From NCBI GenBank assembly GCA_963790205.1, contig CAWBNQ010000003.1:448001-512000 (forward strand): 64,000 bases of DNA. Reading direction: 5' to 3'. The DNA is from Nitrospirota bacterium. GTDB taxonomy: Bacteria > Nitrospirota > UBA9217. The position numbers were made by a program, and so were the translations under genes. Shown one piece after another: positions 1 to 64,000 of this stretch. Positions within the stretch are counted from its first letter, which is position 1. Every line of letters begins with the position of its first letter. The notes under the pieces were generated by a model that was not told where the DNA came from, searched no databases, and worked only from the letters and a program-made list of their open reading frames with translations.

Positions 1-990
1 ACCTCGGGCCTGTCGGAAGTGAAGGGGGATGATGTTGCAGCGGCGATAAAAGGGGTCAAGGGTCAAGGGTCCGGAGTCAGGGTGGTTCATGTACCGACTC
101 CGGACTTCGACGGCGGGCTTGAGACAGGGTATGCAAGGGCGATAGAATCAGTCATCGAGTCGATAGTCGATGGTCATCAGTCGACTGCCGACCGTCGACC
201 GCCGACTGCCGACAGGATGCTCACCGTGTTAGCCGGTTCGCACCTCACTCCGGCGGACGCTGGAGAGTTGAGGGAGCTCGTCGAGTCCTTCGGCATGAGA
301 GCGGTCCTGCTCCCGGACCTGTCCGCTCTTGACGGAAGCAGGCAGTCTTTTTCTCCCCTTGCGTCAGGGGGGACGGGCTCGGCGGAACTTGCAGCCATGA
401 CCGATGCCTCGTTCACGATATGCCTGGGCATGAGCATGGAGCCCGCGGCAAAGCTGCTCGACCGGAAGTTTGGCGTCGAATACCGGGTGTTCGACAGTAT
501 TGCAGGCCTCTCGGATTCGGACAGTTTGATGCAAACACTGGCAATTGTGAGCGGGAAGCCCATGCCTTCAAGATATGAGCGGCAGCGGAAGGTCCTGGTG
601 GACGCCATGCGGGATGCTCACTTTTATTTCGGAGGCAAAAAGATCTGTCTTGCTCTCGAGCCCGACCTCGCGGTCCAGACCTCGAAGTGGCTTGATGAAA
701 TGGGGGCCTGTGTCGGGCTGGCGGTCATCCCCACGCTCTCGGACGCGGCGGACCGCATCCGCGCGCAGGAAGTGCGGATCGACGATCTGTTCTCCATCAC
801 GGGAGAATTCGACGCGCTCATAGCGAACTCGCACGCGGAAAGCACGGCGCAGCGGCTCGGGGTGCCGCTTTACGAAATGGGGTTCCCGGTGTACAAGACG
901 TTGGGATATACGTCGAAAGTCACGATCGGATACCGGGGGACGCTTACGATGATGCATGAGTTGGCGAATTTGATGATGAAAAAACATTGA
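1..990 (+). CDS. nifN: Nitrogenase FeMo-cofactor scaffold subunit NifN (5' end outside window)
   Basis: Frame 1 open from base 1 (TSGLSEVKGDD, TPDFDGGLETGY, LPDLSALDG, DAMRDAHFY, IANSH, GFPVY..LG..IGYRG); followed by nifX. Confidence 0.9.
   Translation, partial: TSGLSEVKGDDVAAAIKGVKGQGSGVRVVHVPTPDFDGGLETGYARAIESVIESIVDGHQSTADRRPPTADRMLTVLAGSHLTPADAGELRELVESFGMRAVLLPDLSALDGSRQSFSPLASGGTGSAELAAMTDASFTICLGMSMEPAAKLLDRKFGVEYRVFDSIAGLSDSDSLMQTLAIVSGKPMPSRYERQRKVLVDAMRDAHFYFGGKKICLALEPDLAVQTSKWLDEMGACVGLAVIPTLSDAADRIRAQEVRIDDLFSITGEFDALIANSHAESTAQRLGVPLYEMGFPVYKTLGYTSKVTIGYRGTLTMMHELANLMMKKH
53..80 (+). repeat. 4 x 7-bp tandem repeat (GGGTCAA-type) inside nifN
   Basis: GGGTCAA GGGTCAA GGGTCCG GAGTCAG. 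Confidence 0.75.
158..213. repeat. 7-bp tandem repeat with inverted arms (AGTCGAT / CGACTGC) inside nifN
   Basis: AGTCGAT AGTCGAT GGTCATC AGTCGAC then CGACTGC CGACCGT CGACCGC CGACTGC. Confidence 0.8.
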
Positions 991-1002
991 AGGACCGATT
1001 TA

Positions 1003-1095
1003 CCCTCTCCAACCCCTCCCATCGAGGGAGGAGCTACGGACAAGGGCTTTGTTCAGTTCCCTCTCCCCTCGCGGGAGAGGGCGGAGGGTGAGGGG
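1003..1095. repeat. REP-like double palindrome
   Basis: CCCTCCC-ATCGA-GGGAGG and CCCTCTCCC-CTCGC-GGGAGAGGG..GGGTGAGGGG; related copy at 55212-55248. Confidence 0.7.
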
Positions 1096-1112
1096 CAAAC
1101 AGGAGGTTGTTT

Positions 1113-1505
1113 ATGAAAGCCGCATTCGCTACGACAGACGGAAAACAGGTTGACGAACATTTCGGCAGGGCCGGCATGTTCGCGGTCTACGAGATAACGG
1201 AAACAGGCCATCGTTTCGTCGAGATGCGCAAGTTCGCCGAGGGCAGGGACATGGCCGTCGTGGACACGAAGGACAGGGGTTCGCTGCATGATGACGCGGT
1301 CCAGAACAAGGTTGACCGGCTGGCCGACTGCAAGCTCATTTATCTCACGGAGATCGGCGGGCCTTCTGCGGCGCGGCTGGTGAAAAAAGGCATCATGCCC
1401 ATGAAAGTGAAGGAAAGCATCTCTATCGAAAGCGCCCTCGATCAGCTTGGGGTGACGATCAGGCGGTCGCCTCCGCCGTGGCTTAAGAAGGCGATACAGA
1501 AATGA
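1113..1505 (+). CDS. nifX: NifX FeMo-cofactor carrier
   Basis: AGGAGG RBS; AFATTDG..VDEHFG, IGGPSAARLV, PPPWLKKA; directly after nifN. Confidence 0.9.
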   Translation: MKAAFATTDGKQVDEHFGRAGMFAVYEITETGHRFVEMRKFAEGRDMAVVDTKDRGSLHDDAVQNKVDRLADCKLIYLTEIGGPSAARLVKKGIMPMKVKESISIESALDQLGVTIRRSPPPWLKKAIQK

Positions 1506-1561
1506 GAAGTAGGAAGTAAGAAGTAAGAAAACGGAAAAGAGATTACAGGAGGAGACAAACC

Positions 1562-1879
1562 ATGAAGATGATCAGGGCATTTATTCGGCCGGAAAAGGAG
1601 CAGGAGGTGGTGCTGGCGCTCGAGGGCGCGGGTTTTCCGTCTCTTACGAAAGTGCCGGTGTTCGGAAGGGGAAAGCAAAAGGGCCTGACGGTCGGGCCGG
1701 TGCATTACGATGAGCTGCCCAAGGTGCTTATCATGACGGTCGTGAACGACAAGGACCTGGACAAGGTGATGAAGGTGATCCAGGACAAAGCGCGGACCGG
1801 GTTCATCGGAGACGGCAAAATCTTCATCAGCCCGGTCGAGAATGCCTACACCGTCAGGACCGGGGAAGCTGGGCTGTAA
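1562..1879 (+). CDS. nifI1: PII-family nitrogen regulatory protein, NifI1 type
   Basis: MIRAFIRPEK, GRGKQKG..YDELPK, TGFIGDGKIFISPVENAYTVRTG. Confidence 0.8.
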   Translation: MKMIRAFIRPEKEQEVVLALEGAGFPSLTKVPVFGRGKQKGLTVGPVHYDELPKVLIMTVVNDKDLDKVMKVIQDKARTGFIGDGKIFISPVENAYTVRTGEAGL

Positions 1880-1884
1880 AGTAT

Positions 1885-1925
1885 CGGTTTAAACTGTTCG
1901 AGCAGTTTGAACGGTTTAAACGGTT
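1885..1925. repeat. 9-bp tandem array of near-palindromic units (CGGTTTAAA), copy 1 of 3
   Basis: CGGTTTAAA CTGTTCGAG CAGTTTGAA CGGTTTAAA CGGTT. Confidence 0.85.
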
Positions 1926-1948
1926 ATTCTTGTATTTGGAGGTCCATT

Positions 1949-2365
1949 ATGAAGGAAATTACCGCCATTATACGCCGGGACAAGCTCCCGGAAACGAAAA
2001 AGGCGCTCGACGAGCTCGGCTATCCGTCGCTCACGATCCAGAGCGTCGAAGGCCGCGGCAAGCAGAGGGGCGCCATGTGCGGCGAAATGGATTCGGAGAT
2101 GCCGGACAGCTATTGCATCACGGCAAAGCTGAAGCCAACGCCCTCGGTCTATGCTCTCGAGCATACGCTGCCGAAGGTCGCGCTCTTTGTGCCGAAGCGG
2201 CTGCTCACGATCGTCGTCCCCGACGACGTGGTCGCCACCGTCGTGAAGTCCCTTATCAGGGTGAACCAGACCGGCAAGGCCGGAGACGGCAAGATCTTCG
2301 TGTTGCCCATCGAGGGCGCGCTCCGCGTGAGGACCGGCGAGAAGAACGGCGAAGCGATTTCTTAG
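1949..2365 (+). CDS. nifI2: PII-family nitrogen regulatory protein, NifI2 type
   Basis: GGAGG RBS; MKEITAIIR..KL..TKKAL, GRGKQ, VPKRLL, NQTGKAGDGKIFV, VRTGE; paired with a NifI1-type gene. Confidence 0.8.
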   Translation: MKEITAIIRRDKLPETKKALDELGYPSLTIQSVEGRGKQRGAMCGEMDSEMPDSYCITAKLKPTPSVYALEHTLPKVALFVPKRLLTIVVPDDVVATVVKSLIRVNQTGKAGDGKIFVLPIEGALRVRTGEKNGEAIS

Positions 2366-2462
2366 AGGACATGAAGTGCGAAGAGTGAAGAGTGAAAGGG
2401 TAAACGCCTGATGTTCTTTCGTTTCAAACTTCACCCTTCAAACTTTTTAAAACGGAGGCATC

Positions 2463-2741
2463 ATGCCGACAATCACCGGAACCACCCGGGGAGGCAAGCC
2501 CTGGACCCCGAGGTTCATCGAATCGATCGAAATACATAAATGCATCGGCTGCGGCCGCTGCTACAAGGTCTGCGGTTTCGACGTGCTCGAGCTGATCGAG
2601 AAACCGTTCGAGGGCGAGGACGAATACGGCGACGACATGGGCAACAAGGTCATGTCCGTCGCGCGGCCGGAGAACTGCATCGGCTGTGAAGCCTGCGCGC
2701 GCGCGTGCACCAAGAAATGCCACAAGCATGCGGCGGCGTAG
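2463..2741 (+). CDS. fdxB: nif-specific ferredoxin III, 2[4Fe-4S]
   Basis: TRGGKPWTPRF N-terminus; CIGCGRCYKVC and CIGCEACARAC. Confidence 0.85.
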   Translation: MPTITGTTRGGKPWTPRFIESIEIHKCIGCGRCYKVCGFDVLELIEKPFEGEDEYGDDMGNKVMSVARPENCIGCEACARACTKKCHKHAAA

Positions 2742-2821
2742 CATGGGGTGAAGGTCGGGTCGAGGTCCAGGTTAATATCAGGTGAAGATTCTCAACCTCT
2801 ACCTGATCCACCTATTCTCTT

Positions 2822-3274
2822 ATGAACATCACCATCCGTCACGCGCGGCCGGGGGACATCCCTCGCATGAGCGATCTGCTGGCCGAACTCTTCACCATCG
2901 AGTCCGACTTTTTCCCGGACAAAGAGAAGCAGGCGCACGGCCTCAGTGCGCTTGTCGCCGATCCATCGGGAAGAACGCTTGTGCTCGTCGCGGTCAGCGA
3001 TATGACGGTCATCGGCATGGCAACGGTCCAGACGCTGATATCGACCGCCGAGGGCGGCAGGGTCGGCTTGATCGAGGATGTGATCGTTGACAGGAAGTTT
3101 CGCGGCAAGGGCGTCGGTACGCTCTTGCTGGAAGAGATCGTCGCCTGGAGCAGGAGAGGATGTCTGAAGCGCCTCCAGCTCCTTGCGGACCGCGATAATC
3201 AGCCGGCGCTGGATTTTTATTTGTCCCGGGGATGGGCCCCCACCCGCCTCATCAGCTTGCGAGAGATGCTCTGA
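2822..3274 (+). CDS. GNAT family N-acetyltransferase
   Basis: IEDVIVDRKFRGKGVG acetyl-CoA motif; NQPALDFY..RGW. Confidence 0.85.
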   Translation: MNITIRHARPGDIPRMSDLLAELFTIESDFFPDKEKQAHGLSALVADPSGRTLVLVAVSDMTVIGMATVQTLISTAEGGRVGLIEDVIVDRKFRGKGVGTLLLEEIVAWSRRGCLKRLQLLADRDNQPALDFYLSRGWAPTRLISLREML

Positions 3275-3420
3275 GCCTTGTCATGAAGAAAGGCGACACC
3301 GGATAACGCCCTGCCTTATACCGCAATGAAGGCCCTGGTTCCAAACCGCGTTCTATAACTCTTTGTCGTCCTGTCCATTTCGAAATGCTGTTATAATATC
3401 TGTATTGCACCTGTTTTCGC

Positions 3421-3476
3421 TTGACAAGAACAGAGGAGGGAGTGAATAATATAATAGTTTAGAAGTTTCGCAACTA
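3421..3476 (+). promoter_or_regulatory. sigma70-like promoter with palindromic operator upstream of the yeeE pair
   Basis: TTGACA at 3421, AT-rich -10 region near 3445-3455, palindrome TAGTT-nn-GAA-nn-TTC-nn-AACTA at 3455-3476. Confidence 0.45.
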
Positions 3477-3634
3477 ATAAACAGATGGGTCGGCGACATG
3501 GGGTTCCGGTGATCTCATGACCACGAGGAGCTTGTTTATCCGTTATCATCCGGACGCCTTTCGATAGTTCTTGCGAGCCACACTACTGCACCATGCGAAG
3601 CGGAGTAGTGAGCTTAATAACTTTGGAGGTGACT

Positions 3635-4141
3635 ATGAACAAGAATGGATTCTGGTCTCCCTATCTTGCCGGGGTCGGGCTCGGGCTTACGCTCCTGGCG
3701 TCGTTCGTCGTTGCGGGACAGGGACTCGGCGCGTCACGGGCGTTTACGGTGGTTGCGGGAACGGCACTCAAAGGGGTCCTTCCCGCGTATACGGCGACCC
3801 TTTCCTATCTGTCGAAGTACCTGGAATTATCCCCCTTCAGGGACTGGACCGTTGTTGAGGTGACCGGGCTTTTGATCGGAGCGCTGGCAGGGGTCCTTAT
3901 GACCCGCGGTTTCAAGGTCCGGGTGGACCGGGGGGCAGGCATGACCCTCGGGATGCGGGTGATAACGGCCTTCGGCGGCGGAATCATCCTCGGCTTCGCC
4001 AGCAGGCTTGCACGGGGCTGCACGAGCGGCGTTGCCTTGACCGGCGGCGCCCAGTTCGCCTTGTCGGGCTGGGTCTTCGTTATCGCCATGTTCGCGAGCG
4101 GATTTTTGTTCGCCGCTCTCTTCAGGAGGTTATGGTCATGA
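3635..4141 (+). CDS. YeeE/YedE sulfur-compound (thiosulfate) transporter, first half
   Basis: GGAGG RBS; WSPYLAGVGLG, GLGAS, RLARGCTSG; hydrophobic. Confidence 0.85.
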   Translation: MNKNGFWSPYLAGVGLGLTLLASFVVAGQGLGASRAFTVVAGTALKGVLPAYTATLSYLSKYLELSPFRDWTVVEVTGLLIGALAGVLMTRGFKVRVDRGAGMTLGMRVITAFGGGIILGFASRLARGCTSGVALTGGAQFALSGWVFVIAMFASGFLFAALFRRLWS

Positions 4142-4744
4142 GCGCACCCTTTATCCTGAGCAATACGGTCAATCTTATCGTGGCCGTGATCATGGGGCTG
4201 TTCTTCGGCTTCTTCCTCGAGCGGGGAGGACTGGGAAACCCGCACAAGCTCACGGGCGTCTTTTATCTGACCGATTTCGCCGTACCCAAGGCGATGTTCA
4301 CCGCGATCCTTGTGGCGGCCACGGGGCTCTGCCTGTTGTCGGACCTGAAGGTCCTGGACATGAGCAGGGTCTGGATCATACCCACATTCCTCTGGCCCCA
4401 GCTCGTCGGGGGAGCGCTGTTCGGGCTCGGCTATCTCATCAGCGGCTACTGTCCCGGTACGGCGGTAGCCGGCCTTGCCTCGGGCCGATTGGACGCGCTC
4501 GTCGCGATGATCGGCATCGGGAGCGGGACCCTGCTGTTCTCAATGTTCTACCCCCTGGCTCGAGGGGTTCTATAAAACAAGCGACATGGGAGCGGTGACG
4601 CTGCCGGACCTCCTGGGCATGAACCATTGGGTGCTGCTCGCCATTGTCTACGCGTTCGCGGGCCTCATGTTTTATGCGATGGAGCGGCACGAAAGAAGGG
4701 GCCTCCCCTCAGCATCGAAAAAGGCGCTGCACGCTGTTTCCTGA
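4138..4744 (+). CDS. YeeE/YedE transporter, second half; +1 frameshift near the C-run 4551-4555
   Basis: GLFFGFFLERGG, GGALFGLG..SGYCPGT; removing one C gives FYPWLEGFYKTSDMGAVTLPDLLG..ALHAVS* ending at 4744. Confidence 0.75.
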
Positions 4745-4807
4745 TCAACGAATGTCGCCTGCGGCCATTCTCATTGCAGCTCAGAGAACGATTTCTCCCT
4801 CCCTATT

Positions 4808-4844
4808 CCGGGTCACCCCTCCAAGGGCGCCCCGGGTTTTTTTT
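4808..4844 (+). terminator. Intrinsic terminator-like hairpin with U-tract
   Basis: CCGGGTCACCC-CTCCAA-GGGCGCCCCGG followed by G and T8. Confidence 0.65.
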
Positions 4845-5142
4845 GCAGCGCTGCCCTCACCAGAAGCTTCCCTTGCAAAAGGGAGTAACCGGTGTTCGCA
4901 CCGACATGCAGAGCAGTTTTTGCTCCCTTAGTAACCGCGATGCAAGACAGGTTGATTCCGCCGCATGAAACCCCGGAGATGCCCAATTGACCGGGGGGAG
5001 CCGCCGAGCACATGGTTCTGCTGCACCAGTTCTCTCCGGACTGTCTCCCCTGAATGCCTCATAAATCGGCATTTGCCTTATCAACATACATCGGTTCTGT
5101 TTCCCTTCGTTTATAACCCCTTGTTTCTCCGCCGTGCCGGCC

Positions 5143-5158
5143 TGGCAATGATATTGCT
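5143..5158 (+). promoter_or_regulatory. sigma54 (-24/-12) promoter of nifB
   Basis: TGGCAATGATATTGCT, exact GG-N10-GC spacing; IHF-like TAACCCCTTGTTT just upstream. Confidence 0.8.
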
Positions 5159-5191
5159 ATTATCATGAGCATGGACGCTTAAGGAGGAGAC

Positions 5192-6079
5192 ATGAACAAT
5201 CCAGCGCGAGTTAACAAAGAGTTCATCAAAGTGCACCCCTGTTTCACCGAGGAGGCACACCAAAAGTTCAGCAGGGCGCATCTCCCGGTCGCGCCCGGAT
5301 GCAATATCCAGTGCCGGTACTGCGTGCGGAAATTCGACTGTGCCAACGAGTCACGGCCCGGTATCACGAGCAGGGTCCTGACTCCGGACGAGGCTGTTGG
5401 CCGCACCCGGGCGCTCATCGAGCGGAGCGACCGTCTGAGCGTGATCGGCATCGCGGGCCCCGGCGACCCGCTCGTGAACGCTCCGACCTACGTTGTGCTG
5501 AGGCACATCAACTGGGAGTTCCCGGACCTTACGCTCTGCATTTCCACGAACGGGCTCCTCCTGTCGGACAGGCTGGCGCAGCTCATTGCGTCAGGCGTTC
5601 GAAGCCTGACCGTTACGATCAATGCCGTATCACCGGAGATTGCGGAAAAGATCTACTCGTGGATCATCTACCAGGGACGGCGATACACAGGCCGGGAGGC
5701 GGCGGAACTTCTTCTCGCGAACCAGTGGCAGGGTCTGGAGAAGGCGATCGAAGCGGGGCTCATCGTGAAGATCAATACCGTGTTCATCCCGGGCGTGAAT
5801 GACGGGGAAATACCGCTTATCGCGGAACGGGCTGGAAAATTGGGGGCCGACCTCATGAACATCCTGCCGCTCATCCCGCAGGCGGAATTCGAGCATTGTA
5901 AGAGACCTTCGCACGCGGACCTGGACAGGATGCGCGCGCAATGCAGGCCGTTCATCCGGCAGATGACGCATTGCAAACAGTGCCGGGCCGACGCCTGCGG
6001 CATCCTCGGCGAGGACAAGGACATGGAGCTCGAAGCGTTGATGAGCCGTATCGACGAGGAATACAGCGAAGCAGTGTAA
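5192..6079 (+). CDS. nifB: NifB radical SAM enzyme, SAM-domain-only form
   Basis: HPC, CNIQCRYC, ANESRPG, AGPGDPL, STNG, CKQCRADA; no C-terminal NifX-like domain. Confidence 0.85.
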   Translation: MNNPARVNKEFIKVHPCFTEEAHQKFSRAHLPVAPGCNIQCRYCVRKFDCANESRPGITSRVLTPDEAVGRTRALIERSDRLSVIGIAGPGDPLVNAPTYVVLRHINWEFPDLTLCISTNGLLLSDRLAQLIASGVRSLTVTINAVSPEIAEKIYSWIIYQGRRYTGREAAELLLANQWQGLEKAIEAGLIVKINTVFIPGVNDGEIPLIAERAGKLGADLMNILPLIPQAEFEHCKRPSHADLDRMRAQCRPFIRQMTHCKQCRADACGILGEDKDMELEALMSRIDEEYSEAV

Positions 6080-6087
6080 GCAAATGA

Positions 6088-6134
6088 AAATCCCTCACGA
6101 CCTCCCCTTTTCAAAGGGTGGCAAGGGGAGATTT
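6088..6134. repeat. REP-like palindrome
   Basis: AAATCCCTC..CCCTTTTCAAAGGG..GGGGAGATTT. Confidence 0.55.
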
Positions 6135-6139
6135 AAAAA

Positions 6140-6886
6140 ATGGACACGCATCTAACTCAGACAGACCGCGAGCGGTATCGCCGACAGCTGATGCTCCGCG
6201 GTTTTACCCCGGACCACCAACGGTGGCTCAGGAATTCCACGGCCCTCGTCGCCGGCGTGGGAGGGCTGGGCGGGACCGCGGCACTTTATCTCGCCGCGGC
6301 GGGGATCGGCAGGCTGGTCCTCGCGCACGCGGGGAACCTTACGCTCTCGAACATGAACCGTCAGATCCTTATGAAGAACAGCCGGATCGGCAAGAGCAGG
6401 GTGGTTCAGGCGAAGAAGACCATCCGGGAAATTAACCCCGACGTGAATATCGAGATCTGCGACGAACGGATCACTGCCGGCAATGTTCAGGCGCTCCTTC
6501 GCACTGTGCAGATTGCGCTGTCCGCCCGCCCGAATTTTGCGGAAAGAAGGATCCTGAACAAGGCCTGTGTCGAGAAGGGCATTCCCATGGTTGAGGCGGC
6601 CATGAACGGGATGGAAGGATATATCTTTAATGTCATCCCGAAGGTTGCATCCTGCGTTCACTGCGTGTATCCCGAGGACGACCCCTCATGGGAGGAACTC
6701 GGATTTCCGGTGCTCGGCGCAGTATCGGGCATGCTCGGGTGCATAATGGCGCTGGAGGCCGTCAAATTGCTCACCGGGTACGGGAAGCCGCTCCTCTCGG
6801 AGATGCTGGTGTTCAATACGCTGGACATGGAATTTCGAAAGGTCAGAATCCCCCGGGACGAACTGTGCGAAGTATGCGGGACCTGA
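6140..6886 (+). CDS. hesA: HesA/MoeB/ThiF family protein
   Basis: ERYRRQ, GVGGLG, SNMNRQ, CVHC and CEVC zinc motifs; nif context. Confidence 0.8.
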   Translation: MDTHLTQTDRERYRRQLMLRGFTPDHQRWLRNSTALVAGVGGLGGTAALYLAAAGIGRLVLAHAGNLTLSNMNRQILMKNSRIGKSRVVQAKKTIREINPDVNIEICDERITAGNVQALLRTVQIALSARPNFAERRILNKACVEKGIPMVEAAMNGMEGYIFNVIPKVASCVHCVYPEDDPSWEELGFPVLGAVSGMLGCIMALEAVKLLTGYGKPLLSEMLVFNTLDMEFRKVRIPRDELCEVCGT

Positions 6887-6935
6887 GAGAAAGAGAGCCC
6901 CTGATCTCAGGAACCGAGGAAAGGAGGCGAAGATC

Positions 6936-7100
6936 ATGATGGCAACGGGAGTTTTTGTATTCGCGATAGTGACGTTTTACATATCCTTCCTGATCAACCG
7001 AACGAATGATTTCGACAAGGGGAAGCTTGCGACCTCTGTGACGCTGATCGCCAGGGGTTCTTTGCTGTACGGCCTGTATCTATCGAAGGGCATGCATTAG
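6936..7100 (+). CDS. 54-aa small membrane protein (not in ORF track)
   Basis: AGGAGG RBS; MMATGVFVFAIVTFYISFLINRTNDFDKGKLATSVTLIARGSLLYGLYLSKGMH*. Confidence 0.55.
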   Translation: MMATGVFVFAIVTFYISFLINRTNDFDKGKLATSVTLIARGSLLYGLYLSKGMH

Positions 7101-7267
7101 CCTTCATCCCACGCCGGCGAACCCGGTCCGCCTTTCAAGGTTGTATTTTTAAACGGCCCTTGCTTGTCCGCTCGCGACAGAACGCGGCAGCTCTTTACAA
7201 CGCTATCCCCTGTGCTACACTTTAATCAGTGATACGCTCGCGGTCCGGCGCCGCGATGGAGGGAACC

Positions 7268-7735
7268 ATGCTTCTGTACCTGAACATACTCCAGACCCTC
7301 CTGCTCCTCGTGATCGTGACGGGCATCGCCTACCTGGTCTTCCGGTCTCCCGTGAGGGCCGTCGTCGGCAAGAGGAAGTCTCTCCATTCGAGGCGGTGCG
7401 AGGTGTATAACGATGTCATGCAGGTCCTGACCATGCTCGGCAAGAGGGGCGAGATCCGGAAGGAGGAGCTCTTGGACTTCCGTTCCCGCACGCTGGACGC
7501 CGCGCTCCTGTTCGACGGTGAGGTCGCAGCGTACCTCGACGAGATCTACAGCCGGGGTGTGAAGCTGATGAGCACCAGCGAGCTTCTACAGGGGACCTCA
7601 GTGGCCGTGGGCGAGGAGCGCGACCGGATCACGGTGGAGAATGCGAAGCAGCTCATCTGGCTCGCCGACCAGCTCGCAATGGTCCAGAAGAAATTTGCAC
7701 GCTACCCCGAGGTGCTGAGCTCGTGCGAGTGCTAG
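7268..7735 (+). CDS. Hypothetical protein with N-terminal membrane anchor
   Basis: GGAGG RBS before ATG 7268; hydrophobic N-terminus; typical codon usage. Confidence 0.65.
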   Translation: MLLYLNILQTLLLLVIVTGIAYLVFRSPVRAVVGKRKSLHSRRCEVYNDVMQVLTMLGKRGEIRKEELLDFRSRTLDAALLFDGEVAAYLDEIYSRGVKLMSTSELLQGTSVAVGEERDRITVENAKQLIWLADQLAMVQKKFARYPEVLSSCEC

Positions 7736-7899
7736 GAAATTCGTTATCTTTGATCCGCACTGTTTACTGAATCCGAAGAAGTGTGCCCTGCCGCATAAAT
7801 TCTCAATACCATAGTTGCACCTGACGCCGCGCCAAAAAAGCCTTGCATGCCCCCGGCGATATACTTTAGTCAGGATTTTTTAAAGGCGAGGGAGGTGTG

Positions 7900-8080
7900 C
7901 TCACGTCAACTTCTATCTTCGCACGGGTACCCCGGAGGCGGTAACGCCGTTTGTGCTGTCCATTATCGGCATGTTATTCATCATCGTGGCCGGGTGGCTC
8001 GGCGGGCAGAGGTGTATGTGCACGGACTGGCAGTGGATGAAACGGTGGCCTGTGCGCCGGGCGAAAGCGTCGGCGCCCAT
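7900..8080 (+). pseudogene. C-terminal remnant of a DUF2231-like membrane protein
   Basis: NFYLRTGTPEAVTPFVLSIIGMLFIIVAGWLGGQ, then a frameshift to VYVHGLAVDE; no N-terminal part. Confidence 0.5.
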
Positions 8081-8149
8081 GGAGGGGCTAAAGGCAATGA
8101 GCCGCAGCTAATTTGCCGCAAAAGTCATATCATCGGCGTAACGGCAGAG

Positions 8150-8188
8150 AAAGCCCGTTCCGGATCGGAGTTCCGGAACGGGCTTTTT
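8150..8188. terminator. Bidirectional intrinsic terminator
   Basis: AAAGCCCGTTCCGGA..TCCGGAACGGGCTTTTT. Confidence 0.8.
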
Positions 8189-8228
8189 GTTTCATTCGTA
8201 CCCGCCAAATTTTACTCTGAAGTCAGGA

Positions 8229-8717
8229 CTACTTCCCGCAGCATTTCTTGAATTTTTTGCCGCTTCCGCACGAGCAGGGGTCGTTCCGTCCGATCTTGGG
8301 AGCTGCATTCACGACCTGTTTCGGCGGCAGGTTCCTGCCGGTTACGAAGTACCAGGTGTCGCCTTCCTTCTTGAACGAGGACAGCTCGTGGTGCTCCGTT
8401 TTGACGTTGTTTTGCGAATACGTTGCAATAAATTCAACCTTGCCTTCACGGTCCTCCGCTCCGCCGCCTTTCGTTTCCACGATCTCGAAGGCATGCCACT
8501 GAGCGCTTTCCGCCCAGGCGCGGCTGCTTTTCTCGTCATAGTCCGCCCGGCTGTCAGGATGCAGCGAGGTGTAAATATACGCCATCTCTTTCTTCACGTA
8601 GGCGCTGTACCGGGAACGCATAAGCTGTTCCGCTGTCTTTGCCGGCTGCTCGCCCTTGATCAACGGGCGGCAGCAGGCGGCGTAGGCGACATTTGAACCG
8701 CAGGGGCATGGATCCAT
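8229..8717 (-). CDS. ychJ: YchJ family protein with SEC-C motifs
   Basis: [24 protein letters not shown]-terminal [18 protein letters not shown]. Confidence 0.9.
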
Positions 8718-9067
8718 GTATGACTCCTTATGATCGTCTTCAGGATGATGCTGTTTGACCGTGCTTCAGCGGAGACCCGTTCAGGCCTCCCGCTCTCATG
8801 TGGCGTGGATTATCACGCAAGAGAGATTGTTAGTCAAGATGGAATTTTAAAGAAAAATGCGTGCGGCAAGGCGGTGCTTCATGACGTTCCCTTGCCACAT
8901 GATGCTGGAGTCATGCATGTCTTAGGGGGCCGTTGTTTCCCGCGTTGCACACTGGTGACCCGTAAAGCCGGACATCAGTAATTACACCGGTGAACGCCGT
9001 AAGGTAGAAAACAATGCTATACTATTTTCAGAATATATCATTCATTCTGGACAAGGAGGGAACTGAT

Positions 9068-9685
9068 ATGCCGGAGATAGGTCGCAGTCTGCGCGTAGGA
9101 GATAAGGTCCCGGATTTTGAGCTTGAGCTGTTCGATCCGGTCAAATGCGATTTCGGGAAGATCAGTCTGAAGAAGCTGAAGGCGGCAAAGAAATGGACGG
9201 TCCTGTTCTTCTATCCGGCCGACTTCACCTTTGTCTGAGCGACCGAGTTCGCCGCTCTGGCAGAGCGGTACGATCAGTTCCGGGAACTCGGAGCCGAGGT
9301 GGTCACCGTGAGCAGGGACACCAAGTTTGTGCATCTCGCCTGGCAGAGGGACGAAAAGGCCCTCGCGAACGTCAGATACCCCATGGCATCCGATGTCACC
9401 GGAGATGTAGCGCGTCTGTTCGGCGTACTTGATGAACAAGGCGGGCTCACGCTGCGCGGGACGTTCATCATAAGCCCTGAGGGGACCCTTCTGAACGCGG
9501 AGGTGAACTTCTTCAACCTGGGCAGGAACATCGATGAATTGCTCCGGAAGGTCCGTGCGAACAAACATCTCGCCGCTCACCCCTCGGAGGGGGTCCCGGC
9601 CCAGTGGAGGAAATCGGGAGACATCACGCTCAAACCCGGTCCGAAACTGGTCGGCAGGGTGGCCGACGCGATGAAGAAGAAATAA
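9068..9685 (+). CDS. AhpC-type peroxiredoxin, selenoprotein (in-frame UGA at 9236-9238)
   Basis: FFYPADFTFV-TGA-ATEF continues in frame to ..VHLAW..RGTFII..GRNIDELLR; UGA sits at the peroxidatic Cys position; AGGAGG RBS. Confidence 0.85.
9251..9269 (+). promoter_or_regulatory. Bacterial SECIS-like hairpin
   Basis: CCGCTCT-GGC-AGAGCGG stem-loop with G-starting loop 21 nt after the UGA. Confidence 0.65.
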
Positions 9686-10106
9686 GCGACACCCGCCAGT
9701 TGCGAGAAAAAATTTTTGAGAGGAACGGGAGCGGGCCGCGCTTGAGAATTGACGCTTTCGTTCGACCGGGGCGGTTCCGTCGACTCTCCTCAATTATCAA
9801 TCCCATCCAGCCACGTCAGCTCTTTCTCCCATGAAAGAATTCCCCGGCCGGGTGTCTGCCTCCGGCGTCGAAGGCCAGACAGGCCTTCGAGCCTTCGGAG
9901 GGGGAATCTCTTTGCCAGCGCCCTATCGCTCCCCGTCGTCCCTCTTGACCGGCAATTTTGCATTGATTATTAGCCCCGCGTTATGCTATATTCTCCGGTG
10001 CTTGAGGAGGATATCCCGTCTCTCAGGACTTCCTCAAGGAAATCCCCTCATGCCCGGCCGAGTGCACTATCTCGTCTGCGAACAAGAGTACCGGAGAACA
10101 AATCCT

Positions 10107-11453
10107 ATGCCCTATAATGCCTGGTTCCAATGCATCAACGAGCAGTGCAAAGCCCACTATCCGCTGAACAGGATCATCTACCGCTGCGAGACCTGCGGGT
10201 CGCTTTTGGAAGTGCAGCACGACATGAAGGCCCTGGCCCGCCGCGATGCCAAAGCGTGGATGAAGCTCTTCGAGGACCGCTATAAGTCCACCCAGTGGCC
10301 CTACGGCTCGGGCGTGTGGGGCAAGAAGGAGTGGCTCCTGCCGAAGATCGCCGACGAAAACATCGTCTCGCTCTATGAAGGAGGCTCGAACCTCTTCTGG
10401 GCAGAACGGTTCGGCAAGATGATCGGCTTGGACAACCTTTGGCTCAAGCTCTGCGGCAATTCCCACAGCGGGTCCTTCAAGGACCTCGGCATGACGGTGC
10501 TCGTTTCGATGGTCAAGCAGATGATCAGCGAGGGGGCCCCTATCCAGGCCGTGGCCTGCGCATCAACAGGCGACACCTCGGCGGCCCTGGCGGTCTACTG
10601 CGCCGCAGCCGGCATCCCCTCCATCGTGCTTCTGCCCAAGGGCAAGATATCCATCGCCCAGCTCGTCCAGCCCATCGCCAACGGCGCGCTGGTGCTTTCG
10701 CTCGACACGGACTTCGACGGCTGCATGCGTGTGGTTCAGGAGATCACCAAGGACGAGACCATCTATCTCGCAAACTCGATGAATTCGCTCAGGATCGAGG
10801 GGCAGAAGACCGTGGGCATCGAGATCGTCCAGCAGTTCGACTGGGAAATTCCCGATGTGATCATCATCCCCGGCGGGAACCTGGGGAACGTCTCTGCTCT
10901 CGGCAGCGGGCTTTTGATGATGCGTGACCTCGGGCTCATCGCAAAGCTTCCGCGGATCGTGGTGGCCCAGGCCGAGAACGCCAACCCGCTTTATCGCTCA
11001 TACCTCAAGAATTTCGAGACGTTCGAGCCCATGGAAGCCAAAAAAACGCTCGCCAGCGCCATCCAGATCGGCAATCCCGTCAGCTATCAGAAGGCGATCA
11101 GGACGCTCAAGCAGTTCGACGGCCTCGTCATGGACGCCACGGAGCAGGAACTGGCCGACGCGGCCGCGCTCGGCGACACCACAGGCATGTTCAACTGCCC
11201 GCACACGGGCGTGGCCCTGGCCGCGCTGATCAAGTTGATCAAGGCCGGCAAGATCGACCGCTCCGAGCACGTGGTGGTCATCTCCACGGCCCACGGGCTC
11301 AAGTTCACCGACTTCAAGGTGAACTATCACGAGGAAAAGCTCGGCTTCCCCTGCACCTACGCCAATAAGCCGATCGAGCTTCCCCCGACCGTTGACGCGG
11401 TCAAAGAGGCGCTCAAGTACGCTTTAAAGAAGAGGAGAGAAAAGAATGTCTAA
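10107..11453 (+). CDS. thrC: Threonine synthase (plant-like subfamily)
   Basis: [29 protein letters not shown] (PLP Lys), [18 protein letters not shown]. Confidence 0.9.
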
Positions 11454-12654
11454 AGAGAATTCGAATGCAAAGAACTGGAAACCCGCCACGCTCGCGATCC
11501 ACGGCATGGGCCGTCTCCCCAAGGCCCACCATGCTGTTTCCACGCCGATCATGCATACCTCCAATTACTACTTCGACACGGCCGACGAGGTCGAGGATTT
11601 CATGCGTGCCAAGGGCCAGGGCAGGGTGATCCGGGAGCACGAATACGCCCGCTACGGCAACCCGACCCAGCAGGAGACGGAGCGTAAGCTGGCCGCCCTC
11701 GAAGGGGCCGAGAAAGCGGTGCTTTACTCTTCGGGCATGGCCGCAGTGCTGCTCACGATCATGACCTTCATGAAACCCAAGGGGCACATCATTTTCACCG
11801 GCGACTGTTATCGCCAGACGCGGGACTTCGCCACGAACTTCCTCGGGAAGTTCGGCATTGAGTACTCCATCGTGGACCCCACGGCCGGGGCCATCGAGAA
11901 GGCCATAAAGCCGAACACGAACATCCTCTTTACCGAGTCGCCCACGAACCCTTATCTGCGGTGCCTCGACATCCCGGCCATCGTGAAGGTTGCCAAAGAA
12001 CGCAAGATCATGACCATTATCGACGCCACGCTGGCCACGCCCTATAACATCAAGCCCCTCGAACTGGGCGTGGACGTGGTCCTTCACTCGGCAACCAAGT
12101 ACATGGGCGGGCACAACGACCTCATGGCAGGCGTGGCCCTGGGCTCCGCGGCCCTGATGACCGATTGCTACAAGATGCAGCGCATGATGGGCGCGACTCC
12201 CGGACCGCTCACGTGCTTCCTGCTCGAACGGGGCTTGAAAACCTTCGGTATGCGCATGGAGCACCACAATAAGGCCGGCCTCGCCGTGGCCCGGATGCTG
12301 GAAGCGCATCCGAAGATCGAGAAGGTCTGGTACCCGGCCCTCAAATCGCACCCGGACCACACGATCGGCATGGCGCAGATGAAGGGTTTCGGCAGCGTCA
12401 TCAGCTTCCTGGTCAAGGGAGGGAACAAGGAGACGAGGAAGTTCATCGACGCACTTGAGCTTTTCCTGATCACACCGAGCCTCGGCGGCAGCGAGAGCCT
12501 GGTCACGCAGATGTGGGCCATGTCCTTTTTCGACTACCCCGAACAGTTCCGCAAGGACATCGGCATGGTGGACAACCTCGTCCGGCTCGCGCTCGGCCTG
12601 GAAGACGTGGACGACCTGATCGCCGATCTGAAACAGGCGTTGGATACGATCTGA
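11446..12654 (+). CDS. metB: Cys/Met metabolism PLP enzyme, cystathionine gamma-synthase-like
   Basis: [42 protein letters not shown]; overlaps the thrC stop. Confidence 0.75.
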
Positions 12655-12666
12655 TTTCGTTTATTG

Positions 12667-12700
12667 AAAAAAAGGGGCCCGGAATTTCCGGGCCCCTTTT
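12667..12700. terminator. Bidirectional terminator
   Basis: A-run GGGGCCCGGAA-T-TTCCGGGCCCC T-run between convergent genes. Confidence 0.85.
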
Positions 12701-12781
12701 CTGTTATCAACGACCTCTTATCCTTGATCACGCAGACTTCATGCGTTTCCCCCTTGTTCCCGGTCGTCGGCGCGGCCCCTC

Positions 12782-13834
12782 CTATTTTTTATAATCGCCG
12801 TACAGTTCTTTCATGCAATCGGGGCAGATCCCATGGGTGAATTCCGCCTCTGAATGGTCGCAAATATATTCCTCGATCCGCTGCCAGTAGCCGCTGTCAT
12901 TGCGGATTTTTTTACAGGACGAGCAAATGGGCAGCATGCCGCTCAGGGTCTTTATTTTCGCAAGCGCCTCTCTGAGATCGAGGATCAAGCGCTCCCGCTC
13001 TTCTTCCGACCGCTTGCGTTCGGTGATGTCAAGGATCATGCCTGAGAGCGTTTCTCCTTCGAGCACCGCGTTCAGGATCGCTCGGATCGTTTCTCCGTTC
13101 TTCCTGAGGAGGTCAAATTCGAAGTTGCTGACCTTTCCCGTTTCACGGAGGGTCTTCAGGAGGATGTCTCGGTCGCGCCCGCGTTTGTACGTCTTCAGGA
13201 CGCCTTCCTTCATCATATCCGCCGGCGAGTCATATCCCGCCATTCGGGCGAGTGCCTCGTTCACGAAGAGAATTTTTCCATTGATGTTTGTTGTATAAAT
13301 TCCAACCGGGGAATTGTCCACGAGGTCCCGGTATTGCTTCTCAGACTCCTTGAGTTCCTCCTCCGTTTGTTTGCGCTTGGTAATGTCGCGGGCGATCACG
13401 GACACGGCCGTAACGACGCCGTCTTTTATCACGGGCGCCACGCGGGTCGAGTACCAGGCCAGGGTGTTGTGCGGGCCGCGCGCCCATATTTCATAGTGGT
13501 CCGGTTTGCCGGTGCTGAAAACGCCGGCAACGGCGGCTTTTACCCTGTCCCAGTGTTCCGGCTCGATGAAGTTGTAGACGCTTTTCCCGATTACCTCCCG
13601 GACTGTCAGCCCGGGAGGCGTGTGGTTCATGAATAATACTGTTCCTTCCCGGTCGACGGTCAATATGAGGTCGGCCGCATTCTCGACTAGGGAGCGCCAC
13701 CGCGCCTCCGAGTCTCGCAGCCGGATGCTCAAGTGCTTGCGCTCGACATCCGACTTTTCCAGATCAGTTAACCGCTTGCGCAGATCCTTCAGCTCGCGGA
13801 GAAGTTGTTCCTTTGTTTTTTTGTCTTCATTCAT
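12782..13834 (-). CDS. Two-PAS-domain protein with C-terminal Cys-rich domain
   Basis: Two PAS/PAC repeats (RDITKRK, DITERK); tail LPICSSCKKIR..THGICPDC. Confidence 0.85.
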   Translation of the reverse strand: MNEDKKTKEQLLRELKDLRKRLTDLEKSDVERKHLSIRLRDSEARWRSLVENAADLILTVDREGTVLFMNHTPPGLTVREVIGKSVYNFIEPEHWDRVKAAVAGVFSTGKPDHYEIWARGPHNTLAWYSTRVAPVIKDGVVTAVSVIARDITKRKQTEEELKESEKQYRDLVDNSPVGIYTTNINGKILFVNEALARMAGYDSPADMMKEGVLKTYKRGRDRDILLKTLRETGKVSNFEFDLLRKNGETIRAILNAVLEGETLSGMILDITERKRSEEERERLILDLREALAKIKTLSGMLPICSSCKKIRNDSGYWQRIEEYICDHSEAEFTHGICPDCMKELYGDYKK

Positions 13835-14018
13835 GCTCGTCTCTTTCACGACTAAGTGAAACACAAAATAGCGCTGCTACGAAGGTATTATTCACACGAA
13901 TAGGCGAAAACCACTTTCTTTTTTAAAGATACTACGCGTTGTTGCGAATGACAATAAAATATAGCGTAAGTTCAGGCGGTAGGGCAAGGAAGACAGAGAG
14001 GTGCAAAAGGGCAGGTGC

Positions 14019-14477
14019 TTACACCGCTATCTTGACCACGATCTTCATGACCGGAGACGGCGCGCCGCATGCCAGTTTGGGGGCATGGCTGTCTTCGGGC
14101 CAAAGCACTGCCAGTTGTCCCGCGTGCAGGCGCACCGGCGTCCATTTTCCCGAAGCAACCTTTCCGAAGCAGATGTCCTTGTCCGCGTTGTAAGCTTCGG
14201 TAATCGTCATGCTCTCCACGGACGCCCAGCCGATGGTCTCCTCGCCGGACACGATAAACTGGACGTCGATGTACTTCCGGTGAAATTCGAACTTCGGCGC
14301 GTCGGTTTTTATCGTTTCATATTGCTGGATAATGGCGTACACCCGGTCTCCGTCGATCTCAACTCTGCCGTCAACCAGGTCATGAATGTCCTGTTTGCGA
14401 AGAAAGGCAATCGTTTTTGTTAGAGACGATGTCATCGGGACCTCGTGCTCGATGTGCTTGAGGTCGGTTACGATCAT
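14019..14477 (-). CDS. YhcH/YjgK/YiaL family protein
   Basis: EFHRKYIDVQFIVSGEE, YNADKDI, PEDSHAP, KIVVKI; AGGAG RBS. Confidence 0.85.
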   Translation of the reverse strand: MIVTDLKHIEHEVPMTSSLTKTIAFLRKQDIHDLVDGRVEIDGDRVYAIIQQYETIKTDAPKFEFHRKYIDVQFIVSGEETIGWASVESMTITEAYNADKDICFGKVASGKWTPVRLHAGQLAVLWPEDSHAPKLACGAPSPVMKIVVKIAV

Positions 14478-14695
14478 GGTCAATCTCCTTACTACGAAAG
14501 GTAGAACCGAAGTTTTGGAACCGCGATGGCGTAGCCTGCTGTTGCCATAACGCGGCCATAAACGAAGGGCGCGAAGGTCTTCAGGATACCAGATTGACGG
14601 GCCGGCGTCAAATGTTACAGCGCATCGCATTGACAGTCATGCGGATCGGCGTTATAAATAAAAAGGAAAGCCGCACGAAAGCGGCGGAGGAAACG

Positions 14696-15112
14696 ATGCA
14701 GGGGAGCAAAGCAGAGGACAAAAGAAGGGCAACGCTCATCTACGACGGGACCTGCCCGATCTGTTCCGGGACCGTGGCGTGGATAAAGAAGAACGAGCGG
14801 GAAGACGCGTTCGAAATGGTGCCGTGCCAGTCGGATTCCCCGGGCAGGCGATACCCGGACATCGATTTCGACGAATGCATGCGGGCGATGCACCTGGTGC
14901 TGCCCGATGGCCGTGTTCTCGCCGGCGAGCAGGCCCTGCCCGAGATATTCACGAGACTGCGGCGGTACCGCGCCGTGGCCCTGGCGTTCAAGCTGCCCGG
15001 CGCGGAGACGCTAGTGCGCATTCTGTACCGATGGTTCGCGCTCCAGCGGTACGCGATCGCCCGGCTCTTCTTCCCGAGCAGCATCGCCGGAAAACGTGCG
15101 CACCATAAATGA
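14696..15112 (+). CDS. DCC1-like (DUF393) thiol-disulfide oxidoreductase
   Basis: LIYDGTCPIC, LYRWFALQRY; GGAGG RBS. Confidence 0.8.
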   Translation: MQGSKAEDKRRATLIYDGTCPICSGTVAWIKKNEREDAFEMVPCQSDSPGRRYPDIDFDECMRAMHLVLPDGRVLAGEQALPEIFTRLRRYRAVALAFKLPGAETLVRILYRWFALQRYAIARLFFPSSIAGKRAHHK

Positions 15113-15181
15113 CGTGAGCGGTGTATCTGCGGAAGAGGAACAGCAGACGACACAATTCTCATCTCCGATCGCCGCTGTCCG

Positions 15182-15484
15182 CTACCTCAATCGCGCGCCG
15201 CACTTTTTACATATGCGTCTGTTTATGTCGTTGCCCAGATATCTAGTACAGGAAGGGCATCTCCAGTTAAAGCCGGTAAAACCGATAAACGCCGCAATGA
15301 TCGCAACCTGTGTTCCAAAGAGCGTACTCTTGGAGAATTCCCCGAACAGGTCGGGGCGTCTATAGATCACGGCGGAAAGCAAGACGAGAAACAGCGCTGC
15401 CGCTATGGCGATGAACTGACGATTCTGACGTAATCTGAAATCCTGCATGGTCCGGTTCCGGTCTTTTTTTTCCATCCTCATCAT
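15182..15484 (-). CDS. Small membrane protein with C-terminal zinc-ribbon
   Basis: Two hydrophobic segments then WRCPSC..CKKCG; start uncertain. Confidence 0.65.
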   Translation of the reverse strand: MMRMEKKDRNRTMQDFRLRQNRQFIAIAAALFLVLLSAVIYRRPDLFGEFSKSTLFGTQVAIIAAFIGFTGFNWRCPSCTRYLGNDINRRICKKCGARLR

Positions 15485-15713
15485 TTCCTTATGCCTTAAA
15501 AATAAGAATACCCTTGTCAGGTCGCTATTATACCAACATGAATTCACCTTTTCAACATCGTTTCCTCAGGAAGTGAAATCAAATCCGTCAAACGTTGTCA
15601 GGCCAAATTTATTTGTCAACCCAATTCTGAATTATATCAATTTCCCTCCGATCCCTTCAAACCATTTTGTCATGCGATATACTCTAGGTACTATACGGAA
15701 CAAGGAGGAAGGA

Positions 15714-16289
15714 ATGGGCAAAATAACCGTAGAAAAGAAATCGTTCTGTCTGCCCTGGACGCAGACGCTCCTGGGCACCCACGTGCAGGGCAGGGTCAAC
15801 TTCATGGCCCTCGACTGGCTTACCCGGGCGAACTACGAGCCTGCCATGCTCGGCATCTGCGTCGGCCGCGGACATGCCAGCAACCGGGCCGTCAGGGAAA
15901 CCGGGCAGTTCAGCATCAACGTGCCGACGGTGGACATGATCGAGATCGTAGATTACTGCGGCATTGCCTCGGCCAATCGGGACGACAAGTCAAAATTATT
16001 TGATGTTTTTTACGGTGAGCTCGAGGCAGCGCCTCTGATCGCGGCGTGCCCGCTGAACATCGAATGCAAACTCGTCCAGACCGTGGACCTGCCGTCCAAT
16101 ACCTTCTTCATCGCCGAGATCGTCACCATCTTCTCCGAGGAGCAATACCTCTCAGCGGGCAAACCCGACGTGAAGAAGATCAGACCCTTCCTCCTTACCA
16201 TGCCCGATAATCGCTTCTGGTCCGTGGGGGAGCACGTGGGGAACGCCTGGAAGGACGGCGCAAAATACCGGGAGAAGCTCAAAAAATAA
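15714..16289 (+). CDS. Flavin reductase-like (flavoredoxin) protein
   Basis: FSINVPT..DYCGIAS..DKS, APLIAACPLNIEC; AGGAGG RBS. Confidence 0.85.
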   Translation: MGKITVEKKSFCLPWTQTLLGTHVQGRVNFMALDWLTRANYEPAMLGICVGRGHASNRAVRETGQFSINVPTVDMIEIVDYCGIASANRDDKSKLFDVFYGELEAAPLIAACPLNIECKLVQTVDLPSNTFFIAEIVTIFSEEQYLSAGKPDVKKIRPFLLTMPDNRFWSVGEHVGNAWKDGAKYREKLKK

Positions 16290-16335
16290 GGAGAACGGCT
16301 AAAGAGACCGGAACAAGGAGGTATTATGGTCAGTT

Positions 16336-16767
16336 ATGATAGAGAAGGACCGCGTGATCGATATTGTGAACCGGCTTTTCATTAATACCGACAACAGGGA
16401 CTGGCCCGCCGTCAAGACCCTGTTCGCGCCCCGCGTCCTCTTTGACATGACGTCCCTCGTCGGGGGCCAGCCCGCGTCCGTAAGGCCGCAGGAAATCGTC
16501 GATGGGTGGGACAAGGGGCTCAAAGCGCTGAAGGCAATACACCACCAGACAGGCAACCACATCGCGAACATCGAGGACAACGAGGCCACGGTGTTCTGTT
16601 ACGGGGTGGCATGGCATTACCTGCCGAACAAGACCAACCAGAACACGAGGACCTTCGTCGGGAGCTATGATATTCATCTAGTCAAACAGGACGAAGACTG
16701 GAAGATAGACCGATTCAAGTACAACCTGAAATTCATCGACGGCAATACTGATCTGGAAAACAGCTAG
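16336..16767 (+). CDS. NTF2/SnoaL-like protein
   Basis: DNRDW..LF, HHQTGNH, GSYDIHLVK..WKI. Confidence 0.8.
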   Translation: MIEKDRVIDIVNRLFINTDNRDWPAVKTLFAPRVLFDMTSLVGGQPASVRPQEIVDGWDKGLKALKAIHHQTGNHIANIEDNEATVFCYGVAWHYLPNKTNQNTRTFVGSYDIHLVKQDEDWKIDRFKYNLKFIDGNTDLENS

Positions 16768-16800
16768 GGGGCGTTTGGGCCGCGCTTCGATCAAGCGCCC

Positions 16801-16822
16801 CATTCCCGCGAAAGTGGGAATC
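16801..16822. repeat. REP-like palindrome
   Basis: ATTCCCGCGAAAGTGGGAAT hairpin with GAAA loop. Confidence 0.55.
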
Positions 16823-16884
16823 AAGTTCTTACCAGCACGTTTTCACGTTTACATCCTAAACTTATTAAGATTTCCATTCTCTGA

Positions 16885-17073
16885 ACTCCAGCACTACTTC
16901 CTGAAGTTGTGGAGTTCCCGGCCTCAGCAACAATCAATAGTATGTTCAGCAGTATATATCTTCTGTACCCTACTAAGCTTGAGTGTCAGTGGTTTGCAGG
17001 AGATAAACTTCAGTTCGGAAGATTTCATCCTGATTCTGTTAAGCTGGAAGATGAAACTGAAGAAGGAAATTAA
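16885..17073 (+). pseudogene. AT-rich 3' remnant of a YodC/DUF2158-like gene
   Basis: Frame reads ..LECQWFAGDKLQFGRFHPDSVKLEDETEEGN*; N-terminus missing. Confidence 0.45.
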
Positions 17074-17124
17074 GTTCGGCGACATTGGTGTCGAGATACC
17101 CACAAGCATTATTTGTCATGCTAA

Positions 17125-17181
17125 TTCCAACCAGGCGCTCGACTGCGACGCGCCTTGTGGGGCGTCAGCGCCGCATTCTCC
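17125..17181 (+). mobile_element. Degenerate integron attC-like site
   Basis: TTCCAAC..GCGCTCGAC / GTCAGCGC pairing with one extrahelical base; right core degenerate. Confidence 0.5.
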
Positions 17182-17303
17182 CGACGCTTCGCGCCGCGAG
17201 AATGCGGCAGAGAGCCGTGTAATCCTAACCCGGCGCAAAAAAGCGCGACGGGAGAACCAGAGCCCGAGACCAATCCCCCTTCTTCATCTCTCTCTAAGAT
17301 TGC

Positions 17304-17332
17304 TTGACAGCGGTTATCAAATTTGCTAACAT
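17304..17332 (+). promoter_or_regulatory. TA operon sigma70 promoter with palindromic operator
   Basis: TTGACA-N17-TAACAT; GTTAtCAAA-TTTGcTAAC palindrome at 17313-17330. Confidence 0.7.
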
Positions 17333-17339
17333 GTCGAAT

Positions 17340-17666
17340 ATGAAATATGCCATCGAGTACTTTCACGCACGCGTCAAGGACGAGGTTGAAAGCTGGCCCG
17401 ATGGCATATTGGCGGATTATGCGCGGCTGGTAGAACTCCTGATAGAGTTCGGACCGAGTCTGCGTATGCCTCATTCGCGGGCTATGGGCGACGGCCTATT
17501 TGAGTTGCGACCTCGCGGGCGGGAAGGCATCGGTCGCGCCTTATACTGTCATTTCGACGGCCGACGGATTGTGATGTTGCATGCGTTTATAAAGAAAACC
17601 CAGGAAACCCCGGAAAAAGAATTGCGTCTTGCCCGGAAAAGAATGAAGGAGATTAAAAATGGCTGA
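17340..17666 (+). CDS. RelE/HigB-like (Gp49/DUF891) toxin
   Basis: MPHSRAMGDGLFELR..GRALY..LHAFIKKTQETP; upstream of an HTH gene. Confidence 0.85.
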   Translation: MKYAIEYFHARVKDEVESWPDGILADYARLVELLIEFGPSLRMPHSRAMGDGLFELRPRGREGIGRALYCHFDGRRIVMLHAFIKKTQETPEKELRLARKRMKEIKNG

Positions 17667-18018
17667 TATAAAATACAAACCCGTTATCCATGATCATGAG
17701 GCTTTCCTTAAGAAGGCCGCGAAACGAAAGGGTTTCAAGAAAACATACGAGGCGCTTGAAGAAGAATACCGGCTTACGCGCGAGATGCTTGCTGCTCGTT
17801 CAAAATACGGGCTCACCCAGGAAGCGGTTGCAGAACGAATGGGAACAACGAAAAGTGCGGTGTCGCGCCTGGAAGCTGCGGGTAAGCACGCGCCGTCTTT
17901 GTCTACGCTCAAGAAGTACGCACGCGCCGTCGGTTGTCACTTGGAGATCAAGCTCGTACCCGCCACTCGCTTAACCAAGCGCTCGACACGGACCACCAAG
18001 AAGCAGGCGGCCGGTTAG
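17659..18018 (+). CDS. HTH (Xre) antitoxin, HigA-like
   Basis: GLTQEAVAERMGTTKSAVSRLE..PSLSTLKKYA; AAGGAG RBS; overlaps the toxin. Confidence 0.85.
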   Translation: MADIKYKPVIHDHEAFLKKAAKRKGFKKTYEALEEEYRLTREMLAARSKYGLTQEAVAERMGTTKSAVSRLEAAGKHAPSLSTLKKYARAVGCHLEIKLVPATRLTKRSTRTTKKQAAG

Positions 18019-18031
18019 CTTTGCGTTGACT
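17969..18031 (+). mobile_element. Integron attC-like site
   Basis: GCTTAAC (RYYYAAC)..GCTCGAC / GTTAGC..GTTGACT; overlaps the antitoxin 3' end. Confidence 0.65.
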
Positions 18032-18077
18032 GGGCGCGGCCGAAACGGTGATAAATTTTATTGACTATTAAAATGAA

Positions 18078-18104
18078 GAGCCCTCGCTCGTTGAGCGAGG
18101 GCTC
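18078..18104 (-). terminator. Hairpin terminator downstream of htpG
   Basis: GAGCCCTCGCTC-GTT-GAGCGAGGGCTC perfect 12-bp stem. Confidence 0.7.
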
Positions 18105-18146
18105 GGTTGCCTTCATTCAAGGAATAACAGCGCTTCAGCTTATTTT

Positions 18147-20057
18147 TTAATGCTGCTTTGCATTCTCCAGCATGAGCTTCGCCATCGTTTTCGCGAACGC
18201 GGCGGGGTCCTTGATCTTCGAGCCCTCGAGCAGAAGCGCCTGGTCGTACAACAGGCCGATGTATTCCTTGAGCGTTTCGTCGTTGCCACCCTTGTCGATG
18301 AGGCTGTTCATGGCTTCGAATATCTGATGCGCCGGATTGATTTCCAGGACCCTCTTGCCGGAGGGGACCTCTTGACCCATTGCCTTCATCAGTTTTTCCA
18401 TCTGGGGATCGAGTTCGCCTTCGCCGGCAACCAGGCAGCAGGCAGAGTCCTTGAGCCTGCCGGAAAGGCGCACGTCCTTTACCTCGTCCTTTAACTGTTC
18501 TTTTATCAGGGCAAGGAGCTTCTCGAATTTCTCCTTCGACCGTTCCTTGTCCGTGTCACTTGTCTTGTCCAGGCTGATATCGCCTTTTACCGCCGACTTT
18601 ATCTTTTTGCCCTTGTATTCCTGAAGGTCCAGCATGATGACGTCGTCGATCTCGTCGGCCATGATCAGGACCTCATAGCCCTTTTCACGGAAAGCTTCGA
18701 GGTAGGGCGATTGCAGGGTATTTTCATCCGGCTTGCCGATGATGTAATAGATCTCGCCCTGCGCGATCGGCATGTTCTTCACGTATTCTTCGAGCGTGGT
18801 ATATTTGCCGGGCTCCGTCTTCGTAGACTGGAACAGGAGCAGGTCGGCGATCTGCTCCTTCCGGGCAAAATCGAAATGGATGCCTTCCTTGAGCACCCTG
18901 CCGAATTCCTTATGAAAACCCGCATAGGCATCAAAGGAGTTCGATTTCATGTCCGCCAGGGTATCGAGCGTTTTTTTGACGATGCTTTTCTTGATGATCT
19001 CGACGTGCTTGTTGGACTGCAGGATCTCCCGCGATACGTTCAGGGGAAGGTCCGAGGAATCGACCACGCCCTTGACGAAGCGGAGATATTCGGGAATGAG
19101 CTGTTCGCAGTGGTCCATGATCTGGACCCGCTTGACGTACAGGGTCGGTCCGATCTTATAGTCCTTGTACAGGATCCCGTAAGGGGCCTTTGACGGGAGG
19201 TACAAGAGCGCCGTAAACTCCGACGTGCCTTCCGTGCGGTAATGGATGACCTTTGCGGGGTCGCCGAAATCGTGGGATATATGTTTGTAGAAGTCGTTAT
19301 ATTCCTCGGCTGTTACTTCCGACGGGTCCTTGAGCCAGATGGCCTTGCCGGCGTTCATTTTTTCTTCTTCAAGGACTTTAGTCTTTTTGCTCTTATCAAG
19401 CGGGTCTTCCTTTTCCCGCTCGACGTCCATGACGACCGGGTGCTCGATGTAATCGGAGTATTTCCGGATGATTGACTTGATCTCCCATTCGTCGAGGTAA
19501 TTCTTGTCCTCGGTCTTGAGATGCAGAATGACGTCGGTCCCGGCGCGGTCCTTTTCAGCCTCGTCGATGATGAAGGAGCCGTCGGCAATCGATTCCCATT
19601 TGACGGCCTTGCTGGTCCTCTCCGTCGCCTTTCTCGTGATGACCGTGACCTTGTCAGCCACCATGAAGGACGAATAGAATCCGACGCCGAACTGTCCGAT
19701 GAGCTCCGGCTTGTCCTTCAGGGCCTTGTCCTGAAGCGCCCGCAAAAAATCCTTGGTGCCTGAATGGGCGATGGTCCCGAGCTCGGCGATGACCTCGTCA
19801 TGGGTCATCCCCATGCCGTTGTCGCTCACCGTCAGCGTGCCAGCCGCTTTGTCCAGGATGATTTTTATCTTCCAGGCGCCGGTATTGTCGAGGATCTCCT
19901 TGTTCGTGAGCGATTCAAAGCGCGCCTTGTCTATGGCGTCGGACGCGTTCGAGATCAGCTCCCGCAGGAAGATCTCCTTATGAGAATAGAGGGAATGGAT
20001 CATCAGGTCCAGCAGCTCTTTTACTTCGGTCTTGAATTCCATTTTTTCAACGGTCAT
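18147..20057 (-). CDS. htpG: Chaperone HtpG (Hsp90)
   Basis: IFLRELISNASDAIDK, GTIAHSGT, IGQFGVGFYS, DLPLNVSRE. Confidence 0.97.
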   Translation of the reverse strand: MTVEKMEFKTEVKELLDLMIHSLYSHKEIFLRELISNASDAIDKARFESLTNKEILDNTGAWKIKIILDKAAGTLTVSDNGMGMTHDEVIAELGTIAHSGTKDFLRALQDKALKDKPELIGQFGVGFYSSFMVADKVTVITRKATERTSKAVKWESIADGSFIIDEAEKDRAGTDVILHLKTEDKNYLDEWEIKSIIRKYSDYIEHPVVMDVEREKEDPLDKSKKTKVLEEEKMNAGKAIWLKDPSEVTAEEYNDFYKHISHDFGDPAKVIHYRTEGTSEFTALLYLPSKAPYGILYKDYKIGPTLYVKRVQIMDHCEQLIPEYLRFVKGVVDSSDLPLNVSREILQSNKHVEIIKKSIVKKTLDTLADMKSNSFDAYAGFHKEFGRVLKEGIHFDFARKEQIADLLLFQSTKTEPGKYTTLEEYVKNMPIAQGEIYYIIGKPDENTLQSPYLEAFREKGYEVLIMADEIDDVIMLDLQEYKGKKIKSAVKGDISLDKTSDTDKERSKEKFEKLLALIKEQLKDEVKDVRLSGRLKDSACCLVAGEGELDPQMEKLMKAMGQEVPSGKRVLEINPAHQIFEAMNSLIDKGGNDETLKEYIGLLYDQALLLEGSKIKDPAAFAKTMAKLMLENAKQH

Positions 20058-20426
20058 TGTTCACCTCATGATGTCCTGAGAATCTCATCTGCCGCGAAGA
20101 CACGAAGAGATGCGAAGGAATGAAAGTCTTCGGACGTTTGTCAGCTGCCGATGAAAATCATGTCCCCTGGGCTTCTTGGTGTCTTGGTGGCGGGTTTTCT
20201 TTTTTTAATCGAGACTATATATACCTAAACATCCTGTCCGTTGTCAAGAGGTTTGACGGGCTATCGGTCGCGGCCGTCGGGGTTGCGGAAAGGGTAATGA
20301 CAGATGGGGCGCTCCCGGCAGCCCGCATGAAGTTGCAAATTCTCGCTCGTAAGGAAGTTCTTGGTTCTGCTATAGTAATAATATAAGCAGTGTTCCTGCA
20401 TAAGGGCAGGAGAAGGAGGACCTCCC

Positions 20427-20750
20427 ATGGTAAAGAAGGGCATCATTCTTGCGCTCCTGTTCTGCTTCATCCTGCCGCTCGGAGCGCTCTCGCAGGTTTT
20501 GACCGGGGGCGGCAATATCCGCTTTATGCCCAAGGGTGCGGCGCCGGTCCTGTTCAGCCACGAGAAACACGTCGAGGCGAACGGCCGCAAATGCTCGGGT
20601 TGTCACTTCGGGGTCTTCCAGATGGAAAAGGGGTCGAACAGGATGAACATGAGCAAGATCACGAAGGGCTATTTCTGCGGTACCTGCCACAACGGCAGGA
20701 CGGCCTTCGACGTGGAAGACCGCGCCCAGTGCACGCGATGCCATGCGTGA
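20427..20750 (+). CDS. c7-type triheme cytochrome c
   Basis: Signal peptide; FSHEKH; CSGCH, CGTCH, CTRCH. Confidence 0.85.
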   Translation: MVKKGIILALLFCFILPLGALSQVLTGGGNIRFMPKGAAPVLFSHEKHVEANGRKCSGCHFGVFQMEKGSNRMNMSKITKGYFCGTCHNGRTAFDVEDRAQCTRCHA

Positions 20751-21021
20751 ACGGCGACGCGACGTCCATTGATACAGTTTATTCAAAAATACCCGTCAAC
20801 GGGCCTCCGATCATGATAGAGCACGGTTCTCGAACAACAAGGGCAGCTTGCTACTAAAGTAGGTCACCTCAATCCGCTGTTTTTTTATACTCCTAACCCC
20901 GGTATTTTCGCTCCATACGTTCTATAATTTAATCATGGTTCCGAGCGGCATGCTGTTCCGATTACAGCATCTCTTTGCAGTAAGCTATCGGCGCAGCGAT
21001 GGCTGAAGGGAAGGAGGGGCT

Positions 21022-21363
21022 ATGAAAATCATACTCATAATCACAATGCGGACAGTGATAGTGTTTGCGTTGCTGCTCACGGGTTTTGCGGCAGGGTTTC
21101 CGGTCGGGCAGCGCATGGGATTTACGACGGGCAGCGAGTGGGCGATCGTTCAGGCGGACATCATTGCGCGGGAGGCCGGGCTGTCCATGCCGGTCAATTA
21201 CGAGGAGGGAACATTTCGTGTCGTTCTCAGACAGCCGCCGGGCCTCTATAAGAAGGCCTGGCACCTTGCGGACAGGCATGACAGAGAGATGCAGTATTGG
21301 AGCAGCGGCGAGAGAACGTTACGTGAGTCCGTGAGCTTCACGAGAAGTTATCTGACGCAATAA
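21022..21363 (+). CDS. Hypothetical exported/membrane-anchored protein
   Basis: AGGAGG RBS; hydrophobic N-terminus. Confidence 0.6.
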   Translation: MKIILIITMRTVIVFALLLTGFAAGFPVGQRMGFTTGSEWAIVQADIIAREAGLSMPVNYEEGTFRVVLRQPPGLYKKAWHLADRHDREMQYWSSGERTLRESVSFTRSYLTQ

Positions 21364-21376
21364 GACATCTTTCGTT

Positions 21377-23905
21377 TCAACGGTCCCGGGGTTTTGTGCG
21401 GCGCGTGGGCACGGCGTTCCAGGGATCATTGGGCCAGGGATGCTTCGGGTAGCGGCCCTTGAGCTCTTTTTTTACCTGCTGATACGCGCTGTTCCAGAAC
21501 CCCCTCAGATCCTGCGTCACCTGGACCGGCCTTCGCGCCGGGGACAGTAAATGAAGCAGTACCTTTACCCTGCCGCCGGCAATGAGCGGCGTGTCAGCGA
21601 GCCCGAACATCTCTTGGAGTTTCACGGCAAGCACCGGTTGATCGCCGTTCGAATAATCGAGCGTTGCGCGGCTTCCACTCGGCACCGTAATGGATAGAGG
21701 CGCGCGCTCGTCTAGGAACCGCTGTTGTTCCCGGGAAAGCTTTGCCTTGAGCGCCTGGAGGATATTGAGGCTCGCGAGGCCTTGAGCGCTGCGGATGCCC
21801 TTGAGCCAGGGGAGAAGCCATTCTTCCGGCTCGGAGAAAAGCTTTTCATCCGAAAGGTCGGGCCAGGGCTCTTCAGGGAAAACCCTTTTCATAAGTCCTG
21901 CCCTGGCTTGGAACTGTCTCGCATCCTTGTTGAACGCAAGGACCCCCGGCGTCGTCCTGATCACTTCGCATAAAATAGGCGCAGCCTCTTCATCAGTAGG
22001 GGTAAACGGCCGTCTCGAAAGAAGCAAGCTTTCGAGCCGCTCTTCAATGGCGGCATTGATCCTGCCCTCCTTGCTGTCCCATTCAGCTTTTCGAATTATC
22101 TTGATGCGCTTGCCGCACCCGCTCCGGATGAGTTCCTCCGTTATCGGCGCGGCGGTATGAACGAAGCCTTCGGCCTTCTCGCCGGCATCCACATTGACAG
22201 CGATGAGGTAAGGGCTGCTTCCCAGGTGGCTGTCCTGCGAGAGCCGTACGCCCCTTCCCCGGACATGAACAAAGCGTCCTCCGCCTTCTTCGCGGCGCTT
22301 GCAGATCCGGTCGGGATACGCCGAAAGCAGGAGTCGGGAGAGCATCCCGTGTTCCACGATATTCTCCGCTGAACCGCTCCGCGTTTCGGACATTATCCGC
22401 ATGAGCTGGGCAGCGGTCTTTTCCACGGCCCGAAGCGCAGAGGGATCGATGTTCCCGCCTGTTTCTTTTCCCATGCGCCGCCTGCGCATGGCATCAACTC
22501 TTTCCGATATGTCGGGTTCGGCAAATATGCGGTCGGCTCCGCTGTGCCGGAAGATGTCCCGCTCGGTAAGGAGAGCGGCAAGGTCCGCGCCGAGGCGTGC
22601 ACAGCCCAGTTCCTGCGCCCGTACCATGAGACAGGAAAGCCTGGGATGAAGGGGAAGACCTGCCATGGCCCGGCCGAATGGAGTGATCGCACCCGATGGA
22701 TCGAGGGCGCCGAGGTCTCTCAACAGACCCAGGCCGGATTCCCAGGCTGCCGCAGGCGGCATATCGAGCCATGAGAGTTCACGAGGGTCCTTTACTCCCC
22801 AGACCGCGAGTTCAAGCACGAGTTGGGAAAGATCGGATACCAGAATCTCCGGCTGCGTAAACGGCAGCATGCCGGCAAGGTCATGCTTGCCGTAGAGGCG
22901 GTAACACACGCCCGGTCCGAGCCGTCCTGCCCGGCCCTTGCGCTGTTCCGCTGATGCCCGGGAAACGGAGGTTGTTACGAGCCGGTTCATGCCGGTTGCG
23001 GGATCGTAGCGCAGCATGCGCGTGAGGCCGCTGTCGATCACGACCCGCACGCCCTCGATGGTAAGGCTCGTCTCGGCTATATTCGTGGCGAGGACGATCT
23101 TTCGCTTATCCTTCGACGGCATGATGGCCCGCTCCTGTTCCTCGAAGGGCAGGTCCCCGTAGAGCGCGTGCAAGACGATGCCTTCGTCGTTTATGTCGAG
23201 CGACTCGTGGAGCGCCTTGGTGCAGGCGCGTATCTCTCCCGAGCCGGGCAGAAATACCAGGATGTCTCCCCCGGTCTCCTTCAGGGCGGTCTTGACAGCG
23301 GGGGCGATGCGCTGGGGGAGGGGGCCTGTCCCTTCTTCCTGGTAGCGTTCTTCCACGGGATAGGCCTTCCCCGAGGAAGCGATCACCGGCGCGCTGCCGA
23401 GGAGCGATGCTATGGGGCCGGGATCCAGGGTGGCGGACATGACAAGGACCTTCAGGTCCGGACGCAGGGCCCTGCGGACGTCGAGGCAGAGCGCGAGTGC
23501 CAGGTCCGCACGGATGCTCCGCTCATGGAATTCGTCGAAGATGACCATTGCCGTGTTTTCGAGCCCTGGGTCTGACTGAATGCGTCGGGTGAGAACGCCC
23601 TCGGTCACGACCTCGATCCTGGTCTTCGCCGATCTCTTCGTATCGAAGCGTATGGCGTAGCCGATCGTCCCGCCCGCCTCTTCATTCAGCGATTGCGCCA
23701 TCCAGCGCGCCGCGGAAACAGCTGCGATCCTTCGGGGTTCGAGCATGACGATGCGGCCCTGTCCCTGCGGAAGCAGGTCGAGCAGCGCGAGCGGGACCCG
23801 CGTGGTCTTTCCCGCTCCGGGCGGCGCATGGAGTATGACCGAGGGGTTGCTTTGCACGGCGTCTTTCAGCTGCGGCAGTATGGTGTCTATGGGATAGGAT
23901 TTCAT
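21377..23905 (-). CDS. hrpB: ATP-dependent RNA helicase HrpB
   Basis: APPGAGKTT, EPRRIAA, DEFHER, MSAT, QRKGRAGR, LSPARRPVQVTQDL, RYPKHPWP. Confidence 0.95.
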   Translation of the reverse strand: MKSYPIDTILPQLKDAVQSNPSVILHAPPGAGKTTRVPLALLDLLPQGQGRIVMLEPRRIAAVSAARWMAQSLNEEAGGTIGYAIRFDTKRSAKTRIEVVTEGVLTRRIQSDPGLENTAMVIFDEFHERSIRADLALALCLDVRRALRPDLKVLVMSATLDPGPIASLLGSAPVIASSGKAYPVEERYQEEGTGPLPQRIAPAVKTALKETGGDILVFLPGSGEIRACTKALHESLDINDEGIVLHALYGDLPFEEQERAIMPSKDKRKIVLATNIAETSLTIEGVRVVIDSGLTRMLRYDPATGMNRLVTTSVSRASAEQRKGRAGRLGPGVCYRLYGKHDLAGMLPFTQPEILVSDLSQLVLELAVWGVKDPRELSWLDMPPAAAWESGLGLLRDLGALDPSGAITPFGRAMAGLPLHPRLSCLMVRAQELGCARLGADLAALLTERDIFRHSGADRIFAEPDISERVDAMRRRRMGKETGGNIDPSALRAVEKTAAQLMRIMSETRSGSAENIVEHGMLSRLLLSAYPDRICKRREEGGGRFVHVRGRGVRLSQDSHLGSSPYLIAVNVDAGEKAEGFVHTAAPITEELIRSGCGKRIKIIRKAEWDSKEGRINAAIEERLESLLLSRRPFTPTDEEAAPILCEVIRTTPGVLAFNKDARQFQARAGLMKRVFPEEPWPDLSDEKLFSEPEEWLLPWLKGIRSAQGLASLNILQALKAKLSREQQRFLDERAPLSITVPSGSRATLDYSNGDQPVLAVKLQEMFGLADTPLIAGGRVKVLLHLLSPARRPVQVTQDLRGFWNSAYQQVKKELKGRYPKHPWPNDPWNAVPTRRTKPRDR

Positions 23906-23971
23906 AAAAGCACTGCTATATCAGCGGGCATGACCAGTCAGCTCGGGCATCGATCCCTCCCTGTCTTCATG

Positions 23972-24601
23972 TTAGAGCTCTATTTCATTAAAGGTTGAGT
24001 AGACGTACAGGGTGAAGTCGTTTTCTATCCGGTCGTGCCTGAGGGCAACGGAAGGGGAGAGGTTCTCGATCGCGAATTTGACCATGTCCTCCGGCGAGGT
24101 GAAATGGAGCTCGGGGTCCTTGACGGGGGTGTGGGACGACAGCGCGTTCAGGGCGAGGCCCTTGTTGCAGTGCTTGAACAGGGCGACGAGTGCGTTCTTC
24201 AAGTCGTCATCGACACCGGGGACCTGCAGGTTGAACACGCCGCAAATGAAGATGTAGTCGTAGAACCCTTCGAGCTCATCGTCGTCCGCGCACATGACCT
24301 TGAAGGTACAGTCGGGATACTTGCTCTTTGCCAGGTTGATGAAGTTTTCATTGATGTCTACGCCGGTATACCGCACGGTGATGTCCCGCCGCTTTAAAAA
24401 ACGATAAAAGTCTCCGGTCCCGCAGCCGTAGTCGAGGACCGTGCTGTTGTTCAGGTCTTCCGCCGGCGCTATGGAGGCGAGGGTATGGTAGCGCTTGAGC
24501 TGGCCTTTTGGCGTCCAGCGGAGCGCCTCGGGCCGGTCGCCGAATTTTTTCAGATGAAAGTTATAAAAGGACAGGAGTTGGTCTTTCGAAAAGGGGTCCA
24601 T
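23972..24601 (-). CDS. Class I SAM-dependent methyltransferase
   Basis: VLDYGCGTG, YTGVDIN; GGAGG RBS. Confidence 0.85.
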   Translation of the reverse strand: MDPFSKDQLLSFYNFHLKKFGDRPEALRWTPKGQLKRYHTLASIAPAEDLNNSTVLDYGCGTGDFYRFLKRRDITVRYTGVDINENFINLAKSKYPDCTFKVMCADDDELEGFYDYIFICGVFNLQVPGVDDDLKNALVALFKHCNKGLALNALSSHTPVKDPELHFTSPEDMVKFAIENLSPSVALRHDRIENDFTLYVYSTFNEIEL

Positions 24602-24757
24602 GGACATCCTCCGCAATAACATACACATACACGCGTGAATAAAATATTGTACCGGAATGAACGCATGAAAGCAAGGGCACGCTTTCAGACGGGAAGTATA
24701 GGACATGCATAACTTTGCTTCTATACAGAACTAATTTTGTCCTGTTAAATGTTTTTC

Positions 24758-24786
24758 TTGACAAACTATTTGCGTTGACTTATTAT
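24758..24786 (+). promoter_or_regulatory. sigma70 promoter of the nuo operon
   Basis: TTGACA-N17-TATTAT. Confidence 0.7.
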
Positions 24787-24842
24787 ACACGCGTTTTAGA
24801 AGTTATGTTAATTCAAAATTTAATATGAGTTGGGAGTAGCGT

Positions 24843-25217
24843 ATGACACCAAGTACCTACCTTCCGGAACACTTTCTGCCGGTAGTCGTCTTTCTGCTGC
24901 TCGGCACAGCAATGGGGCTCGGGATGCTCATTGCCGGATGGTTTATCCGGCCGAGGAACCCTTATCCCGAAAAGTTGCTCACCTACGAGTCCGGCATCAC
25001 CCCCTTCATGGACGCCCATCAGCAGTTTTCCATCCGGTATTACATCATCGCCATGCTTTTCCTCATCTTCGACATTGAAGCTGTTTTCCTCTATCCCTGG
25101 GCCGTGGCATTCAACCAGATCGGCCCGTACGTGCTGGTGGAAATGGTGATCTTTATCGCCATCCTGCTCGTTGGGTATGTTTATGCGTGGAAGAAAGGGG
25201 CTCTCGAATGGGAGTAA
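24843..25217 (+). CDS. nuoA: Complex I subunit A
   Basis: [27 protein letters not shown]. Confidence 0.95.
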
Positions 25218-25687
25218 TGCAGAACCTTTTTGAAGAAGGCTATATCACGACGACCGTCGATTCCTTCCTGAATTACTGCAGGGCAAGCTCTATCTGGCCG
25301 ATGACGTTCGGGCTCGCCTGCTGCGCCATCGAAATGATCCAGTATTATTCGGCTCCCCAGCACGATTTTGACCGCTTCGGGACCGTGCCCCGGCCTTCAC
25401 CGAGGCAGTCGGACCTGCTCCTCGTGGCGGGGACGCTCACCAAGAAGATGGCGCCCATCGTACGGCGCGTGTACGATCAGATGCCCGAGCCGCGATACGT
25501 CATCGCCATGGGAAGCTGCGCCAGCTCCGGCGGCATCTTCAATACCTACAGCGTGGTGCAGGGAGCGGACAACATCGTTCCCGTGGACGTCTATATCCCC
25601 GGCTGTCCGCCGAGGCCCGAGGCCCTGATGAACGGTATCATCAAACTTCAGGAAAAGATCAAGAAAGAGAAGTATATCCGGAAGTAA
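25208..25687 (+). CDS. nuoB: Complex I subunit B
   Basis: [31 protein letters not shown]. Confidence 0.95.
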
Positions 25688-25776
25688 CGCAGCAACGCCG
25701 AACGCTTTCACACCCCACTTCAGCATAGAGAACCGGGCACCATCGTTGTGATTGGTGCGGCCATTGACGAGGTTGT

Positions 25777-26247
25777 ATGGACCCCTTACAGATCGCAAAG
25801 ATGATAGAAGAAAAGTTCGCCGGTCAGGTCATCGGCACAACGACCCACGCCGGACAGGTCGCCGTTATGGTCAAGAAAGACCAAATCAAAGATATCTGCC
25901 TGTACCTGCGCGACGAACCCGGACTCAAGATGGATCACCTGGCAGACCTTACCGCAGTCGATTATTCCCGGTATCCCGGGGACACCGGACTGCGGTTCGA
26001 GGTCGTATATAATCTCATCTCGACTGAGTACCGGCACCGCATACGCCTGAAGACGCGCGTGCCCGAAGAGGATCCGAGGATCGACACCGTTTCCCCGGTC
26101 TGGCACACGGCCAACTGGCACGAGAGAGAGACCTTTGACCTCATGGGGATCAAGTTCGACGGCCACCCGGACCTTCGCAGGATCTTGCTGCCCGAGGACT
26201 GGGAAGGACACCCGCTCAGGAAGGAATACCCGCTGAAAGGATATTGA
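25777..26247 (+). CDS. nuoC: Complex I subunit C
   Basis: ANWHERETFDLMGI.F.GHPDLRRIL..GHPLRKEYP. Confidence 0.95.
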   Translation: MDPLQIAKMIEEKFAGQVIGTTTHAGQVAVMVKKDQIKDICLYLRDEPGLKMDHLADLTAVDYSRYPGDTGLRFEVVYNLISTEYRHRIRLKTRVPEEDPRIDTVSPVWHTANWHERETFDLMGIKFDGHPDLRRILLPEDWEGHPLRKEYPLKGY

Positions 26248-26302
26248 AATCTAATAAGTCCTATATGTCCTATCAGACCTATGGGAATTTCATGGTGAAA
26301 AC

Positions 26303-27502
26303 ATGTCTTCTACCGATACAGAACAAAAAGAGATCGTTCAGAAGGAAATAACCTTAAACATGGGTCCTCAGCACCCGGCCACCCATGGCGTGCTGCGCCT
26401 GGTGCTCGACCTGCAGGGCGAGACCGTGGTGGGCTGCGACCCGCGTCCCGGCTACCTGCACCGCGGGATCGAGAAATGGATGGAGAGCAGGACCTACCAT
26501 CAGATCATCCCCATGACCGATCGGCTGGAATACATCACCTGCATGAATAACAATCTGGGCTACGTGGTGGCTGTCGAGAAGCTTGCGGGCATCGAGGTCC
26601 CGGAGCGGGCGCAGTTCATCAGGACGCTGATGGCCGAGCTTACGCGGCTTTCCGGGCACCTTGTGTGGCTTGGCACCCATGCCCTTGACATCGGCGCCAT
26701 GACGGTCTGCATGTACACGCTGCGGGAACGGGAACTTATCCTCGACCTTACGGAGATGGTGACGGGCGCACGCCAGACCGTGAGTTATGTCCGTATCGGC
26801 GGTTTGCGGAACGATATATCGCGCGACTTCATCGACAAGTGCCGGGAATTTACCGAGATATTCCCGAAGCGGCTCGAACAGTACGACACGCTGATCCGCG
26901 AGAACCGCATCTGGCTCCAGCGCACCGTTGGCATCGGCGTGTTCTCGGCGGCGGATGCGGTCAACTACGGCCTGACCGGCGGTACGCTCCGCGGCTCGGG
27001 AGTAAACTACGATCTGCGCAAGGTCGAGCCGTATGCGGCCTATGATAAAGTGGAGTTCGACGTGCCGCTGGGCAAGAACGGCGATGTCTACGACCGGTAT
27101 ATCGTGCGTATCAACGAGATGCGCCAGAGCAACCGGATCATCAAGCAGTGCCTCGACATGATGCAGCCCGGACCGATCACGACCGACGATGCGCGCTACG
27201 CCATTCCTGAGAAAATGCAGGTGATGCAGAGCATGCAATCGCTGGCCCACCAGTTCGTGCTCATGAGCAAGTGGGTCCCCATGCCCAAGGGTGAGGTATA
27301 TGTGGCGACCGAGGCGCCGAAGGGCGAACTTGGTTTCTACATCGTAAGCGACGGGAGCGGCAGGCCGTACCGCATCAAGATCCGAGCCCCATCGTACGTG
27401 CACATAAGCGCCCTTCCGAAAATGGTTATCGGGCATATGATGGCGGATGTTATCGCCTGCATCGGGACCATCGACATTGTGTTGGGCGAGTGCGACCGGT
27501 AA
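26303..27502 (+). CDS. nuoD: Complex I subunit D
   Basis: NMGPQHPATHGVLR, GYLHRGIEK, DRLEY, EAPKGELG, DIVLGECDR; no NiFe CxxC motifs. Confidence 0.95.
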   Translation: MSSTDTEQKEIVQKEITLNMGPQHPATHGVLRLVLDLQGETVVGCDPRPGYLHRGIEKWMESRTYHQIIPMTDRLEYITCMNNNLGYVVAVEKLAGIEVPERAQFIRTLMAELTRLSGHLVWLGTHALDIGAMTVCMYTLRERELILDLTEMVTGARQTVSYVRIGGLRNDISRDFIDKCREFTEIFPKRLEQYDTLIRENRIWLQRTVGIGVFSAADAVNYGLTGGTLRGSGVNYDLRKVEPYAAYDKVEFDVPLGKNGDVYDRYIVRINEMRQSNRIIKQCLDMMQPGPITTDDARYAIPEKMQVMQSMQSLAHQFVLMSKWVPMPKGEVYVATEAPKGELGFYIVSDGSGRPYRIKIRAPSYVHISALPKMVIGHMMADVIACIGTIDIVLGECDR

Positions 27503-27526
27503 GAGCGCGGGCCACCGGACGAAACG

Positions 27527-27883
27527 ATGAAACTGAGAGAAATCATTAACCTGCTTCATGCCGAGGTCCTTGTCGGGAACGGTCTCATTGACGAGATCGA
27601 GGTGGAACGGTGCTTCAGCGCCGATCTCATGAGCGATGTGCTCGCCCGGTCCCATGCGAACGGAATTCTGATCACGGGGATCTCGAACCCCCAGGCAGTG
27701 CGAACGGCTGACATCGCCGACATCAGAGCGGTCTGTCTCGTTCGCGGGAAAAAACCGGAGGAGGGCGCGGTTTCCCTGGCACGGCAAAAGGATATCCCCC
27801 TTTTTGTAACGAAGCTGACTATGTTCGAGGCCTGCGGCATTTTATACATGAACGGGCTTAAGGGGGTAGCCGAGCGGCAATAA
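27527..27883 (+). CDS. DRTGG-domain protein 1
   Basis: ADLMSDVL, LITG..NPQAVRTA, VRGKKP, MFEACGILY. Confidence 0.8.
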   Translation: MKLREIINLLHAEVLVGNGLIDEIEVERCFSADLMSDVLARSHANGILITGISNPQAVRTADIADIRAVCLVRGKKPEEGAVSLARQKDIPLFVTKLTMFEACGILYMNGLKGVAERQ

Positions 27884-27886
27884 GAG

Positions 27887-28840
27887 ATGGCACTGGAAGG
27901 CAAAGAGCAGGAGACGCTGGACCGGGTGACCAAGACCCAGGAGATGGTCTATGAGATCACGGTCGGCGAGGTCATGGCTGCCAAGGTGTTTACCGTAAGG
28001 CCGGACCAGACCATGTCGGAGCTTAGCCTTCTCATGCGGGACAACCGCATTTCCGGCACCCCGGTGGTGGAGAACGGAAAGCTCGTAGGCATGGTCAGCA
28101 TCGCGGACCTGATCAACGCCCTCAGCAGTAATGATATCAACGCTCCCATCCGGGAGAAGATGAAAACAAAGGTTGAGTGCCTGTACACCGACGAACTGCT
28201 CGTCCACTGTATCGCCAAATTTTCCAAATACGGGTATAAGCGGTACCCCGTGTTGAACCGCAATGAAGAGCTGGTGGGCATCATCACCAAGGGAAACATC
28301 GTCGAGGGCTTGCTCAAGAAGCTCGAGATCGAATACGAACAGACCGAGTCGAAAGCCGACGCGACGCGTCATCGGCCCACGATGCGGAAGTTTTTCGAGG
28401 ATGTATCAGCCGACGAGATCAGTTTCACGTTTAAGTTCAATGTCGCAGGCCAGACCCTGAAAGAAGCGGGCAAGGCGGCGAGCGAGCTTAAGAACGCGCT
28501 CAAGAAACTGGGTGTCTGTCCTCCGCTCCTTAGAAGGATCGGGGTGGCCACCTACGAAGCGGAGATCAACCTCGCTTCGTACACGAAAGGTGGAGAGATC
28601 CGGGCCCAGGTGGAGAAGTGGGGGATCACGGTTGAGGCGGTCGACAGCGGCCCCGGGATCCCCGATGTCGAGCGCGCGATGCAGCCGGGATATTCCACGG
28701 CGCCCGACTGGGTGCGGGAATTGGGGTTCGGCGCCGGCATGGGGCTGGTGAACATGAAAAAATGCGCCGATGAGATGAATCTGCAATCAGCGGTGCCCGA
28801 TGGGACGCATTTGACCATGCAGTTCTACTACACGAGTTGA
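27887..28840 (+). CDS. CBS-pair + RsbT-like (anti-sigma type) Ser/Thr kinase
   Basis: Two CBS repeats, then YEAEIN, DSGPGIPD..AMQPGYST..GFGAGMGL. Confidence 0.85.
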   Translation: MALEGKEQETLDRVTKTQEMVYEITVGEVMAAKVFTVRPDQTMSELSLLMRDNRISGTPVVENGKLVGMVSIADLINALSSNDINAPIREKMKTKVECLYTDELLVHCIAKFSKYGYKRYPVLNRNEELVGIITKGNIVEGLLKKLEIEYEQTESKADATRHRPTMRKFFEDVSADEISFTFKFNVAGQTLKEAGKAASELKNALKKLGVCPPLLRRIGVATYEAEINLASYTKGGEIRAQVEKWGITVEAVDSGPGIPDVERAMQPGYSTAPDWVRELGFGAGMGLVNMKKCADEMNLQSAVPDGTHLTMQFYYTS

Positions 28841-28850
28841 CCGGGGGCCA

Positions 28851-29192
28851 ATGAACCTGAATGATCTTGTGAAGGAATTCGGCCTGGATGTGAAGGTGGG
28901 CTCCGGTCATCTCGACCGCGAGGTGACGGGGGGATACGTGAGCGACCTCCTGTCCGATGTCCTGGCCCACGGCGAGGAAGGGAACGTCTGGGTCACGCTC
29001 CATATCCATCAGAACATCGTGGCCGTGGCATCGCACAAGGACCTGGCGGGCGTCATCCTGGTCCAGGGAAGGCAGCCGGAAAAGGACACGATTGCCCAGG
29101 CCGAGAAAGAGAACATCCCGATCATGGTGACCAGCCTTCCGGCCTTTGAAGTGGTTGGCAGATTGTACAAGGCGGGTATCCGTGGCGCTTAG
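28851..29192 (+). CDS. DRTGG-domain protein 2
   Basis: GGYVSDLLSDVL, WVTLHIHQNIVAVA. Confidence 0.8.
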   Translation: MNLNDLVKEFGLDVKVGSGHLDREVTGGYVSDLLSDVLAHGEEGNVWVTLHIHQNIVAVASHKDLAGVILVQGRQPEKDTIAQAEKENIPIMVTSLPAFEVVGRLYKAGIRGA

Positions 29193-29928
29193 GCGCATAA
29201 AGGCCGATTTGCACGTGCATACCTGTCTGTCACCCTGCGCCGGCCTCGATATGTCGCCCCGTGAAGTCGTGAATGCGGCCGTCCAAAAGGGCCTCGATCT
29301 GATCGGCGTGTGCGACCATAACTCGGCGGAAAACGTTCTGGCTGTCAAGAAGGCGGGCGCGCGAAACGGGCTGATGGTGCTCGGCGGGATAGAAGTCGCC
29401 TCTGCGGAAGAAGCGCACCTCCTGGCGTTCTTTGACGATGACGACGACCTCCTGCATTTCCAGGAGTTTATTTACCGGCATTTGGCGGGCAGGAATGATG
29501 AGCATAGCTTCGGGTTGCAGGTGATCGCGGACGATGAGGACGGGGTCACGGGATTTTGCGATCGGCTTCTGATCGGGGCGACATCGCTTCCGGCCGAAAA
29601 AATCGTCGAAGCTGCCCGTGCGGCAAAGGGTAGAAGTCTCGTGATCGCGGCGCATGTGGACCGGGAGGCGTTCAGCATCATTGGGCAGCTTGGGTTCATT
29701 CCTTCCGGTCTCGCCCTGGACGGAGTAGAGGTATCTCAGCACACGACCTGTGCTGACGCAAGGGAACGGTTTCCCGATTGTAAGAACTATCCGGTCATCA
29801 CCGGTTCGGATGCTCACTGTCCGGAGGACATTGGTAACCGTTTTATCTGGTTAACGATAGAAGACGGGACGGCAGCGGAGATACAAAAGGCCCTGACCGG
29901 CAGCGACGGTCGGAAGGCGGACTGCTGA
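29182..29928 (+). CDS. PHP-domain metallophosphoesterase
   Basis: DLHVHTCLSPC, DHNS, GIEV, AAHVDR, SDAH; GTG start assumed. Confidence 0.85.
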   Translation: MALRRIKADLHVHTCLSPCAGLDMSPREVVNAAVQKGLDLIGVCDHNSAENVLAVKKAGARNGLMVLGGIEVASAEEAHLLAFFDDDDDLLHFQEFIYRHLAGRNDEHSFGLQVIADDEDGVTGFCDRLLIGATSLPAEKIVEAARAAKGRSLVIAAHVDREAFSIIGQLGFIPSGLALDGVEVSQHTTCADARERFPDCKNYPVITGSDAHCPEDIGNRFIWLTIEDGTAAEIQKALTGSDGRKADC

Positions 29929-29932
29929 GGCT

Positions 29933-30469
29933 GTGGAAGATATTTCGCTGCATATCCTCGATATCGCCGAAAACTCGATACGAGCGCAGGCCACGAGGAT
30001 AGAGATAATCCTGACCAGGGATGTAAAGAACGATCTTTTCCGCGTGGAAGTCATAGATGACGGCAGGGGAATGGATCCTGAAACCCTCGCCATGGTACGT
30101 GACCCTTTCTTTACGACCAAGGGGAAGAAGACCGGTTTGGGCATCCCACTTCTGGCACAGGTCGCTGAACAGGCGGGCGGGAGCATACGTATAGATTCCG
30201 CTCCGGGCAAGGGCACACGGGTGTCGGTTACCTTCCAATTGAACCACGTGGACCGGCCCGCGATCGGCAGCATGGCCGACACGATGCTCACGCTGATAGC
30301 AGGCCACCCGGACCTCGATTATGTGTACGAAGAGCGGGAGGATGGAAGGGTCTTCCGGTTCGATACCCGGGAAATAAGGAACGATCTTGAAGACGTGCCG
30401 ATCAACACCCCTGAAGCGCTCACCGCAATTCGGGGCATGCTCAAAGAACAGATAAAATTTGAAATGTGA
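29933..30469 (+). CDS. Stand-alone HATPase_c (GHKL) protein
   Basis: DIAENS, DDGRGM, DPFFTTK, GLGIP, GKGT; no HisKA domain. Confidence 0.85.
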   Translation: MEDISLHILDIAENSIRAQATRIEIILTRDVKNDLFRVEVIDDGRGMDPETLAMVRDPFFTTKGKKTGLGIPLLAQVAEQAGGSIRIDSAPGKGTRVSVTFQLNHVDRPAIGSMADTMLTLIAGHPDLDYVYEEREDGRVFRFDTREIRNDLEDVPINTPEALTAIRGMLKEQIKFEM

Positions 30470-30494
30470 AATTTCAAATGCCAAGAGGTAAACG

Positions 30495-31004
30495 ATGAGT
30501 AACGAAGCGGTTGCACAGCATACAGACACAAGCAACGAGTTCATAACGCCTGAGATGTACCGGAAAATCGACGACATCGTTGCGAAGTACAAGGACAAGC
30601 CCGGTTCGCTTATCCCGGTGCTCCAGCAGGCGCAGGACGTATGCGGCTATCTGCCGCATGCCGTTCAGCGGTATGTCGCCAAGGGGCTCATGATGTCGCC
30701 GAGCGTGGTTTTCGGCGTCGCCACCTTCTACTCGTTCTTCACGCTCGTGCCGCGCGGCAAGCACGTCATCCGCGTCTGTCTCGGCACGGCCTGCTACGTG
30801 AAGCGGAGCGAGGAGATTCTCGATAAGATCAAGGACGAATTGGAGCTCGAAGTCGGCGAGGTCACCCGGGACAAGAAGTACTCCCTCGAGGCCGTGCGGT
30901 GCCTCGGCGCCTGCGGTCTTGCGCCGGTCGTGGTGGTGGGACAGGACACCTATGGCGACGTGGCTGCGACGAAGGTGATGGACATCATCAAAAAATACGA
31001 GTAA
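30495..31004 (+). CDS. nuoE: NuoE/HydC/HndA-type [2Fe-2S] subunit
   Basis: LIPVLQQAQ..GYLP, VATFYSFF, CLGTAC, CLGAC. Confidence 0.9.
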   Translation: MSNEAVAQHTDTSNEFITPEMYRKIDDIVAKYKDKPGSLIPVLQQAQDVCGYLPHAVQRYVAKGLMMSPSVVFGVATFYSFFTLVPRGKHVIRVCLGTACYVKRSEEILDKIKDELELEVGEVTRDKKYSLEAVRCLGACGLAPVVVVGQDTYGDVAATKVMDIIKKYE

Positions 31005-31007
31005 GAC

Positions 31008-31084
31008 AATTTCGAAATGCGAAATTCTAAATAATATCGAAACAAACGAAACGTTTAGGATTTCGATATTCGAATTTAGGATTT
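31008..31084. repeat. 7-bp tandem repeats as inverted arms (CGAAATT / ATTTCG type)
   Basis: AATTTCGAAATGCGAAATTCTAAAT..TTTAGGATTTCGATATTCGAATTTAGGATTT; similar tracts at 30455-30482 and 49893-50000. Confidence 0.7.
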
Positions 31085-31100
31085 CCCCTCTGGGGGGTAT

Positions 31101-31478
31101 ATGGCAAAGCTGACGATCGCCGATTTAAAAAAGATTAAGGAAGACTATCACCAAGGGCTTCGCGAAGGCGGGTTCCGGGTCAAGATTACCATTCATATGG
31201 GGACGTGCGGGATCGCAGCAGGCGCCCGGCCCATCATGAACACGGTCATGGAAGAGCTGGCCAAGTCGAAGCTCAAGGACGTTGCGATCACCACCTCCGG
31301 CTGCGCGGGGCTCTGCAGCAAAGAGCCGATGGCCACCATCGAACTCGCAGGCGGGCCGCCGGTGAAATATATTTCGTTGACAGCGGAGAAGATGCAAAAG
31401 ATCTTTGCCGAGCATGTGGTGGCCGGCAACCCGGTCAAGGAGTACGCCCTGGTTGTTGGGCATGAGACGACCTACTGA
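31101..31478 (+). CDS. HndB/HydD-like thioredoxin-fold [2Fe-2S] ferredoxin
   Basis: MGTCGIAAGA, SGCAGLCSKEP, IFAEHVVAGNPVKEY. Confidence 0.85.
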   Translation: MAKLTIADLKKIKEDYHQGLREGGFRVKITIHMGTCGIAAGARPIMNTVMEELAKSKLKDVAITTSGCAGLCSKEPMATIELAGGPPVKYISLTAEKMQKIFAEHVVAGNPVKEYALVVGHETTY

Positions 31479-31484
31479 CAAATT

Positions 31485-31530
31485 CGGTTTAAACTGTTTG
31501 AACCGTTCAAACAGTTTAAACGTTAAACGG
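31485..31530. repeat. 9-bp CGGTTTAAA array, copy 2
   Basis: CGGTTTAAA CTGTTTGAA CCGTTCAAA CAGTTTAAA CG. Confidence 0.85.
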
Positions 31531-31540
31531 GGTAGATAAC

Positions 31541-33334
31541 GTGGAAACTACGAATTACCGTTCAAACATAATGATCTGCGCGGGCACGGGCTGCGTGGCA
31601 AACGGGTCCCTCAAGGTCAAGGACGCGCTCGAGACCGAGCTCATCAAGCGCAACCTCCAGAACGAGATCAAGATCGTACTGACCGGGTGCAACGGGTTCT
31701 GCGCCAAGGGCCCGGTCATGGTGGTCTATCCCGAGGACATCTTCTATCAGCAGGTGAAGCCAGAAGACGTGCCTCATCTCGTTGAAGAGCACTTCATCAA
31801 GGGGCGGCCGGTGCAGAAATTCCTCTACACGCCGCCGGCGCAGAAAGACGCCATCCCGGTGATGAACGAGATCCCGTTCTTCAAGCACCAGGTGCTCCGG
31901 GCCCTCAGGAACCGTAGCCTCATCGACGCGGAGAAGATCGAGGAGTATATCGCCCGCGACGGCTATATGGCCGCGGCCAAGGCGCTCACCGAGATGACGC
32001 CCGAGCAGGTTGTAGCTGAAGTAAAAAAATCGGGCCTCCGCGGCAGGGGCGGCGCCGGGTTCCTGACCGGACTCAAGTGGGAACTTTGCGCGCGCGTTCA
32101 GGGCGACGTCAAGTATATCCTGTGCAACGGCGACGAAGGCGACCCCGGGGCGTTCATGGACCGCAGCGTCATGGAAGCGGACCCCCATTCTGTGCTCGAG
32201 GGCATGATCATTGCTGCCAAGGGGATTAACGCCCATTATGGCTATATATATGTAAGGGCCGAGTACCCCCTGGCCGTGCATCGTCTTCAACTCGCGATCG
32301 AACAGGCCAAGGACCGGGGCCTTCTGGGCAAGGACATCCTGGGCACTGGTTTCGACCTTGATATCGAAATCTATCAGGGGGCAGGCGCCTTTGTGTGCGG
32401 TGAAGAAACGGCGCTCATGGCGTCGATCGAGGGCAAGCGCGGCATGCCGCGGCCCAAGCCGCCGTTTCCTGCGGTCAAGGGCCTTTGGATGAGGCCGTCG
32501 GTGCTGAACAACGTCGAGACCTTCGCGAACGTGCCACCGATCATCCTGAACGGTGCAGACTGGTTCTCGAGCCTCGGTACGGAGAAGAGCAAGGGGACGA
32601 AGGTGTTCGCGCTGTCCGGCGCTCTCAACAACATCGGCCTCGTCGAAGTGCCCATGGGCATCCCGCTCAAGACCATTATCTTCGACATCGGCGGCGGCAT
32701 CAAGGGGGGCAGAAAGTTCAAGGCCGTGCAGATGGGCGGTCCTTCCGGCGGCTGCATCCCCAATTCGCTCATCGACACGCCCGTAGATTTCGAGAATATC
32801 AACAAGACCGGCGCCATCATGGGGTCCGGCGGCATGGTGGTGATGGACGAGACCACCTGCATGCCGGCCATGGCCAAGTTCTTCCTCGAGTTCACCGAGG
32901 ACGAGTCCTGCGGAAAGTGCGTGCCTTGCCGGATAGGGAACAAGACGCTCCTCTCGATCCTCACCAGGATCACGAACGGCGAAGGCCGCGAGGGAGACAT
33001 CGAGTTGCTCCTCGCACTTTCCCAGCAGATCAAGGACACTTCGCTCTGCGGACTGGGCCAGACTTCGCCCAACCCGGTACTCACGACGATCAAGTATTTC
33101 AGGGACGAATATGAGGCGCACATCAAGGAGCATCGCTGCCCAGCCCGGGTCTGCACGCCGCTCGTCAAGTTCGTGGTGGACGAGAGTAAATGCAAGAAGT
33201 GCGGCCTGTGCTTCAAAAACTGTCCCGTGGGCGCCATTACGTGGGAAAAAGGCAAGGTCGCTTACATCGACCCGGAGAAATGCACGAAGTGCAAGACCTG
33301 CATCAAGAACTGCAGGTTCTGGGCGATCGATTAG
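31541..33334 (+). CDS. nuoF: Long-form NuoF / HydB-type FMN-NADH subunit
   Basis: N-terminal CAGTGC..GCNGFC domain, GLRGRGGAGF, DEGDPGAFMDR, CGEETAL, ESCGKCVPCR, C-terminal 2[4Fe-4S]. Confidence 0.92.
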   Translation: METTNYRSNIMICAGTGCVANGSLKVKDALETELIKRNLQNEIKIVLTGCNGFCAKGPVMVVYPEDIFYQQVKPEDVPHLVEEHFIKGRPVQKFLYTPPAQKDAIPVMNEIPFFKHQVLRALRNRSLIDAEKIEEYIARDGYMAAAKALTEMTPEQVVAEVKKSGLRGRGGAGFLTGLKWELCARVQGDVKYILCNGDEGDPGAFMDRSVMEADPHSVLEGMIIAAKGINAHYGYIYVRAEYPLAVHRLQLAIEQAKDRGLLGKDILGTGFDLDIEIYQGAGAFVCGEETALMASIEGKRGMPRPKPPFPAVKGLWMRPSVLNNVETFANVPPIILNGADWFSSLGTEKSKGTKVFALSGALNNIGLVEVPMGIPLKTIIFDIGGGIKGGRKFKAVQMGGPSGGCIPNSLIDTPVDFENINKTGAIMGSGGMVVMDETTCMPAMAKFFLEFTEDESCGKCVPCRIGNKTLLSILTRITNGEGREGDIELLLALSQQIKDTSLCGLGQTSPNPVLTTIKYFRDEYEAHIKEHRCPARVCTPLVKFVVDESKCKKCGLCFKNCPVGAITWEKGKVAYIDPEKCTKCKTCIKNCRFWAID

Positions 33335-33342
33335 AGAATTTT

Positions 33343-33390
33343 CGGTTTAAACTGTTCAAGCGGTTTAAACCGTTTAAACGGCTTAAACAG
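33343..33390. repeat. 9-bp CGGTTTAAA array, copy 3
   Basis: CGGTTTAAA CTGTTCAAG CGGTTTAAA CCGTTTAAA CGGCTTAAA. Confidence 0.85.
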
Positions 33391-33440
33391 CGTGACCTGA
33401 TTTTGCGGTAAATCCGCGTTGAGCACCAAAGGTAAAAACT

Positions 33441-35612
33441 ATGCCAAACATTACAGTAACGGTTGACGGGAAAAAAGTTGAAGTGGCCATGGGCGCGACT
33501 ATCCTCGATGCGACCAAGGCCGCGGGCGCGCGGGTGCCGACCTTGTGTCATGACAACAAGCTCCATCCCTTCGGCGCGTGCCGCGTCTGTCTCGTTGAAG
33601 TGGAGGGGACGCCCCGCAAGTTCACGCCGTCGTGTACGACGCCGGCGACGGACAATATGGTGGTGAAGACCATGACGCCGTCCTTGATCGAAGCGCGGAG
33701 GATGGTCCTCGAACTCCTTCTGATCAAACACCCGCTCGATTGCCCGGTCTGCGATAAGGCGGGCGCCTGCCAGCTCCAGGACCTCGTTCACGAGTACGGG
33801 CTCGGCCAGAGTCGTTTCGACGCTGAGAAAGGCTATCTTCCCCCGGATCTGGAGAGCGCGGTCATCGAACGCAACATCAGCCGCTGCATCCTCTGCGGCA
33901 AGTGCGTCCGGATCTGCGACGAACAGAACGCGGTGGGCGAGTGGGCCTTTACCCGGCGGGGCACGCGGGCGCGCATCAGCACCGACTTCGACCGGCCGCT
34001 GGACTGCGAGTTCTGCGGCGAGTGCGTCGAGATCTGTCCGGTGGGAGCGCTCACGACACGGCAGTTCAAGTACAAGGCGCGGTCATGGAACCTCGAAGAA
34101 ACCGCGTCGGTCTGCAACTATTGCGGCTGCGGCTGCGCCATAGCGTACGAGACCCGCGACGGCCGGATCATGCGGGTGAGCCCGGCAAAGGAGAACTACC
34201 TGTGCACCAAGGGCAGGTTCGGCTGGGACGCGGTGCATCACGGCGAGCGGCTCACCACCCCGAAGATGCGTGTCGGCAATGAGCTCGTGGACTGCACCTG
34301 GGACGAGGCGCTTTCCATGGTCGCGACCAATCTCAAGGTGATCAAGAACAAGCGCGGGGCGGAGAGCATCGGCGGCCTCGGCTCGGTCCGCACGACGAAC
34401 GAGGACGGCTATCTGTTCCAGAAGTTCATGCGCACCGTGGTCGAGACGAACAACGTTGACATGCTCGCCCGGCTTAAAGTCCCGAAGGGGATCGATGCGG
34501 CCTTCTTCTCCGGCGAGCTCGGTAAAATGAAAGACCATGAGGTCATCCTCGTGCTCGATAAGAACGTGGGTGAGATCAACCCGCTCACCGGCATCGAAAT
34601 AGTGCGCGCCGTTAACAAGAAGGAACGGAAACTGATCCTGGTGAGCGATGACTACACTAAGTTCAACAAACTCGCTTCGGTCGTGCTGGCGGAAAAAACC
34701 GAAGCGGCGCTCGCCGGGCTCCTCAAGGGCCTGTCCTCGGCCTCGGGCAGCGCAGACGTAAAAAAGGCGTCGGACCTCCTGAAAGCCGCCAAAAGCGTTG
34801 CGATCATCGTGCCCGCCCATATTTCCGATACCGAATACAGGCAGATTATGGAGCTTGCGGCACTGCTCAAGAGCGTGACCTTTTATCCGCTTGTCAGGCG
34901 GAGCAACTTCCAGGGTTCGCTCGACATGGGCGTCGTGCCTGAATATTATCCCGGCTACCGGAAGGTGGCAGCGGACACGACCGAGCTTTCCGCCGCATGG
35001 AACGCTATCCTGCCCGAAACCCCGGGCAAGAACGCCGTCGAAATGATCAACGGGATCAAGTCCGGCGTCATGGCCGCCCTCTATATCATGGGTGACGACC
35101 CGGTGGGGAGTGATCCGAACCTCAAGCAAACGCTCGGGAAGCTCGAGTTCCTGGTGGTACAGGACGTCTTTATGACCGAGACGGCCAAGCTTGCCCATGT
35201 GGTGCTTCCCGCTGCGGCCAGTGCTGAGAAATCCGGCACGTTTACCAACCTCGAGCGCAGGCTTCAGCAGCTCAACCGGGCCGAGGAGCCGGTCGGCGAG
35301 TCGAGACCCGACTGGGAGATCATCACGGAGCTCGCGAAAAAAATGGGCGGGTCCATGCCCTACGCGTCCGAGCGGGACATCATGAAGGAGATCAGGTCCG
35401 TCGTGCCTCTCTACGCGGACCTTGCGATCGGCGCATGCTGGGCGGCGGACAAATCGCCGCTGGTCAATACGAATGCCGACCTTTCGCTGGCATCGGACTC
35501 GATCATGAAGCAGGAAGTCATTACCGCCGAGCGGTTGCTGTTCTCGTCAGGCATGACGATAACCCGCTCGAAGGAAATTGGGACTATAAAGCACATTAAG
35601 ATCGAAGTGTAG
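33441..35612 (+). CDS. nuoG: NuoG-like multi-Fe-S subunit with molybdopterin-oxidoreductase-fold body
   Basis: PTLC..GACRVC..SC, HPLDCPVCDKAGAC, CILCGKCVRIC, CEFCGECVEICP, CNYCGCGC..LC, EKSGTFTNLERR. Confidence 0.88.
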   Translation: MPNITVTVDGKKVEVAMGATILDATKAAGARVPTLCHDNKLHPFGACRVCLVEVEGTPRKFTPSCTTPATDNMVVKTMTPSLIEARRMVLELLLIKHPLDCPVCDKAGACQLQDLVHEYGLGQSRFDAEKGYLPPDLESAVIERNISRCILCGKCVRICDEQNAVGEWAFTRRGTRARISTDFDRPLDCEFCGECVEICPVGALTTRQFKYKARSWNLEETASVCNYCGCGCAIAYETRDGRIMRVSPAKENYLCTKGRFGWDAVHHGERLTTPKMRVGNELVDCTWDEALSMVATNLKVIKNKRGAESIGGLGSVRTTNEDGYLFQKFMRTVVETNNVDMLARLKVPKGIDAAFFSGELGKMKDHEVILVLDKNVGEINPLTGIEIVRAVNKKERKLILVSDDYTKFNKLASVVLAEKTEAALAGLLKGLSSASGSADVKKASDLLKAAKSVAIIVPAHISDTEYRQIMELAALLKSVTFYPLVRRSNFQGSLDMGVVPEYYPGYRKVAADTTELSAAWNAILPETPGKNAVEMINGIKSGVMAALYIMGDDPVGSDPNLKQTLGKLEFLVVQDVFMTETAKLAHVVLPAAASAEKSGTFTNLERRLQQLNRAEEPVGESRPDWEIITELAKKMGGSMPYASERDIMKEIRSVVPLYADLAIGACWAADKSPLVNTNADLSLASDSIMKQEVITAERLLFSSGMTITRSKEIGTIKHIKIEV

Positions 35613-35621
35613 GAGCGGACC

Positions 35622-36710
35622 ATGCCCGATATGCATCTGATAATGAATATTATCTATACCCTCGTGATCCCGGCAGCAGCAATGGTGGCCTTCATCCTGG
35701 CCAACGCCATGTACCTGCAGTTGATGGAGCGCAAGGTCCTGGCGCACATGCAGGGCCGTCTCGGGCCGATGCGGACGGGTTGGCACGGGATCCTTCAGCC
35801 CATCGCGGACGCCGTCAAGTTCATCATGAAAGAGGACATCATTCCGGCCAAGGCCGACAAATGGGTCTTCAGTATCGCTCCGATCCTTATGCTCGCCATG
35901 GCCTTCGGCGCCTTCGTCGCCCTTCCCTTCGGTCCGCCGACGAACTTCTACGGGCTCCTCCCCCACAAGGCGCCGCTCTGGGTGGCGAACCTCAACATCG
36001 GCATCCTGTATATCCTGGGTCTGTCGAGCATCGGGACCTACGGCGTGATCATGGCAGGGTGGGCCTCGAACAACAAGTATTCCCTCATGGGCGGGTTCCG
36101 TTCGGCGGCGCAGATGATCAGCTATGAAATTCCCATGGCCTTTGCCATCGTCATCGTCGTGCTTATGGCCGGGTCGCTGAACCTGTCGGACATCGTGAAC
36201 GCCCAGTCGCAGCGGTGGTTCATCATTGCGCTGCCCGTCGGGCCGGTCGCCTTCTTCCTCTACCTGATCTCGGCGGTGGCTGAAACGAACCGCGTGCCCT
36301 TCGATCTGCCCGAGGCGGAGAGCGAGCTCGTGGCCGGTTATTTTACGGAGTACAGCGGCATCCGCTTCGGCATGTTCTACATGGCGGAGTATATAAACAT
36401 GATGGTCGTGTCGCTCCTGGTGAGCATCATGTTTCTGGGCGGCTGGCTGCCGGTCCAGATACTTCCCAACACGGCCATCGGGCATTTTGCTCCGATAGCC
36501 TTGCTCAACAGGGCGCTGGCGGCCCTGCCGGCGCCGCTCTGGCTCCTCGCAAAGCTCTACTTCTTTATCTTTTTCTATATGTGGATCCGGGCCACGCTGC
36601 CCCGGTACCGTTATGACCAGCTTATGGCGATCTCCTGGAAGTTTCTCCTGCCACTTTCGCTCGGGACGTTGCTGGTGGCGGCGTTCATGAAACAGGCGGG
36701 ATGGCTGTAA
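35622..36710 (+). CDS. nuoH: Complex I subunit H
   Basis: ERKVLAHMQGRLGP, AQMISYE, ETNRVPFDLPEAESELVAG. Confidence 0.95.
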   Translation: MPDMHLIMNIIYTLVIPAAAMVAFILANAMYLQLMERKVLAHMQGRLGPMRTGWHGILQPIADAVKFIMKEDIIPAKADKWVFSIAPILMLAMAFGAFVALPFGPPTNFYGLLPHKAPLWVANLNIGILYILGLSSIGTYGVIMAGWASNNKYSLMGGFRSAAQMISYEIPMAFAIVIVVLMAGSLNLSDIVNAQSQRWFIIALPVGPVAFFLYLISAVAETNRVPFDLPEAESELVAGYFTEYSGIRFGMFYMAEYINMMVVSLLVSIMFLGGWLPVQILPNTAIGHFAPIALLNRALAALPAPLWLLAKLYFFIFFYMWIRATLPRYRYDQLMAISWKFLLPLSLGTLLVAAFMKQAGWL

Positions 36711-36754
36711 GGAAAGTGAGAAGTAGGAAGTAAGAAGTAAAGGAGTCAACTAAG

Positions 36755-37225
36755 ATGAACAAAATGAAAAAGCTGATCAAGACGGTCTTTCTGGTCGAAA
36801 TAGCGCAGGGGATGTGGGTGACGCTCAAGACCATGCTGACCCCCGCGGTCACCCGGCAGTACCCGAAGTTCAAGCGCAAGCCCTTCGCCGGGTCGCGCGG
36901 CCTCCATGCCATGCGGCGTGACGACACGGGCCTGAAGGAGCGGTGCATCGGGTGCGGTCTGTGCGAGGCGGTCTGCCCGTCCAAGGCCATCACCGTGGTC
37001 ACCTCCGAGGGCCCCGAACATGAGAAGCTGGTGAACTCCTATGAGCTCGACCTGCTCCGGTGCGTGTTCTGCGGGTTCTGCATCGACGCGTGCCCGGTGT
37101 CCGCTATCGTGATGACGCCTGAATTCGAACTGGCCTGCTACTCGAGAAAGGACGCGTTCTATACCAAGGAACGGCTTGTTGAGGTAGGCGACCGGTATAT
37201 GGGCGGGAAGGCGGTAAAAAAGTAA
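36755..37225 (+). CDS. nuoI: Complex I subunit I
   Basis: CIGCGLCEAVCP, RCVFCGFCIDACP. Confidence 0.95.
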   Translation: MNKMKKLIKTVFLVEIAQGMWVTLKTMLTPAVTRQYPKFKRKPFAGSRGLHAMRRDDTGLKERCIGCGLCEAVCPSKAITVVTSEGPEHEKLVNSYELDLLRCVFCGFCIDACPVSAIVMTPEFELACYSRKDAFYTKERLVEVGDRYMGGKAVKK

Positions 37226-37761
37226 TGGTGAACAAGCTGATCTTTCTCTATTTTGCCGTGGTCATTCTGGTGTCGGCGGCGCTCATGATCACCCGCCGGA
37301 ACCCCATCCACAGCGTGATGTTCATGCTGCTCCTGTTCTTCCACGTCGCGGGGGTGTTCGTGCTTTTGAACGCCGAGTTCCTCGCTGCCGTGCAGCTCAT
37401 CGTGTACGCGGGGGCCATCCTCATCCTCTATCTTTTCGTGGTGATGCTCCTGAACGTCGGCAAAGAGAGCAACGCCGTGCGGGCGAACCGCTTCTGGCCC
37501 TGGATGACGGCATTCGGCGCGCTCATTGCGGCCGAGATCGTGCTCCTGGTGTCGCGCGGCGTCTTTTCCGCGGGGGCCGACCGGCCCATGCGGTTTGCCG
37601 GCGGCGCCGGAGTCAGGGAACTGGGCGAGGCGCTGTACCAGAAATACCTCGTACCCTTCGAGATTGCGTCCGTCATTCTGCTCGTGGGGCTGATCGGGGC
37701 GGTCATGCTGGCGAAAAAAGAAGTAACGAGTAAGCAAGAGGCAGTAAACAGTAAGGAGTAA
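37225..37761 (+). CDS. nuoJ: Complex I subunit J
   Basis: AEFLAAVQLIVYAGAI..LFVVMLL, PFEIASVILLV; tail encoded by a 7-bp repeat. Confidence 0.95.
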   Translation: MVNKLIFLYFAVVILVSAALMITRRNPIHSVMFMLLLFFHVAGVFVLLNAEFLAAVQLIVYAGAILILYLFVVMLLNVGKESNAVRANRFWPWMTAFGALIAAEIVLLVSRGVFSAGADRPMRFAGGAGVRELGEALYQKYLVPFEIASVILLVGLIGAVMLAKKEVTSKQEAVNSKE

Positions 37762-37798
37762 GCAGTTCGCTTCTTCCTGCCTACTCCATACTGCCTAC
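37722..37798. repeat. 7-bp tandem repeats as inverted arms (AGTAAGC / CTACTGC type)
   Basis: AGTAACG AGTAAGC..AGTAAAC AGTAAGG AGTAAGC..CTGCCTA CTCCATA CTGCCTA. Confidence 0.7.
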
Positions 37799-37818
37799 AT
37801 TTATCTTAGGGAGGAACT

Positions 37819-38121
37819 ATGATTCCCCTGTCCTGGTATATCATGCTGAGCGCGGCGCTGTTCACCATCGGCGTGATCGGCGTTCTCACGCGCCGCAATG
37901 TATTCATCATCCTGATGTCCATCGAGCTCATGCTGAACGCGGCGAACATCAACTTTATCGCCTTTTCCCACTACCTGCAGTCGCTCACGGGCCAGGTCTT
38001 CGTGATCTTCGTCATTACCGTGGCCGCCGCCGAGGCGGCGGTGGCGCTTGCGATCATCATCCTTCTGGCGCGGAACCGCGGGAGCGTGTACGTGGATGAG
38101 TTCAATATCATGAAAGGCTGA
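37819..38121 (+). CDS. nuoK: Complex I subunit K
   Basis: [21 protein letters not shown]. Confidence 0.95.
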
Positions 38122-38127
38122 AAATAC

Positions 38128-38204
38128 AGTCCGCAGTCGATGGTCGCCAGTCGACGGCCTTGCTGTCGGACTGATGACTTGAGAGACTGACGACTGACGA
38201 CTGG
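38128..38204. repeat. 7-bp tandem repeats as inverted arms (AGTCGAT / GACTGAC)
   Basis: AGTCCGC AGTCGAT GGTCGCC AGTCGAC..GACTGAT..GACTGAC GACTGAC; same family as nifN 158-213. Confidence 0.8.
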
Positions 38205-38211
38205 AGTTCAT

Positions 38212-40137
38212 ATGCTCAAATACGCACTGATACCGCTGTTACCGTTCACCGGCTTCCTGATCGCGGGACTGCTCGGCAAATATTTGAAGGAAAAGTCGGC
38301 GTACGTTGCCATCGCCGGCGTGGCCGGCGCGTTCTTTCTCTCCGTCAGCGCGTTCATCGACGTGCTCGGCGGAACGATCGTCAATGAAAATCTCTACTCC
38401 TGGATCTCCGTCGGGACGTTCCCGGCGAACGTCGGCTTCCAGATCGACCAGCTGACGGCGGTGATGCTCCTCGTGGTGACCACCCTCAGCTCCCTCATTC
38501 ATATCTATTCCGTCGGCTACATGCACGGCGACAAGGGCTATGCCCGGTTCTTCGCGTACCTGAACCTTTTTACGTTCTTCATGCTCGTCCTCGTCATGGC
38601 CAACAACTTTCTGCTCATGTTCGTGGGCTGGGAAGGCGTCGGCCTCTGCTCCTACCTCCTGATCGGGTTCTGGTATGAAAAGAAATCCGCGTCCGACGCC
38701 GGGGTCAAGGCCTTTGTCGTGAACCGCGTGGGAGACTTCGGGTTCGTGCTCGCGATGCTGCTCATATTCCTTACGTTCGGCACCCTGCATTTCGCCGATG
38801 TCTTCAAGGCTGTCGCGACCCCGGCCGCGAACCACAGCTATAGTCTCTTCGGAGGGGAGATCAGCGTTATCACCCTGATCGCGCTCCTCCTGTTCCTGGG
38901 GGCCACGGGCAAATCCGCGCAGCTTCCGCTCTATGTCTGGCTACCGGACGCCATGGAAGGTCCCACGCCGGTCAGCGCCCTCATCCACGCGGCGACGATG
39001 GTCACGGCGGGCGTATTCATGGTCGCCCGCTGCGCGCCGATCTTCTCGCTCTCACCGGTTGCCATGAATACCGTGGCGATCGTCGGGGGGCTCACCGCGG
39101 TCTTTGCCGCGACCATCGGCCTGGTACAGAACGACATCAAACGCGTGATTGCCTATTCGACGATCAGCCAGCTCGGGTATATGTTCCTGGCGCTTGGGGT
39201 GGGGGCGTTCTCCGCGGGTATCTTTCACCTCACTACGCATGCGTTCTTCAAGGGACTTCTGTTCCTGGCATCGGGCAGCGTGATCCACGCGCTCTCGGGC
39301 GAGCAGGACATGCGCAAGATGGGAGCGCTTAAGTCCAAGATCAAGATCACCTGGGCGGTGTTCATTATCGGAACGTTAGCGCTGTCCGGCATCCCACCCT
39401 TCGCTGGCTTCTTCAGCAAGGATGAAATTCTCTGGAGCGCTTATAACGCACCCACCATAGGACCAGCACTTTGGTTTCTCGGACTTGTCGGCGCTTTCAT
39501 GACGGCCTTCTATTCCTTCCGGCTGATCTATCTCACTTTTTATGGCAAGTCACGTTTAGACCACGAGGTTGCACATCATGTGCACGAGTCGCCGAAGGTG
39601 ATGACTGTGCCGCTTATGATTCTTGCTTTTTTTTCAATCACCATTGGATTCATCGGCATGCCCGTCATCCAGCATGCAAACCTCTTTGGAGAATTTCTGG
39701 CCCCGCTCTTTCCCCATGTAGAACATGCGGCGGAAGCTGAGAGGCATACAGCCGAGATTGGAGCGATGATCATATCGGTCATAATTGCTGTGGCAGGTTG
39801 GCGGTTGGCGAGTAGCTTCTATAAGACGGGTAGTATCTGGCCGGACAAGATCGCTGAAAAATTCAAGGGCACCTACACCCTGCTGCTCAATAAATACCGG
39901 GTTGATGAGCTCTACAACTACATCTTTGTCGACGGGCTGGTGCACAGGCTCGCGAAGGTCCTCTATACCGTGGGAGATGTAAAGATCATCGACGGCTTCA
40001 TCAACTGGTCTACCGCTGCCATCGGCAGGACGAGCGAGCGGGGCAGGAAGCTCCAGACCGGCTACGTGCAGCAGTACGCCTTTACCATGGGCCTCGGCCT
40101 CGTGGTGCTGGTGGGGCTTTATTACGTACTAAGATAA
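38212..40137 (+). CDS. nuoL: Complex I subunit L
   Basis: WEGVGLCSYLLIGFW, GKSAQLPL..WLPDAMEGPTPVSALIHAATMV, THAFFK. Confidence 0.95.
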   Translation: MLKYALIPLLPFTGFLIAGLLGKYLKEKSAYVAIAGVAGAFFLSVSAFIDVLGGTIVNENLYSWISVGTFPANVGFQIDQLTAVMLLVVTTLSSLIHIYSVGYMHGDKGYARFFAYLNLFTFFMLVLVMANNFLLMFVGWEGVGLCSYLLIGFWYEKKSASDAGVKAFVVNRVGDFGFVLAMLLIFLTFGTLHFADVFKAVATPAANHSYSLFGGEISVITLIALLLFLGATGKSAQLPLYVWLPDAMEGPTPVSALIHAATMVTAGVFMVARCAPIFSLSPVAMNTVAIVGGLTAVFAATIGLVQNDIKRVIAYSTISQLGYMFLALGVGAFSAGIFHLTTHAFFKGLLFLASGSVIHALSGEQDMRKMGALKSKIKITWAVFIIGTLALSGIPPFAGFFSKDEILWSAYNAPTIGPALWFLGLVGAFMTAFYSFRLIYLTFYGKSRLDHEVAHHVHESPKVMTVPLMILAFFSITIGFIGMPVIQHANLFGEFLAPLFPHVEHAAEAERHTAEIGAMIISVIIAVAGWRLASSFYKTGSIWPDKIAEKFKGTYTLLLNKYRVDELYNYIFVDGLVHRLAKVLYTVGDVKIIDGFINWSTAAIGRTSERGRKLQTGYVQQYAFTMGLGLVVLVGLYYVLR

Positions 40138-40213
40138 AAGTTCAAAGTGTAAGGTTCAAGGTCAATACGCCGAACTCCGAACACTGAACTAAAGAACTGA
40201 TAGGAGTTTATTC

Positions 40214-41741
40214 ATGCTCGATTATATGCATATCCACATGCTGAGCTTTTTGATCCTGCTGCCGCTGGCCGGCGCGTTCATCCTGCTGTTCATCCGCGAT
40301 GCCGATGCCGTGCGCAGGATCGCCATGGTCTTTTCGCTGGCGGAGCTGGCGCTCTGCGTACCGCTCGTCGCGAATTTCGACACAACAACCGCCGCCATGC
40401 AGTTTGCAGAGAACCATGAGTGGATCAAGGCATGGGACATCAATTACAAACTCGGCGTCGACGGTATCAGTGTCCTGTTTGTGGCGCTGACCGCGCTGCT
40501 CACGGTTATTTCGATCATGGTGTCCTGGAAGGCTATCCAGGACCGGGTGCGGGAGTTCATGATCGCCATGCTGGTCCTCGAGGCCGCAATGATCGGCGTG
40601 TTCACGGCCCTCGACCTTTTCCTCTTCTACATCTTCTGGGAGGCCATGCTGATCCCGATGTATCTCCTGATCGGCGTCTGGGGCGGCCCCAACCGGCTTT
40701 ACGCCGCGATCAAGTTCTTTTTGTACACCCTCGTCGGCAGCGTGCTCATGCTGATCGCGATCATCGCCGTTTATCTGGCCGCTGGCCACACCTTCGACGT
40801 GCTCGCGATCATGAATTATAAATTCAGTCTACACATTCCAGATGTGGGCCTTCGCCGCGTTCTTCGCGGCCTTCGCGGTCAAGGTGCCGATGTTTCCGGT
40901 CCATACCTGGCTGCCCGACGCGCACGTGGAGGCGCCGACCGCCGGCAGTATCATCCTTGCCGGGATCCTCATCAAGATGGGCGCCTACGGGTTCCTGCGG
41001 TTCTCGCTGCCGTTCTTCCCCGACGCGGCGCTTGCCTGGACGCCTGCCATCATGATCCTGTCCGTGATCGCCATCATCTACGGCGCGTACATGGCCTTTG
41101 CCCAGACGGACTTCAAAAAGCTGATCGCCTATTCGAGCGTGAGCCACATGGGTTTCGTCACTCTCGGCATCTTCGCGTTGAACCTCCAGGGCATGGAGGG
41201 CGGCATTCTCCAGATGCTGAACCACGGCGTCTCGACCGGCGCTCTCTTCCTTGCCGTGGGCGTGATCTACGAACGGACGCACACGCGCCTGATCGCCGAC
41301 TACGGCGGTATCGCGGCCAGGGTGCCGGTGTATGCCACGTTCCTGCTGATCATCACGCTCTCGTCCATCGGTCTTCCCGGCACGAACGGGTTCATCGGCG
41401 AGTTCACGATACTTTTGGGCGCGTTCCTGCATCAGAAAATTTATGCCGTGATCGCCTCCCTCGGGATCATCCTGGGCGCCGGCTACATGCTCTGGCTTTA
41501 CCAACGGGTCGCCTTCGGCAAGATCACGAACCCGCATAACGAACACCTGGCGGACATGAATATGCGAGAGGTGGTCGCGGCGCTCCCGCTCGTGGCGCTG
41601 GTGTTCATCATCGGCCTCTACCCGAACGCGGTCTTCGGCATCATGCACGTTTCCGTGGCAAACCTCATCCAGCACGTGAATGCCAAGATGCAGACCGCGC
41701 CGGAAATGACGCAGATGCTCAGCACGGTCATAGGAAAATAA
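40214..41741 (+). CDS. nuoM: Complex I subunit M; +1 frameshift between about 40815 and 40845
   Basis: FYIFWEAMLIPM in the first frame; KVPMFPVHTWLPDAHVEAPTAGS, YSSVSHMG in the next frame. Confidence 0.9.
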
Positions 41742-41756
41742 GGTAAGGAGAACACG

Positions 41757-43217
41757 ATGTCCATCTTGCTGCAGCAATTCATGCAATCCCTCATACCGAT
41801 ATACCCGGAAGCCGTGGTCATCACGGTGGCGCTCATGGTGCTGATCCTGGACTTTTTCATTGATAAAGAGAGCAAAGCGTTCCTCGGATGGTTCAGCCTG
41901 GCGGGCATCGGCGTCGCGGCCTTTGCGACCTTCCGGCTCATGAGCGTGGGCGCGAGCGGGACGTTCTTTTCCGGCACGTTCAACCTGGACCCCTTCTCCA
42001 TCTTCTTTAAGTTCGTCTTCTTCATCGCCTGCGGGCTCGGCATCCTGGTGTCCATCAACTATCTGAAGAGCCAGGACATCCAGCGCGGGGAATACTATAG
42101 TCTCATGCTCTTCGCCACGAGCGGCATGATGCTCATGGCCTCGGCCGCGGACCTCATCACCCTGTACCTCGGGCTCGAACTCATGGCCATGTCCATTTAT
42201 ATTCTCGCGGGCTTCTTGCGGCACGACAACCGGTCCAACGAGGCCGCGATCAAGTACCTGCTTCTGGGTGCGTTCTCGTCGGGCATCATGCTCTACGGCA
42301 TGTCGCTCCTGTACGGCGTCACGGGCACGACGAACCTGGCGGAGATTCTGACATTCCTGCGCACCGCTGATCTGAACAATCCGGTCATTTACCTGGCCAT
42401 GATCATGCTCGTCGTGAGCTTCGGCTTCAAGGTGGCGGCCGTTCCGTTCCACATGTGGGTGCCTGATGTGTACGAAGGCGCGCCCACACCGGTCACGGCC
42501 TTCATGTCCGCGGGTCCCAAGGTCGCCGGGTTCGCCGTTCTGCTCCGGGTCTTCCTGTACTCGCTGGAACCCCTGCACGCGGATTCCACGGCGATCATCT
42601 CCGGCCTGGCCCTTTTGACCATGGCCGGGGGAAACATCCTGGCCCTGTCCCAGACGAACATCAAGCGCATGCTGGCGTATTCCTCGATCGCCCATGCGGG
42701 CTACGCGCTCGTCGGCCTGGCAGCGGGAGGCCCCGAGGGCGCGGCAAGCGTCATGCTCTACGTCTGCATCTACGCCCTCATGAATATGGGCGCTTTCGGC
42801 GTGGTGATCATGCTTAGAAAGGCGGGGGAGCGGGGCGAGGAGATCTCGGATTTCGCGGGACTCGGAAAGACCAACAAGACCGCGGCGTTCCTCATGCTCA
42901 TTTTCATGTTCTCACTCACCGGCATTCCGCCGACGGCCGGTTTCATAGGCAAGTTCTACATCTTCAAGTCCGCGGTGCAGTCCGGCCTTGTGTGGCTGGC
43001 CGTGGCCGGCGTGCTGTTTTCGTCCATCAGCGCCTACTTTTACCTTCGGGTCATCATGGTCATGTACATGAAGGAGCCCAAGGAAAGCATCGAGCTGACG
43101 ACGTCGCCGTCCCTCGCGCTTGCCCTCGCGATATCGGTGACCGCCGTGATCTACATCGGCGTCCTTCCCTCCCAACTGTTGGATTATGCGCGCGCTTCGA
43201 TAGCAGGGATCATGTAA
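41757..43217 (+). CDS. nuoN: Complex I subunit N
   Basis: EAAIKY, FKVAAVPFHMWVPDVYEGAPT, KRMLAYSSIAHAGY. Confidence 0.95.
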   Translation: MSILLQQFMQSLIPIYPEAVVITVALMVLILDFFIDKESKAFLGWFSLAGIGVAAFATFRLMSVGASGTFFSGTFNLDPFSIFFKFVFFIACGLGILVSINYLKSQDIQRGEYYSLMLFATSGMMLMASAADLITLYLGLELMAMSIYILAGFLRHDNRSNEAAIKYLLLGAFSSGIMLYGMSLLYGVTGTTNLAEILTFLRTADLNNPVIYLAMIMLVVSFGFKVAAVPFHMWVPDVYEGAPTPVTAFMSAGPKVAGFAVLLRVFLYSLEPLHADSTAIISGLALLTMAGGNILALSQTNIKRMLAYSSIAHAGYALVGLAAGGPEGAASVMLYVCIYALMNMGAFGVVIMLRKAGERGEEISDFAGLGKTNKTAAFLMLIFMFSLTGIPPTAGFIGKFYIFKSAVQSGLVWLAVAGVLFSSISAYFYLRVIMVMYMKEPKESIELTTSPSLALALAISVTAVIYIGVLPSQLLDYARASIAGIM

Positions 43218-43276
43218 AGGGGCCATTTCCCTCATGCACGAAGCCCAATGCTTCGAATAAAATAAAAACTATAGAG

Positions 43277-43302
43277 AGGTCAGGCCGGAAGCCTGGCCTT
43301 TT
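43277..43302 (+). terminator. Terminator of the nuo operon
   Basis: AGGTCAGGC-CGGAA-GCCTGGCCT TTT. Confidence 0.65.
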
Positions 43303-43498
43303 CTTAATTTCATAATTTGTACAGTTCGCGGGATGTCAGTCCTGCGTTCCGGTCCAGTGGCGATATGCATTATATTTTTAATCTGATTGGTAGGACATAC
43401 CGCAAAAGCGGAGGGGAATATATAAACGAGTCAGGCGTGTGCCTCTTATGAGCCCATGTGCGCTCAGAGAAAATAGTGAGCATTGGAGGTAACAGAAA

Positions 43499-44218
43499 AT
43501 GCAGAACAAGAGGCGGCATCTGAGATTCAGATTAGATGTAATGGAAATAAATGGCAAGATGATCTTGGCCAACAAAGTGGAAATCCTTGACATTGGTCTC
43601 GGCGGACTTGCCCTGATAACAGACAGGAGGCTTAATGTCGGCAAAGAATATTTGATCAAGTTGGGAGACAAGGGGAAAAGAATAGATTTGAAGGGCAGTA
43701 TCGTTCGCTGCGAATTAAGCAAAATTGAAGCAAGAGGCAACGGGGAAACGGTCCCCCTGTACACGGCAGGCATGATGTTTAAAGAGGTCTCACCGGACAA
43801 GATTGGCGATTTTCTTAATGTAATTGAACAACACAAAAAAGAGGAAGTGCCGGTGGTGGTCGATCGGAGACTCAATGTCAGGTTCTGTATCACCACTCCC
43901 TGGGAGAAGACCCTGAGCTTTCCTGCACAGTTCAAGGTAAAAAAAATCAGCCTCAGCGGCATGCTCATTCTGACCGAGCAGGCCCTGGTAATAGAAAGCC
44001 GGATCCCCATGGGACTCTCTCTCAAGGCTGACAACCCTGTCAATTTTGTCGGAAGAGTCGCCTCCTGTCGGATGATGGAAGATAAGGGGCATGCATACAA
44101 TGAAATAGGGGTGGAGTTTGCAGATTTGACGGATAAGGATAGAACGTTGCTCCAGACATTCATAGACTACCTGGCAGCGGTGGATGTTAATGCTGAGGGG
44201 AAAAAAACAGACGACTAG
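43499..44218 (+). CDS. Tandem PilZ-domain protein
   Basis: RRHLR..DIGLGG and RRLNVR..ISLSG; GGAGG RBS. Confidence 0.8.
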   Translation: MQNKRRHLRFRLDVMEINGKMILANKVEILDIGLGGLALITDRRLNVGKEYLIKLGDKGKRIDLKGSIVRCELSKIEARGNGETVPLYTAGMMFKEVSPDKIGDFLNVIEQHKKEEVPVVVDRRLNVRFCITTPWEKTLSFPAQFKVKKISLSGMLILTEQALVIESRIPMGLSLKADNPVNFVGRVASCRMMEDKGHAYNEIGVEFADLTDKDRTLLQTFIDYLAAVDVNAEGKKTDD

Positions 44219-44509
44219 ATTGTCCGGTAGGCAGAACTGCACGGGCTTCATGAATTTTGCACGACCCGGAAAAACGATCCGAAGGACCTGAGCAGATCTT
44301 CCTGTCATTCGCAGCATTGCATTTATTCACTTGGAAACGCCGGGTACCGCGTTTAAATAAAAACGTCGGAAGCGATGATAAACAAGCTGCCGACGTCAAG
44401 GGAGGCTGATATATCGGGCCCGCGAGTACGGAGAGGCGGTCAACCTATAAAGTCTGAACCATTATCGCGGTTCAGGGCACTTTTTATATACTCAATCCCG
44501 AAGGCGATA

Positions 44510-44731
44510 CTAATGCGTCTCGATTGGCGTCTCCGGTACGATCTGACTTGTCTTGGGAAGTGCCCGACCGTTCTCACCTGATAGAGGATTAAAGTAAGAG
44601 GCTACAAGATAGTGCAGCAACTTTTGCCTGTTTGTTTGAGACATGTCCGGGTAGAGTGAACTGCCGATCAAAATATTAACGATCTCTTCTTCCTGTTCTC
44701 TGGTCACATTTGTTATTTTTTGTTCCTTCAT
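44510..44731 (-). CDS. Small hypothetical protein under a sigma54-type promoter
   Basis: ORF MKEQKITNVTREQEEEIVNIL..; promoter directly upstream. Confidence 0.5.
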   Translation of the reverse strand: MKEQKITNVTREQEEEIVNILIGSSLYPDMSQTNRQKLLHYLVASYFNPLSGENGRALPKTSQIVPETPIETH

Positions 44732-44770
44732 AGGACTCACCGAACTTCATAGCTTTTAACTTATACATAT

Positions 44771-44786
44771 TGCATTCTCTGTGCCA
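44771..44786 (-). promoter_or_regulatory. sigma54 promoter
   Basis: Minus strand TGGCACAGAGAATGCA, GG-N10-GC. Confidence 0.7.
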
Positions 44787-45746
44787 GAGCTGCAATCCAC
44801 AGTACTTCAAAGGGTTGTGTGGTTTGAGCTTTTACGAGTAAGGCGCCTATCGGTGAACTCTCCACCTTAGATGGGTGAGATGACCCAAGAAGGCATGCTT
44901 ATCACTATTGGGCTTTCCCCGCGTTTCGCGCGACTCATCGGGAGAATGCGCGGACGATTTTGATGGTGTCGCGAAACCAGTTTGGTTCATAAAAACGAAT
45001 GAGCGGACGCCCCTGCGGATAGACCGCTCATCCGACCCATTTGGCGACCTGGAAATTATAGAGTGGAGCCTTTCCAGTAATAAAGCTTCAGGGATACCAG
45101 GGCTAAAAATGTCAATACGGCCGTCTGGCTTTTCCATAACCATAATTTTTTCGCTGCAAGACCTTTTTAACGGCCACTGCCACTGGTCTGCTCATGGGTT
45201 ACTTTGCTTCCATATCTCCACCTAGTGCCGCCGTAACCGGGGCAAGTTACCCTGCTGAATTGTAGTGGCTATCAAGCATACGAGCATATGCTTGATAGTG
45301 ATCCTCGATATGTTTATACCAGTCGTTTTGAGTATCATATATGGTCCACGGATCCATGTACCATATGGCTTACGCATTTTAATCGCCTCGCTTTCTTGAG
45401 TAAATGCCTTGTATCACTGCCCTTCCCGTTTTGTACTCCGGCTTGCTTTTAGGCAGTGCATTCGTGGCGTTCTCTCTATCCGCATTCAGACAAATTCACA
45501 GCATCAGGCTTGCCGGAATGAACGGCGATCTCGGTGGTATGCTTTTAAATTCTCTTAATTTGTATAGTTTAGACTAAGAAACCAAGTAAATTCTTTTACA
45601 TCGGTCATGGGTTTTCATCGGACGAGCATTCGATTTTCGTATTTGTTTCTCACGTTCCAGACGAACACGCTCACATACTATATCCCGTGGCACGGATATG
45701 ATTTTTCTCATATTGGTTTACTCCTGTCCCGTGATATACTTTTCAC

Positions 45747-46448
45747 ATGAGCACCGTCCCCAAAAACTATTTCCTGAAAGAATACGGCTCCTGGAGTGTT
45801 CTTATTATTGCCTTTCTCACGGGCCTGATCGCAAGCAGGGGTTTTACCTGGCAGACGGTCCCGGTCTTCCTTGCCCTTTGCTTGCTGATTAATTCCAAAC
45901 AGGCGCTTACCAAATGGATCCGCGAGAAAGGAAACAGGCCAGCCCTCATCTTTTTGGGGCAGCTTGCCGCAGCGACAATGGTACTCATCGCGGTTTTTGG
46001 TGGGGACATTCCTCAACTTCTGCCGCTGCTCGTATTTCCTGCGGCATACCTGCTGATGAGCAGGTTCGCGGGGGAGCACTTCATCCTTACCGAGGTCCTC
46101 GGTTTTGCCCTCATCAGCCTTGCCGCGGTCCTGGCAAAATTCACGGTCACGGGCGGAGTTGATGTCCGTCTCTTTGTCGCCGTCGCCTTCTATTCCACTG
46201 CCGGCGTATTCAAGGTCAAGACCCTTTTGCTTAAAAAAACGCGCGACCGGGTCCTTACGGTCCTGTACGTTGTTCTAGCTGCCTTCGTATACCGCGGTTT
46301 TCACGTTTCCCTCATCATTCTTTTGCCGCTCGTTGACAATCTCGCTGCAGCGGCCCTGCTCTATAAAGTAAAGCTCCGGACCACTGGATGGATCGAAGTT
46401 TCAAAGAGCATCCTCTTCCTCATCCTCATGTCAATTTTCTACTACTAA
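45747..46448 (+). CDS. YwiC-like membrane protein
   Basis: KEYGSW, FKVKTL, GWIEV; multi-pass hydrophobic. Confidence 0.65.
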   Translation: MSTVPKNYFLKEYGSWSVLIIAFLTGLIASRGFTWQTVPVFLALCLLINSKQALTKWIREKGNRPALIFLGQLAAATMVLIAVFGGDIPQLLPLLVFPAAYLLMSRFAGEHFILTEVLGFALISLAAVLAKFTVTGGVDVRLFVAVAFYSTAGVFKVKTLLLKKTRDRVLTVLYVVLAAFVYRGFHVSLIILLPLVDNLAAAALLYKVKLRTTGWIEVSKSILFLILMSIFYY

Positions 46449-46540
46449 GGTTTTGTTCCATAAAGCCAATAAACACCTCGTCTGATTCCTCTTCGTCATT
46501 CAGTGGTAAAATATAGGTATGCCAAAAGGGGGCGATGTGA

Positions 46541-48298
46541 ATGGCGGTTAAAGCATCCGAATTAAATACAAAAATCAACCTGACTTCGAATGCCCTTGCA
46601 GTGCTCGAACGGCGGTATCTGAACAAGGACGAGCAGGGGAGAATAGTCGAGACTCCTGAGGAAATGTTCCGCAGGGTGGCGAACAACATAGCGCGGGCCG
46701 ACCTGCACTACGACGGCCACGCCGATGTTCGAAGGACCGAAGAAGAATTTTTTCACATCCTTTCAAGCCTCGAGTTCCTGCCCAATTCCCCGACCCTCAT
46801 GAACGCGGGGCGGGCGCTCCAGCAGCTTGCCGCCTGCTTTGTCCTGCCCATTGAAGATTCGCTCGAATCCATCTTCGAAAGTGTAAAGAACACGGCCCTG
46901 ATCCACCAGAGCGGCGGCGGGACCGGCTTTTCCTTCAGCCGCCTGCGGCCCAAGGACGACCCGGTGCGCACGACCGGGGGCGCGGCCAGCGGCCCGGTAT
47001 CGTTCATGCGCGTCTTCAACATGGCAACGGAAGTGATCAAACAGGGGGGTACCCGGCGGGGCGCGAACATGGGCGTCATGAGAGTGGACCATCCGGACAT
47101 TCTCGAGTTCATCTCCGCGAAGGCGGACAACAAGGAACTGAAGAATTTCAACATCTCTGTCGCCGTGACCGAGGAGTTCATGCGAGCCGTGGAGAAGGAC
47201 GGGGACCTCTCGCTCGTCAATCCTTCGACGAGGAAGGTCGTACGCACGGTCAAGGCCCGGGAGGTCTTCGATAAGATCGTGGAGATGGCCTGGAAGACCG
47301 GGGACCCCGGCGTCATCTTCCTCGACCGCATAAACCGCGACAACCCCACGCCGCAGTTGGGCGACATGGAGAGCACCAACCCCTGCGGCGAGCAGCCGCT
47401 TCTTCCTTACGAACCCTGCAACCTCGGCTCCATTAACCTCTCGCGCATGCTGAAAGAAGAGAACGGCGGTTACGAGCTAGACTGGGACAAGCTGGAGCGC
47501 GTTGTGCGTACGGGCGTCCACTTTCTCGACAACGTGATCGACATGGGCCGCTACCCCCTTGACCAGACCGACCGCATGGCAAAGGGCAACCGCAAGATCG
47601 GGCTCGGAGTCATGGGGTTCGCGGACCTCCTGGTTCGGCTCAACGTTCCCTATGACTCGGATGAAGCGCTCCAGATCGGCGAGCGGGTCATGGCCTTTGT
47701 CAGGGAAAAGGGCTGGGACAGATCCGAAGAGCTTGCCCGCACGCGAGGCGTGTTCCCGAACTTCCGCGGGAGCAGGTACGACCAGGAGGGGGGCCCCCGG
47801 CTCAGGAACGCGACAGTCACTACCGTGGCACCCACCGGCACGCTGTCGATCATTGCGGGCTGCTCGAGCGGAATCGAACCGCTCTATGCCCTTTCCTACG
47901 TTCGCCATATCCTGGGCGACGTGGACCTCCCGGAGGTCTACGACTTCTTCATCGAGACGGCGAGAAGACGCGGATTCCTGACGCACGAGCTGCTCATCCA
48001 CGTCACGGCCGGCAACTCTATCCAAAAGCGGAGCGATGTGCCGGAGGACGTGAAACGCGTTTTCGCCACGGCCTTCGATATAGCGCCGGAGTGGCACGTG
48101 CGCATGCAGGCCGCGTTCCAGCGCCATACGGACAACGCGGTGTCCAAGACCATCAACTTCCCGCAAAAGGCCTCTCGGGAAGATGTCCGCCTCGCCTTCT
48201 TCCTGGCATACCGGGAAGGGGTAAAGGGCATTACCATCTTTCGGAGCGGCAGCAAGAGCGAGCAGGTGCTCACCTGCGCGGACCCGCTGTACTGCTGA
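46541..48298 (+). CDS. nrdJ: Class II (adenosylcobalamin) ribonucleotide reductase, short form
   Basis: PNSPTLMNAG, ACFVLP, QGGTRRGANM, TNPCGEQ, CNLGSIN, APTGT, SSGIEP, SKTIN. Confidence 0.92.
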   Translation: MAVKASELNTKINLTSNALAVLERRYLNKDEQGRIVETPEEMFRRVANNIARADLHYDGHADVRRTEEEFFHILSSLEFLPNSPTLMNAGRALQQLAACFVLPIEDSLESIFESVKNTALIHQSGGGTGFSFSRLRPKDDPVRTTGGAASGPVSFMRVFNMATEVIKQGGTRRGANMGVMRVDHPDILEFISAKADNKELKNFNISVAVTEEFMRAVEKDGDLSLVNPSTRKVVRTVKAREVFDKIVEMAWKTGDPGVIFLDRINRDNPTPQLGDMESTNPCGEQPLLPYEPCNLGSINLSRMLKEENGGYELDWDKLERVVRTGVHFLDNVIDMGRYPLDQTDRMAKGNRKIGLGVMGFADLLVRLNVPYDSDEALQIGERVMAFVREKGWDRSEELARTRGVFPNFRGSRYDQEGGPRLRNATVTTVAPTGTLSIIAGCSSGIEPLYALSYVRHILGDVDLPEVYDFFIETARRRGFLTHELLIHVTAGNSIQKRSDVPEDVKRVFATAFDIAPEWHVRMQAAFQRHTDNAVSKTINFPQKASREDVRLAFFLAYREGVKGITIFRSGSKSEQVLTCADPLYC

Positions 48299-48561
48299 CT
48301 TGAAGTGATATTATCGCTGCCTGTACTTCGCGGTCATTCCATCACAAAAGTAGTCAGAAACCCGGTCGGAATTACTGTTTTCTAAATCCGGGTCCATCTG
48401 TGAAATCTGCGGATAGATTGGTTTTTCGCGTCTTCTGATGATTACTCATGCCTAGTCGTTACCTTCGATGTTGAAACTATTATGAAACTGTTGATATTTC
48501 GTATGCATTCAGACCATTCTCACATTGACAAACTTCATGCTTCCGCATAAGATGTTTCTCA

Positions 48562-49188
48562 ATGAATCAGAACGACTTCCTCAAGTCTTTCCCCACCTTC
48601 GGCCGCTCTCCCGTCGCCATGATAAAAGAGCTCGTGTCCAGCGGCACGGTCCTGAACTTCCCGGCGGGCAGGCAGATCTATTCGGAAGGCGATGCCTGCG
48701 CCGCGATCGCCTTTGTGCTGGACGGCGAGGTCCGGGTATACAGGACCGGCCAGAGCGGGAGAGAAATCACGCTCTACGAAATCGGGCCCGGCGAGACCTG
48801 CATCTTGAACGCGTCGTGCCTTCTCTCGGGGACGTCCTATCCCGCCAACGCCGTGACCTCGTCGGCAGGAAGCATGCTGCTCGTACCGGCGGCTGATTTC
48901 CGACGCATGATGGCGGCGCACGAGGAGATGAGGGATTTCGTCTTCACGCTCCTGAGCAGGCGGCTGTCGCTGGTCATGGAACTGGTCGAGGAGGTGGCCT
49001 TCGGCAGGATGGACCAGCGGCTCATGGATTACCTGGTGGAAAAATCAGCTGACAACAGACTTGAAGCCACCCATCAGAAGATCGCCAACGACCTCGGCAC
49101 CTCCCGCGAAGTGGTGAGCCGCCTTTTGAAGGATTTCGAACGCAAGAACCAGGTCAGCCTTTCCCGGAATTTGATCACCCTGTTGTAG
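48562..49188 (+). CDS. Crp/Fnr family regulator
   Basis: cNMP-like domain (GREITLY, GETCIL); HTH THQKIANDLGTSREVVSRLL. Confidence 0.9.
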   Translation: MNQNDFLKSFPTFGRSPVAMIKELVSSGTVLNFPAGRQIYSEGDACAAIAFVLDGEVRVYRTGQSGREITLYEIGPGETCILNASCLLSGTSYPANAVTSSAGSMLLVPAADFRRMMAAHEEMRDFVFTLLSRRLSLVMELVEEVAFGRMDQRLMDYLVEKSADNRLEATHQKIANDLGTSREVVSRLLKDFERKNQVSLSRNLITLL

Positions 49189-49290
49189 GCATGAAGTTGG
49201 GAAGCTGAGAAGATAAGAAGTTCTGACGCGCCTTTCGCCCACCGTCCAAATATTCCGATCATCACAACTTCCTATTTTCCCGCCTTTCTT

Positions 49291-49332
49291 TGTGACTTAG
49301 TCACAGACGTCCGTCCTCCCTTCCGGTATGAT
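49291..49332 (+). promoter_or_regulatory. Crp/Fnr-type operator and -10 box for the DUF2892 gene
   Basis: Palindrome TGTGACT-T-AGTCACA at 49291-49305; TATGAT at 49327. Confidence 0.65.
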
Positions 49333-49391
49333 GTTGATCAGGAACGGCCCCTTCGGCGGCCGCCATCATCTCATATCAGGAGGACAGGATC

Positions 49392-49583
49392 ATGAAAAAG
49401 AACATCGGTTCAGCAGAAAGAGTCATCAGGATCGTCGCGGGCATTGCCATTCTCTCCCTCGCTTTTGCGGGGCCCAGATCCCCCTGGGCTTACCTTGGGA
49501 TCGTCCCTCTCGCGACCGGCTTGATCGGCTGGTGCCCGCCCTACGCACTCTTTGGCTTTTCGACCTGCAAAAGCTGCAAGTAG
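49392..49583 (+). CDS. DUF2892 (YgaP-like) membrane protein
   Basis: KNIGSAERVIR, TGLIGWCPPY..FGFSTC; AGGAGG RBS. Confidence 0.88.
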   Translation: MKKNIGSAERVIRIVAGIAILSLAFAGPRSPWAYLGIVPLATGLIGWCPPYALFGFSTCKSCK

Positions 49584-49783
49584 TTCCGTCCCGTCGGGGC
49601 GCATCAAGAGCGAGCAGCTGCTCACCCGGCAAAGCATGGCTTCCCTTCCATAAAAAGGGCGCTTCATCGTTATGATGGAGCGCCCGCTTCAATCGAGACC
49701 GTGAAATTCCTGAAACTTTCGGCTTGACAGGAGAGCGTAACAGGGTGTATTTTACCTGAGCTTTGTCATGGTCTTGCCGTGTC

Positions 49784-49811
49784 AAGCCCCTTCTAAAAAG
49801 GGGCTTTTTTT
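49784..49811 (+). terminator. Terminator-like hairpin upstream of glutamate synthase genes
   Basis: AAGCCCCTT-CTAAA-AAGGGGCTT followed by T-run. Confidence 0.6.
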
Positions 49812-50016
49812 ACCACTGCTTAAAACTTATACAGGGTCGTTTGTGAGCGAACAAGGGTTTTCCCACCCGGAAACAAAGACCCCGATTTTGAAAAGCGCCA
49901 AATCCGAAGCGCCAATAACAATTTAGCGCGCCAGGCCAAATTCCAAATTCGAAACTTGGTCCTTGAACATCGGTGATTTGGATCCTGGAATTTGAGATTT
50001 CTTGAGGAGTAATTCT

Positions 50017-51126
50017 ATGTGCCGTTTGAGCGCCATTACATCGAGCGACTATATCTCTCCCATGGAGAATATCCACGCGCTTGAGACCATGAAGGAAGGC
50101 CATGACGGCTCGGGCCTGGGGCTCATGCTCAAGGACCTGGGCGGTCCGTTCGCCGATTTTAAACAGCATCCCACCCTGTCGGCCATCTGCTCGAACAAGG
50201 GCCTTGCCATGCTCGAAGAGTACATGAAGACCCAGGGCTTCACGGAGAAGTTATCCTGGGAGCCCCCGATCACGAACGTCGCGGGTGTGGAGCGGAGGGA
50301 TCACTACATCGCGAAGGTCTATGACTATCCCGCTCCGTACAAGGACAAGCCGAAGAAGGAGCGGGAAGACCTGCTCATGAACACGCGGCTTGCGCTCAGG
50401 TGCATGGGCGAACCGGACGGGTCGCTCTTTGTCTTTTCGTTTTACCCCGACGTCCTGACGCTCAAGGAAGTAGGGGACCCGCTCCAGCTCGGCGAGTTCT
50501 TCGGCCTCGAGAAGTCGGGCCTCAAGGCGAAGATCGTCCTGGCCCAGGGCAGGCAGAACACGAACTACGCCATCTACCTCTACGCGTGCCATCCCTTCTT
50601 CATCCAGGGCTACGCCACGATGACGAACGGAGAGAACACGGCGTTCGTGCCGATCCGCGAGTTCCTCATGGGCCGGGGAAACCCGGGATACATGGGCTAC
50701 AATTCCGACTCCGAGGTCTTCACTCACATCCTGCACTACACGAACAGGACCCTGGGCTATCCGCTTCGTTATTACAAGGACATCATCACGCCGATGAAGG
50801 ACGCGGAGCTTGAGAAACGCTCTGACGGGGCCGCGCTCGGGCTCCTCAAAAAATCGCTCCGCCCGCTCTGCATCGACGGCCCGAACTGCGTTATCGGGTT
50901 CACGCCCGACGGCTCGGTCTTCATGGTGCACGACTCGAAGAAGCTCCGCCCCGGCGCCGTCGGAGGCAAGCCAGGAAAGTACGCGCTCATGTCCGAGGTC
51001 TGCGGCGTGGACAGCGCTATCCCGGGCCGGGACAAAACAACGGATATTTTCCCCATGAAGTACGATATGGTGGTCATCGCGCCCGGCGCGCGGGAGGTTA
51101 CGGTATGGAACCAGCTACACGGTTAG
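50017..51126 (+). CDS. Glutamate synthase amidotransferase subunit (split GltB domain 1)
   Basis: N-terminal MC nucleophile; GRQNTN, ACHPF, TNGEN, SDSEV, DGP, KLRP. Confidence 0.85.
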   Translation: MCRLSAITSSDYISPMENIHALETMKEGHDGSGLGLMLKDLGGPFADFKQHPTLSAICSNKGLAMLEEYMKTQGFTEKLSWEPPITNVAGVERRDHYIAKVYDYPAPYKDKPKKEREDLLMNTRLALRCMGEPDGSLFVFSFYPDVLTLKEVGDPLQLGEFFGLEKSGLKAKIVLAQGRQNTNYAIYLYACHPFFIQGYATMTNGENTAFVPIREFLMGRGNPGYMGYNSDSEVFTHILHYTNRTLGYPLRYYKDIITPMKDAELEKRSDGAALGLLKKSLRPLCIDGPNCVIGFTPDGSVFMVHDSKKLRPGAVGGKPGKYALMSEVCGVDSAIPGRDKTTDIFPMKYDMVVIAPGAREVTVWNQLHG

Positions 51127-52760
51127 ACCAGAATCATCAGCTCTCGATAAAAGAGCTTCCCTATATTATCCAGTGGCGCGAGGACCGCTGCACGCGCTGC
51201 GGCCGTTGCACGGCCGTCTGTCCCATGAAGTCCATCGAGGCCGCGGTCTATACCCAGCGGGTGGTAACGTCCGAGGGCGCTAGCCCGGAGCCCAAGGTCG
51301 CGCGCAGGCTGACCCACGTGGTGCGCCAGGTCACGGAGATCGATCGGTACTGCATCGGCTGCGGCACCTGCTCGCTTGTCTGCCCCACGGACGCCATTTT
51401 CCCGGAGTACAACTTCCAGCACAAGCTTTACCACTTCAGGAACAAAGGCGGCATCCCCTTCATGCGCGGCGGACGGCGGAACGACCCGTCAACGTCGACC
51501 CTGGACAAGCTCAAGTTCACGCGCATCTCGATGTTGACCGACCCGGCCCTGGACGCCGGCAGGCATGAGTTCCGCATCAGGACCCTTCTGGGCAGGAACC
51601 TTCCCGCAGAGCAGCTTCCGATCAAGATCGAAGGCGATAAGCTTGTCGCGACCCACGGTTCCTTTGTCCCGCCGGTGCGCGAGATCTACCCCATCCGTAT
51701 CGGCAGCATGTCCATCGGCGCGCTTTCTCCCCACATGTGGGAAGGCCTTGCCATGGGCATCACCTATTTGAATGAGGTGGAAGGCCTGCCCGTGGTCATG
51801 TGTTCGGGCGAAGGCGGCATGCCGCCCTCGATCCTGAAATCACGCTACATGAAATACTTCATTCTCCAGATCGCCTCCGGTTACTTCGGCTGGGACGAGA
51901 TCATCCGGGCGCTCCCCGACATGATCGAAGACCCCGCGGCCATCGAGATCAAGTACGGACAGGGTGCGAAGCCCGGCGACGGCGGGCTGCTTCAGGCCTA
52001 CAAGGTGCTGGGGCTCATCGCCAAGATCCGCGGCGTTCCGCAGTTCGTGGATCTGGCGTCGCCGCCAACGCACCAGACGAAATACTCGATCGAAGAGGCG
52101 GTCGCGAAGATGATCCAGTCCATGTCCATGGCCTGGGGCTTCCGCGTGCCGGTGTATCCGAAAATATCCGGGACCAAAACCGCCCGCGCGGTATTGAACA
52201 ACCTTGCGCGCAATCCCTACGCCGCGGCGCTCTGCATCGACGGCGAGGACGGCGGCACGGGCGCGGCGTATAACGTGTCCATGGACAAGATGGGCCATCC
52301 CATCGCATCGAACATCCGCGACTGCTACCTCGATCTCGTGAAGCAGGGCAAGCAGAACGAGCTTCCGCTCATCGCAGCGGGCGGCGTGGGCAAGGGCGGC
52401 AACCTCGCGGCGAACGCGGCGGCCCTGATCATGCTCGGCGCGTCGGCCGTGGACATGGGCAAGTACATCATGCAGGCTGCCGCGGGCTGCTTCGGCGACG
52501 AGTACAACCGCTGCAATGTCTGCAACCTGGGCAAGTGCCCGCGCGGCATCACGACCCAGGACCCGAAGCTCTACCGCAGGCTCGATCCCGACAAAGTGGC
52601 CGAGCGCGTGGTCGAGGTGTTCAAGGCAGCGGACGTGGAACTCAAGAAGATCTTCGCGCCGCTCGGCAGGAGCACCGAGCTCCCGATCGGCATGTCGGAC
52701 GCGCTTGGCGTGAACGACAAGGAGATCGCGGACCGGCTCCAGATCAGCTACGTATGTTAG
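51105..52760 (+). CDS. Glutamate synthase FMN subunit (split GltB domain 2) with N-terminal 2[4Fe-4S]
   Basis: MSIGALS, SGEGG, QIASG, EIKYGQGAKPGDGG, GGTGA, CNLGKCPRGITTQDP. Confidence 0.9.
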   Translation: MEPATRLDQNHQLSIKELPYIIQWREDRCTRCGRCTAVCPMKSIEAAVYTQRVVTSEGASPEPKVARRLTHVVRQVTEIDRYCIGCGTCSLVCPTDAIFPEYNFQHKLYHFRNKGGIPFMRGGRRNDPSTSTLDKLKFTRISMLTDPALDAGRHEFRIRTLLGRNLPAEQLPIKIEGDKLVATHGSFVPPVREIYPIRIGSMSIGALSPHMWEGLAMGITYLNEVEGLPVVMCSGEGGMPPSILKSRYMKYFILQIASGYFGWDEIIRALPDMIEDPAAIEIKYGQGAKPGDGGLLQAYKVLGLIAKIRGVPQFVDLASPPTHQTKYSIEEAVAKMIQSMSMAWGFRVPVYPKISGTKTARAVLNNLARNPYAAALCIDGEDGGTGAAYNVSMDKMGHPIASNIRDCYLDLVKQGKQNELPLIAAGGVGKGGNLAANAAALIMLGASAVDMGKYIMQAAAGCFGDEYNRCNVCNLGKCPRGITTQDPKLYRRLDPDKVAERVVEVFKAADVELKKIFAPLGRSTELPIGMSDALGVNDKEIADRLQISYVC

Positions 52761-52764
52761 AAAA

Positions 52765-52858
52765 GCAGTAGACGGTAGACGGTAGGCGGCATACAGGGAG
52801 AAGCAAAGTTGTGGTCATTTTCCCCCTGTTTACTGTCTACTGTTTACTACCTACTATC
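52765..52858. repeat. 7-bp tandem repeats as inverted arms (GTAGACG / CTGTCTA)
   Basis: CAGTAGA CGGTAGA CGGTAGG..CTGTTTA CTGTCTA CTGTTTA CTACCTA. Confidence 0.75.
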
Positions 52859-52874
52859 TTTTTTTGAGGGAATA

Positions 52875-55203
52875 ATGATAATCAAGGGCAATATCGACGG
52901 AAAACGTGTCTCTTCGAAAAACCTCGAAGAGCAGATCCAGAAGGCCATCAAGGACGGCGCCAGGGATGTCACCGTTGTTGCAGACGGTCAGCACGGCATC
53001 GGCGGACGCATCTGGCCGCAATACGGCAAGGTGAAGATCACCATCGAGGGCACGTCGGGACAGCGCGTGGGCAGCATGGGCATGGACAACACCGAGATCG
53101 TGGTCAAGGGTTCGACGTCCGACGACACGGGCTGGCTCAACTGCGGCACGACGATCACCGTGCTCGGCGACGTGGCGAACGGCGCACATAACGCGGGGGC
53201 CCAGGGCAAGCTCTACGTCCAGGGCGGCGGCGGCGCGCGGTGCGACACCATGACCAAGAAGAACCCCCGGTTCCCGGACCTCCAGTCCTGGTACTTCCGC
53301 GGCGTGGGCGATTCCTTTGCCGAGTTCAAGGCCGGCGGCATTGCCGTGGTCTGCGGCGTGGATCCCCGGGACCCCGAGAACATCCTGGGCTACCGTCCCT
53401 GCGTGGGCATGGTCGGCGGCACGATCTATTTCCGCGGCCCGATCAAGGAATACAGCAAGGCGGACGTAAGGCTCGTGGACCTGACGGAGCAGGACTGGGA
53501 ATGGCTCACCACGAACATGAAGCCCTATCTTGACGGCCATCGACCGCGTGTCCCATTACGAAGAGCTCACGAAGGACATCAATGCCTGGAAGAAGCTCAT
53601 CGCCTTCACGCCGGCCGAAAAGGCCAAGGCAAAGGGCAAGCTCAAGATGGGACTCACCGAGTTCCGCTTGAACGTCTGGGAAAAGGAAGTGGGCAAGGGC
53701 GGCATGTTCGGCGCCTACCTTACCCACGACCGCTCCGTGCTCCCTTATATCACCACCGGCGAGGAGCGGCGCTGGAAGCCGGTCTGGAAGAACGACCAGT
53801 ATCTTCCTCCCTGCGCCTATGCATGCCCGTCGCGGATCCCGTCACACAAGCGCGCGTCCTTGATCAGGCAGGGGAGGACCGCCGAGGCGCTTGCCCTCGT
53901 GCTCCAGTACAGTCCGCTTCCCGCAACGGTCTGCGGCACGGTCTGTCCGAACCTCTGCATGACGGACTGCACCCGCGGCAGGGTTGACGAACCCTTGAAC
54001 ATCAAAGAATACGGCGCGGCCGCTTTGAACTTGAAAGCCCCGAAGAAGGCAAAATCAACGGGCCACAGCATCGCCGTCATCGGCGGCGGGCCGGGCGGCC
54101 TCTCAACAGCATGGCAGCTGGGGCTCAAGGGCCATACCGTCGATCTCTTCGAAGCCTCGGACAAGATCGGCGGAAAGCTCGAGATGTGCATCCCGCGCGA
54201 GCGCCTGCCGAAGAAGATCCTGGACAAGGAGCTCTCCCGCTTTGCCGAGCTCGGCGTGAACGTCCATACCGGAGTCAACGTGGACAGGAAGAAGTTCGAG
54301 AACATTTATAAGCACCATGACGTGGTGGTCATCGCCGTGGGCGCGCACGAAGGCCGTGTGATCCCGTTCCCGGGGCATGAGGACGTGGTCAAGGGCATCG
54401 ACTATCTCAAGGAGATAAACTTCGGCAAACCGAAGAACCTTAAGGGCAAGAAGGTCGTGGTGATCGGAGCGGGCAACGTGGGCATGGATATCGCGTGCCA
54501 GGCCTATGATCACGGCGCTTCGCTGGTCACCTGCGTGGACATCCAGAAGCCGGCGTCCTTCGGCAAAGAACAGCAGATGGCAAAGGAAAAAGGCACGCAG
54601 ATCCTGTTCCCGAAGGTGACCGAGAAATATGTTGCCCGGGAAAAGAAGCTCTACTTCAAGGACGGCACAAGCATCGATGCCGACCTGGTGATCATCTCCA
54701 TCGGCGAGAAACCGGTGATCGATTTTCTGCCCGCGGAGATCCACACCGAGCGCGGGTATATCACGGTGAACGATCTGGGACAGACCTCGGACGTGAAGGT
54801 CTTCGCCATCGGCGACGCGACCAAGCCGGGCCTGGTGACCCATGCCATCGGAGCAGGCAAGGTTGCCGCGGACAAGATCCATTCCCTTCTCATGAACACC
54901 GACTACGTGCCCGAAGAACGGCGCGTAATCCCCTATGAGCGGGTCAAGACCCAGTACTACGAGGCATGCCGCTTAAACGACGTCAAATTCTCGCCGAAGA
55001 GGGAAGCCGACCGCTGCATGAGCTGCGGCTCCTGCCGCGACTGCGGCATGTGCGAGCAGTCGTGCTACTATGGCGCCATCACGCGCAGGAAGCTGCCGAA
55101 CAGGTCCTTCGAATACGCGGTGGATGAAAGCAAGTGCATCGGCTGCGGCTTCTGCGCCGGCATCTGCCCCTGCGGGGTTTGGGAAATGGTGGAGAACGTA
55201 TAG
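52875..55203 (+). CDS. Fused GltB domain 3 (GXGXG) + GltD-like FAD oxidoreductase + ferredoxin; +1 frameshift at about 53521-53535
   Basis: GQRVGSMG, FAEFKAGG, CVGMVGG in the first frame; CAYACP, VIGGGPGG, VIGAGNVGMD, CMSCGSCRDC, CIGCGFCAGICP in the next frame. Confidence 0.85.
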
Positions 55204-55211
55204 ATTATAAT

Positions 55212-55248
55212 CCCCCGTCGCCCTTTCGGGGAGAGGGCTGGGTGAGGG
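55212..55248. repeat. REP-like element
   Basis: CCCGTCGCCCTTTCGGGGAGAGGGCTGGGTGAGGG, similar to 1059-1095. Confidence 0.6.
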
Positions 55249-55288
55249 AACCTTCTCTCGAATCCCTGTTTTGAAATAACGCAAAAAG

Positions 55289-55325
55289 AACGCCTGTCAG
55301 TAGTGAACCTGCCAGGCGTTTTTAT
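55289..55325. terminator. Bidirectional terminator
   Basis: AACGCCTGTCAG..CTGCCAGGCGTT flanked by A and T runs. Confidence 0.65.
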
Positions 55326-55360
55326 TATCGCGCAGCCGCTAACGGCTTGTGGAGTGCGAA

Positions 55361-55558
55361 TCAGCCCCTTCTCGAAAGCTGGTAGGCGCCGAGGGCCGTG
55401 CAGATCCCTCCTGCTATAAGGACCGTCACCGTTTTATCCGTTGGCGATCCCGTAAAGGCACGCGATATCCTTGAAGAGAACGACCCGGACATGCTTATGC
55501 CCCAGATCAACAGGGCCACGCCGGCTACAAGCAGGATAAGACCGATCTGTTTATTCAT
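55361..55558 (-). CDS. DUF3185-like small membrane protein
   Basis: GLILLVAGVALLIWG..SRAFTGSPTDK; AGGAGG RBS. Confidence 0.75.
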   Translation of the reverse strand: MNKQIGLILLVAGVALLIWGISMSGSFSSRISRAFTGSPTDKTVTVLIAGGICTALGAYQLSRRG

Positions 55559-55879
55559 GGTACCTCCTTGAGTTCATTGTTGGACAGTTTAAGGGCTTTG
55601 AAAAAAAATGTCAATGAGATTTGGCTTGCCGATGTTATGGTCAACAAGTCCTTCTTCTTCACAGTCGCACCGGCATCGCCGGTTTTGCGCAGCCCGAACC
55701 TCATGAACTGGCCTGCATCCGCACCCGATCCATGTTTAATCTTTCATCGGAATAAAATCCGCTGCCCATATGACGGCCAGTGGTTCACATTCCGGACAGC
55801 GTGGAATGGGTTTAGGTTATAATATGGTCAAAGTGCCGCGGAAAGAGAGCGTGATGGTCCGGGGAAAAGAGGCCGAACG

Positions 55880-57034
55880 ATGAGTGACGAGATCAAGACG
55901 GGCAGGGACTTTAAGGACGACATCCTGCGGGAACAGGTCCGCCTTGCCATGAAGCAGCTTCCCACGATGCAAATAACCTCATTCATCGTTGCCCTCGTTC
56001 TTTCCTATACTGTCAGCGATATCGTTCCTCACGTGAACATTGTTCGATGGGACCTCATGGTTCTGGCGATCGTCGTCAGCAGGATCGTCCTCTACTCCAA
56101 GTTTTTGAAAGTACGGGAACAGCCGTTCTCAGGAGAGCGCTGGAAAAAAGCCTACCTGCTCCTTGCCTTCATCTCCGGCGTGATCTGGGGGGCCTCCGCT
56201 TTTATTATTTTCCCGTCGGGCAATCCCGCGCTCATAGCTCTTTTTGTTCTGGTGATAGCAAGTTTGTCGGCGGCCACCACCGTGTCCCATTCCGCGTTGA
56301 GACTGGGGCCGACGGCATGGGCGGCGCCGGCAATGCTGCTCTATGCCGTTCGCTGCTATCGGGAAGGGTTCGAAACCTATACCATAGGCCTTCTTATCAT
56401 CGTTTATTTCTATACGGTTTTAAATTATTCATTCAAGCACAACAACACCATTGCCTCCTTTGTCTCGCTTAAATTCGAGAACCTGGAACTTCTCGAAGAA
56501 CTGCGTAAGGCAAATGATGTTCTTCGGCACGCCTCGGCAATAGACGGGCTCACTGGGCTTGCGAATCGCCGGCAGTTCGACGAAATCATGGACAAGGAAT
56601 GGCGCCGTGCCATACGGGAACAAAAGTCGATTTCCCTCATTATGCTGGATATCGACCATTTCAAGGCTTACAATGATAATTACGGGCATCAGGAAGGAGA
56701 CGACTGCCTCAAAAAAGTGGCTGCGGTCATCGCCGAGTTGGTGAAACGCCCGGCTGATCTTGCGGCACGGTACGGCGGCGAGGAGTTTATGGTGGTACTG
56801 CCGGGCAGTGACATTCGGGGGGCGATCGAACTGGGTGAAAAGCTGAGGATAGCAGTCGAGGTGCTGGACGTGCCGCACGCTCATTCTTCTGCGGCGAGTG
56901 TTGTGACCATAAGCGTGGGGGCGTCGTCGCTGGTCCCTGAACGCGGAGAGGAACCCTCCCGCCTGATCAAGCTGGTGGATACGGCGCTGTACGCGGCCAA
57001 GCGCGGCGGACGCAACCGGGTAAAAGCCGCATGA
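55880..57034 (+). CDS. Membrane diguanylate cyclase (GGDEF)
   Basis: Several TM segments; DGLTGLANRR, DIDHFK.YND.YGH, RPAD I-site, RYGGEEF. Confidence 0.92.
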   Translation: MSDEIKTGRDFKDDILREQVRLAMKQLPTMQITSFIVALVLSYTVSDIVPHVNIVRWDLMVLAIVVSRIVLYSKFLKVREQPFSGERWKKAYLLLAFISGVIWGASAFIIFPSGNPALIALFVLVIASLSAATTVSHSALRLGPTAWAAPAMLLYAVRCYREGFETYTIGLLIIVYFYTVLNYSFKHNNTIASFVSLKFENLELLEELRKANDVLRHASAIDGLTGLANRRQFDEIMDKEWRRAIREQKSISLIMLDIDHFKAYNDNYGHQEGDDCLKKVAAVIAELVKRPADLAARYGGEEFMVVLPGSDIRGAIELGEKLRIAVEVLDVPHAHSSAASVVTISVGASSLVPERGEEPSRLIKLVDTALYAAKRGGRNRVKAA

Positions 57035-57270
57035 GGAAGCGTCGGATCAGGCCTGAGTTCCGGATATCCCGCGCGATGCAGCCGGACGGCATGCGATTCA
57101 GGATTGTTCACGAGACACTTGTCCGCGTGCGTCGCCTGGTCAATGAAGGGCTTTCCTTTTCTTGACTCATATCCTTCTTTCGGATACACTCCCCGTGTCG
57201 TTGTACACTCGTCGTACTCGCGGGATCTGATTCCGGTTCCTTGAAAAAAACATGAATGGAGGGACCCAGC

Positions 57271-57690
57271 ATGATAAGAACACCCTCGTGGTTCATACCT
57301 GCGGTCATGGCCTTGATCCTCTGGGGCGTGTGGGGGGTTCTTCAAAAACTTGCCACAAGCCACATGTCGCCGCGGAACGTCTATCTCGTCTCGGCCCTGG
57401 GCGCGATCGCGGTCGTCCTGGTAATAGTGTCAACGAGCAAATTTCCGCTCCACATGAGCGTCGACGGAACGCTCTTTGCCCTCATCGCCGGAATATGCAG
57501 CGCCCTCGGCGGCCTTCTGTTCCTCCATGCCGTGAGCAAGGGGGAGGCCTCGGTCGTTATCACTTTCACCGCCCTCTATCCCGTCGTTTCGATCATGCTG
57601 TCCTTTGTCCTGTTCAGAGAAGCGATCACCCTGAAGCAGGGGATCGGCATTGTCATGGCCCTTTTTTCGATGGCGCTGCTTGCAGGATAG
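57271..57690 (+). CDS. EamA/DMT family small transporter
   Basis: ILWGVWG, AVSKGEASVV..LYPVV..LFREAIT; GGAGG RBS. Confidence 0.82.
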   Translation: MIRTPSWFIPAVMALILWGVWGVLQKLATSHMSPRNVYLVSALGAIAVVLVIVSTSKFPLHMSVDGTLFALIAGICSALGGLLFLHAVSKGEASVVITFTALYPVVSIMLSFVLFREAITLKQGIGIVMALFSMALLAG

Positions 57691-57810
57691 TTGTCCGCCG
57701 TGAGCGAGTGAAACGTCGCCGCGTGCCGTCCGAAAAGAGGGGACACCATCACGCCTCGCGGCTGCCGCATCAATCCTTCCGTGAACTGGCGCCTGTCGAT
57801 TCATGCCGGT

Positions 57811-58000
57811 CTATTTTACGAAATACTGAACGATATAGTTAAGCGCGAGGGACAGGATCATGATTCCCAGCACGAGCTTGATGATTCTTTTGGGACGTAT
57901 TTCCGGAGCCGCGCGCCGGAGGTGAAGGTGGAGACGACGAGCGCCGCGGCGGAAGAAACCCCGCGTTTTAACACTGGATACGGGAAACAGGGCGTACAGA
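57811..58000 (-). pseudogene. Internally deleted TSUP (TauE/SafE)-like remnant
   Basis: Minus-strand fragments LFPVSSVKT..ALVVSTFTS joined directly to GARLRKYVPK / RIIKLVLGIMILSLALNYIVQYFVK*, with frameshifts. Confidence 0.5.
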
Positions 58001-58143
58001 GCTTCCAGGGGGATTGAGTATAGCACAAAAAAAGTGGAGTTTGAACACGAAAAACGGGGCGCTACGGCCAAAAGGGTCGATTCCCATGCGAATGGAAACA
58101 AGGTTTCCAATCGCATTATTCCATCTACATTTAAAATTAGTGT

Positions 58144-58171
58144 TTGACGCAGTTTTTGTTTTTGATATAAT
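58144..58171 (+). promoter_or_regulatory. sigma70 promoter
   Basis: TTGACG-N16-TATAAT with extended TG. Confidence 0.7.
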
Positions 58172-58204
58172 TGAATCAGGAACGAAATAAGAAAGGCAGG
58201 AAGC

Positions 58205-59563
58205 ATGAGTAAGACGGCATTATCTGAAGAAAAGAACAACGGCGGGTATCCCGAAGTGCCCGAGGACGTGCTGGAAAATCTGGCGGGAGATCTCGCCGAT
58301 GAGGAAGAAGAGGAAGAGCCGTCTTCCATCGAAGTTGCCGAGGCCGTTGAAGAAGTCGGCGGGGCAGACCTGGTAGATACCTATCTGAAGTCCGCAGGCA
58401 AGTTCCCCATGCTCAAGATCGAGGAAGAGCAGGAATATGTCCGCATCCTTGAAAAGGGCAAGGGAGAGCTCAAGAAGCTCGCCCTGAGCTCGCCGCTGGC
58501 CATCCCGCGCGTGCTGGCCTTGGGCACCAATATAAAACTGGGACTCGTGAAGGCCCCGGACGTCCTCCGGTTTCCCGGAGAATGGAAGGACACCTTTGAA
58601 GTGGAATTCATGCGCCTGTATAACCGGCTCAAACGGCAGGTGGCGCGCCGGGACATGGAACGGGCCACGGACACGCTCAACGAGATGAGCCTCTCGTTCC
58701 GCGAGATCGAGAAGATGCTGAAGCGCATCCTGTTTATCGGCAAGCAGGTGGAGCGCGGCATTACCGCGGACATGGAAAAGATCGGGCTTGACGAGGCGAC
58801 GCTCATAGACATGGTGGCCCGCATCGAGCAGGCGGATGTAAGCGTAAAGATCGCCAAGGACGAACTGATCAAGGCCAACCTCCGCCTTGTCGTCTCAATT
58901 GCCAAGAAGTACGTGAATCGCGGCCTTACGCTGCTCGATCTGATCCAGGAAGGCAATATCGGCCTCATGAAAGCCGCGGACCGGTACGAGTCCGGCAAGG
59001 GGACGAAGTTCAGCACCTATTCGACCTGGTGGATCAGGCAGCGGATCACCCGCGCCATTCTCGACCAGGCGCGCACCATCCGGCTCCCCGTACACCTGAT
59101 AGAAGAGAGTACGCGCATCAGCCGTATCTATGCCAAATTCATGCGGGAAAAAGGGCGCGAGGCCTCGCCGGAAGAGATCGCGAAGATCATGGGCCTTTCC
59201 GTGACGCGGGTGACCGAGATCCTCCGCGCCATCCAGGAGCCGGTGTCCCTCGAGACGCCGATCCTTTCGGAAGAGAAGGAGCTCAAGGACGTTATCGTGG
59301 ACGAGAAGTCAATCTCGCCTTTCAAGACCCTTGAGAACAACGAGGCGGCGCACCGTATCGAAGAGGTGCTCTCGTCGCTCACCGAACGGGAGGAGAAGAT
59401 CATCCGGATGAGGTTCGGCATCGGCATCGGGACCGAACATACCCTTGAAGAGGTGGGCAAATACTTCAATCTTACGAGGGAGCGGATCCGGCAGATAGAG
59501 ATCAAGGCGCTCAAGAAACTGCGCCACCCCGCCCGGAGCAAGATGCTGCGGGAGTACGTGTAA
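58205..59563 (+). CDS. RpoD/SigA-family sigma factor (paralogue without recognisable region 1.1)
   Basis: ANLRLVVSIAKKY, DLIQEGNIGLMKA, KFSTYSTWWIRQ, TLEEVG..TRERIRQIE. Confidence 0.9.
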   Translation: MSKTALSEEKNNGGYPEVPEDVLENLAGDLADEEEEEEPSSIEVAEAVEEVGGADLVDTYLKSAGKFPMLKIEEEQEYVRILEKGKGELKKLALSSPLAIPRVLALGTNIKLGLVKAPDVLRFPGEWKDTFEVEFMRLYNRLKRQVARRDMERATDTLNEMSLSFREIEKMLKRILFIGKQVERGITADMEKIGLDEATLIDMVARIEQADVSVKIAKDELIKANLRLVVSIAKKYVNRGLTLLDLIQEGNIGLMKAADRYESGKGTKFSTYSTWWIRQRITRAILDQARTIRLPVHLIEESTRISRIYAKFMREKGREASPEEIAKIMGLSVTRVTEILRAIQEPVSLETPILSEEKELKDVIVDEKSISPFKTLENNEAAHRIEEVLSSLTEREEKIIRMRFGIGIGTEHTLEEVGKYFNLTRERIRQIEIKALKKLRHPARSKMLREYV

Positions 59564-59616
59564 GGAAAGAGGGGACGAGTGGCGATCGTTGGAGAGACTG
59601 ACACTGGTATCCGGAC

Positions 59617-59649
59617 GGAAGGAGATGGTTTATCTCCTTCCCTTTTTTT
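59617..59649 (+). terminator. Intrinsic terminator
   Basis: GGAAGGAGAT-GGTTT-ATCTCCTTCC then T7. Confidence 0.8.
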
Positions 59650-59894
59650 GCACCTGGCAGGGCGCGCGGAACGAAAGCGCCACAGGGGTCCGCGCGCCTT
59701 ATCATGGACATATACAGAGGGATGGCTGGTCGGGACGGTGCTTCCGGGATGAATCAATTGTGGTAACTTCGTAGAATTGAAGATTTTCATTGAAACATGC
59801 AGAGCGTGATTTTTCCTGGATATTGCACCTACGATATGATGAACCTTGGTGCATGTTTCATATCGAATATACTGAATCTGCTGCTCATAAGAGT

Positions 59895-60197
59895 ATGATG
59901 AGATTTAAAATGTTCAATTCAAGCTTGAAGTTCTGTACAAGCATTCATCTAGCACTGTTCTTTGCTGCTATTGTCTGGCTCATGCCACCGGGGTCTGTTG
60001 CCCGGGTGATTGACCAATTAAACGAAACATTTGAATTTATATTTAGTCCAGTTCCTTTTGAAAATTATTACATGCTCAAGGATGCAGCCGCTGAGACTAT
60101 TGCAGTACAATTAATCGTGATGTTTTTTGTTACCGCTGTACCCAGCTATATTATCGGTTACCTTCTGTTCTTGCGATATTTCAATAAACAGCTATAA
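59895..60197 (+). CDS. Hypothetical two-TM protein (AT-rich)
   Basis: Two hydrophobic stretches in ORF 59790-60197; start uncertain. Confidence 0.4.
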   Translation: MMRFKMFNSSLKFCTSIHLALFFAAIVWLMPPGSVARVIDQLNETFEFIFSPVPFENYYMLKDAAAETIAVQLIVMFFVTAVPSYIIGYLLFLRYFNKQL

Positions 60198-60344
60198 TGA
60201 ATCAATGTTCCTTATGAGAATCGCAAGCAGATGAGAGGAAAGCGGCAAGTTCAAATGGTTTCAGCCGCTGATTCCGAAAAAACACCACATCGCGCTCAAT
60301 ACCTCGCTATCTAAAGCTTGTAGGTGTCCAACCATTAAGTCCTT

Positions 60345-61148
60345 GTGCAAACGGTGATCTCGGCTGTGGGGGAGCTGAACTTGTCAGAGCAGAAAAAAGA
60401 TGGTGCGTCAAGCCTCGATGATCGGAAAGAACTGTACATTTTAGTCGCGGACAGGGACCTCAATAACCAGTTTTTCATGTCTATGCTTCTTCGAAGGTTC
60501 GATTACAATATCCGTCCGTCCGCGACTGGGGGCGAAGCCCTGAAGATAGCTAAGGCCGCTATTCCCTCCCTCGTAATTACCGGCACGGACCTCAAAGATA
60601 TGAGCGGTATTGAGCTTATGCAGCAGATTAAGACGTACCCGGGAACAACAGATGTTCCCTTCATAGCTGTTCTCATGAAAGACGACTTCCTCGCCGAGAA
60701 GCGCTGCATTGAAGCCGGCATGGCCGATTGCCTCTCTAAGCCGGTCTCAGCCGAGGATCTCTATCGGGCGGTCCAAGCAGCTGTAGAGACGGTGCCGCGC
60801 ACGAACATTCGCATAAAAACTCATTTGACGGTAACGGTGGACAGTAAGCCGCTCGTTTGTCTCGAAGACGCGTGTATGTCGGTGCTTTCGGAAGGCGGGA
60901 TATTCATACCTACGAAGCATCCGAGAGCAATTAATACGCGGCTTCCCCTTCAGATCCATCTGCATGAACAAATTATTGACATTGAAGCTGAAGTAGTCTA
61001 CAGCTACCGGACAAACGAGGGACCAAACCATAAGCCAGGAATGGGGCTAAGGTTCGTTCGGATTGCATCGAAAGACGCTCAGCAGCTTCGGGTGTTTGTC
61101 AAGAGTGAAGTAATGCGAGGTTTCTACCCCCTCAACGACGTGCAATAA
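60345..61148 (+). CDS. Receiver-like domain + PilZ domain protein
   Basis: ILVAD, MSGIEL, LSKPV; PRTNIR..LSEGG..GMGLRF; start uncertain. Confidence 0.8.
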   Translation: MQTVISAVGELNLSEQKKDGASSLDDRKELYILVADRDLNNQFFMSMLLRRFDYNIRPSATGGEALKIAKAAIPSLVITGTDLKDMSGIELMQQIKTYPGTTDVPFIAVLMKDDFLAEKRCIEAGMADCLSKPVSAEDLYRAVQAAVETVPRTNIRIKTHLTVTVDSKPLVCLEDACMSVLSEGGIFIPTKHPRAINTRLPLQIHLHEQIIDIEAEVVYSYRTNEGPNHKPGMGLRFVRIASKDAQQLRVFVKSEVMRGFYPLNDVQ

Positions 61149-61403
61149 CCAATACAGATATTGCCCCTGCGACGGCACAGAATGGCTGTAGCACCTTGCT
61201 CTGGCGCAACGTCTATAGCTTCCTGTAGTCTTTGTAGTTGCCATTCTTATAAATTCATAAAGTTTCATATAAAATTCGTTAGCGTCTACCCCCAAAACAC
61301 CCATCCGTTCGTGGCAGCCGTGGTGTATAATACTATAAATGGTTTCCATACCCTAGTTTCTGCTCTCCAATTGGGTAAAGCAAATGAATTAAAGGAATTT
61401 ATA

Positions 61404-62909
61404 ATGAAAGATACCACTAAAATAAAAAAACGGATCATAAACGAGAAACAAAAAGCTGATGATAAGCTTTATGAAGCAGAACAGTTCTGTCGTATTGTAT
61501 TCGTGCAATCGCCTGATGGTATTTTAGTTATAGATACGAATGGAAATTTCATTGAATTCAATGAAGCTGCCCATCGCCAGCTCGGCTACTCAAGAGAAGA
61601 ATTTGAGAGGCTTCATCTCTCCGACATTGATCCAATTCAGAGTCCTGAAGAAATACAAGCCAGGATTAAGGAAGTCTCAGATAAGGGACGCGCTGAATTT
61701 GAAGTGCAGCATAGAACAAAAGAGGGAGAAGTCAGGGATGTTCATGTCATTACTCAGGTGATGGTCTTGTCCGGCCGCACATTTTTTCATACCATATGGC
61801 GAGATGTCACTGAGTACAGACATGCGGAAGAGGAAATACGGTTCCTTGCGTCGATTATAGAAAACCTTCCTAATGCGGTATGCGCTATTGATACGAATGG
61901 TGCAACGATGGCGTGGAACCACGGAGCAGAGAAGATGCTGGGATACAAAGCCGATGAAATCATTGGAAAACCGATAACGACCATTATTCCTGAAGAGATC
62001 AGCCAGCAGGAACTTGAACACTGCCTGACGATTTTGAACAGGGAGGGGTTCTTCTCAGGATATGAATCGGTACGGCTTGCCAAGGATGGCAGAAGGATAC
62101 CGGTGGAACTGACAGCCGTGGCGATCAAGGACAAAGCGCAGAAAATCAAGAGCTATGCATCTATTATGGTGGACATTACTGACCGCAAAAAAGCGGAAGA
62201 AGAACGCTTGAAGAGTCACATGCTTGAGTCGATCGGGATACTCGCGGGCGGTATTGCCCATGATTTTAATAACCTGCTCAACATCATCAACGGCGATATC
62301 CAGGTTGCAAAAATGTTTGTTCAACCTGGCGATAAGGTATTCAACAGGCTGGACGATGCAGAACAGATCTGCGAAATAGCCGGTGATCTCAGCAAGCGCC
62401 TGATCACCTTTGCCACAGGCGGAGATCCTGTGAAAAAAAATATGTCGTTGTCAGGACTGCTTACGGAGACGGTTAACACCTTGCTTAAAGGCTCAAATAT
62501 CAATACGGTGTTTGATTTACCAGACGACCTCTATACTGTTGCTATAGATGAAGGTCAAATGAAACAGGCCATTAAAAATCTGGCCATCAATGCAAGAGAA
62601 GCAATGCCGAAAGGAGGAACTCTCGCTATTCGAGGAGAGAATGTTCGTATTTACGCACAGGACAATTTACCGATGCAAGCGGGCGATTACTTGAAGATAT
62701 CGTTCCGTGACGCAGGTGCCGGCATACCATCGGAAAATCTGGCGAAGATATTCGACCCATATTTTACAACCAAAAACACTTATTACCAGAAGGGCCTAGG
62801 ACTCGGCCTTGCGGTATGTTATTCCGTTATCAAGAGGCATAACGGCCTGATCACCGTCGAATCCGAAGTCGGTAAGGGGACGACCTTTATTATTTATCTC
62901 CCTGTATGA
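61404..62909 (+). CDS. PAS-PAS sensor histidine kinase
   Basis: GGIAHDFNNLL, NAREAM, FDPYFTTK, GLGL, GKGTTF; AAGGA RBS. Confidence 0.92.
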   Translation: MKDTTKIKKRIINEKQKADDKLYEAEQFCRIVFVQSPDGILVIDTNGNFIEFNEAAHRQLGYSREEFERLHLSDIDPIQSPEEIQARIKEVSDKGRAEFEVQHRTKEGEVRDVHVITQVMVLSGRTFFHTIWRDVTEYRHAEEEIRFLASIIENLPNAVCAIDTNGATMAWNHGAEKMLGYKADEIIGKPITTIIPEEISQQELEHCLTILNREGFFSGYESVRLAKDGRRIPVELTAVAIKDKAQKIKSYASIMVDITDRKKAEEERLKSHMLESIGILAGGIAHDFNNLLNIINGDIQVAKMFVQPGDKVFNRLDDAEQICEIAGDLSKRLITFATGGDPVKKNMSLSGLLTETVNTLLKGSNINTVFDLPDDLYTVAIDEGQMKQAIKNLAINAREAMPKGGTLAIRGENVRIYAQDNLPMQAGDYLKISFRDAGAGIPSENLAKIFDPYFTTKNTYYQKGLGLGLAVCYSVIKRHNGLITVESEVGKGTTFIIYLPV

Positions 62910-63081
62910 GCTTCGCCAAGACTGATTCTTCGGGAGGTTGTCGATCTTTTCTAAGTCGGGCGAGACTTTCTTCCCGAAACATTGGAGTATCCATTCTCAT
63001 AAACAGAGTTATCTAACCCTTGGTGAAATACTTTCAGCAGCCTCTACAACAGAATCTATCTGAGGGAATAGGGAGTCAGCA

Positions 63082-63630
63082 ATAACTCTCTTCCATTTTA
63101 CAACGTGGCAGCTCACTGACAAAGATGTGGGTAAGATATTGGACGTTTCCTGGGCCACCTCGAATTATTGGAAACAAAAGCTGACCAAAGGCTGGGTACC
63201 TTCAATTGCTCCGTTGCCTAATAACGTGGTTGTGAATGGTGTCGATTTGTCGCAGCTTAATGAACTGCTCAGCCACATGAAGTATGCTTCCGAACTGTTG
63301 AAAGAATATGTGTTTGATGAAATCAGATCAAATGAATACCCACTCAAGCCTAGCCGTCGAAAGTGCATGTTTACATTTTCTGCCACGCATAATCCAGATG
63401 AGTACGCAAAACATCTTGGTTTTGACCGTACGCGATATCAATTTTTAACTCTTCGTGTTCTTCCGGAGACGCGTCTTCACAGTGGTGACATGGGATACTT
63501 AAACACTAACCTGTCTGACTATCAAGGCTACGTCGATGCAGCACGGCATTATTGGTCTGGCGCTGATGACGGCTTGCCACTTTCGGAAGTATTGCTTGAA
63601 GGGCCCGTTGAATTAATACGTCTTGATTGA
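63082..63630 (+). CDS. DUF2441-like protein (possible ADP-ribosyltransferase fold); start uncertain (ATA 63082 or GTG 63127)
   Basis: LFHF, EIRSNEYPLKPSRRKCMF, AARHYWSG, EVLLEG; AT-rich; attC-like site follows. Confidence 0.55.
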   Translation: MTLFHFTTWQLTDKDVGKILDVSWATSNYWKQKLTKGWVPSIAPLPNNVVVNGVDLSQLNELLSHMKYASELLKEYVFDEIRSNEYPLKPSRRKCMFTFSATHNPDEYAKHLGFDRTRYQFLTLRVLPETRLHSGDMGYLNTNLSDYQGYVDAARHYWSGADDGLPLSEVLLEGPVELIRLD

Positions 63631-63655
63631 CAAGCCTGCTTACATTGCAGAGCAT

Positions 63656-63714
63656 AATTAACAAGTCGTTCGAGTTCCGCGCTCTAAAGCGCGAGGCTCG
63701 ACTCGTTGTTCCAA
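63656..63714 (+). mobile_element. attC-like site
   Basis: TTAAC AAGTC GTTCGAG..CGCGCT/AGCGCG..CTCGAC TCGTT GTT with one extrahelical base. Confidence 0.5.
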
Positions 63715-63824
63715 TATTACAACTGGTAATTTACAGAATTTATATTTGATCCTGTTAACAAGTTGTAGGTGTTCCTCGCAGACAACATTGACAAATCCAC
63801 ATCTCTGTGCTTTATTAAAATAGT

Positions 63825-63905
63825 TCTTGATAAAGCCAAGCCCTTCGCGAGAAGGGAGCGGAAAGCGACGGATCTTAAAAGACGAAGACGGCCGAGCTGC
63901 CGAAG
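63825..63905 (+). ncRNA. Cyclic di-GMP-I (GEMM) riboswitch
   Basis: GCCAAGCCCTTC-GCGA-GAAGGG..CGGAAAGC..CGGATCT..AGACGGCCGAGCTGCCGAA; TTGACA at 63788 upstream. Confidence 0.8.
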
Positions 63906-63936
63906 GATGAGTCCTTTCGGCATGTTCTGCTTTTTT
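63898..63936 (+). terminator. Riboswitch expression-platform terminator
   Basis: TGCCGAAGGA-TGAG-TCCTTTCGGCA..TTTTTT overlapping the aptamer 3' strand. Confidence 0.7.
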
Positions 63937-64000
63937 GTTTTAGTCAGTACTGTAGATACAGAAACCGTGTGACGTGGGAAGCTCTTTAGGTGTTGTTTGG

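Follow-up and report, generated by a model that had tools for sequence, protein, structure and literature searches.

The window, a 64,000-nucleotide stretch of a Nitrospirota genome, contains a nuo operon for respiratory complex I in which a cassette of five genes separates nuoD (end 27502) from nuoE (start 30495). A preliminary description had reported these five open reading frames, and all are present, intact and on the + strand. They are as tightly packed as it stated, with gaps of 24, 3 and 10 nt, an overlap, and gaps of 4 and 25 nt from nuoD through to nuoE. It overlooked two features further downstream, an extra thioredoxin-like gene (31101-31478) and the long HydB/BfuB type of NuoF. 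The genes are as follows:

26303..27502, + strand: nuoD, which closes nuoABCD ahead of the cassette (TIGR01962, over cut-off)
27527..27883, + strand: DRTGG protein 1 (DRTGG1), 118 aa (Pfam)
27887..28840, + strand: 317-aa protein that joins a CBS pair to a SpoIIAB/RsbT-like GHKL kinase domain
28851..29192, + strand: DRTGG protein 2 (DRTGG2), 113 aa (Pfam)
29182..29928, + strand: PHP phosphoesterase (Pfam), from the likelier GTG start at 29182; the longest frame is 29146-29928
29933..30469, + strand: stand-alone GHKL protein of 178 aa that resembles HydE in position and domain
30495..31004, + strand: NuoE / BfuC, HydC-type (Pfam)
31101..31478, + strand: thioredoxin-like HydD/BfuD-like protein with three Cys, the extra gene between nuoE and nuoF and a candidate target
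31541..33334, + strand: long NuoF / BfuB, 597 aa, which carries AFM, F and GGPSG as well as two [4Fe-4S] motifs at its C-terminus
33441..35612, + strand: NuoG, 723 aa, without H-cluster

Across 36 loci of the family, the gaps have medians of 16, 4, 13, -20, 4 and 28 nt, and the five genes are under purifying selection (median pN 0.09-0.18 versus pS 0.51-0.68). A recent foreign insertion was rejected, as the G+C content (54-61%) is like that of the neighbours and the cassette is found family-wide. Over 22-36 kb, both terminator-like (11 versus 12.4) and promoter-like (6 versus 5.6) counts are at chance level. One terminator-like + strand match lies within the PHP gene and one weak promoter-like match inside the kinase/DRTGG2 junction, and the sole strong + strand promoter-like site (11/12) is upstream of nuoA. 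In three soil metatranscriptomes, at most 0.11 of the words of the locus were present. Metatranscriptome contigs of relatives (mostly <95% alike) touch each of the 30 bins in two runs out of three; as they lack a DNA control and contigs show no transcript, this is no evidence on co-transcription. In this assembly, nuoM is frameshifted.

The long NuoF scores 863 bits against 7T2R_B versus 383 against the 445-aa NuoF chain 7AWT_F, and it has the domains that define BfuB: FMN-binding, NADH 4Fe-4S, N-terminal 2Fe-2S and C-terminal 2x[4Fe-4S] (Pfam; full-length match to 7T2R_B and 7Q4V_B). Pfam lists no SLBB domain (IPR019554) in it at E 0.01, although the corresponding region can be aligned to 7T2R_B and contains GGPSG. 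Bifurcating signature residues are A/E232, M234, F367 and GGPSG (PMC7311640), and NuoF has AFM, F and GGPSG at these sites. The HydD-like protein has three Cys in 29/30 rows. These BfuABC genes occupy the middle of the nuoA-N operon, with a BfuA (NuoG) that has neither H-cluster nor Mo site; formate dehydrogenase as the downstream enzyme was rejected because NuoG has no Cys at the Mo-ligand position. From sequence, NuoE, the HydD-like protein and the long NuoF are predicted to form the electron-bifurcating input (NADH + ferredoxin) of a Nuo-Bfu complex. Schut et al. 2022 predicted Nuo-Bfu in Nitrospirae (clade 39), likewise with BfuC, BfuB and a NuoG-type BfuA mid nuo operon, and proposed that it passes electrons from NADH and ferredoxin to menaquinone (PMC9304861). 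That complex is itself predicted and uncharacterised, and the locus here adds the HydD-like gene and the cassette. In the text of that paper, taken without figures, there is no kinase, phosphatase or BfuD, and in its supplement text no kinase, DRTGG or PHP (PMC9304861). The preliminary statement that no hydrogenase is present holds for [FeFe] H-domains (0 PF02906 matches in one genome, 98% complete); group-4-like membrane clusters lie on contig C8.

A genome survey bore out the position of the cassette between nuoD and nuoE as conserved among relatives that share its nuo type: nuoD is directly followed by DRTGG1 in 38 of the 44 cassette-bearing family genomes fetched. All eight readable orthologous operons without the cassette encode a short TFK/TIK-Y, NADH-only NuoEF, and a stand-alone HydD match occurs in 0/13 kinase-negative family genomes. 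Eight genes, the cassette and the three input genes, stand together where these relatives have the NADH-only nuoEF, and the resident nuoG is common to both operon versions (67-69% identity between NuoG here and in cassette-less relatives). Since the NADH-only relatives do not have the five genes, these are likely a phosphorylation-based control system of the NADH + ferredoxin module. The eight genes may have replaced nuoEF as a single unit. The BfuB tree groups 21 nuo-linked rows and 5 other Nitrospirota rows in a single branch with 98 SH-aLRT; both trees made here are quick, midpoint-rooted and without an AU test, and do not fix the donor or the order of events.

Among 59 well-flanked loci from many phyla, all five genes are present in 50 and HydD in 50 (profile counts), and BfuB is absent within the fetched DNA at 4 of 55 well-flanked cassette loci; the loci were chosen via the cassette, and related genomes make such counts non-independent. 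Across many phyla the cassette is a neighbour of hydrogenase, formate-dehydrogenase and Nfn-type modules, in keeping with the likeness to hydrogenase-linked gene sets that had been pointed out. In other Nitrospirota, and in 15/17 genomes of a deltaproteobacterial class, it is contained in complex I operons or adjoins them, with at least four arrangements in or beside nuo operons. In sister lineages NuoE itself has a receiver domain, whose motifs are complete at 21/22 loci. The proposed tie to complex I stands in part: the cassette does lie inside the nuo operon, but it tracks the HydD-containing Bfu head and not complex I generally, since relatives with ordinary NuoEF have no cassette and non-respiratory Bfu enzymes do. 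Nor is it required for every Bfu head, because it is missing from two Nitrospirota Nuo operons with a long NuoF (L162, L163) as well as from two further Bfu loci (L062, L063) in the genome that the window comes from.

The N-box of the CBS-fused kinase is YEAEIN (E224, N228), and its E/N box, D-G-G and G-rich motifs are invariant in all 63 rows. Its only PDB sequence matches are SpoIIAB anti-sigma F factors, and its TIGR01925 match falls below cut-off. Neither GHKL protein has a His-acceptor (HisKA/DHp) domain, for which reason a classical two-component system was rejected. The two DRTGG proteins do share DL(M/L)SDVL, as DLMSDVL and DLLSDVL. D33, S36, T50 and T95 are invariant in the DRTGG1 alignment (66 rows), as are Y29, D32, S35, W47, T49, H53 and N55 in that of DRTGG2; the conserved serine is found in 66/66 and 67/67 rows, respectively. 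In the AlphaFold model of DRTGG1, which resembles the DRTGG structure 2IOJ (TM 0.79), this serine lies within the first helical turn. It is also aligned in 2/2 Pta-like DRTGG domains, and could be helix capping rather than a phospho-acceptor. PDB sequence searches with the DRTGG profiles returned weak DRTGG/HPr-kinase matches only, and an ESM Atlas search with DRTGG1 returned DRTGG clusters only. DRTGG1 is likely the partner of the CBS kinase; natural DRTGG1-kinase fusions form two clusters (P0121, P0122), one with 39 members, and in split cassettes the kinase remains with DRTGG1 and the lone GHKL protein with DRTGG2. The PHP protein conserves HxH, DH, E, H, H and DxH, plus CxxxC, and its best family matches, none of which reaches cut-off, are to hydrolases of nucleotides or sugar phosphates.

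Our literature search, made without most subscription papers or the original hydrogenase-operon papers, found no published study of the cassette, and the parts of the Bfu-enzyme literature that we consulted describe no protein-level control. In the available text on group D (M2e) putative sensory [FeFe]-hydrogenase loci such as TamHydS (PMC8163306), the sensor is a hydrogenase, whereas at this locus the kinase carries a fused CBS pair instead and the genes downstream encode complex I. An H-domain sensor gene is absent between the kinase and DRTGG2, where there is a 10-nt gap only. That CBS takes the place of the Fe-S/sensor gene agrees with a set of 80 loci, in which the CBS fusion occurs at 13 and a hydrogenase-like gene at 18, never the two together. 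For HydE and HydD of A. woodii hydCEDBA the likeness is by domain, position and published descriptions only, and the passages seen describe no DRTGG, kinase or PHP genes in that operon (PMC3315566, PMC6288185).

The reading we tentatively prefer, which has a reasonable chance of being right, is that the cassette accompanies the HydD-containing, predicted bifurcating head and controls it by reversible serine phosphorylation. The CBS pair would bind adenine nucleotides and gate the kinase, in place of the sensor hydrogenase found in related cassettes. The kinase would phosphorylate Ser36 of DRTGG1, the lone GHKL protein may act on DRTGG2 or HydD, and PHP would remove the phosphate. The state of the DRTGG proteins would be relayed to HydD/BfuBC and set whether the head is assembled or active, such that ferredoxin-coupled electron flow via complex I would follow the energy state of the cell.

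Alternatively, the cassette could serve assembly or maturation: the lone GHKL protein would be a MutL/Hsp90-like ATPase working together with the DRTGG proteins to load or stabilise HydD and the additional Fe-S clusters of BfuB, phosphorylation being secondary or absent. The lone GHKL protein has Asp10 in the catalytic-base slot and a 75-aa C-terminal extension, a tail whose ESM Atlas matches are unnamed and all under 0.9. Its model aligns full-length only to GHL-type ATPases (MutL/GyrB/TopoVI; 170-290 columns, TM 0.45-0.56), as against ~100 columns with histidine kinases, which suggests that it may be a plain ATPase and, on the model, perhaps an assembly ATPase; the rmsd of these matches is poor, mostly 8 Å or more. 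HydE of A. woodii has been described as possibly involved in assembly or signalling (PMC3315566). At one locus (L101) the lone GHKL gene adjoins HydD without the rest of the cassette, and a reduced nuoD-DRTGG2-GHKL set is retained in 15/17 genomes of one class. Assembly leaves the SpoIIAB-like kinase, the interchangeable sensor (CBS or hydrogenase-like gene) and PHP unexplained, and Bfu heads without the cassette exist; we consider it unlikely.

SpoIIAB/RsbT-type kinases normally end on sigma factors, which favours a relay that controls expression of the Bfu operon via an unlinked sigma factor or regulator, like partner-switching systems. SpoIIAB/SpoIIAA and RsbT/RsbS share with the cassette the small GHKL serine-kinase domain with its catalytic Glu and G boxes, and small partners whose conserved serine is placed where a helix starts. 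RsbT/RsbS-type partner switches use a STAS-domain phospho-acceptor and a PP2C-type phosphatase, whereas the candidates here are a DRTGG fold and PHP, and the cassette has no linked sigma factor. A histidine kinase, receivers and sigma-54 activators flank it in other Nitrospirota, but the family loci have no DNA-binding regulator inside the cassette, which moves with enzyme genes into operon middles and splits around them. Such a transcriptional output seems to us quite unlikely.

Small-molecule signalling without protein phosphorylation is improbable. Here CBS and DRTGG would bind adenine or diadenosine nucleotides, the GHKL proteins would be nucleotide-dependent switches and PHP would hydrolyse the signal. 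CBS and DRTGG together make up the nucleotide-regulated insert of CBS-pyrophosphatases (PDB 3L2B, 3L31), whose DRTGG probably matters for the response to ApnA (PMC7705103). The model of DRTGG1 resembles that DRTGG domain, and the PHP matches are small-molecule or RNA phosphoesterases. In the cassette, by contrast, these are separate proteins with no pyrophosphatase domains and CBS is optional: most cassettes have no CBS (it is in 13/80) and yet keep both DRTGG proteins. The invariant catalytic Glu of the kinase also speaks against this reading. That the cassette merely arrived with the Bfu genes and has no complex I role, as its spread beside unrelated Bfu enzymes and the complex I Bfu heads without it might suggest, is already disfavoured and very improbable, given purifying selection similar in kind to that on nuoE and HydD, a single copy in each of 85/85 kinase-positive genomes, a genome without [FeFe] hydrogenase to serve, and its retention in or beside nuo operons in several arrangements.

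A more ambitious proposal, unlikely as it stands, is that a GHKL kinase, a DRTGG acceptor, a PHP eraser and an interchangeable CBS/hydrogenase sensor make up a serine-kinase switch of a new class, which would act directly on bifurcating enzymes via HydD and, in these Nitrospirota, pick by adenylate charge between an NADH-only NuoEF(G) and an NADH-plus-ferredoxin head for one membrane arm. The locus offers a putatively CBS-gated, hydrogenase-free form of a cassette that occurs with Bfu enzymes in many phyla, and the residues for mutation can be named: Ser36, Ser35, Glu224 and Asp10. Within one family, a single complex I operon exists in both an NADH-only and a predicted bifurcating state, with intermediates between them, which makes the electron-input choice of complex I a testable question; two genomes keep both heads, with canonical E and F followed by the cassette.

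The cassette is real and conserved. Five reading frames no more than 25 nt apart had been described between nuoD and nuoE, and both the frames and their spacing were confirmed at 27527-30469 on the forward strand. Their Pfam domains are DRTGG (DRTGG1), a CBS pair with HATPase_c_2 (the kinase), DRTGG (DRTGG2, at 25.0 bits slightly below the 25.2 cut-off), PHP and HATPase_c (the lone GHKL protein). The intergenic gaps are equally small across 36 family loci (medians 16, 4, 13, -20, 4 and 28 nt), where the cassette displays pN of 0.09-0.18 against pS of 0.51-0.68. It occurs once in the source genome. The stated absence of hydrogenase also held insofar as no [FeFe] H-domain was found in this genome, which is 98% complete, in a search where 2 of 14 controls rang.

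The genes 3' of the cassette encode NuoE, an extra 125-aa thioredoxin-like protein with three cysteines (HydD-like, below HydD; 31101-31478), a 597-aa NuoF and NuoG. NuoF scores 863 bits to the bifurcating subunit 7T2R_B versus 383 to the short NuoF chain 7AWT_F. It carries AFM, F and GGPSG, with two additional [4Fe-4S] motifs, a pattern that PMC7311640 associates with bifurcation. NuoG lacks the Mo-ligand cysteine. By almost every sequence feature tested, the enzyme is the Nuo-Bfu complex (complex I with a bifurcating BfuABC input) predicted in PMC9304861, which names Nitrospirae; kinase, phosphatase and BfuD had no match in the portions of its text available. Elsewhere in the operon, a frameshift near 40830, either an assembly error or a real lesion, divides nuoM (40214-41741), which is a single 512-aa frame in cassette-less relatives. 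A methyltransferase-like gene (23972-24706) diverges from nuoA, as in several family loci.

Of the genomes searched, 40 of 53 in the family and 85 of 301 in the phylum carry the kinase. We compared the locus across 44 fetched family genomes: DRTGG1 directly follows nuoD in 38, one of which (G035) has frameshifts throughout; canonical nuoE and nuoF intervene in two; contig ends interrupt two; and in two a cassette without CBS surrounds an [FeFe] hydrogenase. Nine of the 13 kinase-negative family genomes have an orthologous nuoD (83-88%), and all eight with sequence downstream of it encode a short NuoF of the NADH-only type (TFK or TIK, Y; GGPSG absent). Stand-alone HydD had no match in any of the 13. 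The window NuoG shares 67-69% identity with its counterparts in two cassette-less relatives and 35-39% with the NuoG-like proteins encoded at other cassette-linked loci of Nitrospirota. Most simply, nuoEF was replaced by eight genes in a single unit, an order of events that we infer.

In 7/8 of the cassette-less operons a cNMP-binding gene precedes nuoE, occupying the slot after nuoD that the cassette fills in the window; it may be another type of complex I regulator. Genes of this kind, 150-175 aa and directly 3' of nuoD, were seen in L148-L153, L155, L089, L094 and L129. The source genome also has an orphan set (G000:C1:35509-39529; L061:6983-11539) in which a cNMP-binding gene is joined by nuoE, a short nuoF of the NADH-only type and nuoG, with no membrane genes. 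This NuoG is 59% identical to that of the window, and the set could serve the same complex as an alternative head.

Linkage to complex I recurs. In other Nitrospirota families, the kinase lies no more than 15 kb from nuoD in 14/44 kinase-positive genomes, either within the nuo operon (L215, L216) or head-to-head with one that is complete or lacks EFG. In the deltaproteobacterial class of genome G305, nuoD-DRTGG2-GHKL is followed by HydD or NuoF in 15/17 genomes; in G305 itself, DRTGG1-kinase-PHP lies after nuoN. A second DRTGG2-GHKL copy in this class (L206-L214) precedes HydD or a hydrogenase-like gene, in three cases fused to a histidine kinase. In a quick BfuB tree (46 rows, no bootstrap, midpoint root), all 21 nuo-linked rows group with five further rows from Nitrospirota in a single branch (98 SH-aLRT). 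Two nuo operons that encode a long NuoF (AFM, Y, GGPSG; L162, L163) and two other Bfu loci of the source genome (L062, L063) lack the cassette, which is therefore not required for every Bfu head. Beyond the window, that genome (L062-L066; contigs C1, C2, C5, C9, C8) has a formate-dehydrogenase Bfu locus beside FTHFS, its alpha gene split at the Mo-ligand position (selenocysteine is possible), and a Bfu locus linked to CODH. It also carries one more complete nuo operon, a fragment of a third and membrane hydrogenase clusters that resemble group 4.

Residues E224, N228 and D253 of the kinase domain are conserved in 63/63 rows, as are the glycine boxes, and the only PDB sequence matches of this domain are to SpoIIAB. 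GxxSxxD in the first CBS repeat and GxxTK in the second are conserved in 25/25 rows. Ser36 of DRTGG1 and Ser35 of DRTGG2 are invariant and start a helix; two Pta-like DRTGG domains also have serine there. The DRTGG1 model adopts the DRTGG fold (pLDDT 94, TM 0.79 to 2IOJ) rather than a STAS fold. PHP retains its metal motifs and is a predicted phosphoesterase. Natural DRTGG1-kinase fusions occur. Where a cassette is split, the kinase retains DRTGG1 and the lone GHKL protein retains DRTGG2, which suggests two pairs.

We tentatively favor, as a reading that falls just short of probable, adenylate-gated phosphorylation of the DRTGG serines, whereby the phosphorylated proteins would control assembly or activity of the HydD-BfuBC head. 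In sister lineages NuoE/BfuC begins with a fused receiver domain (22 loci, among them L056:3956-4813) and lies beside a HAMP histidine kinase; the phospho-Asp motifs are full in 21/22 loci, some perhaps from the same genome. This hints at protein-level control of the head. Assembly machinery is an unlikely alternative. The lone GHKL protein has no His-acceptor domain, and by alignment of N-boxes it has Asp10 at the site of the catalytic Glu found in serine kinases and GHKL ATPases. Structural alignment of its model covers about 100 residues with histidine kinases and, at poor rmsd, most of the protein with MutL/GyrB/TopoVI, so the protein may be a kinase or an assembly ATPase. A. woodii HydE, described as a protein of this type, is given a possible role in 'assembly or signalling' in PMC3315566, and HydD is an additional subunit of the isolated enzyme in PMC6288185. 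A transcriptional relay is slightly less likely again. In manner of working the cassette putatively resembles partner-switching kinase modules; membership was rejected, as STAS and PP2C are absent. Nucleotide signalling appears more doubtful still, and a mere hitch-hiker highly improbable.

The cassette is the CBS counterpart of the genes described around group D sensory hydrogenases (PMC8163306). No study of it was found in the open full-text literature; subscription papers and figures, outside this search, may mention it. Contributed here are the comparison of canonical and bifurcating operons inside one family, the pairing seen in split cassettes, the natural fusions, NuoE with its receiver domain and the lone GHKL fold.

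A GTDB scan returned at least 589 relatives of the lone GHKL protein among 601 stretches, and the best 80 were analysed. Of these, 59 loci were well flanked; 50 had all five cassette genes and 50 had HydD. The CBS fusion occurs in 13/80 of these best matches and a hydrogenase-like gene in 18/80, never together. Among the matches listed, partner enzymes include [FeFe] and [NiFe] hydrogenases, formate dehydrogenases and GltD/Nfn-type proteins, and hosts include Bacillota, Bacteroidota, Chlorobiota, Acidobacteriota, Planctomycetota, Thermodesulfobacteriota and others. Two Planctomycetota fuse PHP to the lone GHKL protein (L127:9281-10450, L144:6626-7786); in both, CBS is also fused to the kinase and the partner enzyme is of the GltD type. 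DRTGG1 is tandemly duplicated in several Smithella-like loci (L080, L081, L088, L098, L117, L128, L132, L134).
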